Source: an uncultured Actinomycetota bacterium
Lineage (GTDB): Bacteria > Actinomycetota > Actinomycetes > CAVWCF01
Length of the DNA: 64,000 nucleotides
Assembly (NCBI GenBank): GCA_963753435.1
Contig: CAVWCF010000005.1
Span: forward strand, 96,001-160,000
Direction of reading: 5' to 3'
Shown: in pieces, positions 1 through 64,000 of the stretch
Numbering within the stretch: the stretch's first letter is position 1
Layout of the letters: each line of letters opens with the position of its first letter
Notes under the pieces: generated by a model
Told to the model about the DNA's origin: nothing
Databases searched by the model: none
The model's input: the letters and a program-made list of their open reading frames with translations, nothing else
Made by a program: the position numbers and the translations under genes

Positions 1-767
1 GCCAGGAACCCCATCAGCGCGGCGAAGCCGATCAGGAACGACAGGTGCCACCAGTCGTCGGTCTGCCAGCCGAAGACGGCATCCCGGACCAGTTGCACCG
101 AGTGGTACAGCGGGTTCAGCTGGGCCAGGGTCTGCGCCCAGGACGGGAAGTTGTCCAAGGGAAAGAACGTGCCGGCCACCAGGAACAGCGGGGTGATGAC
201 GATCGAGGTGACGTAGGAGAAGGAGTCGATGCTGGGCACCACGCCGCTGATCCACTGGCCGAACATCGCGAATCCCGTGCCGGTGACGAAGTTGATGGCC
301 GGGATCGCCAGCATCCCCCAGGTCGGGTCCAGGCCGAAGAACAGCGCCACAACCAGCGGCGCGCAGCCGAACACTGACGCCTTGGCTCCGATCCAGGTCG
401 CTTCGGCCAGCACGACCTCGTGGACATCGGTGGGGGTCGCCAGCACGGCGTCGTAGGTGCGTTGGTAGACGCGCCGCACGTATGTGGTGAACATGCCCGC
501 GAACACCGAGGAGAACAACACCGCAACCGCCACGGTCCCGGTGGCCAGGAATTCCACGTAGGGGATGCCGTTGATCTCGCTGACCAGGGCGCCGAAGCCG
601 AACCCGAAGGCGAGCAGGTAGATCGTGGGCTCGGCGATGCTGGACACCGTGGTGGCCGGCCATAGGCGCCGGAACAGTGTGAGTTCGCGGGTCCACACGC
701 CGACGAACGCGGCTGTGTCCCAGCGTCCGGTTCGGGCCGGTGCCGCGGTCTGCAGGTCGGTGCTCAT
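1..767 (-). CDS. ABC-2 type transporter permease (NodJ-like), 3' end runs off the window
   Basis: Not in the ORF track; translated by hand from ATG at 767, which overlaps the ATPase stop (ATGA). Reads MSTDLQTAAP...EPTIYLLAFGFGFG...YVEFLATG...PLFLVAGTFFPLDNFPSWAQTLAQLNPLYHSVQLVR, a typical ABC-2 membrane pattern. Confidence 0.88.
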   Translation of the reverse strand, partial: MSTDLQTAAPARTGRWDTAAFVGVWTRELTLFRRLWPATTVSSIAEPTIYLLAFGFGFGALVSEINGIPYVEFLATGTVAVAVLFSSVFAGMFTTYVRRVYQRTYDAVLATPTDVHEVVLAEATWIGAKASVFGCAPLVVALFFGLDPTWGMLAIPAINFVTGTGFAMFGQWISGVVPSIDSFSYVTSIVITPLFLVAGTFFPLDNFPSWAQTLAQLNPLYHSVQLVRDAVFGWQTDDWWHLSFLIGFAALMGFL

Positions 768-1696
768 TCGATGGTCTCCCCGGTCAGCAGCACGAACACG
801 TCTTCCAGCGTGGTCGCACGTCGTTCGGCCTCGCCCAGTTGGTCCATGAGGTCTTGCGGCATGGTTTCGGCTCGCAACAGCGACACGGTCGGCCCGGTTC
901 GGCGGGTCGGTTGACCGGCGGCGGACGCCAGCGCGGAGATCTCGGCCAGGCGTGCGGGTGGCCCGTAGTACTCAAGAGCCTCCGCGCCGGCGTGTGTGGC
1001 GATCAGCGAAGCTGGATGCCCGTGGGCGATGAGGCGGCCGCGGTGCATCACCGCCACCTCATCGGCCAGCCGCTCCGCTTCTTCGATGTAGTGCGTCGAC
1101 ATCAAGATGCTCACACCCGAATTGCGCAGAGTGTCGATCAGCGCCCACAACTCCGAACGCACCTGCGGGTCCAGCCCCACTGTCGGCTCGTCCAGCAGGA
1201 GCAGGCGGGGGGAGTGGACCAGCCCGCGGGCGATGAGCAACCGGCGGCGCATGCCTCCGGAAAGAGTCGACGTGCGCGAGTCGGCCCGGTCGGTCAGCTG
1301 TGCCAATCCCAGCGCCTCGGCCACGGCGCTGGCCCGTCGGGCCCTGGGCACGCGGGTCAACGTCGCGAAGACGCGCAGGTTCTCCGCAGCGGTCAGCTCT
1401 TCGTCCAGGTTGTCCTGCTGGGGAACCACCCCCATGAGGGCGCGGGCTGCTTTGGATTGCTGCGGGATCGGTAGACCCAGCACTTCGATCCGGCCGGAGT
1501 CCGGCCGGGCTTGGCCAGTGATCATCCGCATGGTCGTCGTCTTGCCGGCGCCGTTTGGGCCGAGCAGGCCCATGCAGATACCGGGAGCGACTGTCAGGGA
1601 GAAGCCGTCCACTGCGGGGACGGGGCCGTAGCTCTTGCGGACGTCGACGAGGGCCAGCGCGGCGGTCGGCTGTTCGTTTGTCGCTGCTTGGTTCAC
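764..1696 (-). CDS. ABC transporter ATP-binding protein (NodI/DrrA-like)
   Basis: Walker A GPNGAGKTT, signature LSGGMRRR, Walker B LLLLDEPTVGLDP, H-loop STHYIEEAE. Confidence 0.92.
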   Translation of the reverse strand: MNQAATNEQPTAALALVDVRKSYGPVPAVDGFSLTVAPGICMGLLGPNGAGKTTTMRMITGQARPDSGRIEVLGLPIPQQSKAARALMGVVPQQDNLDEELTAAENLRVFATLTRVPRARRASAVAEALGLAQLTDRADSRTSTLSGGMRRRLLIARGLVHSPRLLLLDEPTVGLDPQVRSELWALIDTLRNSGVSILMSTHYIEEAERLADEVAVMHRGRLIAHGHPASLIATHAGAEALEYYGPPARLAEISALASAAGQPTRRTGPTVSLLRAETMPQDLMDQLGEAERRATTLEDVFVLLTGETIE

Positions 1697-1733
1697 TGCG
1701 TAACCGTAGGTGGCGCGGCCAGCCAGGGCACCT

Positions 1734-2750
1734 TCAGATTGCGCGGGAGAAGTCCACCGATGCGTAACGGTGCAGTTTCTTCAACTGGTGCTGCGATTCG
1801 ATGCTTCGGATCGTGCCGCTGCGGCCCCGCATGACCAGCGAGTGGGTGGTGACCCCACCGGACCGGTACCGGGCTCCGCGCAGCAGTTCGCCATCGGTGA
1901 CGCCGGTCGCGACAAAGAACACGTCATCGCCGGAGACGAGGTCGTCGGTGAGCAGCACCTGGTCCAGGTCGTGCCCGGCGTCGATCGCCTTGGCGCGTTC
2001 CTCATCGCTGGTGGGCCACAGGCGTCCCTGGATGACACCGCCCAGACACTTGATTGCGCAGGCGGAAATGATCCCTTCGGGGGTGCCGCCGATGCCGAGC
2101 AGCAGGTCGACGCCGGTGCCTTCCCGCACCGCCATGATGGCGCCGGCCACGTCGCCGTCGGTGATGAACTTGATCCGGGCGCCGGTTTCGCGGATCTCGG
2201 TGACCATCTGCTCGTGCCGGGGCCGGTCGAGGATGCAAACGGTCACGTCCTCGCAGTCCTCGCCCTTGGCGCGAGCCACGCGCCGGATGTTCTCCCCGAC
2301 CGGTGCGGTGATGTCGACAACCCCGGCGGCCTCCGGGCCGGTGGCCAACTTCTCCATGTAGAAGACGGCCGACGGGTCGTACATGGCGTTGCGCGGAGCG
2401 ACGGCCAGCACGGACAGGGCGTTACTCATCCCCTTCGCGGTCAGCGTCGTTCCGTCGATGGGGTCGACGGCCACATCCATCTCCGGGCCCATCCCGGAGC
2501 CGACCCGCTCGCCGTTGAAGAGCATGGGGGCGTCGTCCTTCTCGCCCTCGCCGATGACTACCACGCCGTTCATCTCCACGGTGCCGATCAGGACGCGCAT
2601 GGCGTTGACGGCTGCAGCGTCGGCGCCGTTCTTGTCTCCGCGACCCACCCAACGGCCGGCCGCCATGGCGGCGGCCTCGGTCACCCGCACCAGTTCCAGC
2701 GCCAGGTTTCGGTCCGGCGCCTCGGTTTTGCGCGGTGGGATCGACTCCAC
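1734..2750 (-). CDS. glpX: Fructose-1,6-bisphosphatase class II
   Basis: [53 protein letters not shown]. Start set at GTG 2750 after an AGGAG RBS. Confidence 0.96.
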
Positions 2751-2815
2751 GTGAGCTCCTTCGGTTGATTGGAGGATAGCCACCCCGCGCGCAGCGGGTC
2801 GGCGTCGGAGACCAT

Positions 2816-3331
2816 GTGGTCATGGCGCGGCGACGAGGATTCGAAGGGGTCGGGGACATGACCCGGTCCCTGGGCCTGGTGTTGTTGGTGGTGGCGGCCA
2901 TCGTGTTGTTCACGCTGCGTTCGACCCCGGACGAGCCGATCCCGACCGTGGACCCCACCGAAACCCTGGCGGCCGCCGCGGCCGCCGACCTGCCGGTCGT
3001 CGAAGCGGACACACCAAGCGGATGGCGAGTCACCAGCGCCCGTTTCGAGGAAGCCCCACCGCAGCGGTACGCGGTCGGCTTCCTGACCCCGACTGAGGAC
3101 TTCGCCGGCTACGGGGTAACCACGGATGTTGACGGATTAGTGGAGGAGTTCGTGCGCGACGCGGACCGTGGGGGCACGGTAACCGTCGCCGAGCGCACCT
3201 GGGACGTCTACGCCGGACCCGATCGACTGGCTTGGGTCACCGAGTTGCCGGACGAGTCGGTCTGGCTGGTCGTGACCGGGTCCGACCCGGCACTGCTGAC
3301 CCAGCTGGCCGAGTCGCTGACCCTGGTCTGA
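2816..3331 (+). CDS. DUF4245-family membrane-anchored protein
   Basis: [10 protein letters not shown] plus TM helix, P-x-GW-x-x-TSAR, GFLTP; sits divergent from glpX as usual in actinobacteria. Confidence 0.75.
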
Positions 3332-3341
3332 GCTTCGTCAG

Positions 3342-3608
3342 CTACCCGTCGTCTTCGGGCTGCGCTGCGGCCAGCCGCTCCCGCGCCCCGTCCAGCCAGC
3401 GTTGGCAGATCTTGGCGAGCGCTTCGCCACGCTCCCACAGCGCGAGGGACTCCTCCAGGGTCGTGCCCCCGGCCTCAAGTCGTTTGACAACGTCGATCAG
3501 TTCGTCACGGGCCTGCTCGTAACCGAGTTCCGCATCGGCCCCAAGCGATCCGGCGGCGGCAACCGGATCCGTTTCGGCCGCGCCTTCGCCGCTGGACTTC
3601 TGAGCCAC
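3342..3608 (-). CDS. xseB: Exodeoxyribonuclease VII small subunit
   Basis: [37 protein letters not shown]; directly downstream of xseA. Confidence 0.95.
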
Positions 3609-3623
3609 CCGCCGAGCCTATGG

Positions 3624-4832
3624 CTAACCCAACGACTCGGCGGTTACCTCGTCGCTGGCCAGCCGGATCCGCAGGTGGGTGCCTGCCGGCGCATCGGCAG
3701 CGGACCGCACCAGTTGCCCGTCCTGGCGCTGAACCAGTGCATACCCGCGTTGCAGCGTCGCGCGCGGTGACAGCGCGCGAACACGCGCCAGGGCGTGGGT
3801 CAGGTCGTCCGCGGCCGCACTCAGGCGGTGCCCCAGCCGGTTCCGGGCGACACGGGTGAGGTCGGCGATTCGGTCGGCTTCGGCATCCAGGCGCAGCCCG
3901 GGGCTGGACAGCGCGGGTCGCGCCCGGGTGGTGTCCAACCAGTGCTGCTCCTGATCCAGCCGGGCGGTGATCAGCCGCTGCAGTCGTTTGCGCGCCTCGC
4001 TGACTTGACGCGCTTCTTCGGCCACGTCGGGCACGACACGGCGGGCCGCATCGGTCGGGGTCGAAGCGCGCACGTCGGCGACCAGGTCCAGCAGCGGGGT
4101 GTCGGTTTCGTGGCCGATGGCGCTGACGATCGGCGTGGCCGCCCGGGCCACGGCCCGGACGAGGTTTTCGTCGGAGAACGGCAGCAGATCCTCAACCGAT
4201 CCGCCACCGCGCGCGATGACGATGACGTCCACGGTGCGGTCGGCATCCAGCGAGCCGATTTCGGCGACCACCTCGGACACCGCGTACGGGCCTTGCACCG
4301 CGACGTTGCGCACTTCGAAACGGACTCCGGGCCATCGCCGCCGCGCGTTGTCCAACACGTCGCGTTCGGCCGCAGAGCCGCGACCGCAGATGAGGCCCAC
4401 GCCCCGCGGCAGGAACGGCAGTGCCCGCTTGCGGTCGGCAGCGAACAGTCCTTCGGCGGCCAACTGGGCCTTGAGGCGCTCCAGGCGGGCCAGCAGTTCG
4501 CCCAAGCCGACGTGGCGGATGTCGTCGGCACGCAAGGAGAGCGTGCCGCGGGTCAAGTACAAGTTGGGTTTGGCGCGAAGCACGACGCGGGTGCCGGCGA
4601 CCGGCGGCGGGTCAACCGCGTCCACGAGCGAACTGGGCGCGGTTATGGACAAGGAGAGGTCGGCGGCGGGGTCGCGCAAGGTCAAGAACACCGTGGCCAT
4701 GCCCGGGCGGCGGCTGATCTGCGTGATCTGCCCCTCAACCCAGATCCACCCCAGCCTGTCGATCCACTCGCCGAGCATCTGGCTGACCCGGCGAACCGGC
4801 AGCGGTTGCTCCGGGGAGGTCTCGACGGGCAT
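3624..4832 (-). CDS. xseA: Exodeoxyribonuclease VII large subunit
   Basis: WVEGQI OB-fold, [48 protein letters not shown]. Confidence 0.96.
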
Positions 4833-4862
4833 GCCCGGAGCCTAGGCACCTAGCATGAGCAG

Positions 4863-5870
4863 GTGACCGCAGACACAAGTTCCACTCCCGCCTCGGAGTC
4901 CGCGCCGTTCAGCAACGGCGCCGGACGAGTGCTACTGGCCGCCCCGCGCGGGTACTGCGCTGGTGTGGACCGCGCGGTCATCACGGTCGAGAAGGCCCTG
5001 GAGTTGCACGGCGCCCCCGTCTACGTGCGCAAGCAGATCGTGCACAACAAGCACGTGGTGGAGACGCTGCAGGAGCGCGGCGCGGTGTTCGTGGATGAGG
5101 TTGAGGAAGTACCGGAGGGGGCTTTGGTGGTCTTCTCCGCTCATGGTGTGGCGCCGGAGGTGCACGACCAGGCGGCCGAGCGGCAACTGCGGACCATTGA
5201 TGCGACCTGCCCGCTGGTCACCAAGGTCCACCAGGAGGCCAGGCGGTTCGCCGACGAGGGCTACGACATCCTCCTGATCGGTCACGAGGGCCATGAAGAG
5301 GTCGTGGGGACGATGGGTGAGGCCCCGGACCGGATCCGGCTGGTTCAGGGACCCGAAGAGGCAGACGCGCTCGAACTCGGCGACGGGAAGAAGGTCGCCT
5401 GGCTTTCGCAGACCACTTTGTCGGTGGATGAGACGCAGCAGACTGTTGAGCGTCTTCGGGAGCGACTGCCAATGCTGATCGACCCGCCCAGTGATGACAT
5501 CTGCTACGCCACCCAGAATCGCCAGGAGGCGATCAAACAGGTGGCCGCTGAGTCCGACCTCGTCATCGTCGTGGGTTCGCGCAACTCCTCCAACTCGGTG
5601 CGGTTGGTGGAGGTCAGCCGCGAGTTGGGAGCTGCCGCCCACCTCGTGGATGCGGCTGTCGAGATCGACGAGTCGTGGCTGGACGGCGTGAAGACGGTGG
5701 GTGTCACCAGCGGCGCGTCGGTCCCGGAGATTCTGGTGCGCGGGGTGCTGCAGTGGCTGGCCGAGCGCGGGTTCGGCGATGTTCACGAGGTGCGGTCGGC
5801 TGAGGAGACCCTGCTCTTTGCGCTACCGCCGGAACTGCGTCGAGACATGCGAGCCGCGGCCAAGGGCTGA
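4863..5870 (+). CDS. ispH: 4-hydroxy-3-methylbut-2-enyl diphosphate reductase
   Basis: [59 protein letters not shown]. Confidence 0.97.
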
Positions 5871-5887
5871 GCCCGTTGGGAGTCGAC

Positions 5888-6304
5888 CTATCCGCGTCGG
5901 ATGCGGTCGCGCCGGGTGAACGCCACCACCAAGGCGGCGGCCAACCCGAAGATGAGCGTCGGGGCTTCGTCGGCCAGCAGGAAGGTGATTCCGGCGGCAC
6001 GTTCCAATAGCCCGCCGCCGGCGTCGGGTCCGATCAGCGAAACGATCAGCATCGCGGCCGCGTAGGCGATCGGCGCCAGGATCGCGGCCCAGAACCTGTC
6101 AGTAGCGCGGATTCGCCAGGCGGCGTACAGGCACAAGGCGGTGAAGGAGACGGCGAACGGCCAGCCGATGCCGTTGCCCAGGTAGGCGTCAACCGTCGCT
6201 GCCGCGGCGGCGCCGACGATCAGGATGGCCCCCACGGTGGGGACGCTCAGGCCACCGAACGCGGCCGCGCGATGCCGCGATCCGGTCTCGATTGGCTGGC
6301 TCAC
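5888..6304 (-). CDS. Small integral membrane protein (DUF6542-like)
   Basis: About 4 hydrophobic helices, W-x-A-x-x-x-P-x-x-Y motif; conserved position between ispH and rmuC. Confidence 0.6.
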   Translation of the reverse strand: MSQPIETGSRHRAAAFGGLSVPTVGAILIVGAAAAATVDAYLGNGIGWPFAVSFTALCLYAAWRIRATDRFWAAILAPIAYAAAMLIVSLIGPDAGGGLLERAAGITFLLADEAPTLIFGLAAALVVAFTRRDRIRRG

Positions 6305-6343
6305 GCGGCGATCACGCGGCGCACATTAGCCGCATCGGCCGCT

Positions 6344-7750
6344 TCAGCCGGTGGCCGACTCCGGTCTCGCCGGGGGTGTCGGGAACAGGCCGTAGCGCTG
6401 GTCGCCCGCAGGGTCCTCGGTCGCTGCAACCTGGTCTTCAGTCGCCGCCGTGTCGGCTCGGACCGGGAGCACCCGGAGGTCCACATCGGCGTCGGGCACC
6501 AACTCCGCGGCCGTCAGCACCTGCGGGCGGTCGCCGTGAAGGGGCTCCAGGGGAGCGAGCTCACCGTCGACCACTTCCATCTCGTTCAGCTTGCGTGCGG
6601 TCACCATTACCCGCCGCTCCAGGGAGCCGACGGCCTTGTTGTAGTCCTCCGTCACCCGAGCGATGGATCGACCCAACTTGGTGACGTGATCGCCCATCTT
6701 CCCCAGCCGCTCGTACAGCTCGCGGCCCAGATCAAAGACCTCCTGTGCCTTGTGCGCCAGGGCCTCCTGTTGCCAGGCGTAGGCGATGGTCCGCAGCATC
6801 GACATCAGGGTCGTTGGTGTGGCGATGATGACCTTCTTGGCCATCGCTTCCTCCAACAGCGCCGGATCCCGTTCCAGTGCCGGCGCCAGGAACGCCTCAC
6901 CGGGAACGAACAGGACCACGAACTCCGGCGCGGGGGAGAACTGCGACCAGTACCCCTTGCCGGCCAAGTCGTTGACGTGCTTGCGCAGGTGCTTGGCGTG
7001 TGCTTGTAGGCGCTGCTCTGCGTGCGCTGGGTCAGTGGACTCGTGCGCTTCCAGGTAAGCCGCCAGGCTGACCTTTGAGTCGACCACAACCTGTTTTCCA
7101 CCGGCCAGGCGGACCACCATGTCCGGGCGCAAGCGGTCATCGCCGGTGGCGCTGACCTGCTCATCGAAGTCGACGCGGGGGCTCATGCCGCTGAGCTCGA
7201 CGATCCGCTGAAGTTGCAGTTCGCCCCACCGGCCGCGTGTCTGCGGAGCGCGCAGCGCGTTGACCAACGACGACGTCTCCGACCGCAGTTTCTCGTTGTT
7301 GGTCAGCATTTGGCGTACCTGTTCGGACAACTCGGCTTCGGCTCGGGCGCGCCGGGTCTCCAGGTCGCTGAGTTGAGTCTCAACTTTGCCGAGGGTGTCA
7401 CGAAGCGGGGCCACCAGTTGCTCTACGGCCTTCTCCCGCTTGGCAAGCTCGGCCGCATTGGACTGTTCGGCCTGCTGCCAGCGCTGGGTCGCCAACTGCA
7501 GGAAGTCCTCCTTCGTGGTTCGCAGCACCCGTCCGGCCAGTGCTTCGAACTCCGCGACTAGCCGCTCCTGGTCGCGGTTCATCTGCTCCAGTCGTTCCCC
7601 GGTCAGCCGTCGTTCAGCGTCCAAGGTGGCCTGCGTGGCGGCGGCCTGGGCTGCCCCGGAAGCGGCCCCCTGGGTGCGTCCCCAGGCCCATCCCAAGGCC
7701 AGACCGATCAAACTGCCGGCAAACGCCAGGATCACAGCTAGTGCGCTCAT
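6344..7750 (-). CDS. rmuC: DNA recombination protein RmuC
   Basis: N-terminal TM plus coiled coil, RGRWGELQL, LRPDMVVRL, VVVDSKV, PEFVVLFVPGE, ATPTTL. Start trimmed to ATG 7750 because the longer ORF overlaps ychF. Confidence 0.93.
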   Translation of the reverse strand: MSALAVILAFAGSLIGLALGWAWGRTQGAASGAAQAAATQATLDAERRLTGERLEQMNRDQERLVAEFEALAGRVLRTTKEDFLQLATQRWQQAEQSNAAELAKREKAVEQLVAPLRDTLGKVETQLSDLETRRARAEAELSEQVRQMLTNNEKLRSETSSLVNALRAPQTRGRWGELQLQRIVELSGMSPRVDFDEQVSATGDDRLRPDMVVRLAGGKQVVVDSKVSLAAYLEAHESTDPAHAEQRLQAHAKHLRKHVNDLAGKGYWSQFSPAPEFVVLFVPGEAFLAPALERDPALLEEAMAKKVIIATPTTLMSMLRTIAYAWQQEALAHKAQEVFDLGRELYERLGKMGDHVTKLGRSIARVTEDYNKAVGSLERRVMVTARKLNEMEVVDGELAPLEPLHGDRPQVLTAAELVPDADVDLRVLPVRADTAATEDQVAATEDPAGDQRYGLFPTPPARPESATG

Positions 7751-7820
7751 GAAGTCGATGCTGCCAGGGGGGTCCGACAGATTCGGGGCGGCGCGCGGTT
7801 GACGCCTAGACTCCACCGCC

Positions 7821-8894
7821 GTGGCTCTGCAGATCGGGATCGTCGGACTACCCAACGTGGGTAAGTCGACGCTCTTCAACGCCCTGACCAAGAACCAGGT
7901 GCTGGCGGCCAACTACCCATTCGCGACCATCGAGCCGAACGTCGGCGTGGTCCCGGTGCCCGACTCGCGGCTGGCCGTTCTGGCTGGGATCTTCGGCTCC
8001 GCCAAGCAACTTCCGGCCACGGTTGAGTTCGTCGATATCGCGGGGATCGTCAAGGGCGCCAGCGAGGGCGCTGGGCTTGGCAACAAATTCCTGGCGAACA
8101 TCCGCGAGGCGGATGCGATCTGCCAGGTGCTGCGCGTCTTCGAGGACCCGGACGTCACGCACGTCGACGGGCGGATCTCACCGGCCGACGACCGGGAAAC
8201 CATCAATACCGAGTTGATCCTGGCCGACCTGCAGACGCTGGAGAAGGCGATCCCGCGGCTGGAGAAGGAGTCGCGCATCAACAAGGAAGCAAGGCCCGCC
8301 CTGGCGGCGGCTCAGGAAGCGGCGGAGGTGCTCAACTCCGGCCAAACCGTCTTCGAAGCCAAACTCGATCCGGCTCCGTTGCGCGAGCTGTCGCTGCTGA
8401 CGACCAAGCCGTTCCTGTACGTCTTCAATGTGGATGAGGACGCCCTGGCGAATGAGGGGCTGCGCAAGGAGCTGGCGGAGATCGTTGCCCCGGCCGAAGC
8501 GGTGTTCCTCGACGCGAAGATCGAGTCGGAGCTAATTGAGTTGCCCGACGATGAGGCGTTGGAGTTGCTGCAGTCGCTTGGGCAGGAGGAGTCCGGCCTC
8601 TCCCAGTTGGCGCGGATCGGATTCGACACTCTGGGTCTGCAGACCTACCTGACTGCCGGGCCGAAAGAGGCCAGGGCCTGGACTATCCGCAAGGGGGCGA
8701 CTGCCCCGGAAGCCGCCGGAGTCATTCACACGGACTTCGAGAAGGGCTTCATCAAGGCCGAGGTGGTGTCCTTCGACGCCTTGGTGGCGGCCGGCTCGAT
8801 GGCTGAGGCGCGGTCCCGCGGCCAGGTGCGGATGGAAGGCAAGGACTACGTCATGGCTGACGGCGATGTTGTGGAGTTCCGCTTCAACGTCTGA
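7821..8894 (+). CDS. ychF: Redox-regulated ATPase YchF (Obg family)
   Basis: GIVGLPNVGKSTLFN, ANYPFATIEPN, DIAGIVKGAS, C-terminal TGS domain EGKDYVMADGDVVEFRFNV. Confidence 0.97.
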   Translation: MALQIGIVGLPNVGKSTLFNALTKNQVLAANYPFATIEPNVGVVPVPDSRLAVLAGIFGSAKQLPATVEFVDIAGIVKGASEGAGLGNKFLANIREADAICQVLRVFEDPDVTHVDGRISPADDRETINTELILADLQTLEKAIPRLEKESRINKEARPALAAAQEAAEVLNSGQTVFEAKLDPAPLRELSLLTTKPFLYVFNVDEDALANEGLRKELAEIVAPAEAVFLDAKIESELIELPDDEALELLQSLGQEESGLSQLARIGFDTLGLQTYLTAGPKEARAWTIRKGATAPEAAGVIHTDFEKGFIKAEVVSFDALVAAGSMAEARSRGQVRMEGKDYVMADGDVVEFRFNV

Positions 8895-8954
8895 CGCCTA
8901 AGCCAGCCACGCAGCGATTGAGCGGGTTTCCATGTCTGACCTGCGGCGATACCC

Positions 8955-9023
8955 CCGGACAACTCCGGTTGATTCCGGGTATTGCTGAACGTCTGGTGTA
9001 CGCGATGTGTACAAGAAGTGTGA
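8955..9023. repeat. Helically phased short direct repeats just after ychF (possible att-arm relic)
   Basis: CCGG at 8955, 8965, 8975 (10-bp period); GTGTAC/GTGTAC/GTGTGA at 8996, 9007, 9018 (11-bp period). Confidence 0.55.
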
Positions 9024-9042
9024 TTCTCAATCCAGGCTGTGA

Positions 9043-9636
9043 CTATGAGGGCGCAAACATCACGGTCACGTTGCTGTCCCAGCCGCCCTCGTCAGGGTTG
9101 TAGTCACCGCCACAAGTGACCAGGACCACCCGGGGCGGCCCGTCCTGCGCGAAGAGTTCTTCGTACGGCAAGACTTCCTTGCGGTAGCTGGCAACCTCGG
9201 CAACGGTGTAGTTGCGCTCCACCCCGTCGGCTCCGGTCAACGCCATCGACGTTCCCGGCTGCAGGTTCACTGCCTCAGCAAAGGGCCCGGTCCCGTATTC
9301 GGCTGAGTCGAGGTGGGCGACTAGGACGGTGGTGCCTTGCTCGCTACCTGGCGCGACGCCTGCCCGCCACCAGCCGACTACCCACGGTTCGGGCGGGATC
9401 TCCAGGACACGATCCTGCGTGCTGACCGGCCGAATCTCTGAGTCCACGTCGATGGCGGGTAACCGCATCCGCAACGGCGGTTCGCCCCGATCAGATCCGG
9501 GAGCCGGTTCGGAACTCGCTGTCGGCGCTTCAGCGGGACTGCGAGATGAATCGACTGGCTCGTCAGCGCAGCCTGCAAGCAGCACCCCAACCGAAGCCGC
9601 CAGCGCAATCCACCGTGCTGCGATGCCAGGGGGCAC
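9043..9636 (-). CDS. Class F sortase, with lipoprotein-like N-terminus (LLAGC)
   Basis: P-x-RMRLPAIDVD, VGWW...PGSEQGTTVLVAHLDS (His), RVVLVTCGGDY (catalytic TC), GW.SNVTV. Confidence 0.88.
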   Translation of the reverse strand: MPPGIAARWIALAASVGVLLAGCADEPVDSSRSPAEAPTASSEPAPGSDRGEPPLRMRLPAIDVDSEIRPVSTQDRVLEIPPEPWVVGWWRAGVAPGSEQGTTVLVAHLDSAEYGTGPFAEAVNLQPGTSMALTGADGVERNYTVAEVASYRKEVLPYEELFAQDGPPRVVLVTCGGDYNPDEGGWDSNVTVMFAPS

Positions 9637-10404
9637 TCACACCTGGTAGCGGCCCTTCCTCCGCACAGCCATCCAGGCGGAGGTCCCAGCAATGATCGTG
9701 AGCACGGCGCCCAACAGCCACCCGGCGCTGCCAGCACCGAACAGCGATCGGCTCGACTCTTGTCCAGCTGGCACGGCGGTAGGCAGCAGCGTCTCGTCCC
9801 CGGCCGCGCCAAGTGCACCACCCGCAACGTCACCGGATGACCCCGGGGCCGGCGTGACAGTAGACGTCGGTTCCGCAGACCCGGTCGGCGTTGGTATCGC
9901 GGTACCGGTCGGGGTGGGCGTCGCCGTCGGGGGCTGTGTCGGGGTCAAGGTCACCGACAGTGGAGCCGTCTCAAGACCATTCGGACTGACACCGGCGATC
10001 TGGCTTTCCGCGGTGACCGGGATCGTCCCAGCCGGCGCCGAAGCACCAACGGTCAAGCCCACCGTGAGTTGCACCGCGTTGGATGCATCGAACGGGATCC
10101 ATCCGCACGCAACCGATGTCGCAGTCACACCACAGGGTCCATTGGCCCAGGATGGCTCGGTAGCGAGCGCGAACGTGGTTGGGCTTCCCGACGGCACGCT
10201 TAGCGTCACCTGAATCTCGCCGCTGGACGACGTCCAACCTGAGGCCCCGAAGACCGCACTCACCTGCACGGTTTCACCAGGCGCCGCCGTGTTCGGCGTG
10301 ATGACGACGGAATCTACGCTCGCAAAAGCGGGCGCAGCCATCATCAACCCGACAGGGACACTCACGGCGATAGCGACGCCAAGGGCAACCGAACGGCTCT
10401 TCAT
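9637..10404 (-). CDS. Secreted/cell-surface protein with Pro-Thr linker and C-terminal sorting-like signal; probable sortase F substrate
   Basis: Signal peptide ending APAFA, beta-rich domain with 2 Cys, (TP)n linker, LPTAVPAG plus TM helix plus RRKGR tail; abuts the sortase gene. Confidence 0.7.
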   Translation of the reverse strand: MKSRSVALGVAIAVSVPVGLMMAAPAFASVDSVVITPNTAAPGETVQVSAVFGASGWTSSSGEIQVTLSVPSGSPTTFALATEPSWANGPCGVTATSVACGWIPFDASNAVQLTVGLTVGASAPAGTIPVTAESQIAGVSPNGLETAPLSVTLTPTQPPTATPTPTGTAIPTPTGSAEPTSTVTPAPGSSGDVAGGALGAAGDETLLPTAVPAGQESSRSLFGAGSAGWLLGAVLTIIAGTSAWMAVRRKGRYQV

Positions 10405-10548
10405 CTGCTCCCCAATTGCTTGCCGACCACGGCCATGTGGCCAGAACTCAACACTAGACGCTTCACACTATCGAGCGATTCACGCTTCCGCGACTTCACC
10501 GCACGGCGAGTTCGGGCAACCTCCGTATCCGGTACGAGCGGCGGCCAA

Positions 10549-11433
10549 CTAATCGGCCCCTGTGGTTGGGGGCAAAGCGGCAACGACATCTGCGAGGACA
10601 TCCTCAATGGGGGCCAGCAGTTGGCCCGCTGCGCGTCGCCCAACAGGCGTGACTGCGAGCACGGTCGCTCGCCCGTCACGCTCGGAGCGCCGGCGGCGAG
10701 CCACCACCCCAGCCCGCTCAAGTCGGTCGATGACCGCCGAGGCACCAGCGGTCGTGAGCCGAAGGCGGAGGGCCAAGTCCTTCGGCCGGGAAACCTCGGC
10801 GAAGGCGATGAAGGTCAGCGCGAAGCGGTCGGAGCTGGACCCGATCGCGAATCTCTCGCATGCTGCAGACACGCCGGATACATAGGTGGCACCAGCGCGG
10901 GCAATTTGGTCGAGCGCCTCGAACACATCCCTGGGGGACTTCCGGTCCTGCTTCTGCGGAGTTGCGTCAAGCAAGGCGGCGAGGGTTCGGAGTTCGCCGG
11001 CGTGCTCGGCGAAGCACTGCGACCAGGCAACCACCAGTGTCTGCAACCGCCGATGACCCTCAGCGTTGACCGAGAGATGGGTCAACCGGCGGTCCGCGGG
11101 ATCAGTACGACTCCGAATGACGCCTTGTCCGCGGAGTGCGAGTAATGAACGAGACACCGCACCTGGCGCCAGCCCAAGCGTGGCAGCGACCTCGCTCGGG
11201 GTCGAACCTGGTTGTGCGCGAATAGCCAAGAGGACCTGGACATCGACGTTGCTGAGCCCACCCCGACCCATGATCTTCACAGCCAGCGCTGAGATCTCGA
11301 CTGTCAAATCCGTGAGATGCACCAGGGATCGCGCCAGGAGTTCACGGCGGTCGGACTTCGGCTGGATGGCCACGTCTCCCGCGCCTCGGCCGCGACGTGC
11401 ACGCACGGTCGCGTCAGCCTGCTGAGTGGACAC
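10549..11433 (-). CDS. Transcriptional regulator with two tandem MarR-type winged-helix domains
   Basis: TPSEVAATLGLAPGAVSRSL...DPADRR and RPKDLALRLRLTTAGASAVIDRLERAGVV...ERDGR...TPVGR. Confidence 0.8.
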   Translation of the reverse strand: MSTQQADATVRARRGRGAGDVAIQPKSDRRELLARSLVHLTDLTVEISALAVKIMGRGGLSNVDVQVLLAIRAQPGSTPSEVAATLGLAPGAVSRSLLALRGQGVIRSRTDPADRRLTHLSVNAEGHRRLQTLVVAWSQCFAEHAGELRTLAALLDATPQKQDRKSPRDVFEALDQIARAGATYVSGVSAACERFAIGSSSDRFALTFIAFAEVSRPKDLALRLRLTTAGASAVIDRLERAGVVARRRRSERDGRATVLAVTPVGRRAAGQLLAPIEDVLADVVAALPPTTGAD

Positions 11434-11589
11434 GTAGGCAACCTACTAGGGGCGTCGCTCACTAGGGATTGCTAGATCGTGTGTATGTTCTATTCGTCAA
11501 TTTGGCGGGGAACGCATTCGGAAACTGTTGGCTTCCTCGCCACAACATCCAGATCTCTACGCCCAACTGGGCAGGAAAAGAGGACCAGC

Positions 11590-12024
11590 ATGTCAACCTC
11601 AGGGACCGTCACTCGCCGGCCGGGTGTAGTGACCTTCATCGGCGTCATCCTGCTCATCCAGGCGTTCCTGGCCGCGGTCGAGGGAATCGTCCTTCTTGCC
11701 TTCAAGGACGACGTACGTGACTTCCTCGCAACCTACGGCGAGTCCATTTCCGATAGCACCACGACCGCTACCGCGATCGGCTCACTGATCATGGCGGTGC
11801 TGCTCGCCCTAGCTGGCTCTGGGATCCTCAGCGGCAGCCGCGTTTGGCGCGGCATCACCGTGGCGGTCGTTGCTTTGCGCATGGGGTTCGCCCTGTACGC
11901 GATGATCGCGCACCCGCACGGCGCCTTCTTCACCACCGGGCTTGTGACCCTTCTGGTGGGCTTCTTCGTGATCTGGGCCCTGTATGGACACAAGGAGTCG
12001 GACGAGTACTACCAGAACAGCTGA
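11590..12024 (+). CDS. Four-TM membrane protein (DUF7144-like)
   Basis: RRPGVVTFIGV start, 4 hydrophobic helices, G-x-L-x-GSR-x-WR, C-terminal ESDEYY; AGGA RBS before ATG 11590. Confidence 0.72.
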   Translation: MSTSGTVTRRPGVVTFIGVILLIQAFLAAVEGIVLLAFKDDVRDFLATYGESISDSTTTATAIGSLIMAVLLALAGSGILSGSRVWRGITVAVVALRMGFALYAMIAHPHGAFFTTGLVTLLVGFFVIWALYGHKESDEYYQNS

Positions 12025-12038
12025 GCCTCACGTCGTCT

Positions 12039-12080
12039 GTGGGCAGGAGGACCGGGGAACACCTCGGTCCTCCTGCCCAC
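12039..12080 (+). terminator. Intrinsic terminator-like hairpin
   Basis: GTGGGCAGGAGGACCG...CGGTCCTCCTGCCCAC, perfect 16-bp stem 15 nt after the stop codon. Confidence 0.8.
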
Positions 12081-12288
12081 GGCTAGTCCATGACCAAGTC
12101 AGGGAGCGAACCGGGCGCACATTGCGCTAGGGATGAATGACTCCGGGCGCCGCCTGGGCCTACGTGAGCCGGTCAGAAGAGCGCTGATCGAGCGGGTACG
12201 CCGGGTGTACTCGGAATTCAGCTCCTTCTGACCAGGCCTGAGTCGAGACTGAAGACTTCTGCTGCAATGCCTGAAACCTGACAGTTGG

Positions 12289-12600
12289 TCAGATGTTCGG
12301 CGAGAAGAACCTCGTAGCTGCGTCATCCCTGAAGAGGAGATGGATAGCGGCTAGCTCGAGAAGCCCGGCAAGCGGGAATCCCCAGGCGAGCAGTGGCGAG
12401 ATCAGCCCGAGCAGTAACAGCGTCACACCGATGGCGCAGACGTGGGCTTGGGTCACACCGGACCGAGTCAGGTCTTCGAGGATGCTTTCCGCATTGGTCA
12501 GGTAGATCAGGCCGAGGACGATCTCCAGGGCCCCAGCGATGATCAGTACGACCCCGGCGGCGGAGCCAGCACGTGCATGCTGCGTTGGGTCGACTGCTTG
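12289..12600 (-). pseudogene. Possible degenerate membrane-protein gene resembling the neighbouring DUF7144-like protein
   Basis: Hydrophobic segments GVVLIIAGALEIVLGLIYL...IGVTLLLLGLIS...HLLFRDDAATRFF follow the layout of the 11590 protein, but it is shorter and has no clear start. Confidence 0.35.
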
Positions 12601-12694
12601 CTGAAGAGTATTGGCGCCCACCGCCGGGTGCTCCCTCAAGACGGCGTACGTTGCTGTTGTCGGGCGTGGGACCGAACCGATCGAGAGAGGCGTT

Positions 12695-12919
12695 ATGGAC
12701 GAAGCGAACGCCAAGTTTCTGGTTGCGGGTATGACCTGCGGTCATTGCGTCAAATCCGTCACTGAGGCCATTTCCGGGCTCAATGGCGTCCTGACGGTCG
12801 ATGTGGAGTTGGCTAGCGACGGTCCGAGCTCGGTCGTGGTGTCCAGCACGGCTCCGCTGGACGCAGCAGTCGTCGCCGCAGCGGTCGCCGAGGCTGGGTA
12901 TGAAGTTGTGACCGTGTGA
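12695..12919 (+). CDS. Heavy-metal-associated (CopZ-like) metallochaperone
   Basis: VAGMTCGHCVKSV metal-binding motif, C-terminal AVAEAGYEV; GAGG RBS before ATG 12695. Confidence 0.9.
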   Translation: MDEANAKFLVAGMTCGHCVKSVTEAISGLNGVLTVDVELASDGPSSVVVSSTAPLDAAVVAAAVAEAGYEVVTV

Positions 12920-14613
12920 GCACAGACTCAGCGGTGCCCGGAACACCCGAGACGGGATTGAATCCACGCCGTTGGTGGATGCTGGGCTTCCTGAGTGCAG
13001 CCATGACCATGGTCATGATCGACGCCACGGTCCTGAACGTCGGAGTCCCGCAGTTGGCGGCCGACATCGGCGCCTTTCCTGCGGACATCCAGTGGTTCAA
13101 CGCTGCCTACGCACTCGTCTTTGCCGCGTTGTTGATCACCTTTGGGCAGGCGGCCGATCGCGTCGGCTACCGACGGATGTTCGTTCTTGGTGCGGGTGTC
13201 TTCGTCCTGGCGAGCCTCGTAGTCGCATTCAGCCCGGCCGCGCCCGTGGTCATCGTTGGCCGCGCGTTGCAGGGAGTCGGCGGAGCCATGCTGGTGCCCG
13301 CCACCTTGTCGCTGGTGAATTCGCACTTCTTCGGTCGCGAGCGAGGCGCGGCCTTCGCCATCTGGGGAGTCGTCATCGGAGTCATCGCGGCTCTCGGTCC
13401 GATCGTCGGTGGTCTGGTGATCGAGGTCGCGAGTTGGCGCTGGGCCTTCGCCATCAACGTGCCGATCGCGGCAGCGGCGATCATCGGGGTGCTCATCACG
13501 ACCACGGCTCAGCAGCGACCCGACGGACCGCGGGCCGAATACGACATCGCCGGGGCGGCACTGTCGGCTGTCGCCGTTGGGGGACTGGTCTTCGCGCTGA
13601 TCGAGGGGCCCGTCTACGGGTGGGGGATTACCGAGGCGGAGACGGGTATTGGGCCGGTGACTTGGCCGGCCGGCGTCCCCTCCCCGGTCCTGGCCGCAGT
13701 GGTGGCCGCAGTCGCAGCCGGCCTGCTGTTCTGGCGGCGAGAGGTGCGACGTTCGCGCGCGGGACACACGGTGGTCCTGGATCTGACTCTTTTCCGGGTG
13801 CCCAGCTTCGCCGTTGGCACGGTCGTGGGTCTGGTCATCATGTTCGGTGAGTTCGGGATGATCCTCACCTTGCCGCTCTTCCTGCAGAACGTGATCGGCT
13901 ACAACGCGTTCCAGGCCGGCGCGACGGTTGCCAGCATCACCGTGGGTGGCTTGCTTGGCGCAAGCACTTCGGCCCGCTTCGTCGGGTGGAAGGGAACCGC
14001 GACCACCGTGCGTTGGGGTGTGCTCGCCCAGGTCGTGGCCATGGTCGGGATCGCTTCGGCGTACGCGCCCACCGCCTCAGCGTGGGACTTCGCACCCTGG
14101 CTCTTCCTGTTCGGCGTCGGCGTTGGCCTGACCAACGCCCAGTTGCTCAACATGGTTCTGGCGGACGTACCGGTCCGGCAGAGCGGACAAGCCTCGGCCA
14201 CCCAGAGCACCAGCCGACAGATCGGCATCGCGTTGGGCGTGGCCGTGATCGGCGCGGTTCTGTGGACTTCGCTCGACCGAGAACTGGACGCCCAGCTCGC
14301 CGACCCAGGGCCGGTCGAAGCCGCAATCAGCGAGTCCAGTGGTGCGGCGATCAACAGTCCAGACGTCGACCCGGCGGACCGTCTCGACATCAAGTTCGAC
14401 GCGGAAACCCAAGCGCAAGCGCAGGAGGCCTTTTCCAACGCGGTGGCCCGCGCCACCTATGTCGGAGCTGGTTTTGTCGCACTCGCCTTCCTGGCGATGG
14501 CGCCAATTCGTAGCGGGGCCCGGCGTGCACCCATCCCGCAACCGGCCGTGCCGGCTCCAGCTGGCTCGCGGCGCCCCACTGACGGCGAGGCCGCAGAAGC
14601 TTCGGGCGAATAG
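12916..14613 (+). CDS. MFS efflux transporter, DHA2 (EmrB/QacA-like, about 14 TM)
   Basis: IDATVLNVGVP, motif A GQAADRVGYRR, GRALQGVGGA, GPIVGG, WRWAFAINVP, TSRQIG.ALG.A. Confidence 0.9.
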   Translation: MSTDSAVPGTPETGLNPRRWWMLGFLSAAMTMVMIDATVLNVGVPQLAADIGAFPADIQWFNAAYALVFAALLITFGQAADRVGYRRMFVLGAGVFVLASLVVAFSPAAPVVIVGRALQGVGGAMLVPATLSLVNSHFFGRERGAAFAIWGVVIGVIAALGPIVGGLVIEVASWRWAFAINVPIAAAAIIGVLITTTAQQRPDGPRAEYDIAGAALSAVAVGGLVFALIEGPVYGWGITEAETGIGPVTWPAGVPSPVLAAVVAAVAAGLLFWRREVRRSRAGHTVVLDLTLFRVPSFAVGTVVGLVIMFGEFGMILTLPLFLQNVIGYNAFQAGATVASITVGGLLGASTSARFVGWKGTATTVRWGVLAQVVAMVGIASAYAPTASAWDFAPWLFLFGVGVGLTNAQLLNMVLADVPVRQSGQASATQSTSRQIGIALGVAVIGAVLWTSLDRELDAQLADPGPVEAAISESSGAAINSPDVDPADRLDIKFDAETQAQAQEAFSNAVARATYVGAGFVALAFLAMAPIRSGARRAPIPQPAVPAPAGSRRPTDGEAAEASGE

Positions 14614-14686
14614 CGGCTCTCACGCCATACGTAAGCGCCGGCCTGCTCGTGATTGCGGTGGGCGGCCCTCGCGACTGACAGCGCTG

Positions 14687-15463
14687 CTAGTTGACTCCGC
14701 GCTCGCCGTGGTTCCTGCGTGACAGCAGGACCAAGGCCGCGCCGAGAACTACCAGCGCCACTCCAACCGGAACGATCCGGGCGCTGCCCACCCCGCCCGT
14801 GTCCGCCAGCCCACCACCGAGGTCGACAACCGAAAGAACAAGCGTGTCTTCAGATGGGCTCGGACTTGGGCTTGGCGTCGCGATGTCGGTTGGTGAGGAA
14901 GTAGGCGTTGGCGTCCCCGAACCAGTTGGTGTCGGGGAAGCCGTGGCCGTTTGTGTCGGCGACACCGTTGCCGTCGGCGTCCCCGAGACGGTTGGTGTCA
15001 CTGTCGGTGTCGGTGTAGTCGTGACCGTCGCGGTGGGGGTCGGGGTGGGGGTCGGGGTGGGGGTCGGCCCGGCTGACTCGATGCGAATGACCTTCTGCTT
15101 GCCGGTCCCGTCATCAAACTCGTAGACGATCTTGTATTGGCCGGGGGCCGGATCCCCGTCAACGCGGATGCAGAGCTGGCCGTTGGCGTTGGTCGTCGCA
15201 GTTATCGATCCAACTTCATCCCCGCCGGGTTGCGTATAGGCGGTCACAGTTCCCTGCGAGAAGGGCTCGAAGCCGGTGAAGTAGAGACTGAAGGGCACAA
15301 CCACAGTCGATGCGTTCCCGGTGCCGGAGCAGTCCGGGGTATCGCGAACGATCAGTGTGCCCTGCCCACGCGCCGAAGGGGCGGCGACGGCAGGTACCGA
15401 AACCATTGCTGTGAGCGCAGTGACAGCAGTGACGGCAAGGCCCTTGGCAAGTTTGCGATGCAC
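14687..15463 (-). CDS. Secreted cell-wall-anchored protein with Thr/Pro-rich stalk and LAXTG sorting signal
   Basis: Start trimmed to GTG 15463 ([10 protein letters not shown]... signal peptide); small beta domain with 2 Cys, (PT)n repeats, LADTG plus TM plus RR tail. Confidence 0.72.
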
Positions 15464-15640
15464 GAATCCGACATTAGGTACACAAAGCCACGGGATCCCG
15501 CAGCCGCGCCGGATCTCGCGTTCTCGGGCGGGCCGATGGCACGGGGGGAATCTCGTGAACCGGCCCCGCGCGGCAATTCCGGCCCCTACGTTGCTCTTTG
15601 ACCAGGACGAAATCTGCAGAGTTTGATCCTTGGAGATGCC

Positions 15641-17455
15641 ATGCGAGTCCATGAGCCTTTGCGTACTGGAATCCTCAACAAGTCCCTCGGCCGCCGAATG
15701 GTCGCGGTAGGTGCAGCCGCCGCGCTCACGTTCGGTGCCCTGGCCGGGGCGGCAGCCGCCGCGTCGGCCAACCCCGGTGGAAAGCCCAACCCGCCTGGGA
15801 ACCCCGACCCGAGGGGGCAACTGGTCAACCTGCAGTTGCTCGGCTTCAACGATTATCACGGACACCTGGAAGACGACACGGCCGGAGATGTGGACGGTGA
15901 GCGAGCCGGCGGTGGTGAATACCTCTCGGCCAAGCTGAATGAACTGCGCGCCGGGCAGAAGTACTCGTTGACCGTCGCCGCCGGCGACCTGATCGGTGGC
16001 AGCCCGGCGCTGTCGACGCTGTTCCACGACGAACCGTCCGTGGAGTCGCTCAACGCGATGGGTCTGGACGTTTCCGGCGTCGGCAACCACGAGTTCGACG
16101 AGGGCGTCGATGAGTTGCTGCGCATGCAGGCCGGCGGTTGCCACCCCGTCGACGGGTGCTACTTCCCGGGCGAGCCATACGCGGGCGCTGATTTCCCCTG
16201 GCTTGCCGCCAACGTTCAAAGCGAAGCATCCGGTGACACCGTGTTGCCGCCGTACTGGATTGAGCGATTCCAGAACATCCAGGTCGGCTTCATCGGGATG
16301 ACGCTGGAGGCCACTCCGACGCTGGTGGACAAGGGAGGAATCCGCGGCTGGGAGTTCCTCGACGAGGCTGAGACGGCCAACGCCCTGGTGCCAGAACTCA
16401 AGAAGAAGGGGGTCGAGGCGATCGTCGTGCTCCTGCACGAGGGCGTGCAGCAGAACCCGCCGCCGGGCGACATCAACGCCTGCAACGATGTCAGCGGTCC
16501 GGTGTTGGCAATCCACGACGCACTCGACCCGGAGATCGACGCGATGATCACCGGTCACACCCACCAGCCCTACAACTGCACTCTGACCGACCCGGATGGG
16601 ATGCCGCGACTCGTCACGAGCGCCTACTCGTTCGGCCGCGTGGTCACCGAGATGAACCTGGTGCTGGACAAGCGGACCAAGGACGTTCGCCGGGACCTGA
16701 GTTCTGCCGCCAACCACGCGGTGATCCAGTCCGAACTCGCCCCCGACCCGGCCATCACGAAGGTCATCGACAAGTGGCTGCCCCTGTTCGAAGAGGTCGG
16801 CAACGACCCGGTCGGAACGATTACTGCCGACATAGTCAGGGGCGGGACCCCTCCTGGCTCGGACCGCGGTGTGGAGTCATCGGCCGGCAACCTCGTCGCT
16901 GACGCCCAACTCGCTGCGACGAAGGATCGTTACGGTGCGCAAATCGCATTCATGAACCCCGGCGGAGTGCGCTCCGACCTTCGATACGCGTCATCCTCGG
17001 CCGGCGAGGGTGATGGGGTCGTCACATTTGGTGAGGCCCTTACCTTCCAGCCGTTCAACAACTCGATCTTCAGTTTCGAGATGACCGGGTCGCAGATCGT
17101 TGACGTACTCGAGGAGCAGTGCCAGCCGGCCGGTTCCAGTCGGGCTTTCCTGCACCTCGGAGTCTCGGATGGGCTCACGTACGACCTGGCCAAGTCCATA
17201 GTGGGCGGGAACTGCGTGTCGGTTTCGATCACCAACGTGGAGTTGAACGGCGTCGCGCTCGAAATGGCCTCGACCTATGTGGTCACGGCCAACGGGTTCC
17301 TGGCAAACGGCGGTGACAACTTCACCACGTTCGAGCAGATAGCCAACGTCGACAAACTCGACGGTGGACTGGACCTCGACGCGCTCACGGCCTACCTGGG
17401 TGCCAACAGTCCGGTTGACCCGCCGTCTACTGATCGGGCAAACGAACTGCCCTAG
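15641..17455 (+). CDS. Secreted bifunctional metallophosphatase/5'-nucleotidase
   Basis: [48 protein letters not shown]; GGAG RBS before ATG 15641. Confidence 0.93.
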
Positions 17456-17503
17456 GCGGCGGACTGCCGGTAACCGCCGGACCGGGGGCCATCAGGCGTG
17501 GTC

Positions 17504-17542
17504 GGACGCGGTCCGCGAGTTCTACTCGCGGGCCGCGCGTCC
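17504..17542. terminator. Hairpin between convergent genes, likely a bidirectional terminator
   Basis: GCGGTCCGCGAGT-TCT-ACTCGCGGGCCGC inverted repeat, extendable with flanking GGAC/GTCC. Confidence 0.6.
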
Positions 17543-17547
17543 GGGAA

Positions 17548-18057
17548 TCACGGGGCCTGGGCCAGGTGCTCGCGCGCCAGGCTGTAGTCCGCCGATGTCG
17601 GGGCTTGAGCCAGGTGCTCGCGCGCCAGGCTGTAATCCGCCGATGTCGGGGCTTGAGCCAGGTGCTCGCGCGCCAGGCTGTAGTCCGCCGACGTGGAGAC
17701 GACCGGCTCGGTCACGGTCGCGCCGGTCCAGCCATCCGGGGCTTGGGCCAGGTGCTCCATGGCGAGGCTCGTCTCGTACGACGCGACGGCGGCGAGGCTG
17801 CTCACCCGATCCTCCAAACCAGCAATTGTGCTGGATTGGCTCTGGACTCCGAGTGCGTAACCCAATGCGCCGATCGCGATAGCGGCGACGACGGCACCGA
17901 GGATCGTCAGCCAGTTCAGCGGGATGCGGCGAGTCGGCGTAGTGCCGGTCTCCGCTTCGCGCGTGGGCAGCCAATCCTCGTGCCCAGTACCCACGCCCGG
18001 GCTAGTCCACCGATCAACCGTGGTCTGTTCCAGCGGCCTTTCGAGCGTGGTTGTCAT
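17548..18057 (-). CDS. Hypothetical single-TM protein with C-terminal 16-aa tandem repeats
   Basis: GAGG RBS then MTTTLERP; TM WLTILGAVVAAIAIGALGYALG; (TSADYSLAREHLAQAP)x3 plus one degenerate copy. Confidence 0.65.
   Translation of the reverse strand: MTTTLERPLEQTTVDRWTSPGVGTGHEDWLPTREAETGTTPTRRIPLNWLTILGAVVAAIAIGALGYALGVQSQSSTIAGLEDRVSSLAAVASYETSLAMEHLAQAPDGWTGATVTEPVVSTSADYSLAREHLAQAPTSADYSLAREHLAQAPTSADYSLAREHLAQAP
17552..17696. repeat. 48-bp tandem repeat, 3 copies, plus a degenerate partial copy at ~17738-17769
   Basis: Unit GCCAGGTGCTCGCGCGCCAGGCTGTAGTCCGCCGATGTCGGGGCTTGA starts at 17561, 17609 and 17657; no spacers. Confidence 0.95.
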
Positions 18058-18194
18058 CTTCCTCACCCCCTTACCGAGGGGCGGGGCCGGGATCCCGGGT
18101 GGAACCCGGTCCCAATTTCAGAGTCGTTCGAAGCCGTCGGCCTCGCTAGGGTCCTACGTCACCATCCGCCGGTCCGATCAACTGGGAGGACTAC

Positions 18195-19346
18195 TTGTCA
18201 GCACGCGATATCGATCGGGCCGAACTGCGGCCCGAAACGCGGGTCGTCTCCTTGGGGCGCGGTTCCCGCGGACCCGGGGAGCCGATGAATGTGCCGATCG
18301 TGCCGGCTTCCAACTTCCGGGCCGCGGCCTCGGCTGAAGACCCGTCCCGGGAGTACTCCCGCGACGATGGGACGCCATCGTGGGAGGCGCTGCAGAGCGT
18401 GCTGGCTGACCTTGAGGGTGGCCACGCGGTTGCGTTCGCTTCCGGGATGGCGGCGATTGCCGCTGTCATCGAGTTGCTGCCGGCAGGCAGCAAGGTTGTC
18501 GTCCCCATCGACTGCTACACGGGCGTTACCGGCCTGCTGGCCGACGGCGCTGCCCTCGGCCGCTTCCAGCTCGTCCGGGTGTCCGGGACAAACACCGAGG
18601 AGGTGCTGGCCGCCCTGGAAGGGGCCGCGCTGCTGTGGCTGGAGACGCCGAGCAACCCGCTGCTGGACGTGCTCGACGTTGCCGACCTCACGCGCGCCGC
18701 GCACGAAGCGGGTGCCGTTGTGGCGGTCGACAACACCTTCGCCACGCCGCTGCTGCAGAACCCGCTGTCCCTGGGCGCGGACTTCGTCGTGCACAGCGCT
18801 ACCAAGTACCTCGGCGGTCACTCCGATCTGCTCCTCGGAGTTGCTATCGCCTCCACCGAGGCAGACGCGGCACGGCTGCGTCGGCGCCGCCAGATCTCGG
18901 GAGCAACGCCCGGGGCGCTTGAGTGCTTCCTCACCCTGCGGGGGATCCGCACGCTGGCCGTGCGGCTTGAGCAGTCACAGCGCAGCGCAGCGGAACTGTC
19001 CCGGCGACTGCTGGAACACCCGGCGGTCACGACGGTTCGCTATCCGGGGCTCGACAGTCATCCGCAACACCGCATTGCCGCGAGTCAGATGCGGGGCTTC
19101 GGCGCGATGGTCTCGTTCGAAGTAGCCGACGCAGCCGTGGCCGATGCGGTCTGTGAGAACGTCCAGTTGATCGAGTCGGCAACCAGCCTTGGCGGCGTCG
19201 ACTCCACCATTGAGCGTCGAGCCAAGTTGCCCGGGCAAGAACACGTTCCGCCGGGGTTGCTGCGACTCAGCGTCGGCGTCGAGCACGTCGAGGACCTCTG
19301 GGCCGACTTGTCGGCTGCTCTTGATCAGGTCAACTCGGTTCGCTGA
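18195..19346 (+). CDS. PLP-dependent trans-sulfuration enzyme (cystathionine gamma-synthase/lyase family)
   Basis: EYSRDDGTP, FASGMAAI, WLETPSNP, VDNTFATP, HSATKYLGGHSD (PLP lysine), SLGGVDS, LRLSVGVE. Confidence 0.92.
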   Translation: MSARDIDRAELRPETRVVSLGRGSRGPGEPMNVPIVPASNFRAAASAEDPSREYSRDDGTPSWEALQSVLADLEGGHAVAFASGMAAIAAVIELLPAGSKVVVPIDCYTGVTGLLADGAALGRFQLVRVSGTNTEEVLAALEGAALLWLETPSNPLLDVLDVADLTRAAHEAGAVVAVDNTFATPLLQNPLSLGADFVVHSATKYLGGHSDLLLGVAIASTEADAARLRRRRQISGATPGALECFLTLRGIRTLAVRLEQSQRSAAELSRRLLEHPAVTTVRYPGLDSHPQHRIAASQMRGFGAMVSFEVADAAVADAVCENVQLIESATSLGGVDSTIERRAKLPGQEHVPPGLLRLSVGVEHVEDLWADLSAALDQVNSVR

Positions 19347-19388
19347 GGGCAGGCTTTCTGGGCGGCCGCACGTCTAATCTTTCGCGCT

Positions 19389-20384
19389 GTGCCGAAGCTG
19401 CAGGTGACCGCCACCGACATCGAGCGGATAGCCGACAAGACGCTGCTCTCCTACGGGCGCAACAGCGGGGCTAAACAGTCCGCCTTCTGGGTCTTGCTGG
19501 CGTTGTCCGCGGTGATCGCCACCGCCGGTGTGATGAACGACTCCGACGCAACCGTCATCGGCGCGATGATCGTCGCGCCGCTAATGACACCGATCCTGGG
19601 GGTCGCTTTCGCGATCGTCATGGCGGATCGTCGTCGCGCCTGGCGTTCAATGCTGGTGGTCGCCGGGGGAGCCCTGCTGGTCATTGCAGTTGCCTACGGA
19701 TTCGGCCTGACCGACACCCTGGACTCGATCACCACCGGCAACGGCCAGGTGGCCGGCCGAGTGAACCCGAAGATGATCGATCTGATTGCCGCCATCGCGA
19801 CGGGGCTGGTGGGCGCCTTCGCGCTGGTGCGTGCCGACGTTTCCGACACCTTGCCTGGGGTTGCTATCGCCATCTCGCTGGTGCCCCCGCTGGCGGTCGT
19901 CGGCCTGACGCTGGAGGAGGGCAAGGCGGATGAGGCGGCCGGTGCGCTCCTGCTCTTCGGCACGAACGTGACGGCGATCATCTTCACCGCCACGTTATTG
20001 CTGCTGGTCTACAAGGTCCGCGATGCCGCCGCGGCCGCGGGTTACCCGATTGGCCAATTCAAGGGGCGTTCGCTGGGGCTCGTCGCTCTGGCGGTCGCGG
20101 TGATCGCAATCCCATTGGCCGTAGGCACCCAGAAGGTTGTGCGCGAGACCTATGCCCGAGTGCAGATAACTCCTATCGCCAACGAATGGGCCGAGGAGAA
20201 CGGTTGGGAGGTTGAGCGCATCGACGTGGACGCGTCGACGGTTACGGTCACAGCTGTCGGTCGGCCTCCCGAGATCAGCCCGGAGGTGCTGCGGCAGGAG
20301 TTGGACGATCAAGGGTTCACCGACTTCGACCTGAGGGTGGAACTGATCATCGGGGGCGAGGTGTCGTTGCCCGGAACGGGCTAG
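19389..20384 (+). CDS. DUF389-family membrane protein
   Basis: IATAG...DSDATVIGAMIVAPLMTPI, TLPGVAIAISLVPPLAVVG, LLLFGTN. Confidence 0.88.
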   Translation: MPKLQVTATDIERIADKTLLSYGRNSGAKQSAFWVLLALSAVIATAGVMNDSDATVIGAMIVAPLMTPILGVAFAIVMADRRRAWRSMLVVAGGALLVIAVAYGFGLTDTLDSITTGNGQVAGRVNPKMIDLIAAIATGLVGAFALVRADVSDTLPGVAIAISLVPPLAVVGLTLEEGKADEAAGALLLFGTNVTAIIFTATLLLLVYKVRDAAAAAGYPIGQFKGRSLGLVALAVAVIAIPLAVGTQKVVRETYARVQITPIANEWAEENGWEVERIDVDASTVTVTAVGRPPEISPEVLRQELDDQGFTDFDLRVELIIGGEVSLPGTG

Positions 20385-20450
20385 CCGGCGAGATCTTGAG
20401 TCAATGACCGCTTTCTGGAAGGGCGACATGTGGTTGAGCCAGCGAAGAAC

Positions 20451-20969
20451 GTGAGTGCGCACTCCATCGCTATTCGCCCGGCTGAACTGGCCGATGTCGC
20501 GACCCTGCAGGAACTCAACGAGGCGGCCCTACCGCACGTGACGAGCATGACGGTCGAGGGCTGCGTGCGGTTCCTGGACCTGGCCAGCATCGCTTTGGTG
20601 GTTGAGGACGGGGCCACAGACACGCTGATTGGGTTCTGCCTGGTGCTGGGTCCCGGTCTGGACTACTCCTCGGTCAACTACCGCTGGGTGATGGGCCGAT
20701 ACGAAGACGCGCTCTACCTGGATCGAGTGGTGGTGGCCGCCGCCTGGCGCGGCCGGGGCGTCGGTCAGCGCATCTACGCCGAAGTGGAGCGACGGATGCG
20801 CGCGGATTGGCGCCAGTTCCCGGTACTTGCCCTGGAAGTGAACCTGGATCCGCCAAACCCGGAGTCCTTGGCGTTTCACCGCAAGTTGGGTTTTGAGTCG
20901 GTTGGCGAGCAGACAACTCCGTACGGCGCGCGGGTCGTGTTGATGGCCAAACCGGTGCGGGAAGACTGA
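20451..20969 (+). CDS. GNAT-family N-acetyltransferase
   Basis: YSSVNYRW, YLDRVVVAAAWRGRGVG, EVNLDPPNPESLAFHRKLGF. Start uncertain (20430 or 20451). Confidence 0.85.
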   Translation: MSAHSIAIRPAELADVATLQELNEAALPHVTSMTVEGCVRFLDLASIALVVEDGATDTLIGFCLVLGPGLDYSSVNYRWVMGRYEDALYLDRVVVAAAWRGRGVGQRIYAEVERRMRADWRQFPVLALEVNLDPPNPESLAFHRKLGFESVGEQTTPYGARVVLMAKPVRED

Positions 20970-20973
20970 CTTC

Positions 20974-21561
20974 GTGACTGATCCCAAGACGACGCTGCAC
21001 GAGTACCTGCGATCCGGGCGTGAAGCGCTGCTCTGGAAGTTGGATGGGCTCGGTGAGTACGACATCCGCCGTCCGTTGGTCCCCACCGGCACCAACCTGC
21101 TCGGGCTCGTCAAGCATGTGGCCAGCGTGGAGGCGGGCTACCTCGGCGACGTGTTCGATCGCCCATTCCCGGAACGGTTCCCTTGGTTCGCAGATGACGC
21201 CGAACCCAACGCGGACATGTGGGCGACGGCCAGCGAAAGCCGCGCGGACATCGTGGACCTGTACCGGCGGGTGTGGGCTCACTCCGATGCGACGATCGGC
21301 GCGCTGGACCTGGACGCCGTCGGCCGGGTCCCGTGGTGGTCACCCGAACGGGCTGCCGTGACCTTGCATCAGGTGCTGGTGCACATGATCGCCGAGACGC
21401 ACCGGCACGCGGGGCACGCAGACATAGTCCGAGAGCTCATCGACGGTTCCGTCGGGTGGCGGCCCGGCAACGAGAACCTGCCGCCGGGGGACAAGCAGTG
21501 GTGGTCGCGGTACCGACAGGAGTTGGAGGAAGCCGCGCAGGCCGCGAAGGACCTGACCTGA
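20974..21561 (+). CDS. DinB-superfamily protein (DUF664-like)
   Basis: LLWKLDGL...RRPLVPTGTNLLGLVKHVASVE, LVHMIAETHRHAGHADIVRELIDG. Confidence 0.9.
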   Translation: MTDPKTTLHEYLRSGREALLWKLDGLGEYDIRRPLVPTGTNLLGLVKHVASVEAGYLGDVFDRPFPERFPWFADDAEPNADMWATASESRADIVDLYRRVWAHSDATIGALDLDAVGRVPWWSPERAAVTLHQVLVHMIAETHRHAGHADIVRELIDGSVGWRPGNENLPPGDKQWWSRYRQELEEAAQAAKDLT

Positions 21562-21567
21562 ATCGGA

Positions 21568-21864
21568 TCAGGACCCAAGTGCGTCGACGAGCGTGTTTAT
21601 CCGTTCGATGAGTTCGATGTCCTTGCCGGTGACGCCGCCGGCGGAGTGCGTGCTGCAGCGAAAGGTGACTTTGCGCCAACGGATGTCCATGTCCGGGTGG
21701 TGATCGAGTTCTTCCGCCGCAAGCCCAACCTGGCCAACAAGAAAGATCGCGGTTGGGAAGTCCTTGGCCTCGACGGTCCGCTCGAGACTGGCGGAGTCGC
21801 CGTGCCAGCCGTGCAGGTGCGGTAGGTGGGTGGCGAGTTCTCGCTCTGTCAGCAGCATGGTCAT
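21568..21864 (-). CDS. Pterin-4-alpha-carbinolamine dehydratase
   Basis: AEELDHHPDMDIRW, STHSAGGVTGKDIELI; start trimmed to ATG 21864. Confidence 0.9.
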   Translation of the reverse strand: MTMLLTERELATHLPHLHGWHGDSASLERTVEAKDFPTAIFLVGQVGLAAEELDHHPDMDIRWRKVTFRCSTHSAGGVTGKDIELIERINTLVDALGS

Positions 21865-21919
21865 GACTCGACCGTAATGCCGCGCGCGAATGGCCGCTTG
21901 TTCTTGAGAGGCTCCACAG

Positions 21920-22321
21920 ATGGACGCCGAACGATCCCCGGTCATCGTGGGCGCGGCAATCGTGCGCGACGGCAGACTCCTGAGCGCTCGGCGGACCGGC
22001 CCGCCCGAGTTGGCCGGCCGTTGGGAACTACCCGGAGGCAAGGTCGAGCCAGGCGAAGAGCCTGAAGTTGCCTTGGTGCGCGAGGTTCGCGAGGAGCTGG
22101 GCTGCGGCATCCGCATCGTGCAGGCAGTGCCCGGCGAATGGCCACTGCCCGCCGGTCGGGTCATGCGCGTTTGGCTGGCGGAGTTGGTCGATGGCGAACC
22201 GACTGCCGATGCCGCCCACGATGACCTGCGGTGGCTCACCGCCAGCGAACTGGAGTCCGTGCCCTGGCTGGATGCCGACCTGCCGCTGCTGCCGGCCCTG
22301 CGGTCCTACCTGGCCGACTGA
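21920..22321 (+). CDS. NUDIX hydrolase (MutT-like)
   Basis: NUDIX box [40 protein letters not shown]. Confidence 0.92.
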
Positions 22322-22370
22322 AAGCCAACGACCCAACCGCGCGCTGGGTACCAGGTGCAGCAGCGGTGCG

Positions 22371-23711
22371 TCAGTCCGAAGTAACGACCGGCGAGAGCGC
22401 CCACGACAACCGTGGGTTGCTCGGCCAAAGCGCTTTGGATTGCTCCAGCGCCGCGGCCGCGCCGTCGGTGTCGTCTTGGCTGTGACGAAGCAGTGCTTCC
22501 GTCAGCAGATCGTCCGCCCGCTGCTGGTCGCTGCGGTTCCACTCCCGGGCCGATTCGAGCGCGGTCGCGGCCGTCGAGTAATCGCCGGTGGCGACCGCCA
22601 GTCGCGCCCGCTGCCCATTCAGCACCGAACCGGTGGACTGCAAGGCCTGGGCCTCGGCGAGAGTGTCGCGACCTTCTTCGGCCAACTTGCCGGAGCCGGA
22701 AAGCGACCCGGACTCCATGCCATCCAGCAGCAGCGTCAAGTGTGCGGATACCGCTTCGTAGCGGCGCTTGCCCCGGCCCCGAACGGCGGCGAGGCGGCGA
22801 CGACTCGTCTCCAGCGCCGCTGAGTAGTCGCCCGTTGCTGCTTGGGCGTCGGCCAGGACGCCGAGGGCGTTGCTGTCCGACGGCTTGTTGGCCAGGACGG
22901 CCTGCGCCTCCTTGGCCGCCTTCTCCGGGTTTCCGGCCGCCAGTGCTGCGGCCGCCGGCTTGCTGCTGCGGGTGGGGATCTTGGCGCCGAGGATCATGAT
23001 CGGGTCGAACTTGACGTCGGCAACGCGTTCCTTCATCGGGATCAGCGCGTTGTCGGTGATCTTGATGTGTTCGGGGCACACCTCGGTGCAGCACTTGGTG
23101 ATGTTGCAGTAGCCGAGGCCGTGCTCGTCCTGGGCCTGGTGCGCGCGGTCCATCGTGTCCAGCGGATGCATCGACAACTCCGCGATGCGCATCAGGAACC
23201 TGGGCCCGGAGAACTCCTTCTTGTTCTCCTCATGGTCGCGGATGACGTGGCAGGTGTTGTTGCACAGGAAGCACTCGATGCACTTGCGGAACTCCTGGCT
23301 GCGCTCCACGTCGACCTGCGCCATGCGGTACTCGCCGGGTGCCAAGTCGGCCGGCGGTGCGAAGGACGGAACCGCTTGGGCCTTCTCGTAGTTGTACGAG
23401 ACGTCGGTCACCAAGTCGCGGATGACCGGGAAGGCGCGGATCGGCGACACCGTGATGACGTCTTCATCGGCCAGCGTGCTCATCCGGGTCATGCACATCA
23501 GCCGGGGCCGACCGTTCACCTCGGCGCTGCAGGAGCCGCACTTGCCGGCCTTGCAGTTCCACCGCACGGCCAAGTCAGGCGCTTGGGTGGCTTGCAGGCG
23601 GTGGATGACGTCGAGAACGACCTCGCCCTCGTTCACCTCGACGGTGAAGTCGTGCAGCGCGCCGGACTCGTCGTCACCGCGCCACACCCGGAACTTCGCG
23701 TCGTACCCCAT
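22371..23711 (-). CDS. sdhB: Succinate dehydrogenase/fumarate reductase Fe-S subunit with a C-terminal TPR-like extension
   Basis: CKAGKCGSC, CIECFLCNNTC and CNITKCCTEVCP cluster motifs in the first ~245 aa, then ~200 aa of helical repeats. Confidence 0.93.
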   Translation of the reverse strand: MGYDAKFRVWRGDDESGALHDFTVEVNEGEVVLDVIHRLQATQAPDLAVRWNCKAGKCGSCSAEVNGRPRLMCMTRMSTLADEDVITVSPIRAFPVIRDLVTDVSYNYEKAQAVPSFAPPADLAPGEYRMAQVDVERSQEFRKCIECFLCNNTCHVIRDHEENKKEFSGPRFLMRIAELSMHPLDTMDRAHQAQDEHGLGYCNITKCCTEVCPEHIKITDNALIPMKERVADVKFDPIMILGAKIPTRSSKPAAAALAAGNPEKAAKEAQAVLANKPSDSNALGVLADAQAATGDYSAALETSRRRLAAVRGRGKRRYEAVSAHLTLLLDGMESGSLSGSGKLAEEGRDTLAEAQALQSTGSVLNGQRARLAVATGDYSTAATALESAREWNRSDQQRADDLLTEALLRHSQDDTDGAAAALEQSKALWPSNPRLSWALSPVVTSD

Positions 23712-25618
23712 CAGGCGTCCACTCCGTCCGCGTCCGAGCCGCCGTCCAGTACGGCAAGTTCCTCTTCGGTCATGTACTTGGCCAACTCGCCGCGATCAAA
23801 CAGCTGCAGCAGGTCCAGCCGCATTGGCGGAAGCGGTTGCTCCCGTACGGCCGCGCCGTCCCCATCCGCCTCGCAGATCAGGTTCACCTTGCGCCATTGC
23901 GGGCGCATGCCCGGGAAGTCCTCGCGGGTGTGACCGCCGCGCGACTCTTCGCGAATGAGCGCCGACCGGGCCAGGCACCAACTAACCAGCAGCATGTTCT
24001 GCAGGTCCAGAGCGAGGTTCCACCCAGGGTTGTAGGCACGCCCGCCCTCGGAGCGGACCCCAGCGGCCCGCTGGGTCAAGCCCTCAAGGCGCGTGATGGC
24101 GTCCTCTAGTTCGGACTTGGTGCGGATGATCCCGACGAGGTCGTTCATGACCTGCTGCAACTCGCTGTGAACGGTGTACGGGTTCTCGCCGTCCGCGCGC
24201 TCCAGTGGAGCCAACGCCTGCGACCGGGCGGACGAGACCGCCGCCTCGGCGACTGCCGGCCGCTCAGAAAGCTTCTCCAGGTACTCCACCGCGCCGAGAC
24301 CGGCGCGGCGACCGAAGACGAGCAAGTCGGAAAGTGAGTTGCCACCGAGCCGGTTGGAACCATGCAGGCCACCGCCGACCTCACCGGCGGCGAACAGCCC
24401 CGGTACCCGTGCGGCCTGGCTGTCGGGGTCGACCTCAACGCCACCCATGACGTAGTGGCAGGTGGGCCCTACTTCCATGGGCTCCTTGGTGATGTCCACG
24501 TCGGCCAGTTCCTTGAACTGGTGGTACATCGAGGGCAGGCGCTTGGTGATCTCTTCCGGCTTGAGCCGACTGGCGATGTCCAAGAACACGCCACCCGCGG
24601 GCGAGCCCCGGCCCGCCTTAACCTCGGAGTTGATCGCCCGGGCGACCTCGTCGCGCGGCAGCAGTTCCGGCGGGCGTCGGTTGTTGTCGGGGTCGGAGTA
24701 CCAGCCGTCGGCCTCTTCCTCGGTTTCGGCGTACTGGGCCCGGAAGACGTCCGGCACGTACTCGAACATGAAGCGCTTGCCCTCGGAGTTCTTCAGCACA
24801 CCACCGTCGCCACGGACCGACTCGGTGACGAGGATCCCCTTGACCGAAGGCGGCCAGACCATGCCGGTCGGGTGGAACTGGACGAACTCCATGTTGACCA
24901 GGGTTGCGCCGGCCTTGAGGGCCAAAGCGTGGCCGTCGCCGGTGTACTCCCACGAGTTGGACGTCACCTTGAACGACTTGCCGATACCGCCGGTGGCCAG
25001 GATCACCGCGGGCGCCTCGAATAGGACGAACTCCCCGGTGGGGCGGTGGTAGCCGAAGGCGCCGGAGATGCTGTCGCCGTCCTTCAGCAGATCGGTAATG
25101 GCGCACTCGGCGAAGACCTTGATCCGGGCCTCGGCGTCGCCGAACTCCTTGGCGTCCTCCTGCTGCAGCGAAACGACCTTCTGCTGCAGCGTGCGAATCA
25201 ACTCCAGGCCGGTGCGGTCACCGACGTGGGCCAGCCGCGGGTACTCGTGCCCGCCGAAGTTTCGCTGGCTGATCTTGCCGTCCTTGGTGCGATCGAAGAG
25301 CGCGCCGTATGTCTCCAACTCCCAGATGCGCTCCGGCGCCTCTTTGGCGTGCAACTCGGCCATCCGCCAGGAGTTGAGGAACTTGCCGCCACGCATCGTG
25401 TCGCGGAAGTGCACCTGCCAGTTGTCGTTGCTGTTGACGTTGCCCATGGCCGCCGCAGCGCCGCCCTCGGCCATGACCGTGTGGGCCTTGCCGAACAGCG
25501 ACTTGGAGATGATCGCGGTACGCAGGCCCGCCTCGCGGGTCTCGATCGCCGCACGCAGCCCGGCGCCGCCGGCGCCGATGACTATTACGTCGTAGGTGTG
25601 CCGCTCGAACTCAGTCAT
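23711..25618 (-). CDS. sdhA: Succinate dehydrogenase/fumarate reductase flavoprotein subunit (Sdh1-type)
   Basis: IGAGGAGLRAA, AHTVMAEGG, RNFGGH, EFVQFHPTG, HYVMGG, HGSNRLGGNSL, ESRGGH. Confidence 0.96.
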   Translation of the reverse strand: MTEFERHTYDVIVIGAGGAGLRAAIETREAGLRTAIISKSLFGKAHTVMAEGGAAAAMGNVNSNDNWQVHFRDTMRGGKFLNSWRMAELHAKEAPERIWELETYGALFDRTKDGKISQRNFGGHEYPRLAHVGDRTGLELIRTLQQKVVSLQQEDAKEFGDAEARIKVFAECAITDLLKDGDSISGAFGYHRPTGEFVLFEAPAVILATGGIGKSFKVTSNSWEYTGDGHALALKAGATLVNMEFVQFHPTGMVWPPSVKGILVTESVRGDGGVLKNSEGKRFMFEYVPDVFRAQYAETEEEADGWYSDPDNNRRPPELLPRDEVARAINSEVKAGRGSPAGGVFLDIASRLKPEEITKRLPSMYHQFKELADVDITKEPMEVGPTCHYVMGGVEVDPDSQAARVPGLFAAGEVGGGLHGSNRLGGNSLSDLLVFGRRAGLGAVEYLEKLSERPAVAEAAVSSARSQALAPLERADGENPYTVHSELQQVMNDLVGIIRTKSELEDAITRLEGLTQRAAGVRSEGGRAYNPGWNLALDLQNMLLVSWCLARSALIREESRGGHTREDFPGMRPQWRKVNLICEADGDGAAVREQPLPPMRLDLLQLFDRGELAKYMTEEELAVLDGGSDADGVDA

Positions 25619-25625
25619 TCGGTCC

Positions 25626-26423
25626 TCAGTTGATGAAGCGGAGGTCGGAGATCCACCCGGCGGAGACGGCCATCACGTAGAAGTCGGTGAAGGCCAGGGT
25701 GCCTAGCGTGATCCAGGCGAACTGCATGTGCCGGGTGTTGATCTTGCTCACCCAGGTCCACATCTTGTAGCGGACCGGGTGCTTGGAGAAGTGGGTCAGC
25801 CGCCCGCCGATCGCGTTACGGCAGGAGTGGCAGCTGAGTGTGTAGAACCAGAGCATCACGACGTTGGTAAGGAGAACGACGTTGCCCAGGCCGAAGCCGA
25901 AGCCACCGTCAGCGCCCCGGAAGGCAATTAGCGCGTCGTACGTGTTGATCAGCGAGATGAGTCCGGCGATGTAGAAGAAGTAGCGGTGCAGGTTCTGCCC
26001 GATCAGCGGGAACTGCGTCTCGCCGCTGTACTTGGAGTGCGGTTCGGCGACCGCGCACGCCGGCGGCGACAGCCAGAACGCCCGGTAGTAGGCCTTGCGG
26101 TAGTAGTAGCAGGTGAACCGGAACAGCAGCAGGAACGGCAGGCTCAGCGCCGCGTAGGGGATGAACCAAACGTCCGGCAGGAAGGTGCCGAAGTGGGCCG
26201 CCTCCGGCACGCAGCCGGTGGAGAGGCAAGGTGAGTAGAACGGGGTGAGGTAGTGGAAGTCCTCGACCCAGTACCAGTCCTGCATGAAGACCCGGACCGT
26301 CGCGTACGTGATCCAGGCGACTAGCCCGACAACCGTGAGCAGACCGGGGAGCCACCACCGATCGGTCCGCAGGGTGCGTTCTGAGATCTCTGCCCGACCG
26401 GGGGCGTTAACTCCGAAGGCCAT
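25626..26423 (-). CDS. Sdh1-type membrane anchor subunit (Rv0249c-like)
   Basis: TLRTDRWW, YLTPFYSPC, FRFTCYYYRKAYYRAFWLSPPACAVAEPH, YTLSCHSCR; AGGAGG RBS before ATG 26423. Confidence 0.88.
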   Translation of the reverse strand: MAFGVNAPGRAEISERTLRTDRWWLPGLLTVVGLVAWITYATVRVFMQDWYWVEDFHYLTPFYSPCLSTGCVPEAAHFGTFLPDVWFIPYAALSLPFLLLFRFTCYYYRKAYYRAFWLSPPACAVAEPHSKYSGETQFPLIGQNLHRYFFYIAGLISLINTYDALIAFRGADGGFGFGLGNVVLLTNVVMLWFYTLSCHSCRNAIGGRLTHFSKHPVRYKMWTWVSKINTRHMQFAWITLGTLAFTDFYVMAVSAGWISDLRFIN

Positions 26424-26611
26424 CGACTGACTTCCTCCTGCCGGGCACGGCGCCGCGTCGCTGGCACCAACCGATCGCGGGCGCCATCGGAGGGCAAGGG
26501 TAGGCGTCGGTTTGGTCCAGGGTGACCCGGGGGAGACACTTGGGCCTGTCATTCGCGTCACATCCGCGTCGGAAGGGTGTCGCGACCTCTCCAACTCAGG
26601 TGGTGCCGGAC

Positions 26612-28465
26612 ATGGCTGTGCGTGAAGACCTGCGCAACGTGGCGATCGTGGCCCACGTCGATCACGGCAAGACGACGCTCGTGGACGCCATGTTGTGGCA
26701 GTCGGGCGCATTCCGGGTCGGATCGGACGTGGCCGAGCGGGTCATGGACTCCATGGACCTGGAGCGGGAGAAGGGCATCACGATCCTGGCCAAGAACACC
26801 GCGGTCGCCTATCCCCGCCCGGACGGCTCCCAGGTGATCCTGAACATCGTCGACACGCCCGGTCACGCCGACTTCGGCGGCGAGGTGGAGCGCGGTCTGG
26901 AGATGGTCGATGGCGTCCTCCTCCTGGTCGACGCCAGTGAGGGGCCGCTGCCACAGACCCGGTTCGTACTGCGCAAGGCGCTGAGCAAGCGACTCCCCAT
27001 CGTGTTGGTGGTGAACAAGGTGGACCGGCCCGACGCGCGGATCTCGGAGGTGATCAACGAGGTCTATGAGCTGTTCCTGGACCTGGACGCCGACGACAGC
27101 CAGATCGACTTCCCCATCGTCTATGCATCGGCGAGAGCCGGTCGCGCCTCGCTGGAGCAGCCCGTCGACGGCGGCATGCCGGCCGAGGACGACCTGGGCC
27201 CGCTGTTCGCAACGCTGCTGGACACCGTGCCGGGACCGGAGTTCGACGAGACCGCCCCGCTGCAGGCGCACGTCACCAACCTGGACGCCTCGCCCTACCT
27301 CGGGCGACTGGCGCTCTGCCGGGTCCGCAACGGCAACATCCGTAAGGGCCAGTCGGTGGCGTGGTGCCGGGCCGACGGAACCGTGGAACGGGTAAAGGTC
27401 GCCGAGCTGCTCATGACCGAGGCCCTGGAACGCGTCCCCGCGGAGGAGGCCGGCCCAGGTGACCTGATCGCAGTCGCCGGGATTCCGGACATCACGATCG
27501 GGGAGACGCTGGCCGACCCCGACGACCCCCGCCCCTTGCCGGTGATCACGGTGGACTCGCCGAGCATCTCGATGACGATCGGCGTCAACTCATCGCCCCT
27601 GTCCGGTGAGGGCGGTTCCAAGCTCACCGCGCGGTTGGTCAAGGCGCGCCTGGACGCCGAGACCATCGGCAACGTGTCCATCCGGGTCCTCGAGACTGAG
27701 CGTCCGGACGTCTGGGAGGTGCAGGGTCGCGGTGAACTGCAACTGGCCGTCCTGGTCGAGTTGATGCGGCGCGAAGGCTTCGAGTTGACGGTAGGCAAGC
27801 CGCAGGTGGTGACGCAGGAGATCGACGGTCGCCTTTGCGAGCCGATGGAACGACTGACGGTTGACGTCCCGGAGGACTACCTGGGGGTGGTGACCCAGTT
27901 GCTGGGCCTGCGCAAGGGCCGCATGGAGCAGATGGTCAACCACGGAACCGGCTGGGTGCGCCTGGAGTACCTGGTGCCGGCCCGGGCCCTGATCGGGTTC
28001 CGCACGGAGTTCCTCACCGAGACTCGCGGCACCGGCCTGCTGCACCACGTCTTCGAGCGCTACGAGCCCTGGCATGGCGAGCTGCGCACGCGCCCGAGTG
28101 GGTCGCTGGTCGCCGACCGGCGTGGTGCGGTCACCTCGTACGCGCTGTACAACCTGCAGGAGCGGGGAACGATGTTCGTCGGCCCGACCACGGAGGTCTA
28201 CGAGGGCATGATCGTGGGCGAGAACTCCCGAGCCGACGACATGGACGTGAACCCCACCAAGGAGCGGAAGCTCTCCAACGTGCGTTCATCCACCGGGGAG
28301 GAACTGGAGCGCCTCATCCCGCCGCGGCTGCTCAGCCTGGAGCAGGCGCTGGAGTTCTGCCGCGAGGACGAATGCGTCGAGGTGACGCCGACCGCCGTTC
28401 GGCTGCGCAAGGTGGAACTGCAGGCGACCGCCCGCGAGAAGACGCGTTCCCGCAGCCGCAAGTAG
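26612..28465 (+). CDS. typA: Translational GTPase TypA/BipA
   Basis: [54 protein letters not shown]...MRREGFE. Confidence 0.97.
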
Positions 28466-28655
28466 GTGTCGACCGCTGCTCGGCCAGGTAACGGATTGGT
28501 TGCTATTCGGACGCGGCGCCCGAATTCGTTTGGTTGGACGGTTACCCGCGGGTAAGCATGGCTTCGGCACACCTGCATGTGCAGGCGGGGCTGCCCACCC
28601 TGGCCGCAGCCGGGCACCTGCCCCAACCGGGGCCATCCGAAAGAGGAGGAGACAC

Positions 28656-30284
28656 ATGCGAGTACGCACTCGCTATGGGGCCGTCGTCGTCGGCGCGGCC
28701 GCGCTTGCGCTCGGCCTGAGCGCCTGCGGTGGCGGCACGCCGGAAGCGACCGGCGCCGTCACGATCAACGGGTCCGAGCCGGAGAACCCGCTCGTCCCGT
28801 CGAACACCAACGAGACCGGCGGCGGCAACATCATCGACAACCTGTTCACCGGGCTGGTCGAGTACAACAACGAGACCGCCGAGCCGGAGTTGGCGATGGC
28901 CGAGTCGATCGAGGCCAACGACGACAAGACGGTCTGGACCGTCAAGCTCAAGGACGACTGGACCTTCCACGACGACACCCCGGTCACCGCGAACTCCTTC
29001 GTCGACGCCTGGAACTACGCCTCCTACGGCCCCAACGGCCAGCTGAACTCCTACTTCTTCGGACCCGACGGCCTCGGCATCACCGGCTTCGAAGAGGTCC
29101 AGGGTGAGGACGCCAATGGTGACGAGGCAATCACCGAGGACGAGGCCCCGGTCAAGGAGATGTCCGGCCTGAAGGTCGTGGACGACACCACCTTCGAGGT
29201 CACGCTGGACAACCCGAACGGCCTCTTCGAGACCGTCGTCGGCTACTCCGCCTTCGCCCCGCTGCCGGAGTCGTTCTTCGACGACCCGGATGCCTTTGGC
29301 GAGGCGCCGATCGGCAACGGCCCGTTCGAGTTCGTGGCGTGGGACAAGAAGCAGGAGATCCGCGCGACCGCATTCGAGGGCTACAAGGGCGACGACGCTC
29401 CCAAGGTCAAGGACGTCACCTGGAAGATCTACCAGGAACTCGACGCCGCATACGCCGACCTGCTGGCCGGCAACCTTGATGTTCTGGACTCAATCCCCTC
29501 GTCGGCTCGTGCCGGTGACCAGTACCAGTCCGACCTCGGTGACCGCTGGGTCAACCAGGCGGCCGGTGTCATCCAGACGTTCACGTTCCCGCTGTACGTA
29601 GAGGCGTATGACAACCTCGCGCTGCGGCAGGCCGTGTCCATGGCGTTCGACCGCGAAGAGGTAATCGACATCGCCTTCCCGGGTCGGCTTCCCGCCACCG
29701 GCTACGCCAGCCCGGTTGTCGAGGGCTTCGTCGAGGACCAGTGCGGCGAGTTCTGCACCTACAACCCGGATCGGGCCAAGGAGCTCTTCGCGGAGTCGGG
29801 CTACACCGGTGCGCTGACCCTGGCCTACAACGCAGACGGCGACCACAAGACGTGGACCGAGGCTGTCTGCAACGGCATCAAGAACACGCTCGGGGTGGAG
29901 TGCACCGCAACCCCGTTCGTGGACTTCGCCACGTTCCGTGCCGACATCAACGACCGGAAGATGACTGGTCCGTTCCGGACTGGTTGGCAGATGGACTACC
30001 CGTCCATCGAGAACTTCCTGGCGCCGATCTACTCGTCCAACGGTTCGGCCAACGACGGCGACTACTCCAACGAGCAGGTCGACGCGTTGCTGGTCGAGGC
30101 GAAGGGCCTGACCGGTGACGAGGCGCTGAGCAAGTACCAGGAGGCCGAGAAGCTGGCCGTGGCCGATCTGCCGGCAGTGCCGCTGTGGTACGGCGACACC
30201 ACCGCTGGCTGGTCGGAGTCGGTCGAAAACGTCAAGTTCACCCCGTTCTCCCGGGTGGCCGTGACGGAGATCGAAAAGAACTGA
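28656..30284 (+). CDS. Peptide ABC transporter substrate-binding lipoprotein (family 5, OppA-like)
   Basis: Lipobox LSAC, WTFHDDTPVTANSFVDAWN, PIGNGPF, GWQMDYP; GAGGAGG RBS before ATG 28656. Confidence 0.93.
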   Translation: MRVRTRYGAVVVGAAALALGLSACGGGTPEATGAVTINGSEPENPLVPSNTNETGGGNIIDNLFTGLVEYNNETAEPELAMAESIEANDDKTVWTVKLKDDWTFHDDTPVTANSFVDAWNYASYGPNGQLNSYFFGPDGLGITGFEEVQGEDANGDEAITEDEAPVKEMSGLKVVDDTTFEVTLDNPNGLFETVVGYSAFAPLPESFFDDPDAFGEAPIGNGPFEFVAWDKKQEIRATAFEGYKGDDAPKVKDVTWKIYQELDAAYADLLAGNLDVLDSIPSSARAGDQYQSDLGDRWVNQAAGVIQTFTFPLYVEAYDNLALRQAVSMAFDREEVIDIAFPGRLPATGYASPVVEGFVEDQCGEFCTYNPDRAKELFAESGYTGALTLAYNADGDHKTWTEAVCNGIKNTLGVECTATPFVDFATFRADINDRKMTGPFRTGWQMDYPSIENFLAPIYSSNGSANDGDYSNEQVDALLVEAKGLTGDEALSKYQEAEKLAVADLPAVPLWYGDTTAGWSESVENVKFTPFSRVAVTEIEKN

Positions 30285-30297
30285 GCAGCACCAAGTA

Positions 30298-30333
30298 GCA
30301 GTCGGCCCGCCGGTCTTCCGGCGGGCCGACTGC
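30298..30333 (+). terminator. Hairpin after the binding-protein gene (terminator or mRNA stabiliser)
   Basis: GCAGTCGGCCCGCCGG-TCTT-CCGGCGGGCCGACTGC, perfect 16-bp stem. Confidence 0.85.
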
Positions 30334-30404
30334 ATTCACCGAAGTTGTTAACCCCGGATGCGGCATCCGCGGGCTAGGGTGACGGGCGTCGCGAGGAGGA
30401 GTCT

Positions 30405-31331
30405 GTGGGGCAGTACACGCTGCGGCGACTGCTGCAGATGATCCCGGTCTTCCTCGGCACGACCTTCTTCATCTTCGCGATGGTCTTTGCCCTTCCCGGT
30501 GACCCGTTCGCCGGCAAGTGCGGGGACCGGCCGTGTCCGGAGCAGTACGTAGCGGCTCAGACGGAGAAGTACGGCCTGGACCAGCCGCTCATGGTCCAGT
30601 ACGCCAAGTACATGGGCAATTTGCTGACCGGTGACTTCGGGGAGACGTTCAGCGGGGAGCCGGTGATCAACGAGTTGGCCCGGGCGTTCCCTATCTCGTT
30701 CAAGTTGACCTCGATGGCGATCATCATCGAAGTCATATTCGGGATCAGCGCCGGGGTCTTATCCGCGCTCAGACGCGGCAGTTTCCTGGACAACCTGGTG
30801 CTGGTCTCCACTTTGGCCGTGATCTCGATCCCAGTCTTCGTGCTGGGCTACTCCGCCCAGTACTTCTTCGGAGTCCAACTCGGATGGTTCCCACCGACGG
30901 TAAGTTCCGGCGCTCCGCTGAGTGACTTGATCCTGCCGGCGTTCGTCCTGGCGGCGTTGTCGCTGGCGTTCGTGGCCCGACTCATGCGCACAACCATGTC
31001 GGAGAACATCCGGGCCGACTACGTGCGAACCGCGACCGCCAAGGGTCTGCCTCGTCGCGACGTGGTCCAGCACCACATCATGCGCAACTCCCTGATCCCA
31101 GTGATCACGTTCATCGGACTTGACTTCGGCGCGCTCATGGGTGGCGCCGTGGTCACCGAGGGCATCTTCAACATCAAGGGCGTTGGCGGACTTATCTTCC
31201 TGGGCATCCGAACCCGCGAAGGCGCGACCGTCACCGCGGCGATCACCGTGATCGTATTGGTGGTCCTGCTCATCAACCTGCTCGTCGACCTGTTGTACGG
31301 CGTACTCGACCCGAGGATCCGCTATGAGTGA
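30405..31331 (+). CDS. Peptide ABC transporter permease (OppB-like)
   Basis: LPGDP, GLDQPL..QY..Y, ADYVRTATAKGL, NLLVDLLYGVLDPRIR. Confidence 0.93.
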   Translation: MGQYTLRRLLQMIPVFLGTTFFIFAMVFALPGDPFAGKCGDRPCPEQYVAAQTEKYGLDQPLMVQYAKYMGNLLTGDFGETFSGEPVINELARAFPISFKLTSMAIIIEVIFGISAGVLSALRRGSFLDNLVLVSTLAVISIPVFVLGYSAQYFFGVQLGWFPPTVSSGAPLSDLILPAFVLAALSLAFVARLMRTTMSENIRADYVRTATAKGLPRRDVVQHHIMRNSLIPVITFIGLDFGALMGGAVVTEGIFNIKGVGGLIFLGIRTREGATVTAAITVIVLVVLLINLLVDLLYGVLDPRIRYE

Positions 31332-32310
31332 CCCGGCTTCCGGCATCCGCGACGCGAGCCGCCTGACCGAAGTCGATGATCGGCTCGACAGACTCGACCA
31401 CGTTGACGATGAGGCAACGGTCGATATCGGCAAGCCGCGCTCGTTGTGGAACGACGCTTGGGATGACCTCAAGCACAACAAACTGTTCTGGTTCGCGGCC
31501 GCGTTGGTCTTCGTATTCATCCTCATGGCGTTGGTGCCCAGCCTGTTCACCCTATTCAGCCCCAACAAGGACCCGCGCTTCTGTCTGGGCTCGCTGTCCC
31601 GGCAGCCACCGAGCTCAGAAGCCTGGTTCGGCTACGACACCCAAGGCTGCGACGTTTACGCCCGCACCATCTATGGCGCGCGTCCATCCATCATGGTCGG
31701 CGTGCTGACGACCATCTTCGCCGTGACCGTGGGCGGGGTACTGGGCGTCCTGGGGGGTTTCTACGGCGGCTGGTGGGACTCGATCACCTCTCGGTTCACT
31801 GAGATCTTCTTCGCCATCCCGCTGCTCCTCGGCGGCGTGCTGATTCTGACCGCGTTGCCGTCGGGTCCGGATACCTCGGAGATCGAGAACATCCTCAAGG
31901 TGGTGCTGGCCATCGGGATCCTCGCTTGGACGACCATCGCCAGGATCATGAGATCCAGCGTGATCCAAGTGAAGAACGCCGACTTCGTTCAGGCGGCCCG
32001 GGCCCTTGGGGCCGGTGGTCCTCGGATCGTGCGCAGCCACCTGCTGCCCAACTCGCTGGCACCGGTGATCGTGGTGTCGATGATCTCCCTGGGCGGCTAC
32101 ATCGCGGCCGAAGCGACCCTCTCGTACTTGGGGATCGGCTTGCAGCCGCCAGCTGTTTCGTGGGGGATCGCAATCAGCGATGCGGCGACGTTCGTCCGAG
32201 TAGCGCCGCACATGCTGTTCTTCCCCGCCATCTTCCTGTCCACGACCGTCTTCGCGTTCATCGTCCTCGGCGACGCCGTGCGCGACGCCCTCGACCCGAA
32301 GTTGCGCTGA
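31324..32310 (+). CDS. Peptide ABC transporter permease (OppC-like)
   Basis: WFGYDTQGCDVYARTIYGAR, DFVQAARALGA, EATLSYLGIG, GDAVRDALDP. Confidence 0.93.
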   Translation: MSDPASGIRDASRLTEVDDRLDRLDHVDDEATVDIGKPRSLWNDAWDDLKHNKLFWFAAALVFVFILMALVPSLFTLFSPNKDPRFCLGSLSRQPPSSEAWFGYDTQGCDVYARTIYGARPSIMVGVLTTIFAVTVGGVLGVLGGFYGGWWDSITSRFTEIFFAIPLLLGGVLILTALPSGPDTSEIENILKVVLAIGILAWTTIARIMRSSVIQVKNADFVQAARALGAGGPRIVRSHLLPNSLAPVIVVSMISLGGYIAAEATLSYLGIGLQPPAVSWGIAISDAATFVRVAPHMLFFPAIFLSTTVFAFIVLGDAVRDALDPKLR

Positions 32311-32311
32311 C

Positions 32312-33364
32312 GTGGCCATAACCGAGATCGACGAGACCGGCGCCACGCCACCGGGAGCGACGGACGCGCCCCTGCTTGATGTCGACTCGCTGGAAGTCGA
32401 GTTCCGAACGCGGGAGGGCATCGCCAAGGCCGTCGACCGGGTCAGTTTCCAGGTCCGCGAAGGCGAAACCCTGGCGATCCTCGGCGAGTCCGGATGCGGC
32501 AAGTCGGTGACCGCGCAGGCGATCATGGGGATTCTCGACACACCACCGGGCTATGTGACCGGCGGCAGCGTGCGATTCCGCGGTACCGATCTGCTGGCCC
32601 TGCCCGAGGACGAGCGGCGCAAGTACCGCGGCGCCAAGATCGCGATGATCTTCCAGGACGCCCTCAGCTCGCTCAACCCGGTACACACCGTGGGCCGGCA
32701 ACTCGGCGAGATGTTCGTTGAGCATGACGGCATGTCTCGCAAAGAAGCCAAGGTCAAGGCCGTCGAACTCATGGACATGGTGCGGATCCCGGCGGCCAGC
32801 CAGCGAGTCAACGACTATCCGCACCAGTTCTCCGGCGGCATGCGGCAGCGCATCATGATCGCGATGGCACTGTCCCTGGACCCGGAGGTCGTCATCGCCG
32901 ACGAGCCGACGACCGCACTTGACGTAACCGTGCAGGCGCAGATCATGGAGTTGCTCGCCGAGCAGCAAGCCGAGCGTGAGATGGGGCTGATCCTCATCAC
33001 CCACGACCTCGGCGTCGTCGCGGACGTGGCCGACTCCATCACCGTCATGTACGCCGGCCGCGTCGCCGAGCAGGCGCCGATCGCGGACCTGTACGCCAAA
33101 CCGCTGCACCCCTACACACTTGGCCTGCTGGAGTCCATACCCCGCGTCGACCACAAGGGGGAGGAGCTCTACGCGATCAAGGGATTGCCGCCCAACCTCA
33201 CCCGAATCCCCCCTGGTTGCTCCTTCGCACCCAGATGCCGATTCGCGCAGGACGTCTGTAGGGCCGACCCGCCGCCGCAGAACCGTCAAATCCAGACCGG
33301 TCGGTGGGCCGCCTGCCACTTCAGCGAGCAGTTGCTGGACGAGGGGGCGACCGATGGCGAGTAA
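32312..33364 (+). CDS. Peptide ABC transporter ATP-binding protein (OppD-like)
   Basis: [43 protein letters not shown]. Confidence 0.94.
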
Positions 33365-34376
33365 CGACGTGATCCTGGAAGTGCGCGACCTGGTGAAGCA
33401 CTTCCCGCTGACCAAGGGCATTGTCTTCAAGAAGCAGATCGGTGCGGTCCAGGCCGTGGACGGGGTCTCCTTCGACCTGAACCGGGGGGAGACGCTCGGC
33501 ATCGTCGGGGAATCCGGGTGCGGCAAGTCCACCCTGGCCAAACTGCTGATGGTCCTGGAGCGACCAACCTCCGGTCAGGTGCGGTTCGAGGGGGAGGACA
33601 TCTACGCCCTCAAGGGGCGACGGCTGCGAGAGATGCGCCGCCATGTCCAGATCGTCTTCCAGGACCCGTACTCGTCGCTGAACCCCCGGATGACCGTCGG
33701 CGACATCATCGGTGAGCCGTTCGAGATCCACCCGGAGGTCGCGCCGAAGGGTGACCGTGACCGCAAGGTGAAGGATCTGCTCGATGTCGTGGGGCTCAAC
33801 CCAGAGCACATCAACCGCTACCCGCACCAGTTCTCCGGCGGGCAACGGCAGCGCATCGGCATCGCGCGGGGCCTGGCGCTCAACCCGAGCATCATCATCT
33901 GCGACGAGCCGGTATCGGCACTGGACGTGTCGGTTCAGGCCCAGGTGATCAACCTGCTCGACAAGTTGCAGACCGAATTCAATCTCTCCTACATCTTCAT
34001 CGCCCACGACCTGTCAGTGGTCCGGCACATCTCCGACCGCGTCGGGGTCATGTACCTGGGCAAGTTGGTCGAGTTCGGCAACGAGGAGCAGATCTACACC
34101 AGGCCAACGCACCCATACACCCAGGCGCTGCTATCAGCGGTGCCAGTCCCCGACCCGCAGGGCCGTGACTCCCGGCACCGCATCGTGCTGACCGGCGATC
34201 CGCCGTCACCGGTCGATCCGCCAAGCGGCTGCCGATTCCGGACACGATGCTGGAAGGCGCAGGACATCTGCGCCGCCGAAGAGCCGCCGTTGCAGTTGCG
34301 CGAGAACTCCGACCATCCGAGCGCCTGTCACTTCGCCGAGGCCGCTGCGGTCTTTGCCTCCGGAGAAGGCGCTTAG
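33354..34376 (+). CDS. Peptide ABC transporter ATP-binding protein (OppF-like)
   Basis: Start ATG 33354; [45 protein letters not shown]. Confidence 0.94.
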
Positions 34377-36499
34377 CCCGCTTCCGGGGCTGGGTCCAGG
34401 GACAGCGCTTCGATCAGCCAGTCCCGCTGCAGGACCAAGAGGTTCTCCGCCACGTCCACTTGCGGGGTCATGTGGGTTACTCCGGTCAGCGGCAGCACGG
34501 TGTGCGCGCGACCGGCCGCCAGCAGGGCCGTGGACAACTGCAGCGTGTGCGCGGCCAGGACGTTGTCGTCCGCCAGCCCGTGGATGAGTAGCAGCGGGTT
34601 CTCCAAGGCTGGTGCGTCGTCGATCAGCCCGGATACCGCGTACGCCTCCGGGTGTTCCTGCGGCAGGCCCAGGTACCGCTCGGTATAGGCCGTGTCGTAC
34701 CAGGTCCAGTCCGTCGGTGGGGCTCCCGCGACCGCCGCGTGCACGCGGTCCGGTTCCCGTAGCACCGCCAAAGCGGCCAGATACCCGCCGAACGACCAGC
34801 CGCGGATACCGACCCGTGAGGTGTCCAACTCCGGGTGCTGCTGCGCGAGCTCGTCCAACGCCAGCAACTGGTCGGCCAGCGGGACGGTGGCCAGGTCGAA
34901 GCGAACCGCGCGCTCCCACGAAGGTGAACCCGGAGTTCCGCGCCCGTCGATGATCACAACCGCGAATCCGGCCTCGGCGAACCACTGGTCCACCGAATAG
35001 GCCGAAAGTGCGCCGACAACACGAGCGGCGTGTGGTCCGCCGTATGGGCTCAGCAGCACCGGCAACTGCTCGTCGGACGGACGCCACCACGATGGGCGAA
35101 GCACTGCGCAACGCAGTCCGGCGCGTGTCTGAAGCTCCACCATGGGCAGCAAATCGGGCTCGGCGCTCAGATCCGGCACGACCGCCGAGGTGCCGTCATG
35201 CCAGTCGACCCGGGCGGTGTTGCCGGGGCCCTGCATGGTGGCGCTCACCGTGAGGGTCGTTCCGCTGCGGCGAACCACCGAATGCAGCCCCGCAGCGGGC
35301 GTCAACTCGTCGGTCTCGTCCCCGCTGAGAAGCAAGACTTGGCGGTGACCGGCGTCGGGTCCGCCGGCGACGCATGTCCCCGCCTTGTCGACACTGACCG
35401 AGCGGACGTGCCAGTCGGGTCGACCGATGGGGACACCGTCGGCGAGGAGTCGGTAGGTGTCCGCCACCGGCTGGACGGTCAACAGCCGACCAGACGCATC
35501 CCAACTCGGCACACCCGCGACCACGTCCACCCATGCGTCGTCGATCTGCTCGCCCAGCACCTCGGTCGCTGCCGTGCTCGGGTCGACTCGCAGCACTTGG
35601 GCGCGGTCTTGGCGACGGTTCAGCACTTGGATCAGCGGGTCCCCGTACTCGGAGTAGTGCACGGCCGTCACATACTCGAACTCTTCTCGGTCCCACTGCA
35701 CCGGTTGCGGCGCTCCGTTGAGCGGCACCAGCACCAGCGTGACTACCGCGTTGTCGGTCCCTGCCCGCGGATAGCGGTGTTGCCTGGGGGGTCGGTCCGG
35801 ATGTGCGGGGTCGGCGATCCAGGTTGAGGCGACAGGTGACTCATCCACGCCCGAAACCAGTAGGCGATCCGAGGTGGGTGCCCACCAGAATCCCCGCATC
35901 CGGTCGAACTCCTCCGCGGCAGCGAAGTCAGCCAGGCCCCAGGTGATCGCGTCGTCTGGTTCAAGCACGGCCCGGTCAGTGCCGGCTACGTCCACGATGC
36001 GAAGTGCCCCGCCGCCGCAGTAGGCGACCCGAGTCCCGTCCGGGCTGATGCGTGGGTCCACCACAGCGGTGGCGGTGGGCAGTAGCGCAGCGTCGCCGGA
36101 CCCGACCTCAACAGTGAACAGCCGCCCGCTGATCGCGAACGCGCACCGGGTGCCGGAGTCGTCGACGGAGTAGGCGGTGATCCCGGCGGCGGACTCGCGG
36201 GAGCGTTCCCGGCGGGCGGCCTCCTCGGCTGGGACTTCCTCCATGTCGGTTGCGGTGCCAGCGGTGCTGTCGGGCTGACCGGCATCTCCCCGGGCTTCGG
36301 CAGCCAGGGCGCGTGGGTCGGCCAGCAGGGACTCGCTGCCGTCCCGCCGCAGGACCCAAAGGCTGTTGGTCGGATCCTCGGGCCCGGTGGAGCGCAGGAA
36401 CAGCACCGCGTCGCCGTCGGCGGTCACTGTGAAGGCCCGGGGCGATCCGTGGGTGAACCGCCCCGTCAGGGCATAGCGGCGGGGGAAGTTCGCGGGCAC
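34373..36499 (-). CDS. S9-family (dipeptidyl-peptidase IV-like) serine peptidase
   Basis: YGGPH, GWSFGG nucleophile, [20 protein letters not shown]; start trimmed to GTG 36499. Confidence 0.92.
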
Positions 36500-36544
36500 G
36501 GGGGCATCCTCCCCGACATCCGGCTGTTCGCGCAGAATGCGGTC

Positions 36545-37426
36545 ATGCCCGATCGCCGACTGCTGCTCGTCCATGCCCACCCTGACGATGAGGTCGTCGG
36601 TACCGGGGCCACGATGGCTCGCTACGCCGAGGCCGGCGCCGCGGTGACTCTGGTCACGTGCACCTCCGGAGAGGAGGGCGAAGTGCTGGTGCCCGACCTG
36701 GAACACCTGGCCGCACACCGGGAGGATCGGTTGGGGGAGCATCGCCGCGGCGAGATCGTCGGGGCTCTGGATGCGCTCGGGGTCACCGATCACCACTGGC
36801 TGGGTGGGCCCGGTCGGTATCGCGACTCCGGGATGATGGGGACTGATGCCAACAACCGCACCGAGTCCTTCTGGCGGGCCGATCTGCTTGAGGCCGCGGC
36901 CGATCTAGTCGGGGTAATCCGAGATCGCCGCCCGCAGGTGCTGATCACCTACGACGAGAACGGTCAGTACGGACACCCGGACCACATCCAGGCGCATCGG
37001 GTTGCCATGTACGGGGCGGTATTGGCGGCCGCTGCGGCGTTCCGCCCGGACCTGGGCGAGGCGTGGGACATCCCGAAGATCTACTGGACCGCTTTGCCGC
37101 ATTCCTACGTTGCCGAAGGCATCCGAGTCCTGGCCGAGTCCGGCAGCAGCGGGTTCTTCGGGGCGACTGAACCGGGCGAACTGCCCGGTGTCGTTGCCGA
37201 CGAACTCGTGACCGCTGTCGTCGACGGCACGGAGTTCGCCGACCGCAAGGTGGCCGCCCTGCGCGCCCACGCCACCCAGGTCGCCGCCGACGGACCCTTC
37301 TTCGCGATCGCCGAGGCGGTGGGCCCGGCCGCCTTCGGGCGGGAGCACTTCCGGCTGGCCAAGGGCCGCGCAGCCGTGCCGCTGGACGATGCCGGCCGGG
37401 AGACGGACCTCTTCGCCGGCACCTGA
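36545..37426 (+). CDS. mshB: GlcNAc-Ins deacetylase of mycothiol biosynthesis
   Basis: LLLVHAHPDDE, TCT.GEEGEV, YRDSGMMG, YGHPDHIQAHRV, KIYW, AHATQ, ETDLFAG; typA-linked position. Confidence 0.9.
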   Translation: MPDRRLLLVHAHPDDEVVGTGATMARYAEAGAAVTLVTCTSGEEGEVLVPDLEHLAAHREDRLGEHRRGEIVGALDALGVTDHHWLGGPGRYRDSGMMGTDANNRTESFWRADLLEAAADLVGVIRDRRPQVLITYDENGQYGHPDHIQAHRVAMYGAVLAAAAAFRPDLGEAWDIPKIYWTALPHSYVAEGIRVLAESGSSGFFGATEPGELPGVVADELVTAVVDGTEFADRKVAALRAHATQVAADGPFFAIAEAVGPAAFGREHFRLAKGRAAVPLDDAGRETDLFAGT

Positions 37427-37551
37427 TCGGCCTCAGCGCCGGGCGCGGCGGCGCGGGCGGACTCGTCCGTTCGGATGGAGACGGCGATCTTGATGCGCCG
37501 AATGGGTGAATCCGCCTGTCCCTTTACCCCGGCGAGTCACAGACTCCGGTC

Positions 37552-39507
37552 ATGGAGACCCCCAACGCCCCCGAGTCGACCAACGGCGACACCTTCACGC
37601 ATGCGGCCGGCGACGTTCCCGTGTTGCTCGCGGCAAACACCGCCGACGTCGGCGCCTCCAGGGAACTGGCTCGCCGCCGCCGCCTGCGCACTCTCGCCGT
37701 GGTGCTGGGGGTGCCCTGCGCGTGGATGTGGTTCCGCCTGCTCAGCGGCAACCCGGTTCAGTGGGGTCTACCGCAACTGGACCCGTTCCTCCTGGTCCCG
37801 ATCCTCTTCTTCACGCTGCTTGGCGTGGTGCTCATCGGTACCACGGTCGGCGCCGGGCGCAGCCCGCACGTGCTGTACCGGCCCGAGCAGATCGACGTCC
37901 GGCTGGACGATGTAAAGGGCATCGATCCGATCAAGGAGGACGTGGTCCGCTCGCTCAACCTGTTCCTGGCGCACCGCACCTTCGCCCAGGAGATGGGCGG
38001 AACGCCGCGCCGTGGACTGCTGTTCGAGGGCGCGCCGGGCACCGGCAAGACCCACTTGGCCAAGGCGATGGCGGCCGAAGCCGGGGTCCCGTTCCTCTTC
38101 GTCTCCGCCACTAGTTTCCAGTCGATGTACTACGGGGCCACTGCCCGCAAGATCCGCTCCTACTTCAAGCAGTTGCGCAAGGCAGCACGCGCTGAGGGTG
38201 GTGCCATCGGCTTCATCGAGGAGATCGATGCGATCGCCACGGTTCGCGGCGGGATGTCGGCAACAGCCATGCCGGATGCGGCTCGGATGCAGGCACAGTG
38301 CTGCGGGGGTCTTGAAGGATTGCCGGCCGGCTACGCGCAGGCTGCCCCCCAGTCCGCCGCGGTGATCACCAACGCAGCCATGACCTCAGAGGGCGTGGGC
38401 GGCGTGGTGAACGAGTTGCTCGTGCAGATGCAGTCCTTCGACGAGCCCACCGGACTGCAGAAGGTGCACACGAAGCTCGTGGACCGGCTGAACCTCTACC
38501 TGCCGGTTCATCGGCAGTTGCGTCGGCCCGAGCCGCCCAAGACCAACGTGCTGCTGATCGCCGCCACTAACCGCGCGGACAACCTGGACCCGGCGCTGCT
38601 GCGCCCCGGCCGCTTCGACCGGCGCCTCACGTTCGACCGGCCCGGCAAGGACGCTCGAAAGGTGCTGCTGGAGCACTTCCTGGCCAAGAAGGCCCACCAC
38701 GGCGAGCTCGACACCGAAGAGCAGCGCGACACGTTGGCAGCCGCCACCCAGGGCTACACGCCGGTGATGATCGAGCACCTCCTGGACGAGGCGCTGGTCA
38801 ACGCCATGCGCCGAGACGACACCAAGATGAACCGCGCGGACATCGAGAAGGCCCGAATGGTCGAGGAGATCGGGATGGGCCAGCCGGTGGCCTACACCGT
38901 GCACGAGAAGCGACTCATCGCCACTCATGAGGCCGGACACGCAGTCGCCGCCTGGTTGGTGGCACCCCACCGTCGGCTGGAGATCCTCACCATCATCAAG
39001 CGTCGCGAGGCGCTGGGCATGCTCGCCCATGGGGACGTCGATGACGTCTACACCCGTTCGCGCAGCGAAATGCTGGCGTTGATCCAGATCGCGCTGGCGG
39101 GTCAGTGCGCGGAGGAGATCTTCTTCTCCGACATCTCCACCGGACCTGGTGGTGACCTGCTGTACGCCACCAACGTGGCCGCGGAAATGGTCGGTTCGGT
39201 CGGCATGGCCGACACCCTGGTCTCCTACGCCGCCATTCAAGGGTCGGCGCTGTCCAGCACCAACGTTGTAGGTCGCGTGCTCGCCGACCGGGACGGGCGC
39301 GACCGTGTTGAGGAGTTGCTGCAAACGCAGAAAGTGAAGATCAAGGGGATGCTGGAAGCGAATCAGCACTTGGTTGAGGCTCTTCGCGACGCCCTGTTGC
39401 AGCGACACGAGTTGATCGGACGCGAGATCACCGACGTCCTGGAAGCGGCCGGTGCCAGTTCGGTCGACGTCGTCGTGATGCCCGACGCCAAGCCGACGCC
39501 CGCCTGA
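37552..39507 (+). CDS. FtsH-like membrane AAA+ zinc metalloprotease (atypical paralog)
   Basis: Two close TM helices, Walker A GAPGTGKT, Walker B FIEEID, SRH AATNR...DPALLRPGRFDR, HEAGH, AG..AEE, STG..GDL. Confidence 0.88.
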   Translation: METPNAPESTNGDTFTHAAGDVPVLLAANTADVGASRELARRRRLRTLAVVLGVPCAWMWFRLLSGNPVQWGLPQLDPFLLVPILFFTLLGVVLIGTTVGAGRSPHVLYRPEQIDVRLDDVKGIDPIKEDVVRSLNLFLAHRTFAQEMGGTPRRGLLFEGAPGTGKTHLAKAMAAEAGVPFLFVSATSFQSMYYGATARKIRSYFKQLRKAARAEGGAIGFIEEIDAIATVRGGMSATAMPDAARMQAQCCGGLEGLPAGYAQAAPQSAAVITNAAMTSEGVGGVVNELLVQMQSFDEPTGLQKVHTKLVDRLNLYLPVHRQLRRPEPPKTNVLLIAATNRADNLDPALLRPGRFDRRLTFDRPGKDARKVLLEHFLAKKAHHGELDTEEQRDTLAAATQGYTPVMIEHLLDEALVNAMRRDDTKMNRADIEKARMVEEIGMGQPVAYTVHEKRLIATHEAGHAVAAWLVAPHRRLEILTIIKRREALGMLAHGDVDDVYTRSRSEMLALIQIALAGQCAEEIFFSDISTGPGGDLLYATNVAAEMVGSVGMADTLVSYAAIQGSALSSTNVVGRVLADRDGRDRVEELLQTQKVKIKGMLEANQHLVEALRDALLQRHELIGREITDVLEAAGASSVDVVVMPDAKPTPA

Positions 39508-39845
39508 TGCGCGATGCCTGGACTGCCGCGGGTGGCCTGATTGCGGGCATCGGTCTGGGCATCCTCGGGTCCGGTCTCGCGGAGGTCTCCTGGCCACCGG
39601 TGCTGCCCCTGGGTGCCGCGCTGAGCCTGCTGGGCCTGGTCGTCGCCGTGGTTCTGGCGGCAAACGCGGATCGGCTTGGCCCGTGGAGCCTGACGCCGAT
39701 CCTGGGCTGGGCCGCTGGGGCGGGCTGGGTGTGGAGCACCGCAGTTGCGGGCGTGGGAGTGCGCGGGTGGGCAATGGCGATCGCCGCACTGGCCGCTGCC
39801 GGCCTGTTGTTTGCAGACGGGCGGGTCTTCAGCCGACGCCCCTAG
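39507..39845 (+). CDS. Small hypothetical membrane protein (about 4 TM)
   Basis: Almost entirely hydrophobic; its ATG overlaps the FtsH-like stop (TGATG). Confidence 0.6.
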   Translation: MRDAWTAAGGLIAGIGLGILGSGLAEVSWPPVLPLGAALSLLGLVVAVVLAANADRLGPWSLTPILGWAAGAGWVWSTAVAGVGVRGWAMAIAALAAAGLLFADGRVFSRRP

Positions 39846-39853
39846 CGGCCGAT
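39828..39853 (+). promoter_or_regulatory. Putative sigma28 (FliA/WhiG)-type promoter for cheW
   Basis: TTCA-N16-GCCGAT, ending 9 nt before GTG 39863. Confidence 0.5.
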
Positions 39854-39862
39854 GCGCCTGAA

Positions 39863-40402
39863 GTGACCGACCTGAGCCGGGCCACCGACGACGAGGGCAC
39901 CCCGAACGGGGCCGACGTCGTCGCGGCCGTCGAGGACGCGCCCGTTCCCGCCGTCCCCGAGCCGCCCGCTGCGCTGCCTGCCGGCGGCGTGGTCATGCGC
40001 CTGGATCACGGTACGTACTTGGTCGACCTGGCCAACGTCGCGGAAGTGACACCGGTGCCGGAGATCACGGCCCTGCCGGGACACCCTTCGTGGTTGTGCG
40101 GCGTCGCCAACTGGCGCGGCCGGGTCCTGGCGGTGGTGGACCTGCGGCCCCTACTCGGCCTCGACCCGCACCCGCTTACCAGCGCGTCTCGACTCGTGAT
40201 CCTCACTGCCGAGGGAGTCGAAGTCGCTGTCTTGGCCGATGCCGTGCCGGGGGTCGCGGAGAAGCCGGGGCCGGCGCGGCCGGTACCGACTGCGACGTCG
40301 GGGCTGCTCTCGGCCGTCTGCGCGATCGACTCCGGTCCAGCTTCGGTGCTGGACGCCGCTGCGGTTGTCGCCCTCAGGCGGCAGTTCACTCCCGCGGCCT
40401 GA
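39863..40402 (+). CDS. cheW: CheW adaptor protein
   Basis: YLVDLANVAEV...ITALPGHPSWLCGVANWRGRVLAVVDLRPLLG, VAVLADAV. Start uncertain; GTG 39863 chosen. Confidence 0.88.
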   Translation: MTDLSRATDDEGTPNGADVVAAVEDAPVPAVPEPPAALPAGGVVMRLDHGTYLVDLANVAEVTPVPEITALPGHPSWLCGVANWRGRVLAVVDLRPLLGLDPHPLTSASRLVILTAEGVEVAVLADAVPGVAEKPGPARPVPTATSGLLSAVCAIDSGPASVLDAAAVVALRRQFTPAA

Positions 40403-40408
40403 GCCTGC

Positions 40409-40434
40409 TTCAGCCCAACCGCAGACCGTCCGAT
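40409..40434 (+). promoter_or_regulatory. Putative sigma28 (FliA/WhiG)-type promoter for the MCP-cheA genes
   Basis: TTCA-N16-TCCGAT, same spacing and the same CTTCAGCC -35 context as the site at 39828. Confidence 0.45.
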
Positions 40435-40462
40435 TAGCAACGCAGCAGAGCGTGGAGGACCG

Positions 40463-42007
40463 GTGGACCTGAGCAAGCGCATGACCGTGGTGACCGCAGT
40501 GACGTTGTGGGGCAGCGTCGCGCTTGCGGTGATGGCTGCTGCCGTCACCGACCGGTTCACCGACGCCGAGGTCAATTGGCCCATGGTCGCGGTCTGGACC
40601 GCGGTTGGCTGTGGGATCGCCGCCACCTCCACCCTGCTGGCCATCCGCGCTTGGCGCAGCGGTGCGGACACCGACACCGTGAGCCGAGTCATGCGCGCGG
40701 TCCTGATTGGGGCCGTCGTCTACATCGGCGGGATCTCGGTGGCCAGCGGCGGACTGCTCGGCGCCGGTGCCGTACTCCTGGCCGTCACCGTCCTGTTCTC
40801 ATCAATGGTCTTCAATCGGGTGGGCCTGGTCGCCTTCGGCGCCTACCTCAGCGTCACGGTGGTCGTGATCGGCGTTGTCACGGACACCTGGGTGGCCTCC
40901 GCGCTGCCGATCGCGTTGGTTGCGTTGGTTGCGCTGCCGGCGATGGTCCTGGTGGACGGCGAACTGGCCGAATCCCTCGCGTCGCACGAACGACGGGCAC
41001 AGGCCGAACGCGACCGACTGCAGGCACAGATCGCCGACCTGTCCGCTGCCTTGGCTCGCGCCGCCGACGGGGACCTGTCCGATTCCAGCGCGCTGCCACA
41101 AGGGGAGTCGGTGACAGAGCTCACGACGGCCTTGCGCCACACGCTGGTCAGCCTTCGTGGTCTGGTTGAGCAGGTCCGCAGCGGTGGTGATCAACTCACC
41201 AGCAGCGCCACCGAGTTGCTCAACGTGGCGGAGGAGCAGGCGAGCAACGCCTCGGAGCAGTCCTCGGCGTTGACCGAGACCACGTCCACGATCGAGGAGT
41301 TGGCGGCGACCGCCGCGCAGATCGCCGACACCGCAGAGGCGGTCTCCCGCTACGCGGCGGAGACGCTCAGGTACGCCGAGGATGGTCGTTTCGCCGTTCA
41401 GCAGAGCGTCGACGCGATGGATCAGATTGCGGTGCGGGTGGATTCGATCGCGGATCGGGCGGGGCGGTTGGGGGAGAAGTCTTCGGAGATCGGTCGGATT
41501 CTGGAAGTGATCGATGATCTTGCGGATCGGACGAATCTGTTGGCGTTGAACGCGGCTATTGAGGCGGCCCGGGCTGGGGAGCATGGCCGGGGGTTCGCGG
41601 TGGTGGCTGCGGAGGTGCGCAAGTTGGCGGAGCGGGCGCAGGAGTCCACGGGGCAGATTCAGGCGATCGTGGCGGAGATTTCGGCGGAGACGTCGGCGAC
41701 GGTGTTGGCGTCGCAGGAGGGGGCTGCGGAGGTTCATGCGGGGGTGGAGTTGGCCCGGGGGGTGGAGCAGGCGTTGGAGCGGATTTCGGGGATGGTGGAT
41801 GAGACGACGACTGCTGCTAAGGAGATCTCGATCGCCACGCAGCAGCAGCGCAGTGCGTCCGATCAGGTGGTGTCGGCGATGACGCAGGTGTCCGACGCCA
41901 CCCGCCAGCACGCCGCCGGATCCCGCCAGGCCGCAGCGGCCGCCGCCCAACTCAACGGGTTGGCGCACGGTCTGTCCGAATCGATTGCGCGATTCCGGCT
42001 GTCATGA
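40463..42007 (+). CDS. Methyl-accepting chemotaxis protein with multi-TM N-terminal sensor
   Basis: 5-6 hydrophobic helices, HAMP-like ADGDLS, tip [34 protein letters not shown]. Confidence 0.95.
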
Positions 42008-44049
42008 GCTGGGCCGACGACCCGGAACTGGTCGCCACCTTCCGGGCCGAAGTGGAGGAGCGGCTCGCTTCGCTCACCTCTGGCCTGCTGCAGTTGGAGA
42101 AGGTCGGCCCGGGTCGGGAGTTGCTCGACCGGCTCTTCCGGGACGCGCACACGGTCAAGGGCTCGGCCCGGATGCTGGGTCTGGACGCGGTCGTCGAGTT
42201 GGCGCACCGCTGTGAGGACGTGTTCGGCGCGGTCCGGGACCAGCGAATTGAAGTCAGCAAGGCGCTGATCGACTTGTTGTTGGCCGCGACGTCAGGCATC
42301 GAGCGGCAGTTGCCAGGTGCCGAGCAGCCGCTGGTACCGGCGGACGCTGCTGCCCTGGTGGCGGCCCTGGAAGCTGCTCGCGACGGCGCGGACGTGGTGG
42401 TGCCGCAACTCAGCGAGGCAGTGGTCGAGGCGGTTGAGCGCGCTGACCTAGTGCGCATCCCCACTTCGCGAGTGCACCTGCTGGTCGACACCGTGGGTGA
42501 GGCGGAGCTACGCGCCCGACACGTCGGTGCGTCGGCGCTGGGCATTCATCGGCAGCTCGGCGAAATCGTTCGCGAGATGGAAGCGGCCGCGGCAACCGAC
42601 ACAGCGGAGTTGTTGACCCGGCTGGAGTCGATTCACGCCGCTGCCGAAGACCTGCGCCGTGACTCTGCCGACGCCGCCGAACGGCTGGTGAATGTGCGCG
42701 ACGCGGCGATGGCGCTGGCAATGGTGCCGTTGCGCCGCGTGGTCACCGCGTTCAATCAGTTGGTGCGCGAAGTTGCGCTGTCCGGTGGTCGGGACGTGGA
42801 CCTGGTTGTCACCGGCGCCGACGTCGAATTGGACGCGCGCGTTCTTGATGGAGTCGCCGATGCGCTGCGCCACTTGGTGACGAATGCCGTCGACCACGGG
42901 TGCGCCACCCCGGCGGAGCGCATCGCGGCCGGCAAGCCACCGCGCGCGACCGTTTCACTGCACGCGCGCGCTCTGGGGGCGGCCGTCGCGATCGAGGTTG
43001 CCGATGATGGTGCGGGCATCGATGTGCCAGCCGTGCTGCAGGCAACCGGCGCATCGGATCTGCTCGAAGCCCTCTGTCAGCCGGGGTTCTCCACCAGGTC
43101 CACGGTGACGACCACGTCCGGGCGCGGGGTTGGCCTGGATGTCGTGCGCCGAGCCGTTCAAGGACTCGGCGGCACCCTGCAGGTGGAGACATCGGGCGCG
43201 GGGACAAGGTTCACGCTGACCGTGCCGGTCACGCTCGGGGTCATGCGCTGTCTGATTGCCCGCATCGGGTCGCAGCGATATGCGATTCCGGTGGCCAACA
43301 TCGTGGAGTCGTTGGACCTGCGCACCACAGCCGTATACGACGTCGCTGGACGTCCGTGCCTGCTTCGTGGCGACGACCTGGTCCCGATTGCCTCGGTCGG
43401 GTCCGCACTCGCGGTGGAGTCCGGTTTCGGGGACCGGGCCGTTCTCGTCCGCCGTGGTGATCAGTTGTGGGCCTGGGCCGTTGACGAGTTGGTCGCCGAG
43501 CGCGAAGTTGTCGTCAAGGAGTTGGGCCCGTTCCTGGGTCGCAGCTCGAGATACCCAGGCGCCAGCTTGGACGAAGAAGGCCGCATCATCCCGCTGTTGG
43601 ATCTGCGGGACCTGGCCCCACACGACGGCAAGACCCCGCCCCTGGCCGCCGCCGCAGGATCCGCCGCGGAGCCCTCGCCGGCGGCCCGGATTCTCATCGT
43701 GGAGGACAGCGCCGGGGTCCGCGAACTGCAGCGCAGCATCCTCAGCGGCGCGGGGTATGAGGTCGACACCGCTGTTGACGGGACCGAAGGTGCAGCCAGG
43801 CTGACCGGCGAACCGGTCGATCTGGTGGTCTCCGACGTGGAGATGCCCGGCATGGACGGTTTCCGGCTGACCCGGACGATCCGGCGCACCCCCGGCTGGG
43901 AGCAAGTGCCCGTTGTGATCATGACTTCCCGTGGGGAAGAGGCCGACCAGCGCGCCGGCCTGGACGCAGGAGCTGACGCCTACTTGCTCAAGAGTTCGTT
44001 CGACTCGTCCGAACTCATCAGTACCGTCCGGCGGCTCGTAGGACGCTGA
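42004..44049 (+). CDS. cheA: CheA-type histidine kinase with C-terminal receiver (Hpt-dimer-HATPase-CheW-REC; WspE/ChpA-like)
   Basis: [11 protein letters not shown] (Hpt), [22 protein letters not shown]...[10 protein letters not shown], CheW domain, ILIVEDS...[10 protein letters not shown]. Confidence 0.94.
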
Positions 44050-44066
44050 CCGGTTCAGGAGGTGCC

Positions 44067-45035
44067 ATGCCCAAGGTCGTGATTGCCGACGACAGCCCCA
44101 CGCTGCGCCGCATCGTCGCCGCGGTCTTGGAGCGCGAAGGCTTCGAGGTAGTGAGCGTCGAGAACGGCATCCAAGCTGTTCAGGCGGTGTTCCGGGAGCA
44201 GCCGGACGCGGCGGTCCTGGACATCCAGATGCCCAGGTTGTCCGGTTATGTGGCAGTTCGCGTCCTGAAGGACGACTGGCAGACAGCGGACATCCCAGCC
44301 CTGCTGCTCACCAGCCTCGACGCCGCTGCCGACCGGTACTGGGGCAGCCTGGTTGGAGCCGAGGGCTTCCTCACCAAAGACTTCGAGGCGCCGGAACTGG
44401 TTTCGGCGGTGCAAGCCGCCATCAATGCCGCCGACGTGACTCGCGGTGGTCGTGCGCGGCACACGCCCGAACCGGTTGATCTGACCGACGATGACGTGTT
44501 CGCCCGTGTCAGTGACCTGCTTGACCGCAAGCTGTTTGAGTCGCAGGTGACCGCGGACGTCACGGCCATTCCGGCCGAGGCGCACGGATTCGAAGAGACC
44601 GTCGCGGCCGTGCTGCAGGTGGTCGCCCGGATCGCCGAGTACGACCTGGCCGGGGTGCTGATGCTGGACGACCTGGCCGCCTACTTGTCGGTTACGCGGG
44701 AGACGTCGACCCAGCAGTACGGGGAGTTCTTGACAGCGATGGCCGACGCCGCCGCGCAGGCCACCGGTGAGGCGGTCGGCGTGCACGACGTCACGCCGCG
44801 GATCGCCGACCCGGACGCCTTCCTCGGTGCGGAGGATGACGGCGAGATGGCCACCTTCTTGTCGATGCCGCTGCGGGCGCGCGGACGTGTCGTGGGGGTG
44901 TTGGGGCTGTCGAGCGCAGCCGCCAACGCATTCGGCGAATCCTCGCTCACCACGCTGCGGTTGATCGACTCCCCGGTGGCAGTCGTGGTCGACAACGCTC
45001 GCCTGCACCGGGCGGCCGCACAGCCCACCGCCTGA
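44067..45035 (+). CDS. Response regulator, REC plus C-terminal GAF-like domain, no enzymatic or DNA-binding output
   Basis: IADDS, LDIQMP, LLTS...DRYWG..VGAEGFLTK; C-terminal FLSMPLRARGRVVGVLGL...NAFGE...DNARLH. Confidence 0.85.
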   Translation: MPKVVIADDSPTLRRIVAAVLEREGFEVVSVENGIQAVQAVFREQPDAAVLDIQMPRLSGYVAVRVLKDDWQTADIPALLLTSLDAAADRYWGSLVGAEGFLTKDFEAPELVSAVQAAINAADVTRGGRARHTPEPVDLTDDDVFARVSDLLDRKLFESQVTADVTAIPAEAHGFEETVAAVLQVVARIAEYDLAGVLMLDDLAAYLSVTRETSTQQYGEFLTAMADAAAQATGEAVGVHDVTPRIADPDAFLGAEDDGEMATFLSMPLRARGRVVGVLGLSSAAANAFGESSLTTLRLIDSPVAVVVDNARLHRAAAQPTA

Positions 45036-45117
45036 CCCGTCGCCGGGACGAAAACCCGCAGCCTGACCTGCGCGCCGAGCAGCCGAAGGTTTGCTCCCTT
45101 AGGGTGCGGGGGATCAC

Positions 45118-46896
45118 ATGTCAGTGCCTCCAGTCGACTCAGCGCCCGGTTCCAGGCCCTCTCGCGCCCTGGTTCTGGTTGGTGCTGCCCTGGCCGCCGC
45201 GGCAGTCACATACCTACTGCTCGTCCTGACCAACGGGGACATTCCCCGGGGCACGAGCGTCCTGGGGATCCCGCTGGACGGTCAGTCCACGGACGAGGCG
45301 CTGGCCACATTGAACGCCGAGGCTGATCGGGCCGTTGTACCGATTCCGGTGACGGCTGGCGCGGTTAGTGCCGATTTGGACCCAGCGCAGGCGGGGCTGA
45401 CCTGGGACATCCCGGCAACCGTTGCTGCGGCCGCAAAGCCGGTCTGGAACCCGCTGCTGCTGCTCGGCGGACTGTTCGGCAGCAGCGACGTGGATCCGGT
45501 CGTGACGGCAGATGCGGAGTCCTTGCGCACGGAGTTGGACGCCCTCGCTGCCGACGCCGATGTGCCCGTCGTAGAGGGGTCGGTGCAGTTCGCCGACGGG
45601 GTGGCAACGGCGATCGAACCGGTTCCTGGCTCGCAACTGGACCTGGACGCCGCCGCCGAGGCGGTCATCGCCGGGTACCTGCGCACGCAGGACCCGGTCG
45701 AACTGCCCATGCGGGAGGTGCCGGTAACCATCTCCGCCGACGAGGTGCAGCGGGCGCTGACGGAGTTTGCCGAGCCGGCGTTGTCGGCGCCGGTGGCGGT
45801 CACCGTGGGCGGCCAAACGGTCACCGTCACACCGGAGCAACTGTCCGCGGCGCTGAGCGTGGAGGCGGTCGACGGCAGTCTGCAGCCGCGGCTGGACGCC
45901 GACGCGCTGGTCGCGGCGTCGCCGGGGCTTACCGACGTTGAGTCGCCGGCCACGGATGCCGTGATCGACGTGGTCGGGGGTGCCGTGACCATCGCCCCGT
46001 CCAAACCGGGACGGGAGTTCGATACCGCGCAGCTGGCCGAGGCAGTGCTGCCGGTACTGACCGAAACCGGGTCCGGGCGGCAGGCTTCGGCGGTGCTGAG
46101 GACCCTTGAGGCCGACCTCACGACTGCGGAGGCGCAAGCCTTGGGGGTGGTCGAAGAGGTCTCCTCTTATCGCACGACCTATCCATATGCCGCCTACCGG
46201 CTGACGAACATCCACCGCGCGGCGGACCTGATCGACGGTGTGCTGCTGTTGCCCGGTGAGACCTTCAGTCTCAACGAAACCGTGGGGGAGCGCACCGAGG
46301 CCAACGGTTTCGCCAAAGGCACGATCATCAAGGACGGTCGCTTCTTCGAGGACTTCGGCGGCGGCGTCTCCCAGGTGGCGACCACCGCGTTCAACGCAAT
46401 GTTCTTCGCTGGCCTCGAGGATGTTGAGCACAAGCCGCACTCGTTCTACATCAGCCGCTACCCGGTCGGGCGCGAAGCCACCGTTGCGTGGCCGGTCGTC
46501 GACTTGCGGTTCCGCAACGATTCGCCGCACGGGGTACTGGTGAAGACCAGCTACACCGACAGATCGGTCACCGTGTCGCTGTGGAGCACCAAGGTCTGGG
46601 ACATCGAATCCATCACCGGCCCGCGCACCGATCGCAAGGCACCAAAGACCGTGTACGACCCCTCCGACAAGTGCTTGCCGCAGTCGCCGGTGGACGGGTT
46701 CCGCATCGTCGTCACGCGGGTCTTCAAGAAGGGCGACGAAGAGGTCAAGCGCGAGGACTTCAAGACCACCTATCGGCCGGCTGACCGGGTGCTTTGCCGT
46801 GCCGAGCCGAAGCCGGCGCCATCGCCATCGGCTTCGCCTTCCGCCAGTGCGTCGCCGTCGCCTTCGCCGACCCCCACACCGACGGCCTCGCCCTAG
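45118..46896 (+). CDS. VanW-domain membrane protein with putative peptidoglycan-binding repeats
   Basis: N-terminal TM; RLTNI..AA..IDG.LL.PGETFSLNETVGERT..NGF, GGGVSQVATT.FNA, PHSFYISRYP.GREAT, DLRFRND; (PS)n tail. Confidence 0.88.
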   Translation: MSVPPVDSAPGSRPSRALVLVGAALAAAAVTYLLLVLTNGDIPRGTSVLGIPLDGQSTDEALATLNAEADRAVVPIPVTAGAVSADLDPAQAGLTWDIPATVAAAAKPVWNPLLLLGGLFGSSDVDPVVTADAESLRTELDALAADADVPVVEGSVQFADGVATAIEPVPGSQLDLDAAAEAVIAGYLRTQDPVELPMREVPVTISADEVQRALTEFAEPALSAPVAVTVGGQTVTVTPEQLSAALSVEAVDGSLQPRLDADALVAASPGLTDVESPATDAVIDVVGGAVTIAPSKPGREFDTAQLAEAVLPVLTETGSGRQASAVLRTLEADLTTAEAQALGVVEEVSSYRTTYPYAAYRLTNIHRAADLIDGVLLLPGETFSLNETVGERTEANGFAKGTIIKDGRFFEDFGGGVSQVATTAFNAMFFAGLEDVEHKPHSFYISRYPVGREATVAWPVVDLRFRNDSPHGVLVKTSYTDRSVTVSLWSTKVWDIESITGPRTDRKAPKTVYDPSDKCLPQSPVDGFRIVVTRVFKKGDEEVKREDFKTTYRPADRVLCRAEPKPAPSPSASPSASASPSPSPTPTPTASP

Positions 46897-46900
46897 CCAC

Positions 46901-48286
46901 TCAGTTCAGCGACCAGGTCTGTCCATCTTTGGTGTCAGCAACCTCGACACCGAGGGCAGCGAGTTCAGCCCGTAGCCGGTCCGACTCGGGGAAGTCCTTG
47001 CGGCTGCGCGCCTCAGCCCGCGCGTCAAGTAGCTCCTGCGCACCGTCCGGTAGCGCCGCCGCCGGGCGGCCGACCTCGCGGGTCAGGTCCAGTCCCAGTA
47101 GCCGGTCGGCCGCTGCGGCGGTCTCGAACTTCGCCCCATCCGGCACGGCCGCGCGCTCCAGTGCACGTAGCGCCTGCAGCGCCCTTGGGGTGTCCAGGTC
47201 GTCGGCGAAGGCAGCTGTCACTGCCGCCAGGAGGTCGCGGTCGGCCGGCGCCGACGGGGCCTCCGCCCAAGTGGCCACGCTGCGGCGCCAACGCCGCAGT
47301 TGCGCGTCTGCGGCTGTCAGTGCCGCCCAGGACAGGTCGGCCTGCGTTCGGTAGCGCATCTGCAAGAACGCCAGCCGCAAGGAAAGCGGGTCCAGACCAC
47401 GTTGGCTGACGTCGCTCAGCAGCACCACGTTTCCGGCCGACTTGGCCATCTTGCGTCCTTCGAACAGCAGGTGTTCCCCATGCACCCAGTGGCGCACGGT
47501 CTGCGACCCGACGGCAGCGTCGGACTGCGCCCGTTCGTCCTCGTGGTGCGGGAAGCGCAGGTCGATGCCGCCCACGTGGACATCCACGTCCGGGCCCAGG
47601 TGGTGCAGCAACATCGCGGAGCATTCGATGTGCCAGCCGGGGAATCCCGGCCCCCACGGGGAGTCCCAGACCATCTGGCGCCGCTGCCCGGCCCGCTTCC
47701 AGAGTGCCCAGTCGGCGTGGAATCGCTTGGCGTCATCAACTTGCTCCAGTCGGTGGCCGGGCTTGAGGTCGGCCAACCGGTTGCCGCTGAGCTCGCCATA
47801 TCCGGCGAACGACTGGGCGTCGAAGAACACCGAGCCGTCGGCACCGACGTAGGCATGTCCACCGTCGATGAGCCTGGCGATCAGGTCGATCATCAGCTCG
47901 ATCGAATCGCTGGCCCGCGGATACGCATCCGCGGGCAACACGTTCAAGGCGGCCAGGTCCGCGTGGAAGCGCCGTTCGTACTCGCGGGCCACGGCGAACG
48001 GGTCACGACCCTCCTTGGCCGCGGCCGCGAGCAGCTTGTCCTCGCCGTCGACCGCCAGATCGTCGTCGGCGGCCATGTGGCCGACATCGGTGATGTTCTG
48101 GACCAGGCGCACCTGGAGGCCCTCGAACTCCGCGGTACGCCGGATCAGGTCGCCCAGCAGGAACGTTCGTAGGTTGCCGACGTGGGCGTCGCGGTAGACG
48201 GTCGGCCCGCAGCAGTACATCCGCAGGATTGGCCCGTCGGGCTCGATTGCCTCGACCTGTCGAGTCGCCGTGTCGTACAGCCGCAT
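46901..48286 (-). CDS. cysS: Cysteine--tRNA ligase
   Basis: YCCGPTVY, HVGN (HIGH), GWHIECSAM, GGIDLRFPHHEDE, KMAKS; C-terminal anticodon-binding domain R..AR..KDF..SD.LR..L...GVEV.D. Confidence 0.88.
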   Translation of the reverse strand: MRLYDTATRQVEAIEPDGPILRMYCCGPTVYRDAHVGNLRTFLLGDLIRRTAEFEGLQVRLVQNITDVGHMAADDDLAVDGEDKLLAAAAKEGRDPFAVAREYERRFHADLAALNVLPADAYPRASDSIELMIDLIARLIDGGHAYVGADGSVFFDAQSFAGYGELSGNRLADLKPGHRLEQVDDAKRFHADWALWKRAGQRRQMVWDSPWGPGFPGWHIECSAMLLHHLGPDVDVHVGGIDLRFPHHEDERAQSDAAVGSQTVRHWVHGEHLLFEGRKMAKSAGNVVLLSDVSQRGLDPLSLRLAFLQMRYRTQADLSWAALTAADAQLRRWRRSVATWAEAPSAPADRDLLAAVTAAFADDLDTPRALQALRALERAAVPDGAKFETAAAADRLLGLDLTREVGRPAAALPDGAQELLDARAEARSRKDFPESDRLRAELAALGVEVADTKDGQTWSLN

Positions 48287-48419
48287 GCGCCCAACCTATG
48301 ACGGCACCTCCTGGCGCCGACTTGCGCGGGCCGCAGGGGTGGGTGTCGTGGCCGATGTGGCCGCGGGGATACTAGATTTCGGCTCGGCCCTCAGGCCGAG
48401 GACCGGGATAGGAGGACCC

Positions 48420-48746
48420 GTGACCTACGTCATCGCCCAGCCCTGTGTGGACGTGTTGGACAAGGCGTGCATCGAGGAGTGCCCTGTCGACTGCATCTAT
48501 GAGGGCGAGCGGATGCTCTACATCCACCCCGATGAGTGCGTTGACTGCGGCGCCTGCGAGCCGGTGTGCCCGGTAGAGGCGATCTTCTATGAAGACGACG
48601 TGCCCGAGCAGTGGAAAGACTTCTACAAGGCGAACGTCGAGTTCTTCGACGACCTCGGCTCCCCAGGTGGTGCCGCCAAGCTCGGCAAGATTGACAAGGA
48701 CCACCCGCTGGTCGCCGCTCTGCCGCCGCAGGGCGAGGGTTCCTGA
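48420..48746 (+). CDS. fdxA: 7Fe ferredoxin
   Basis: TYVIAQPCVDVLDKACIEECPVDCIYEG...ECVDCGACEPVCPVEAI; AGGAGG RBS before GTG 48420. Confidence 0.96.
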   Translation: MTYVIAQPCVDVLDKACIEECPVDCIYEGERMLYIHPDECVDCGACEPVCPVEAIFYEDDVPEQWKDFYKANVEFFDDLGSPGGAAKLGKIDKDHPLVAALPPQGEGS

Positions 48747-48801
48747 CCGCTTGACTGACTCCACCGCCGCGCCGTCCACCCCCGGGTGGGCGGCGTCGCG
48801 C

Positions 48802-49896
48802 ATGTCTGAGCGTCTCCCGGTGTTTCCGTGGGACACCGTTGCCGACCTGGCCGCCACCGCATCCGCGCACCCCGCCGGCGTCATCGACCTGTCGGTCGGC
48901 ACGCCCGTGGACCCGGTCCCGGAGGTGGCCCAACAAGCACTCGCCGCGGCCGCGGACTCGCCCGGTTACCCGGCCACCGCCGGTTCGGCGTCACTTCGGT
49001 TAGCCGCCGCCGAGTGGCTGCAGCGGCGCACTGGAGCGGTCGGCATGGATCCGGATCGGCACGTGCTGCCGAGCATCGGCAGCAAGGAACTCGTGGCTTG
49101 GTTGCCCACCCTGCTGGGGCTGGGCGCCGATGACCTGGTCATGGTCCCCGAACTGGCCTACCCCACGTACGAGATTGGGGTACGGCTCGCCGGTGCGGTG
49201 CCGCTGCGCGCCGATGCGACGAGCGCGCTCGGCCCCCAACGGCCCGCCCTGATCTGGATCAACACGCCAGCCAACCCATCCGGCCGCGTCCTCGGTGTCG
49301 AGCACCTGCGCAAGATGGTTGCTTTTGCCCGGCAGCGCGGCGCACTGCTGGTTTCTGACGAGTGCTACCTGGAACTGGGCTGGGACGTCCGCCCCGTTTC
49401 GGTGCTGCACCGAGACGTCTGCGACGGCGATGTGACTGGGCTCCTGGCAGTGCACTCGCTGTCGAAACGCTCCAACCTCGCCGGGTACCGGGCTGGTCTG
49501 GTCGCCGGCGACCCGGGTGTGATCTCCGAGTTGCTCGCGGTGCGCAAGCACGCCGGCATGATGACCCCGGCTCCCGTGCAAGCGGCGGCCGCAGCGGCTT
49601 GGGGCGACGACGAGCACGTCAACGTCCAGCGGTCCCGGTACCGCCGGCGCCGCGACGTGCTGGCTGCAGGACTGCGGGCCGCCGGGTTCCGAATCGATGA
49701 CTCCGAGGCGGGCTTGTATCTGTGGGTCACGCGCGGGGAACCGGCCCGCCAGACAGCCGCCTGGCTGGCTGATCGGGGCTTGCTGGTGGCCCCCGGTGAC
49801 TTCTACGGACCGGCTGGACGAGACCATGTACGGGTGGCGCTGACCGTTTCTGACGCCGGCGCCGAGGACGCAGCCGAACGTTTGGCGGCCGGATGA
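48802..49896 (+). CDS. dapC: Succinyldiaminopimelate transaminase
   Basis: LPVFPWD, DLSVGTPVDP, GSKELVAWLP, SDECY, HSLSKRSNLAGYRAG; follows fdxA. Confidence 0.92.
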   Translation: MSERLPVFPWDTVADLAATASAHPAGVIDLSVGTPVDPVPEVAQQALAAAADSPGYPATAGSASLRLAAAEWLQRRTGAVGMDPDRHVLPSIGSKELVAWLPTLLGLGADDLVMVPELAYPTYEIGVRLAGAVPLRADATSALGPQRPALIWINTPANPSGRVLGVEHLRKMVAFARQRGALLVSDECYLELGWDVRPVSVLHRDVCDGDVTGLLAVHSLSKRSNLAGYRAGLVAGDPGVISELLAVRKHAGMMTPAPVQAAAAAAWGDDEHVNVQRSRYRRRRDVLAAGLRAAGFRIDDSEAGLYLWVTRGEPARQTAAWLADRGLLVAPGDFYGPAGRDHVRVALTVSDAGAEDAAERLAAG

Positions 49897-49941
49897 ACCG
49901 GCGCGTGCCGCGATCAGATCGAAACTGCAGAGGGGAATCGC

Positions 49942-51225
49942 ATGTCTGACTACTCGCTCCGCCACCCCGGAGGCGAGCTGCCGCTGGCCGTGAACAAGGC
50001 GGTTGATGGCTCCAGCGGGCTGGACATCGCCGCGCTGCTGAAGGAGACCGGTCACGTCACGCTGGACTCCGGTTTCGTGAACACCGCGTCCTGCTCCTCG
50101 GAGATCACGTTCATCGACGGCGACGCCGGCATCCTGCGCTACCGCGGCTACCCGATCGAGCAGCTGGCTGAGCAGTCGACGTTCCTGGAGACGACCTACC
50201 TGCTGATCTACGGCGAGCTGCCCTCCGCCGGCGAACTCAGCGACTTCGCCGAGCGCATCCAGCGGCACACGATGCTGCACGAGGACCTGCGCCGCTTCTT
50301 CGACGGATTCCCGCGCGACGCGCACCCGATGGCCGTGCTGTCCAGCGCCGTCAGCGCGTTGTCGACGTTCTACCAGGACAGCCTGGATCCGTTCGACCCC
50401 GAACACGTCGAGATCTCCACCGTCCGACTGCTGGCGAAGTTGCCGACGATCGCTGCCTACGCTTACAAGAAGTCGATCGGTCAGCCGTTCCTGTACCCGG
50501 ACAACGCCCTCGGCCCGACCGAGAACTTCTTGCGGATGACCTTCGGTGTCCCCGCCGAGTCGTACGAGGTGGACCCGGCCATTGCCCGCGCCCTGGACGT
50601 CCTGTTCATCCTGCACGGTGACCACGAGCAGAACTGTTCGACTTCGACGGTGCGCATGGTCGGATCCAGTCACGCCAACCTCTTCGCGTCGGTGTCGGCC
50701 GGAATCAACGCCCTGTTCGGGCCGCTGCACGGCGGCGCCAACCAGGCAGTGCTGGAGATGCTGCAGGGGATCCACGACTCCGACGACGACGTGTCCGCCT
50801 TCGTGCAGCGGGTGAAGAACCGCGAGGACGGCGTACGCCTGATGGGCTTCGGTCACCGCGTCTACAAGAACTACGACCCCCGGGCCCGAGTGATCAAGCA
50901 GATCGCGGACGAGGTGTTGGCGCAGCAGCGGGTCAACGACCCGTTGTTGGACATCGCCAAAGCGCTGGAAGAGGTGGCTCTGGCCGATGACTTCTTCGTC
51001 TCGCGGCGCCTGTACCCGAACGTGGACTTCTACACCGGGATGATCTACAAGGCGATGGGCTTCCCGCAGAAGATGTTCACGGTGCTGTTCGCGCTGGGGC
51101 GCCTGCCCGGCTGGATCGCCCAGTGGCGGGAGATGATCGAGGACCCGCAGACGAAGATCGGTCGGCCGCGTCAGGTCTACGTCGGCGCACCTGAGCGCGC
51201 CTACGTGCAGCTGTCCGACCGCTGA
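49942..51225 (+). CDS. gltA: Citrate synthase
   Basis: ITFIDGDAGILRYRGYPIEQLA, DHEQNCST, GPLHGGAN, MGFGHRVYKNYDPRA, YPNVDFY, RPRQVY. Confidence 0.97.
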   Translation: MSDYSLRHPGGELPLAVNKAVDGSSGLDIAALLKETGHVTLDSGFVNTASCSSEITFIDGDAGILRYRGYPIEQLAEQSTFLETTYLLIYGELPSAGELSDFAERIQRHTMLHEDLRRFFDGFPRDAHPMAVLSSAVSALSTFYQDSLDPFDPEHVEISTVRLLAKLPTIAAYAYKKSIGQPFLYPDNALGPTENFLRMTFGVPAESYEVDPAIARALDVLFILHGDHEQNCSTSTVRMVGSSHANLFASVSAGINALFGPLHGGANQAVLEMLQGIHDSDDDVSAFVQRVKNREDGVRLMGFGHRVYKNYDPRARVIKQIADEVLAQQRVNDPLLDIAKALEEVALADDFFVSRRLYPNVDFYTGMIYKAMGFPQKMFTVLFALGRLPGWIAQWREMIEDPQTKIGRPRQVYVGAPERAYVQLSDR

Positions 51226-51237
51226 GGAAACGCTTCG

Positions 51238-52245
51238 TCAGTCGTTGGCGTGCAGGTCGGCGTTCAGGCCGCCCCACGTCCCGGTGCGGGGGAGCGCCTC
51301 GATCGCGCCGCTGACGGAGTTGCGTCGGAAGAGCAGCCCCGCCCGCCCAGACAGGTCGCGGGCCTTGGCGATCACGCCGTCCGGCAGCGTCACCTTGGTC
51401 CCCGCGGTCACGTAGCAGCCGGCTTCGACGACGCAGTCGTCGCCGAGGCTGATCCCAATGCCCGCGTTGGCGCCGATCAGGCAGCGTGCGCCTACGGAGA
51501 CGACCTCCTCGCCGCCGCCTGACAGCGTCCCCATGATCGAGGCGCCGCCGCCGAGGTCGCTGCCGTCACCGAGTACGACACCGGCGCTGATCCGCCCCTC
51601 GACCATTGACGCACCGAGGGTGCCGGCGTTGAAGTTGACGAAGCCCTCGTGCATCACTGTCGTGCCTTCAGCCAGGTGGGCGCCAAGGCGGACACGGTCG
51701 GCGTCGGCGATGCGAACGCCACTGGGCAAGACGTAGTCGACCATGCGGGGGAACTTGTCCACTCCGTACACGTGCAAGGGGCCGCGGGCGCGCAACCCCA
51801 CGCGGAGTTCGTTCAGTTGATCGGCCGCGACCGGTCCCTGACTGGTCCAGGCGACGTTGGCCAGGAGTCCGAACACTCCGTCCAGGTTGATGGTCCGAGG
51901 CTGAGCCAGCCGACTGCTGAGCAGGTGCAGTCGCAGGTAGACGTCGGTGGCGTCGCCAGGGGGTGCGTCCAAGTCCTCGATCACGCAGGCGACTGCGACC
52001 ACTTCCACCGCCCGGGCCGGATCGGGCCCGACGATCCCGGCGGCGGACTCGCCCAGAAGCTCCTTGGCGTCCGCGGCGCTCAGCCGTTGGGTCCCCGGCG
52101 CTCCGGAGCCCCCCGCGCCGCCTACCGCCGGGGGGTCGCCGCCCATCCCGATCCGGGCGAACGCGACATCCAAGGTGCGTCCGTCGTCGGCGACGGTCGC
52201 GAATCCGACACCGTGGGCGCTTCGAGGGCTCTGTGGATCGGTCAC
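51238..52245 (-). CDS. dapD: Tetrahydrodipicolinate N-succinyltransferase (actinobacterial type)
   Basis: [59 protein letters not shown]. Confidence 0.95.
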
Positions 52246-52262
52246 GGCCGTAAGTTAGCCGC

Positions 52263-53354
52263 GTGCCTTCAGCCGACGACATCCCCTCGCAGACTCCGGG
52301 CCTGGACCTGACCGGCGACGTCGTGGCGCTGGCCGCGGCGCTGGTGGACACCCCCTCGGTCAGCGGGACCGAAACGGCCCTCGCGGACGCGCTGGAAGCG
52401 GCCCTGCGCGCGGTTGGGCACCTGCAGGTGGATCGAGATGGTGACGCCGTCGTGGCGCGGACGGGCGGCGGCGGTGCTGGTCGGGTCCTGCTGGCCGGGC
52501 ACATCGACACAGTGCCTGCGGCCGCGAACCTGCCGGGGGTGTTGGCGGGTGAGCGGCTGGTCGGGCTCGGTTCGGCTGACATGAAGGGCGGCGTGGCGGT
52601 GCTGGCCCACTTGGCTGCGACTGTCTCGGCCCCTGCCCGCGGCGTGACGTACGTGTTCTACGACGGTGAGGAGATCGAAGAGGAGGCAAACGGCCTGCGG
52701 CGGCTGGCCCAGCGACACCCGGAGTGGTTGGCAGCGGACTTTGCCGTTTTGGCTGAACCGAGCAACGCCCAGGTGGAGGCCGGCTGCCAGGGAACCCTCC
52801 GCGTTGTGGTGCAGACCGAGGGACGGCGGGCGCACTCCGCCCGCTCCTGGCTGGGGGATAACGCGATCCATGCGTTGGCCGAGCCGTTGCGTCGATTGCA
52901 GGAGTACGTACCGCGTCAGCCGGTGATCAACGGCCTGCAGTACCGCGAAGGGCTGACCGCGGTTCGAATCGGCGGGGGTGTCGCCGGCAACGTGGTGCCG
53001 GACGCTGCGGAACTGACGGTGAACTACCGGTTCGCCCCGGACCGCTCGGCCGAGGAGGCCGTGGCGCACGTACGCGACGTTTTCGACGGTTTCGCGGTGG
53101 TGGTGACCGACTTGGCGGCCGGAGCCCTGCCGGGTCTGGACCGACCCGAAGCCGCCGCATTCCTGGATGCCGTGGGCGCCGACCCGGAGCCGAAACTCGG
53201 CTGGACGGACGTGGCCCGGTTCACCGAGTTGGGCATCCCGGCGGTCAACTACGGACCCGGCGATCCGGCCTTGGCCCACACGGCGGAGGAGTGGGTTTCG
53301 ACCGAGCAGATCCGTCAGTGCGCGGATCGGCTGCGGGCCTGGTTGACGACATGA
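52263..53354 (+). CDS. dapE: Succinyl-diaminopimelate desuccinylase
   Basis: [51 protein letters not shown]. Confidence 0.94.
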
Positions 53355-53438
53355 CCCCCACCGCCCGGTCGGTTCGGTGCGGGGGAACCGGGCAGGGGGG
53401 TCACGCCTCGGAGGTGGTTCGGGGGCTCGGGGTGGGTG

Positions 53439-53999
53439 TCAGGCCTTTACCGCGGAGATGTCCAGGTCGATGCGGACCTTGTCGCTGACGAGGACGCCGC
53501 CGGCCTCAAGGGCCACGTTCCAGGTCAGGCCGAAGTCCTTGCGGCTGATGGTCGTGCTGCCTTCGAATCCGGCGCGGGTCGCGCCGAACGGGTCCACCGA
53601 AACGCCGGTCGGTTCCGCGTCGATCTCTACGCGGCGGGTCGTCCCGCGAATCGTGAGGTCACCGATGAGGACGAAGCTGTCCCCGTCGACGCGCACCTCG
53701 GTGGAGGAGAAGTTCAGCGTCGGGAAGTTCTCCACATCCAGGAAGTCCGCGGAGCGCACGTGGGTATCGCGGTCCTCGCTCCCGCTGGTGAAGGACGCCG
53801 CCTGGATCTCGACGGTGGCAGTGGAGCGGCTCGGCTCGACGCCATCGAGCACAAGAGTGCCGCTGAAGTCATTGAACTGGCCACGGACGGTGGCGACCAT
53901 CGCGTGCTTGGCGCGGAAGCCAAGGCGAGTGTGGGCGGTGTCCAGGTTCCAGGTGCCGCTGTACTCGGTCAGGGCGGGGGCGACGGTGGTGGCGGTCAA
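53439..53999 (-). CDS. YceI-family (lipid/polyisoprenoid-binding) protein
   Basis: GTWNLDTAHT.LGF.AKH.MV..VRG.F, RD.H.RS.DF.DVE.FP, R.DFGLTWN..LE.GG.LVSD; TTG start after a GAAGGAG RBS. Confidence 0.92.
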   Translation of the reverse strand: MTATTVAPALTEYSGTWNLDTAHTRLGFRAKHAMVATVRGQFNDFSGTLVLDGVEPSRSTATVEIQAASFTSGSEDRDTHVRSADFLDVENFPTLNFSSTEVRVDGDSFVLIGDLTIRGTTRRVEIDAEPTGVSVDPFGATRAGFEGSTTISRKDFGLTWNVALEAGGVLVSDKVRIDLDISAVKA

Positions 54000-54017
54000 C
54001 TCGGGCTCCTTCGGTAG

Positions 54018-54054
54018 TAGTTGAACTATCAATGACATTAGTTGAACACACAAC
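54018..54054. promoter_or_regulatory. Tandem imperfect palindromic operator upstream of yceI (MarR-type)
   Basis: TAGTTGAACTATCAAT and TAGTTGAACACACAAC, 21 bp apart, in an AT-rich patch. Confidence 0.6.
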
Positions 54055-54090
54055 CACCCGAGAGCGCAACTCGAGCCGTAGGGTCCGACC

Positions 54091-55005
54091 ATGAGTTCGT
54101 CCGAAGAGTCGGCCGAGTTGCCTGCCCGGCGGGCGGGGGAACCGGTTCCGGATGCCCCCATCCCGGGCGACCCGGCCACGCCCGGCGAGCGTCCGGACGT
54201 GCCGGCGCGCATGCGGGGTCCGGTGTTGATGCGCGGCGCCCAGGTATTGCCGTCGACCACCGACCAACGACTGCTGGACTCTCGCGGCGCGGGGGACTGG
54301 GTCCACACCGATCCGTGGCGGGTGCTGCGGATACAGGCGGAGTTCGTGGAGGGTTTCGGCCTGCTCGCCGAACTCGGCCAGGCGGTCGCAGTCTTCGGCT
54401 CGGCGCGCACGATGCGCAACGAGCCCGGGTACGCCGAGGGGATGCTGCTGGGCCGGCTGATCGCCGAAGCCGGCTATTCAGTGATAACCGGTGGGGGACC
54501 CGGTGTCATGGAGGCAGCAAATCGGGGGTGCGTGGAGGCCGGCGGTACGTCGGTCGGCCTCGGAATCGAGTTGCCCTTCGAGCAGGGAATCAACGACTGG
54601 GTAGACCTCGGGATCACCTTCAGATACTTCTTCGTTCGCAAGACGATGTTCATGAAGTACAGCCAGGGCTTCGTCGTGCTCCCTGGCGGATTCGGCACCC
54701 TGGATGAGTTGTTCGAGGCGCTGACCCTGGTGCAGACCAGCAAGGTGACCAGGTTCCCGATCGTCCTGGTAGGTGCCGACTACTGGTCGGGGTTGTTGGC
54801 CTGGTTGCGTCAAACCGTTGCCGCTGAGGGGAAGATCGCCGAAGTCGACCTGGACTTGCTGCACGTGGTGGACGACGTGGCAGCAGCCGTTGACTTGATC
54901 GTCAATGCGCATCGCGACGGACTGGAGTTCGCAGCCGAGGAGCGGGCGGCGTACGAGGCGCTCGCCGCCGCGGAGCGCCGCGCCGCACAACACGACGGGA
55001 ACTGA
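54091..55005 (+). CDS. LOG-family (TIGR00730) nucleotide phosphoribohydrolase
   Basis: DPWRVLRIQAEFVEGF, VFGSAR, TGGGPGVMEAANRG, YFFVRK, PGGFGTLDELFE. Confidence 0.93.
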   Translation: MSSSEESAELPARRAGEPVPDAPIPGDPATPGERPDVPARMRGPVLMRGAQVLPSTTDQRLLDSRGAGDWVHTDPWRVLRIQAEFVEGFGLLAELGQAVAVFGSARTMRNEPGYAEGMLLGRLIAEAGYSVITGGGPGVMEAANRGCVEAGGTSVGLGIELPFEQGINDWVDLGITFRYFFVRKTMFMKYSQGFVVLPGGFGTLDELFEALTLVQTSKVTRFPIVLVGADYWSGLLAWLRQTVAAEGKIAEVDLDLLHVVDDVAAAVDLIVNAHRDGLEFAAEERAAYEALAAAERRAAQHDGN

Positions 55006-55063
55006 CCCGAGCGGTGCAGCCCCTTGGCCCGCCACGTCGGCGGTGACTTCTCAGTGCAACCAC

Positions 55064-55099
55064 CACGTGGGCCCCACCGTTTCCGGCGAGGCCCACGTG
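55064..55099. terminator. Hairpin between convergent genes
   Basis: CACGTGGGCC...GGCCCACGTG inverted repeat. Confidence 0.6.
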
Positions 55100-55130
55100 A
55101 AGGGGAGGGGTAAGGGGTAGCTGCTGCGGC

Positions 55131-55679
55131 TCAGGTGGCGTCTTCGGAGGAGTCGTTGCCTGGCCTGCCGAACCCGGGACCTTCTGGCCCGTCCGGTGCA
55201 TCGGCAGGTCGGATGCCAACGCGGGCGGCGGTATCGGTGTCACCGCTGTCGCCGCTGCCAACGCGGACGTTGTCACCGACCTCAATGTCGGCCACCGTGG
55301 CCTCGTCGCGGCCCTCGTGAACCTTCGTGTCACTGGTCAAGGTCCACGTCTTGGTGAAGCCGTCGCTGCTCTTGACGGTGAGCGAGTCGGAACTCACAGC
55401 GGTGACCTCGCCGCGTTGTACCGCGACGTTGACGGCATCGCCGTCCTCGTTCTCGACCACGAGATCGCCGTGCAACATCCGCTGTCTGATCTCGCCGCCC
55501 GGTCCGTGCATGCGGCCACGGTCGGGTCGCTGTTCGCCGGACTGGGTCACGGCCTGCCCGGCGCGATCGGCAGGGGAGGTCGTGTTGGAGCCGGCGAATG
55601 CAACACCGGTCAGCGCTGTGGCGGCAATGGCTCCCGCTGCGGCCCAGGCAATCGCTTTGCCGGTCGCTTTGGTGTCCAT
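55131..55679 (-). CDS. Secreted hypothetical protein with DUF5666-like OB-fold domain
   Basis: Signal peptide, LHGDLVV, QRGEVTAVSSDSLTVKSSDGFTKTW, DIEVGDNVRV; GGGAG RBS. Confidence 0.7.
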   Translation of the reverse strand: MDTKATGKAIAWAAAGAIAATALTGVAFAGSNTTSPADRAGQAVTQSGEQRPDRGRMHGPGGEIRQRMLHGDLVVENEDGDAVNVAVQRGEVTAVSSDSLTVKSSDGFTKTWTLTSDTKVHEGRDEATVADIEVGDNVRVGSGDSGDTDTAARVGIRPADAPDGPEGPGFGRPGNDSSEDAT

Positions 55680-55769
55680 GATTCGCTCCCTTCTTGGTGT
55701 GCGGTCAATCAGGACTATGCCGCCGGCACCTTCGGATCCGGTGTCGGCAGTGTTCGGGTTGGGTAAGCG

Positions 55770-56621
55770 CTAAGCCAGCCCGCGGATTGCGCGCGCGGGG
55801 TCTCGTTCGCCGCGGATGGACGCGACCATGTCGAGTGCCTGCCGGGTAGCAGCGACATCATGCACGCGGAAGACCCGGGCCCCCAGCCACGCGCAAACCG
55901 CCGTGGCCGCCAGGGTCCCGGGCAGCCGCTCCGCGACCGGAAGATCCAGCGTCTCACCGATGAAGTCCTTGCGACTCAGGGAGACCAGCACGGGCCACCC
56001 CGTGGCCACCATCTCCGCGAGTCGGCGGGTTACCTCCAGCGAGTGCCGGGTGTTCTTGCCGAAGTCGTGGCCGGGGTCAATCAGCACGCGCTCAGCGTCG
56101 ACACCCAGCGAGACCGCGCGTTCGGCCAGGCGCACCGTCCGGCGCAGTACGTCGGCCATCACGTCGTCGTAGCCGACCCGGTGCGGTCGGGTGCGAGGGG
56201 CCAGGCCACCGGCGTGGGTGCAGACCAGACCGACGTTGTGGCGGGCCGCCACCGCGGCCAGGTCCGGGTCGTAGCCGCCCCACGCGTCGTTGAGCAGATC
56301 GGCGCCCGCGGCACAGGCGACCTCGCCGACTTCGGCTCGCCAGGTGTCGACGCTGATGACGGCCTGGTCGAATCGGGCGCGCACGTCTGCGACGAACGAC
56401 CCGACCCGGTCGATCTCTTCGGCGGGTGTCACCTCCCGACCCGGTCCGGCCTTGACCCCACCGATGTCGACGATGTCCGCACCGGCCGCTAGCGCCGCCT
56501 CGATTGCCCGCATCGCCTCGTCGTCGCGTGGGGTCCTGGCGGCCTCGAAGAATGAGTCCGGGGTGCGGTTGATGATGGCCATGATTGCCGTGCCGCCGAA
56601 TTCGTGACGTCCCAGTCGCAC
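55770..56621 (-). CDS. folP: Dihydropteroate synthase (FolP2-type)
   Basis: MAIINRTPDSFF, DIGGVKAGPG, SVDTW, DPGHDFGKN, SRKDFIGE, RVHDV; GTG start after AAGGAG. Confidence 0.9.
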   Translation of the reverse strand: MRLGRHEFGGTAIMAIINRTPDSFFEAARTPRDDEAMRAIEAALAAGADIVDIGGVKAGPGREVTPAEEIDRVGSFVADVRARFDQAVISVDTWRAEVGEVACAAGADLLNDAWGGYDPDLAAVAARHNVGLVCTHAGGLAPRTRPHRVGYDDVMADVLRRTVRLAERAVSLGVDAERVLIDPGHDFGKNTRHSLEVTRRLAEMVATGWPVLVSLSRKDFIGETLDLPVAERLPGTLAATAVCAWLGARVFRVHDVAATRQALDMVASIRGERDPARAIRGLA

Positions 56622-56741
56622 GATGTGTCTCCTTCGGGCGCATTCGGATCGGCGGCAGTCGGGCCTGGCGAACGGGCCGACCCGGCGATCATCCTGCCGT
56701 GCCCGACTGGCAACTGCGGCAGCCCGTGGCACGATCGTGGG

Positions 56742-57101
56742 GTGCCCTGGATCGAACTCATCGTCATCGCCGCCGTGCTGGTGGCCGTGGCGCTCATGGC
56801 AGGTGGACGTGGCGACGGTCTCGCCGCGGCCCCACCGGACCGCCCCGACCTGCTGGTGGAGTCGCAGTCGGGGCCGCTGACCGCCGAGCAAGTCAGGGAA
56901 GCGAGGTTCGGCGTCGGCTTTCGCGGGTACCGCATGGACGAGGTCGACGCCTTGTTGGACCGACTGGCCGCTCAACTACCCGAAGCGGACCTGACGGTCC
57001 CGGGCGATGCGGGCGATGCGGGCGATGCGGGCGATGCGGGCGATACGGGCGATACGGGCGACGCCACGTCGCCGCAACCGGATCTAGGGCCGCGGTCGTG
57101 A
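56742..57101 (+). CDS. Membrane-anchored DivIVA-domain protein (Rv1209-like)
   Basis: N-terminal TM, VREARFGVGFRGYRMDEVDALLDRL. Confidence 0.85.
   Translation: MPWIELIVIAAVLVAVALMAGGRGDGLAAAPPDRPDLLVESQSGPLTAEQVREARFGVGFRGYRMDEVDALLDRLAAQLPEADLTVPGDAGDAGDAGDAGDTGDTGDATSPQPDLGPRS
57001..57063 (+). repeat. 9-bp tandem repeat x7 encoding (GDA/GDT)7
   Basis: CGGGCGATG x4, CGGGCGATA x2, CGGGCGACG x1. Confidence 0.95.
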
Positions 57102-57532
57102 AGCTCACGCTGCGAGTTGATGTCGCCGCGCCCCCGGAGGTGGTCTGGGACGTGGTGACTGACTGGGTTGGCCAAGGCGAATGGATGATGGCCACGACCG
57201 TGCGCGTCCTGGACGAGGAGCCCGGGGTCGGTCAGCGGATCGAGGCGTTCTCCGGCGTGGGTCGTTTAGGTGTGTGGGATTCCATGACGGTCACGCGTTG
57301 GGAGCCGCCGCGCCGAGTGGACGTGGTCCACACAGGTAGAGCCATCCGGGGGACTGGCGTGTTCGAGGTCGTTCCGGCGGGTGCGGGGTCGGTCTTCGTG
57401 TGGTCGGAGGATCTGGAGATCCCGATGGGGGCGATCGGTCGAGCCGGCTGGCCGCTGGTGCGCCCCGCGTTTGCCGCGGCCGTGCAGTCGTCGCTGCGCA
57501 AGATGGCGGTCATCGCCGAGTCCCGTGTCTGA
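57098..57532 (+). CDS. SRPBCC/START-family protein
   Basis: VDVAAPPEVVWDVVTDW..QGEWM..T.V, M.VTRWEPP, H.G..IRG.G; GTGA overlap with the upstream gene. Confidence 0.85.
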   Translation: MKLTLRVDVAAPPEVVWDVVTDWVGQGEWMMATTVRVLDEEPGVGQRIEAFSGVGRLGVWDSMTVTRWEPPRRVDVVHTGRAIRGTGVFEVVPAGAGSVFVWSEDLEIPMGAIGRAGWPLVRPAFAAAVQSSLRKMAVIAESRV

Positions 57533-58109
57533 CCTGGACATCGGCGCGGACGGTCGGTCCCGCTGCTCCTGGGCCGGGTCAGCCCCCGAGTACGTCGAAT
57601 ACCACGACCGCGAGTGGGGTCGGCCTGTCCACGGCGACGAGGCTCTCTTTGAGCGACTCACGCTGGAGGCGTTTCAGTCGGGACTGTCCTGGCTCACGAT
57701 CCTGCGCAAGCGGGAGTCCTTTCGGGCGGCATTCGCCGGGTTCGAGATCGACGCCGTTGCCGCGTTCACGGACGCGGACCGCGACCGACTGCTGGCCGAC
57801 CCGGGGATCGTGCGCAACACCGCCAAGGTCAACGCCGCCATCGCCAACGCCAGGGCGGCTGCCGCGCTGCTAGACACCGACGGCGTCGGTGCGCTGGATG
57901 CGCTCGTCTGGTCGTTTCAGCCCAGTGCTGGCCCCGCGCCACGGCGGTTGGCCGACCTCCCAGCAGCGGTGCCGGAATCGGCCGCGCTCGCGAAGGAGTT
58001 GAAGCGGCGTGGGTTCGTGTTCGTCGGACCGACGACCATGTACGCGTTGATGCAGGCGGTCGGCATGGTCAACGACCACCTCGAGGGCTGCTACTGCCGA
58101 GCCGGCTGA
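57525..58109 (+). CDS. tag: DNA-3-methyladenine glycosylase I
   Basis: RCSWA, YHDREWG, LFERLTLEAFQSGLSW.TILRKR, GIVRN..K, FVGPTT.YA.MQA.G.VNDH..C. Confidence 0.95.
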   Translation: MSDLDIGADGRSRCSWAGSAPEYVEYHDREWGRPVHGDEALFERLTLEAFQSGLSWLTILRKRESFRAAFAGFEIDAVAAFTDADRDRLLADPGIVRNTAKVNAAIANARAAAALLDTDGVGALDALVWSFQPSAGPAPRRLADLPAAVPESAALAKELKRRGFVFVGPTTMYALMQAVGMVNDHLEGCYCRAG

Positions 58110-58117
58110 CGGGGTCA

Positions 58118-58154
58118 GCCCCGGGTCAGGAGTGACCGCCCCGGGTCAGGAGTG
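58118..58154. repeat. 17-bp direct repeat spanning the stop codon of the MetE-like gene
   Basis: GCCCCGGGTCAGGAGTG at 58118 and 58138. Confidence 0.85.
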
Positions 58155-59243
58155 CCGTGCGCGCAAGGTCGCCGCAGCGGCTTCCATCGCGGTGATCTTG
58201 CCCAGCGCGGTCTCGCGGGGCAGGAACCACATGCCGCAGTCAGGGGCCAGGGCCAGTCGCCGCACGCCCAGAACCTCCAGCGCCGGTTCGGCGATGCGGA
58301 GTACGTCCGCCTCCGTCTCGACCGCGGCTTCGGTGTCGAGGTTCAGGACCCCCACGGCAACGCGCTTGTCCCCGGCTCGCTGCAGCAGGTCCGCGGAGTG
58401 GCCCGGCTGGGCGAATTCCAGCGAGATCTCATCGGCGGCCGTGCCCGCCAACAACTCCAGGGCGTCCCCGTACACGGGGGTGCTGCGCTTCTCGGCGATG
58501 TTGCGCGAGTACCCGTAGCACATGTGCACCGCCGTCTCGCATTCCACGCCCGCCAGCGCCCGGTCGATGGCCTCGACGGCGAAGTCGGCAACTTGGCTGT
58601 ACCGGAAGTGCACCTCCGGCTCGTCCAGCTGCACGACCGCAACCCCGGCCGCGGCGAGTGCACGCAACTCGGCGTTGATGGCGTCGGCGACCGCGAACGC
58701 CAACTCGGCACGGGACCCGTAGTGCTCGTCGACCAGCCGCAGCGACAGGGTGACCGGACCGATGGCGGTCACCTTTGCCGGCCGGTTGGTGTGGCTGAGG
58801 AGGAAGTCGGTCGCTTCACCGAGCAGCGGCCCAGGCCACGTGATTGGCCCGGTCACCCGGGGCTGGGTGAACTTCGGCGGCGGCGCCGGCTTTCCCTCAG
58901 CATCCGACGTCACCGCCCGCTGCTTCATCTTCAGGTAGCCGGTGACGTCGCTGCTGAAGTCGGTCACCTCGCCGGGGTGAGCAACATCGATGCCGCCGAG
59001 TGCGTAGAAGTACCCGGAGAAGGACTGTCGGCGCTGTTCACCGTCGGTGACGCGGGTGAGCCCGGCCCGCTCCTGGTCGTAGACCGCCAGGCGTACCGCG
59101 TCGTCGAGAGCCTCCGGCAGGCGTTCGGCGGGCAGGCGCCACCACGAGCCCTCCGGGCCGTAGGCGAGGTCGTGGTCGGCCAACCATTGCGGCTTGCACC
59201 AGGAGCCAACGAGTTGCGTGGGGATCAGGTCGGGACCGGACAT
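58146..59243 (-). CDS. Cobalamin-independent methionine synthase II-family (single-barrel MetE-like) zinc protein
   Basis: TQLVGSW.KP.WL, QERAGL..VTDGEQRR, QLDEP, HMCYG, SLE, APDCG; start ATG 59243. Confidence 0.85.
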   Translation of the reverse strand: MSGPDLIPTQLVGSWCKPQWLADHDLAYGPEGSWWRLPAERLPEALDDAVRLAVYDQERAGLTRVTDGEQRRQSFSGYFYALGGIDVAHPGEVTDFSSDVTGYLKMKQRAVTSDAEGKPAPPPKFTQPRVTGPITWPGPLLGEATDFLLSHTNRPAKVTAIGPVTLSLRLVDEHYGSRAELAFAVADAINAELRALAAAGVAVVQLDEPEVHFRYSQVADFAVEAIDRALAGVECETAVHMCYGYSRNIAEKRSTPVYGDALELLAGTAADEISLEFAQPGHSADLLQRAGDKRVAVGVLNLDTEAAVETEADVLRIAEPALEVLGVRRLALAPDCGMWFLPRETALGKITAMEAAAATLRARHS

Positions 59244-59376
59244 GGGCGGTGACCCTAGCGGCGAACCGGGTGCCGAATGCGGCCGCACCCGCCCGCGTCG
59301 CATCCGGGGTGCGCGATCAGGGATAATGGTTGTCCGCGCTCGCTCCGGCGACGCTGACGCACCGAAAGGGGACAGC

Positions 59377-59544
59377 ATGGCCGCCATGAAGCCTCGCACC
59401 GGGGACGGTCCGATGGAGGTCGCTAAGGAGGGGCGTGGCATCGTCATGCGCGTCCCGCTGGAGGGCGGCGGGCGCCTGGTCGTCGAGCTCAACGCCGCTG
59501 AGTGCACCGAGTTGAGCGAGTTGTTGGCGGCAGCCGTCAACTGA
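59377..59544 (+). CDS. DUF3117 small protein (Rv1211-like)
   Basis: MAAMKPRTGDGPMEVAKEGRGIVMRVPLEGGGRLVVEL. Confidence 0.93.
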   Translation: MAAMKPRTGDGPMEVAKEGRGIVMRVPLEGGGRLVVELNAAECTELSELLAAAVN

Positions 59545-59556
59545 ACCGCTGACTGC

Positions 59557-59581
59557 AGGGGTGCCCGTGTCGGGCACCCCT
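59557..59581. terminator. Terminator hairpin
   Basis: AGGGGTGCCCG-TGT-CGGGCACCCCT between convergent genes. Confidence 0.8.
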
Positions 59582-59620
59582 TAGTCGTGTCCTGTCTCGG
59601 TTAACCGGCTCGTGGGCGGT

Positions 59621-60244
59621 TCAGCGCAACCGCGACACCAAGAGACCGGCACCAACTGGCAACAAGGTCGAGTCGAAGCGTTCGTCAACGAGCAGATCGC
59701 GAACCAACTCCCGCACCGCGACAGTGTCGGCGTCGCGTTGCGCCGGATCGGGGACCCGGTCGTGCCAAAGCGCATCGTGGGTGATCAACAGGCCCCCGGG
59801 CTTGAGCAGCCGAACCGATTCGGAGACGTAGTCGGCCATCGCCCGCGGATCCCGATTCAACAGAACCAACTCGTAGCCGGACGCCGTGAGGCGCGGTAGC
59901 ACCTCGGTTGGCCGACCGGGGATCAGGCGGGCGCGACGATGCGTGATGCCGGCTCGGTCGAAGGCCGCGCGCGCGACTCGGTGATGCTCGGCCTCCGGGT
60001 CGATGCTGGTCACGACGCCGTCCTCCCGCATCCCGGAAAGCAGCCAGAGGGCGGCCATGCCGGAACCAGTGCCCACCTCCACGACGTTTCGGGCATCCAC
60101 GAGGAGGGCGAATAGGCGCAGGGCCGCCCCCACCGAGGCGGACACGACGGGGAGGCCACTCTCCACCGCATCCGCTCGAGCGGCCGCGATTGCTTCGTTC
60201 TCCGGGATCGACTCGTCAGCGAATCCGCGCACGTCTGTGATCAC
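59621..60244 (-). CDS. SAM-dependent O-methyltransferase (Rv1220c-like)
   Basis: VVEVGTGSG, GVVTSIDPE.EH, EVLPRL...YELV, LKPGG, V.DPAQRD. Confidence 0.9.
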   Translation of the reverse strand: MITDVRGFADESIPENEAIAAARADAVESGLPVVSASVGAALRLFALLVDARNVVEVGTGSGMAALWLLSGMREDGVVTSIDPEAEHHRVARAAFDRAGITHRRARLIPGRPTEVLPRLTASGYELVLLNRDPRAMADYVSESVRLLKPGGLLITHDALWHDRVPDPAQRDADTVAVRELVRDLLVDERFDSTLLPVGAGLLVSRLR

Positions 60245-60363
60245 CCGCGCAGCGTAATCGGGAAGGGTTAGGTGTTTGTGCGGGTTGTGTTCGGAAGCGG
60301 CCTCAGCAGATTCGCGATCGCCACAGTCATGGGAGCATTGGGTTCGTTGCAGAGAGGTGACCG

Positions 60364-61917
60364 ATGAACGACGAACGAGCTGAGCCGCAGGTTCCGATCG
60401 GGTCCGCTGCGGGCCTGGGGGTTGACGTACCGGCCGACGAAACGGCTGCGGTGGCTGAGCCGACCGCAGACGTGGCCGCTGGCGATGCCCCTAGCGAGGA
60501 CGTGCCCGCACCGGCGGCGGCGCCCGCCGAGGAACCGCGCCCGAGCTATCCGCAGCCGCCCGTAAGCGGCTACGGCTACACGGGTGCGTATGCGACTTCA
60601 GACGTAGACGGTGGCCTGGCCGCTGACGTCTACGGCCGCCCCGCTGTCAACGACGGCTACGCGTCGGGCGGCGGATACGGCCCCGCCGCGGGTTCAGGCG
60701 GCGACACCGCCGTTTACGGATCCGCGAGCGACACCTCCGTTTACGGAGCCCCCGGTTTCGCGCCACCCACCCCGCCCGGCACCTACGGCAACTACGGCGG
60801 TGCATTCGGCCCGCCGCCGGCGACCCCGGCCACCACGGCGACGCCATGGGGACGCGTGATCGGCGTCTCCTTGATTGTCGCGCTCCTCGCGGGCTTGCTC
60901 GGTGGTGTCGGCGGATACCTGTTCGCGCGGGCCGCCGACGACGCGACAGTCACTAACTCCGGTATTGACCTCGGTTCGCCCACCTCGGGAGTGACCACGC
61001 GACCGCCGGAGTCCGTCGCCGGCATCGCCGCGGCTGTTTCCCCCAGCGTGGTTTCCATCGAGGTGTCCAGCTCCAGCGGTGGTAGCACCGGTTCCGGATT
61101 CGTCATCGACTCCAGCGGATACCTGCTGACAAACAACCACGTGGTCGCCTCTGCGGCCAGCGGCGGCAGCATCGAAGTGTCCTTCGCCGACGGCACGCAG
61201 GAGTCCGCCGAGATTGTTGGCCGCTCGGCCTCCTACGACCTGGCGGTGCTCAAGGTGGACCGGGACGGGCTTCCCGAGGCGACTCTGGGCGACTCCGATG
61301 CCGTTGTGGTCGGTGACCCGGTGGTGGCCATCGGATCCCCGCTCGGCCTGGAAGGCACCGTCACGTCCGGAATCATCAGCGCGAAGGACCGACCCGTTAC
61401 CGCGGGTGGCGGAGACGGTACGGATCGATCATTCATCTCGGCGCTGCAGACGGACGCTGCCATCAACCCCGGTAACTCCGGCGGGCCACTGGTCGACTCC
61501 GCTGCAGCCGTCGTGGGTATCAACTCCGCCATCGCCACGCTCGGCGGGTCCGGCAGCACCGCAAGTGGGTCGATCGGTCTGGGATTCTCGATCCCGATTA
61601 ACCAGGCACGCCGAGTGGCGGAGGACTTGATCCGCACCGGCACCGCTTCCTTCCCGGTCATCGGGGCCACAGTGGACGGGGCCTACCAAGGCAACGGTGC
61701 CCGGGTTAGCGAAGTCACCGCCGGTGGACCCGCGGCCAGCGCCGGTCTGCGCGCCGGCGACGTGATCGTCGCGGCCGACGGACAGGCGATCAACGGCTCG
61801 GACGATCTGATCGTCTACATCCGATCGCAGAACCCGGGTGATGTGGTGACTTTCGACGTTCAGCGCGGCGGGCAGACGCAAGAGATCCCGGTGACTTTGG
61901 GTTCCGCAGAAGGCTGA
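60364..61917 (+). CDS. htrA: HtrA/DegP-family membrane serine protease with PDZ domain
   Basis: Low-complexity N-terminus, TM, GSGFV, TNNHV, DLAVL, QTDAAINPGNSGGPL, PDZ GGPA..AGL.AGDVI. Confidence 0.94.
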   Translation: MNDERAEPQVPIGSAAGLGVDVPADETAAVAEPTADVAAGDAPSEDVPAPAAAPAEEPRPSYPQPPVSGYGYTGAYATSDVDGGLAADVYGRPAVNDGYASGGGYGPAAGSGGDTAVYGSASDTSVYGAPGFAPPTPPGTYGNYGGAFGPPPATPATTATPWGRVIGVSLIVALLAGLLGGVGGYLFARAADDATVTNSGIDLGSPTSGVTTRPPESVAGIAAAVSPSVVSIEVSSSSGGSTGSGFVIDSSGYLLTNNHVVASAASGGSIEVSFADGTQESAEIVGRSASYDLAVLKVDRDGLPEATLGDSDAVVVGDPVVAIGSPLGLEGTVTSGIISAKDRPVTAGGGDGTDRSFISALQTDAAINPGNSGGPLVDSAAAVVGINSAIATLGGSGSTASGSIGLGFSIPINQARRVAEDLIRTGTASFPVIGATVDGAYQGNGARVSEVTAGGPAASAGLRAGDVIVAADGQAINGSDDLIVYIRSQNPGDVVTFDVQRGGQTQEIPVTLGSAEG

Positions 61918-61983
61918 GCCACGACTACGGTGGTTTTCATCGTGTTGCCACCGCCGCCAAGTCGTAGGGAATGAGGGAGCCGC

Positions 61984-62280
61984 ATGTTCGACGTCGGGCT
62001 CGGCGAGTTGCTCGCCCTCGGCGTGGTGGCTCTTCTCGTCTTCGGCCCCGACCGGCTGCCGGCGATCGCCGCTGATGCCGGCAAGTGGCTGCGTGAGTTG
62101 CGCGGAATGTCCACCCGAGCCCGCAAGGAGTTGTCCGATGCGGTCGGCCCGGATGTGGCCGACCTCGCCCTCAACCCGCGCGACTCGGTTACGCGAATCC
62201 TGAACCCGATCACCGAAGAGGCCACCGACGCCAAGCGCACGGTCAAGGACGCGGCCCGCTTCGACGAGGACGCGACCTGA
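61984..62280 (+). CDS. tatB: Twin-arginine translocase subunit TatB
   Basis: MFDVG.GEL...LLVFGPDRLP, L.LNPR, C-terminal FDEDAT; htrA-tatB-mrp synteny. Confidence 0.9.
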   Translation: MFDVGLGELLALGVVALLVFGPDRLPAIAADAGKWLRELRGMSTRARKELSDAVGPDVADLALNPRDSVTRILNPITEEATDAKRTVKDAARFDEDAT

Positions 62281-62335
62281 TCAGGGATCTGGACTGCCCG
62301 GTCGAAGTTCTGACCCGCGGGACCGACCCGAGTCG

Positions 62336-63466
62336 TCAGCGGCCGGCGGGAGACAACCCGAGCGAGCGCCCGGCCAGGCCGCGTTCCCGGCGACCAAGAC
62401 GCACGGCGACCGCCTGTAGGGCCTGAGCGGCAGGAGCCTCGGGGTCGGCCAGCACCAGCGGGACGCCGTCATCGCCGCCTTCGCGGACACGTGGATCCAG
62501 CGGCACCTGGGTCAGCAGGGGCACCGGTGCGCCCATGGTGGTGCTCAGTGCCTCGGCCACCCGTTGCCCGCCGCCGGAACCGAACAACTCCACCGGCTCA
62601 CCGCAGTGCGGGCAGGCGAATGCCGACATGTTCTCGATGACGCCGGCAATGCGCTGATGGGTCTGCAACGCGATGCTGCCGGCACGCTCGGCCACCTCGG
62701 CCGCCGCCGCTTGCGGAGTCGTGACCACCAGGATCTCTGCGCTCGGTATCAATTGCGCCACCGAAATCGCTATGTCTCCGGTGCCTGGCGGCAGGTCGAG
62801 CAGCAGGACGTCCAAATCCCCCCACCACACGTCGGCCAGGAACTGCTGCAGCGCACGGTGCAGCATCGGTCCGCGCCAAACGACCGGCTGGTTGCCGGGC
62901 GTGAACATGCCGATCGAGATCACCCGGACGCCGTGTGCGGTCGGCGGCATGATCATGTCCTCGACCTGCGTCGGGCGACCCTGCACCCCCAGCATCCGCG
63001 GCACCGAATGGCCGTAGATGTCCGCATCCACGACCCCGACGTTCAGTCCATCGGCTGCCATGGCCGCCGCCAGGTTGACGGTCACCGATGACTTGCCGAC
63101 GCCGCCCTTGCCGCTGGCGACTGCGAACACCCGAGTGAGGGACTGCGGCTGGGCGAACGGGATCTCCCGCTCCGGTGCCCCGCCGCGCAACTGCTTGGCC
63201 ATGTCTTGACGTTGCTGGTCGGTCATCACGCCCAGGTCGACGCCTACCTCTTCGACACCATCCACTGCCTGCACGGCGTCGGTTACGTCGGTGACGATCT
63301 TGTCCCGCAGGGGGCACGCCGCCACCGTCAGCAGCACCCGGACGTCGACGCGCGATTCGGTGATCGTCACGTCCTCGACCATGCCCAGTTCGGTGATGGG
63401 CCGGCGGATCTCCGGGTCGAGTACCTGGCTCAGCGCTGCGTCAATCTGCTCACGGGTGGGGGCCAT
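62336..63466 (-). CDS. mrp: Mrp/NBP35 (ApbC) Fe-S cluster carrier ATPase
   Basis: V.DPEI...ITELGMV, ACPL, ASGKGGVGKS, WRGPM, DLPPGTGD, ENMS..CPHC. Confidence 0.95.
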   Translation of the reverse strand: MAPTREQIDAALSQVLDPEIRRPITELGMVEDVTITESRVDVRVLLTVAACPLRDKIVTDVTDAVQAVDGVEEVGVDLGVMTDQQRQDMAKQLRGGAPEREIPFAQPQSLTRVFAVASGKGGVGKSSVTVNLAAAMAADGLNVGVVDADIYGHSVPRMLGVQGRPTQVEDMIMPPTAHGVRVISIGMFTPGNQPVVWRGPMLHRALQQFLADVWWGDLDVLLLDLPPGTGDIAISVAQLIPSAEILVVTTPQAAAAEVAERAGSIALQTHQRIAGVIENMSAFACPHCGEPVELFGSGGGQRVAEALSTTMGAPVPLLTQVPLDPRVREGGDDGVPLVLADPEAPAAQALQAVAVRLGRRERGLAGRSLGLSPAGR

Positions 63467-63508
63467 GAACGGCAGGCTACGTCAGCGCTGCAGCCGCGGC
63501 GCTGCGGA

Positions 63509-64000
63509 TCAAAGCTGCGGGTCCGGCTCCTGGCTCTGGAGGTCCTGCAGTGCCTCCTCGGCGGCCCGGCGCCGCTTGCGCTCCTTCTTCGCCCGACGCT
63601 CCGCTGCTGTTCGGCCGGCGTCGAGCTCGTCGAGCAGGTCACCGATCTCGCCCCGGATGAAGTCGCGCGTCGCTACCTCGCCGATACCGGCGCGCAACGC
63701 GGCGAGCTCTCGAGCCAAGTACTCGGAGTCGGCGACGAGGCGCTCGCCCCGGTCCCGATCAGCTTGGTACTGAACGCGGTCGCGGTCCGTCTGCCGGTTC
63801 TGGGCCAACAGGATGAGGGGTGCCGCATACGACGCCTGAATGCTCAGCACCAGGGTCAGGAAGATGAATGGGTAGTCGTCGAAGCGCAGATCAGTCGGCC
63901 CGAAGGCGTTCCACGTCAGCCAAATGAGGATGAACGCGGTCATGTAGCCGATGAACCGCCACGAGCCGAGGAACCGCGCGATCGCCTCGCTCAGGCGACC
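63509..64000 (-). CDS. DUF1003 membrane protein, 5' end outside the window
   Basis: IARFLGSWRF (upstream in frame), FDDYPFIFLTLVLS.QASYAAPLILLAQNRQ. Confidence 0.9.
   Translation of the reverse strand, partial: GRLSEAIARFLGSWRFIGYMTAFILIWLTWNAFGPTDLRFDDYPFIFLTLVLSIQASYAAPLILLAQNRQTDRDRVQYQADRDRGERLVADSEYLARELAALRAGIGEVATRDFIRGEIGDLLDELDAGRTAAERRAKKERKRRRAAEEALQDLQSQEPDPQL

Follow-up and report, generated by a model that had tools for sequence, protein, structure and literature searches.

Does a chemosensory gene cassette that directly follows an FtsH-like protease gene, with neither cheR nor cheB beside it, encode a minimal system in which proteolysis stands in for receptor methylation, or is it one part of a larger pathway whose other components lie elsewhere in the genome? 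The question arises from a 64,000-nucleotide stretch (the window) of the genome of an uncultured member of the Actinomycetes. For the most part these bacteria are regarded as non-motile, and surveys of their chemosensory systems have dealt chiefly with flagellated species (PMC10746217). Here the pathway is found in a genome that lacks matches to flagellin and FlhA, and in about one-third of an evenly drawn sample of the class (84 of 250 genomes, in 18 families, carry the window-type CheA; 166 do not).

Gene content and conservation of the cassette

All six co-oriented genes of the initial annotation are present on the + strand with the identities it gave them, as confirmed by open reading frame and Pfam checks (Table 1), and the two overlaps it reported are in the sequence (TGATG, 1 nt; ATGA, 4 nt). 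The other gaps within the cassette measure 17, 60 and 17 nt, and those to mshB and vanW 125 and 82 nt respectively. The small protein had been described as having four transmembrane segments; it is indeed hydrophobic, but a hydropathy scan gave three segments over threshold rather than four. It has no Pfam match of its own, and its positional homologues match DUF6113 (hhalign to them gave a probability of 44%, E 2e-4).

Table 1. The cassette and its flanking genes, with positions in the window.
Feature	Position	Strand	Evidence and remarks
mshB	36545..37426	+	TIGR03445 342.6 bits, over cut-off; landmark flank of a conserved chromosomal block, outside the pathway
FtsH-like AAA+/M41 protease paralogue, 651 aa	37552..39507	+	Pfam AAA and Peptidase_M41
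Small hydrophobic membrane protein, 112 aa, likely a divergent DUF6113	39507..39845	+	Positional homologues
CheW	39863..40402	+	PF01584, E 4.7e-25
MCP (MCPsignal), 6 predicted TM	40463..42007	+	PF00015; TM and site scan
Hybrid CheA, Hpt-HATPase_c-CheW-REC, single Hpt	42004..44049	+	Pfam; genome tblastn
REC-GAF response regulator without enzymatic domain	44067..45035	+	Pfam
VanW/PG-binding protein, flanking landmark	45118..46896	+	Pfam; gene order in relatives

The order ftsH-like, (DUF6113), cheW, mcp(s), cheA, REC-GAF recurs in many families, so the arrangement is not a matter of chance. Synteny extends over the whole mshB-to-dapC block, flavin reductase and vanW included, and where the che cassette is missing (gene order in G003, G010 and G231) vanW lies close behind the protease gene. 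We rejected a recent horizontal arrival in view of this wide synteny and of a GC content of 0.68–0.70, as in the flanks. A promoter scan returned no sigma-70 sites, and its three terminator-like sites compare with 3.1 expected. In four metatranscriptomes 5–10% of words matched, and among the pieces listed (151–319 nt) none bridged the protease–cheW junction.

Receptor, kinase and regulator

A search for an extracellular sensor domain in the MCP found none, and a site scan located a methylation consensus site at residues 274–283; at least one such site is present in 35 of 39 receptors scanned. The matched span of its signalling domain is 28 residues longer than in the Tar, Tsr, Tap and Tcp profiles and equal to that of CtpM. 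With the heptad classes that we assume for these references, the domain is of 40H length as judged from matched span. The window CheA is the sole CheA of the genome (tblastn), with the Hpt histidine, the N and G boxes and the receiver aspartate all present. A CheA from another genome of the sample (G129) was rejected as an orthologue at 38% identity and with a differing gene order.

The REC-GAF protein aligns with 16 homologues; length is conserved at about 320 aa in this set, and D8, D9, D52 and K104 do not vary. All 16 terminate after the GAF domain, which upholds the earlier description of a regulator without enzymatic output; this identical end also led us to reject the protein as a truncated REC-GAF-GGDEF. 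Its predicted model (pLDDT 90.5) retrieved generic REC and REC-GAF structures in Foldseek, with TM-scores of about 0.35–0.38 over the query, and a plasmid search returned no close relative, all matches being below 60% identity.

Cognate adaptation enzymes at a second locus

The initial annotation had noted the lack of adaptation enzymes and described the system as stripped-down. None is encoded beside the cassette, but the same genome holds CheB, CheR-TPR and a second CheW in a cheB-cheR(TPR)-cheW cluster between clpC and disA (C1:1219139-1222079). CheB (E 1e-57) and CheR (E 7.6e-46), found by genome search at C1:1219567-1222079, have intact motifs, and the CheR, of 480 aa, carries TPR matches. 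The cheB-cheR-cheW order adjoins radA/disA in all eight relatives fetched, with clpC upstream in all seven whose stretch showed that region. A CheR-TPR orthologue occurs in 79 of the 84 genomes with the window-type CheA and in none of the 166 others, so that cognate enzymes with a distribution matching that of CheA speak against a stripped-down system; the initial annotation had itself named the existence of cognate cheR/cheB elsewhere among the grounds that would refute it. The five che genomes without a match (G018, G035, G121, G154, G158) are bins of 220–480 contigs; CheR matches in G148 and G231 were rejected as cognate, at 34% and 32% identity and in other contexts.

Given these second-locus enzymes, their distribution and a predicted 40H receptor with a methylation site, the parts add up to a complete ACF-type pathway over two loci, and we hold with high confidence that this is one chemosensory pathway, split in two, with its own CheR and CheB. 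Systems of the ACF class have a CheA with a C-terminal receiver domain. CheB and CheR belong to their core enzymes. Their CheR is fused to TPR and their response regulator is multidomain (PMC3447774), with a 40H chemoreceptor (PMC10746217). Here we find CheA-REC, CheR-TPR, a multidomain REC-GAF regulator, a receptor of 40H length and, at the second locus, CheB together with CheR; by these predicted domain features the pathway is of the ACF type in the Wuichet–Zhulin scheme. The case also cautions that CheR and CheB ‘missing’ from one window can belong to a split operon.

An atypical FtsH paralogue

The protease belongs to the FtsH family (M41) as judged from sequence features: like other members it has a membrane anchor, an AAA module and a zinc site formed by HEXXH and a distal aspartate. 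A hydropathy scan and the predicted model indicate an N-terminal membrane hairpin with a short loop and no periplasmic domain, followed by Walker A (160–167), a variant Walker B, FIEE (221–224), an arginine-finger region (337–357), HEAGH (459–463) and Asp535. H459, E460, H463, D535, the Walker A Lys/Thr and the arginine finger are invariant in 37 orthologues, and the first Walker B residue is Glu instead of Asp in 29 of these. The protein departs from canonical FtsH in lacking a periplasmic domain between the transmembrane helices, in this Walker B Glu, in having MQSF for MDGF and in two insertions in the AAA domain. It shares about 30% identity with the canonical FtsH of the same genome, scores below the cut-off of the canonical equivalog (TIGR01241, 282.8 bits versus 600), and its model best matches FtsH, FtsHi, YME1 and AFG3L2 in Foldseek. 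Close orthologues in a protein homologue search carry only the names ‘ATP-dependent Zn protease’, ‘FtsH’ and ‘AAA family ATPase’, and our searches found no characterization of what is a phylum-wide, well-conserved FtsH paralogue.

Is the protease part of the pathway?

The linkage of protease and che genes holds well beyond this genome: of 45 informative loci, 43 have the two side by side in the same orientation, and at 7 of 46 loci fewer than 250 nt separate the protease from cheW, which leaves no room for DUF6113. In two loci more than 5 kb of unrelated genes stand upstream of DUF6113-cheW, on the opposite strand in L163. The protease is present in 82 of the 84 che genomes; in the two exceptions the contig breaks off immediately upstream of cheA. 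It also occurs without the window-type CheA in 22 genomes of the class, from 14 families, and four of five such genomes tested have no MCP at all. Outside the class 62 genomes carry it, with che genes near none of 20 loci. In same-genus pairs (G131/G148 and G180,G207/G231) the cassette was lost and the protease kept.

These distributions bear on two proposals that would make the protease a working part of the pathway. The initial annotation raised the idea of a minimal system without CheR and CheB, with turnover of the receptor by a dedicated protease taking the place of methylation in adaptation. Although both enzymes are absent beside the cassette and five che genomes have no CheR-TPR match, the intact enzymes elsewhere in the genome with their wide co-occurrence, the methylation site kept by the receptor and a protease that persists where there is no MCP leave this proposal unsupported, and we regard it as highly implausible. 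A protease that acts as output or partner fares somewhat better, since che genomes are almost never without it, yet it also occurs without them. RssB and CpdR are adaptors or regulators that gate the delivery of substrates to ClpXP. By such a scheme phosphorylated REC-GAF would gate substrate delivery to the FtsH-like protease, which would have a che-independent role too; besides the adjacency and co-occurrence, this would suit the tight spacing of protease, small protein and cheW in the window (−1 and 17 nt), the retention of protease-DUF6113-cheW-mcp-cheA in G035 despite a different upstream gene, and the unusual AAA insertions, which in the models could be docking sites. However, the nesting is expected from descent, given a protease in nearly all che-carrying lineages; the synteny of the mshB-to-dapC block applies equally to neighbours such as the flavin reductase and vanW; insertions of 2–8 kb separate protease and cheW in L159, L161, L162 and L069; and the AAA insertion region was also modelled from orthologues of genomes without such a CheA. 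We therefore consider a proteolytic output improbable and think it quite probable that the protease is not dedicated to the pathway. It is likely a syntenic, older neighbour with its own job.

A candidate output at the type IVa pilus locus

The system had been called non-flagellar, and the 98%-complete genome bears this out, with no FlhA or flagellin match, a hybrid CheA and a multidomain regulator. A genome search for pili recovered a full type IVa pilus locus (pilB, pilT, pilC, pilA, pilD, pilM and following genes), and directly upstream of pilB-pilT-pilC-pilA lie Roadblock, DUF4388 and GTPase genes in the order mglB-DUF4388(PATAN)-mglA. Among the 250 genomes, which include related ones, DUF4388 and che occur together in 78, DUF4388 alone in 7, che alone in 6 and neither in 159; for the 116 genomes with PilB the corresponding counts are 75, 6, 1 and 34. 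In six che-less pilus loci fetched, DUF4388 and mglA are missing between aroE and pilB in four (G010, G052, G024, G019) and present in two (G003, G149). Six of the 84 che genomes have no DUF4388 match and eight no PilB orthologue at the cut used, which we read as assembly gaps in fragmented bins; no MglA orthologue was found in four tested genomes of this kind. Because all 18 che families hold both the protease and DUF4388, nesting cannot separate these candidate partners.

Judging from this co-occurrence, among genomes that are related and non-independent, we think a pilus output somewhat probable. The mechanism we propose begins with integral-membrane 40H receptors that would respond to a cue from the membrane or a surface and, together with the two CheWs, would govern autophosphorylation of CheA. 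CheR-TPR would methylate and REC-CheB demethylate the receptor, providing adaptation, while the receiver of CheA would serve as a phosphate sink and the phosphoryl group would pass to REC-GAF. Phosphorylated REC-GAF may then act by protein binding on the mglB-DUF4388-mglA module and so set where or when pili extend, much as Frz acts via MglAB and cyanobacterial PATAN via PilB.

Instead of acting on the Mgl/PATAN module, REC-GAF of the same split, methylation-adapted pathway may act on a diguanylate cyclase or on some other, unlinked partner; the system may resemble Wsp in sensing surfaces and reaching pili or adhesion through c-di-GMP, or may have a different output altogether. The PilB has an MshEN domain with two tandem motif repeats that we take to be c-di-GMP-binding-like, and the genome has four GGDEF domains, which together make a c-di-GMP route possible. 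GGDEF or EAL outputs are moreover frequent on ACF regulators (PMC3447774), and DUF4388 outlives the loss of che in seven genomes (G148, G231, G095, G003, G009, G069, G149). Against this, none of the 16 aligned REC-GAF homologues is fused to GGDEF and no GGDEF gene stands at either che locus of the window's genome, and we consider such an output unlikely. By a slight balance we lean towards a split ACF-type pathway that steers type IVa pili via PATAN/MglAB, with the FtsH-like protease as a syntenic neighbour; if so, these bacteria may commonly move over surfaces in a directed way.

Relation to characterized systems

Several known systems invite comparison. CheA proteins of the Tfp (Pil-Chp) class have multiple Hpt domains. 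The regulators of that class are single-domain and CheY-like, in contrast to the one Hpt and the REC-GAF regulator found here, so the window pathway falls outside it. The Wsp system of Pseudomonas has a membrane 40H receptor, a hybrid CheA and two CheWs. Its output, WspR, is a REC-GGDEF protein, whereas the window regulator has no cyclase domain; a CheR-TPR is a further likeness (WspC; PMC3447774).

The Frz system of Myxococcus xanthus differs in that its genes are clustered, while the window pathway is split, with a membrane-embedded receptor and a REC-GAF regulator. FrzZ is a tandem REC protein and FrzCD is cytoplasmic. Among the 15 REC matches in the window's genome no adjacent pair lies within one frame, as a FrzZ-like protein would have. 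Likeness to Frz lies in the MCP, two CheWs, hybrid kinase, methyltransferase and methylesterase, and the proposed ancestral role of Frz is to steer pili by recruiting MglAB (PMC4546325). An MglA/MglB module that may receive Frz-type signalling to type IVa pili is encoded here and co-occurs with the che cassette. The Frz system has RomR/RomX and a group 1 MglA. The MglB-PATAN-MglA order found here matches that of the Acidothermus cassette (Acel_1323), which is filed under group 5 (PMC4316618).

PATAN (DUF4388) is an output domain of cyanobacterial chemosensory systems, binds PilB1 and PilC in Synechocystis, and in the Tax/Pix PatA-type is fused to REC inside the che operon (10.1101/2021.06.11.447907). 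The DUF4388 protein here, in contrast, has no REC match and stands at the pil locus, apart from REC-GAF. It is conceivable, and we offer it tentatively, that REC-GAF and PATAN form a split PatA-type output of an ancestral, Frz-like surface-navigation circuit in deep-branching, mostly uncultured Actinomycetes. The circuit would span three conserved loci (mshB-linked cheW-mcp-cheA-REC/GAF, clpC-linked cheB-cheR(TPR)-cheW and aroE-linked mglB-PATAN-mglA-pilBTCA), with the atypical FtsH possibly resetting a component, and would, if true, bring Frz-like directed type IVa pilus motility to a monoderm phylum.

The pathway has a counterpart in a survey of flagellated species that found ACF systems in six, among them Acidothermus cellulolyticus 11B (PMC10746217, Table S3), to be compared with the 18 families of our sample. 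The accession numbers in this entry form two runs, with CheA and one CheW in the first (WP_011720706/0708) and the remaining CheW in the second, alongside CheB and CheR (WP_011719060-62); the entry itself assigns no output and leaves the split, the REC-GAF protein and the protease unmentioned (PMC10746217). We found no paper in the literature that joins the two halves, each catalogued separately for Acidothermus. The runs fit the two-locus split, if their genes are orthologous to ours, and a bin of Acidothermus sp. (L158) has the gene order of the window. A cultured Acidothermus makes the pilus-steering reading testable.

Organization and distribution of the pathway

The six cassette genes lie where the initial annotation placed them, all ORFs translate without internal stops, and its description of the gene set as a whole is borne out. 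Pfam domains are AAA and Peptidase_M41 for the protease, CheW for the coupling protein, MCPsignal for the receptor, Hpt, HATPase_c, CheW and REC for CheA, and REC and GAF for the regulator, with no Pfam match for the 112-aa protein; mshB scores above its NCBIfam cut-off, and the gene downstream of the cassette carries VanW and PG_binding_4 domains (Pfam). Successive gaps from mshB to vanW are 125, −1, 17, 60, −4, 17 and 82 nt, and the GC content of the cassette is that of its flanks.

The proposal that the system has no adaptation enzymes fails, as the same genome (2.17 Mb, 98% completeness, 0.19% contamination) contains one CheR match and one CheB match, in a separate cheB–cheR(TPR)–cheW cluster (see table). 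This cluster adjoins disA/radA in all eight relatives fetched; in seven of them clpC was also visible upstream. As the genome encodes a single CheA, alongside three MCPs (tblastn), there is no second kinase pathway in which CheB and CheR could act. CheA, REC-GAF, CheB and CheR all retain catalytic-region motifs.

We searched 250 Actinomycetes genomes (90% completeness filter) with five proteins, and found the protease in 104, CheA in 84, CheR-TPR in 79, DUF4388 in 85 and PilB in 116. These counts leave out 18 genomes holding only a distant protease paralogue (30–36% identity), the CheA of genome G129 (38% identity, different gene order) and 10 genomes holding only a PilB paralogue (E > 1e-150), while G104, whose cheA runs off the end of a contig, is placed among the che genomes, i.e. 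those with a window-type CheA. CheR-TPR occurs in 79 of the 84 che genomes versus none of the 166 others (16/18 versus 0/22 among the first 40 relatives), and the five che genomes without a match are bins in 220–480 contigs. CheR-TPR overlaps with che at 0.94, followed by DUF4388 (0.86), the protease (0.77) and PilB (0.61); no test statistic is attached to this co-occurrence, because the sampled genomes are kin and four to eight candidates were scored per genome. One unpublished genome (G032) contributes to all five class counts, raising each by one, and is the source of locus L046 (one DUF6113 match, alignment A4 row 1); other unpublished genomes in the tallies are G008, G030, G036, G043, G264, G308, G345 and G375, and the conclusions are independent of all of these, G032 included. 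The named carriers among the best 80 of 233 matches come from uncultured bins, labelled Sporichthyaceae, Frankiaceae, Acidothermaceae, Motilibacteraceae, Mycobacteriales, Nanopelagicales and unassigned Actinomycetes.

The matched span of the window MCP exceeds the Tar, Tsr, Tap and citrate-receptor profiles by 28 residues and equals that of CtpM; if the former are 36H and the latter 40H, as we take them to be, the window MCP would be 40H. Six TM segments are predicted in it, and a single methylation consensus lies at residues 274–283; of 39 distinct receptors encoded at the fetched loci, 35 contain at least one such consensus. In print, 40H is the ACF receptor type (PMC10746217), CheR-TPR and multidomain regulators belong with ACF pathways (PMC3447774), and the ACF system of Acidothermus cellulolyticus has accessions in two runs (PMC10746217, Table S3), as a split would give. 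The chemosensory pathway is widespread, split over loci, equipped with an unusual REC-GAF regulator and ACF-type, a filing made on features rather than class HMM scores.

Two orphan MCPs of the window's genome likely feed the single CheA as well; the one on contig C5 shares 77.5% identity with the window receptor across 298 residues of the signalling domain, and its extracellular region is long. Tandem arrays, holding four to about eight receptor genes, lie between cheW and cheA in L070 (G143), L071 (G189) and L072 (G046). Locus L053 (G026 C102) holds a second window-type mcp–cheA pair on a 2.9 kb contig, through duplication or bin contamination, and in L066 (G129) a hybrid-CheA cluster of another kind has its dCache receptor and CheR-TPR at one locus, representing a second ACF-like type in the class.

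Coordinates of features in the window, its genome (G000) and relatives
Feature	Position	Strand	Remarks
Protease AAA insertion 1	window 38248-38388		residues 233-279
Protease AAA insertion 2	window 38437-38544		residues ~296-331
cheB, cheR, cheW	G000 C1:1219139-1222079	minus	REC + methylesterase, 357 aa; CheR + TPR, 480 aa; 143 aa; between clpC and disA/radA
pilB, pilT, pilC, pilA, pilD, pilM and following genes	G000 C1:375207-388631		preceded by Roadblock protein, DUF4388 protein, small GTPase
PilB	L055:13968-15632 = G000 C1:386967-388631		MshEN-like motifs, residues 3-26 and 32-55
Orphan MCPs	G000 C5:67655-69685; C1:848949-850514
Four further ATPases	G000 C1:4226-5617; C1:1280982-1281809; C2:6884-8158; C1:884998-886101
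Distant FtsH-like paralogues	G180 C5:26921-28639; G231 C43:15152-16843; L031 (G004)
Flavin reductase-like gene	L037:6760-7278

The protease and its neighbourhood

Linkage of the protease to che recurs beyond the window's genome: it is present in 82 of the 84 che genomes, both exceptions ending at contig edges, and lies upstream of cheW in 43 of the 45 loci with at least 1.5 kb there, among the best 80 of 233 matches (the 80 named loci). The distance to cheW has a median of 597 nt and is below 300 nt in 7 of 46 cases. A functional tie between protease and cassette could still hold, given that every che family has the protease, but the protease occurs without window-type CheA in 22 class genomes of 14 families, four of five tested genomes with protease but without che have no MCP at all, and none of 20 fetched out-of-class loci has cheW, MCP or cheA near it. 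Its orthologue is found in 62 genomes outside the class (phylum-wide sample, n = 250). These distributions speak against a dedicated role, and the reading as a system with a dedicated protease in place of adaptation enzymes does not hold up. In that sample no CheA above 42% identity was found outside the class, and seven out-of-class genomes have both the protease and a CheA, on different contigs. Ten of the 28 protease-bearing families are without any che member, three of these having DUF4388.

In two genera a member without the cassette has kept the protease, and in cassette-less members mshB is followed by the protease and next by flavin reductase, vanW or other genes. Insertions of 2–8 kb separate protease and cheW in L159, L161, L162 and L069, and more than 5 kb of unrelated genes lie upstream of DUF6113–cheW in L163 (on the opposite strand) and L171. 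On the simplest reading, an old protease occupies a conserved block of the chromosome, and the cassette is set into this block. In most relatives (including most of L098–L177) the gene after REC-GAF is flavin reductase-like and persists after che loss; the window is without it.

All 37 aligned orthologues keep Walker A, the catalytic Glu of Walker B, the arginine-finger region, HEXXH and Asp535; in 29 of them Walker B begins with Glu, and MQSF stands in place of MDGF. The protease has no periplasmic domain, and its AAA domain carries two insertions, a Cys-containing loop (low confidence, modelled as disordered) and a helical segment, conserved and preceding sensor 1, possibly docking or regulatory sites. 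The predicted fold matches FtsH-type proteins by structure comparison, and a separate canonical FtsH is encoded in the window's genome (tblastn). A second, more distant FtsH-like paralogue (30–36% identity) occurs in about 25 class genomes, ~10–11 kb from pilB in G180 and G231.

Candidate outputs

REC-GAF, with a predicted fold of REC, linker and GAF, terminates after GAF in 16 of 16 aligned homologues, which upholds the suggestion of no enzymatic output at the regulator; with nothing after GAF, the protein must act through binding. FlhA and flagellin had no match in the window's genome (98% complete; control searches matched in 4 of 14).

Among the 250 class genomes, DUF4388 and che occur together in 78, DUF4388 alone in 7 and che without DUF4388 in 6; among the 116 PilB genomes the figures are 75 with both, 6 with DUF4388 alone, 1 with che alone and 34 with neither. 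Of 10 pilus loci fetched, all four from che genomes have DUF4388 and mglA, while among six che-less loci the two genes are absent between aroE and pilB in four and kept in two. Of the six che genomes with no DUF4388, five have no PilB orthologue either, and in the sixth pilB lies 1 kb from the start of a contig, a pattern consistent with assembly gaps; the four of the six that were searched gave no MglA orthologue. PATAN is another name for DUF4388, and in Synechocystis this domain binds PilB1 and PilC (10.1101/2021.06.11.447907); Frz is proposed to have controlled pili first, via MglAB recruitment (PMC4546325). The co-occurrence, the PATAN binding and the proposed Frz–MglAB precedent favour a pilus output, and we put the chance that type IVa pili are the output at about even. 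With the MshEN-like repeats of PilB and four GGDEF domains in the genome, the output may instead run through c-di-GMP.

A literature search by title and abstract start, covering few subscription papers, found no work joining the three loci, describing the REC-GAF regulator or studying the window-type FtsH paralogue. What stands is a split ACF-type pathway with this unusual regulator and a testable type IVa pilus link, and an uncharacterised FtsH paralogue beside the cassette. Two further papers file an MglB–PATAN–MglA cassette of Acidothermus cellulolyticus under group 5 (PMC4316618) and note type IV pili under WhiG in some actinobacteria (PMC12871210). The two tandem MshEN-like motifs at the start of PilB suggest c-di-GMP control of pilus extension in this monoderm bacterium. 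The 2.17 Mb genome also encodes three more secretion ATPases, whose surroundings are Tad-like, and an ATPase of PilT/PilU-like type.
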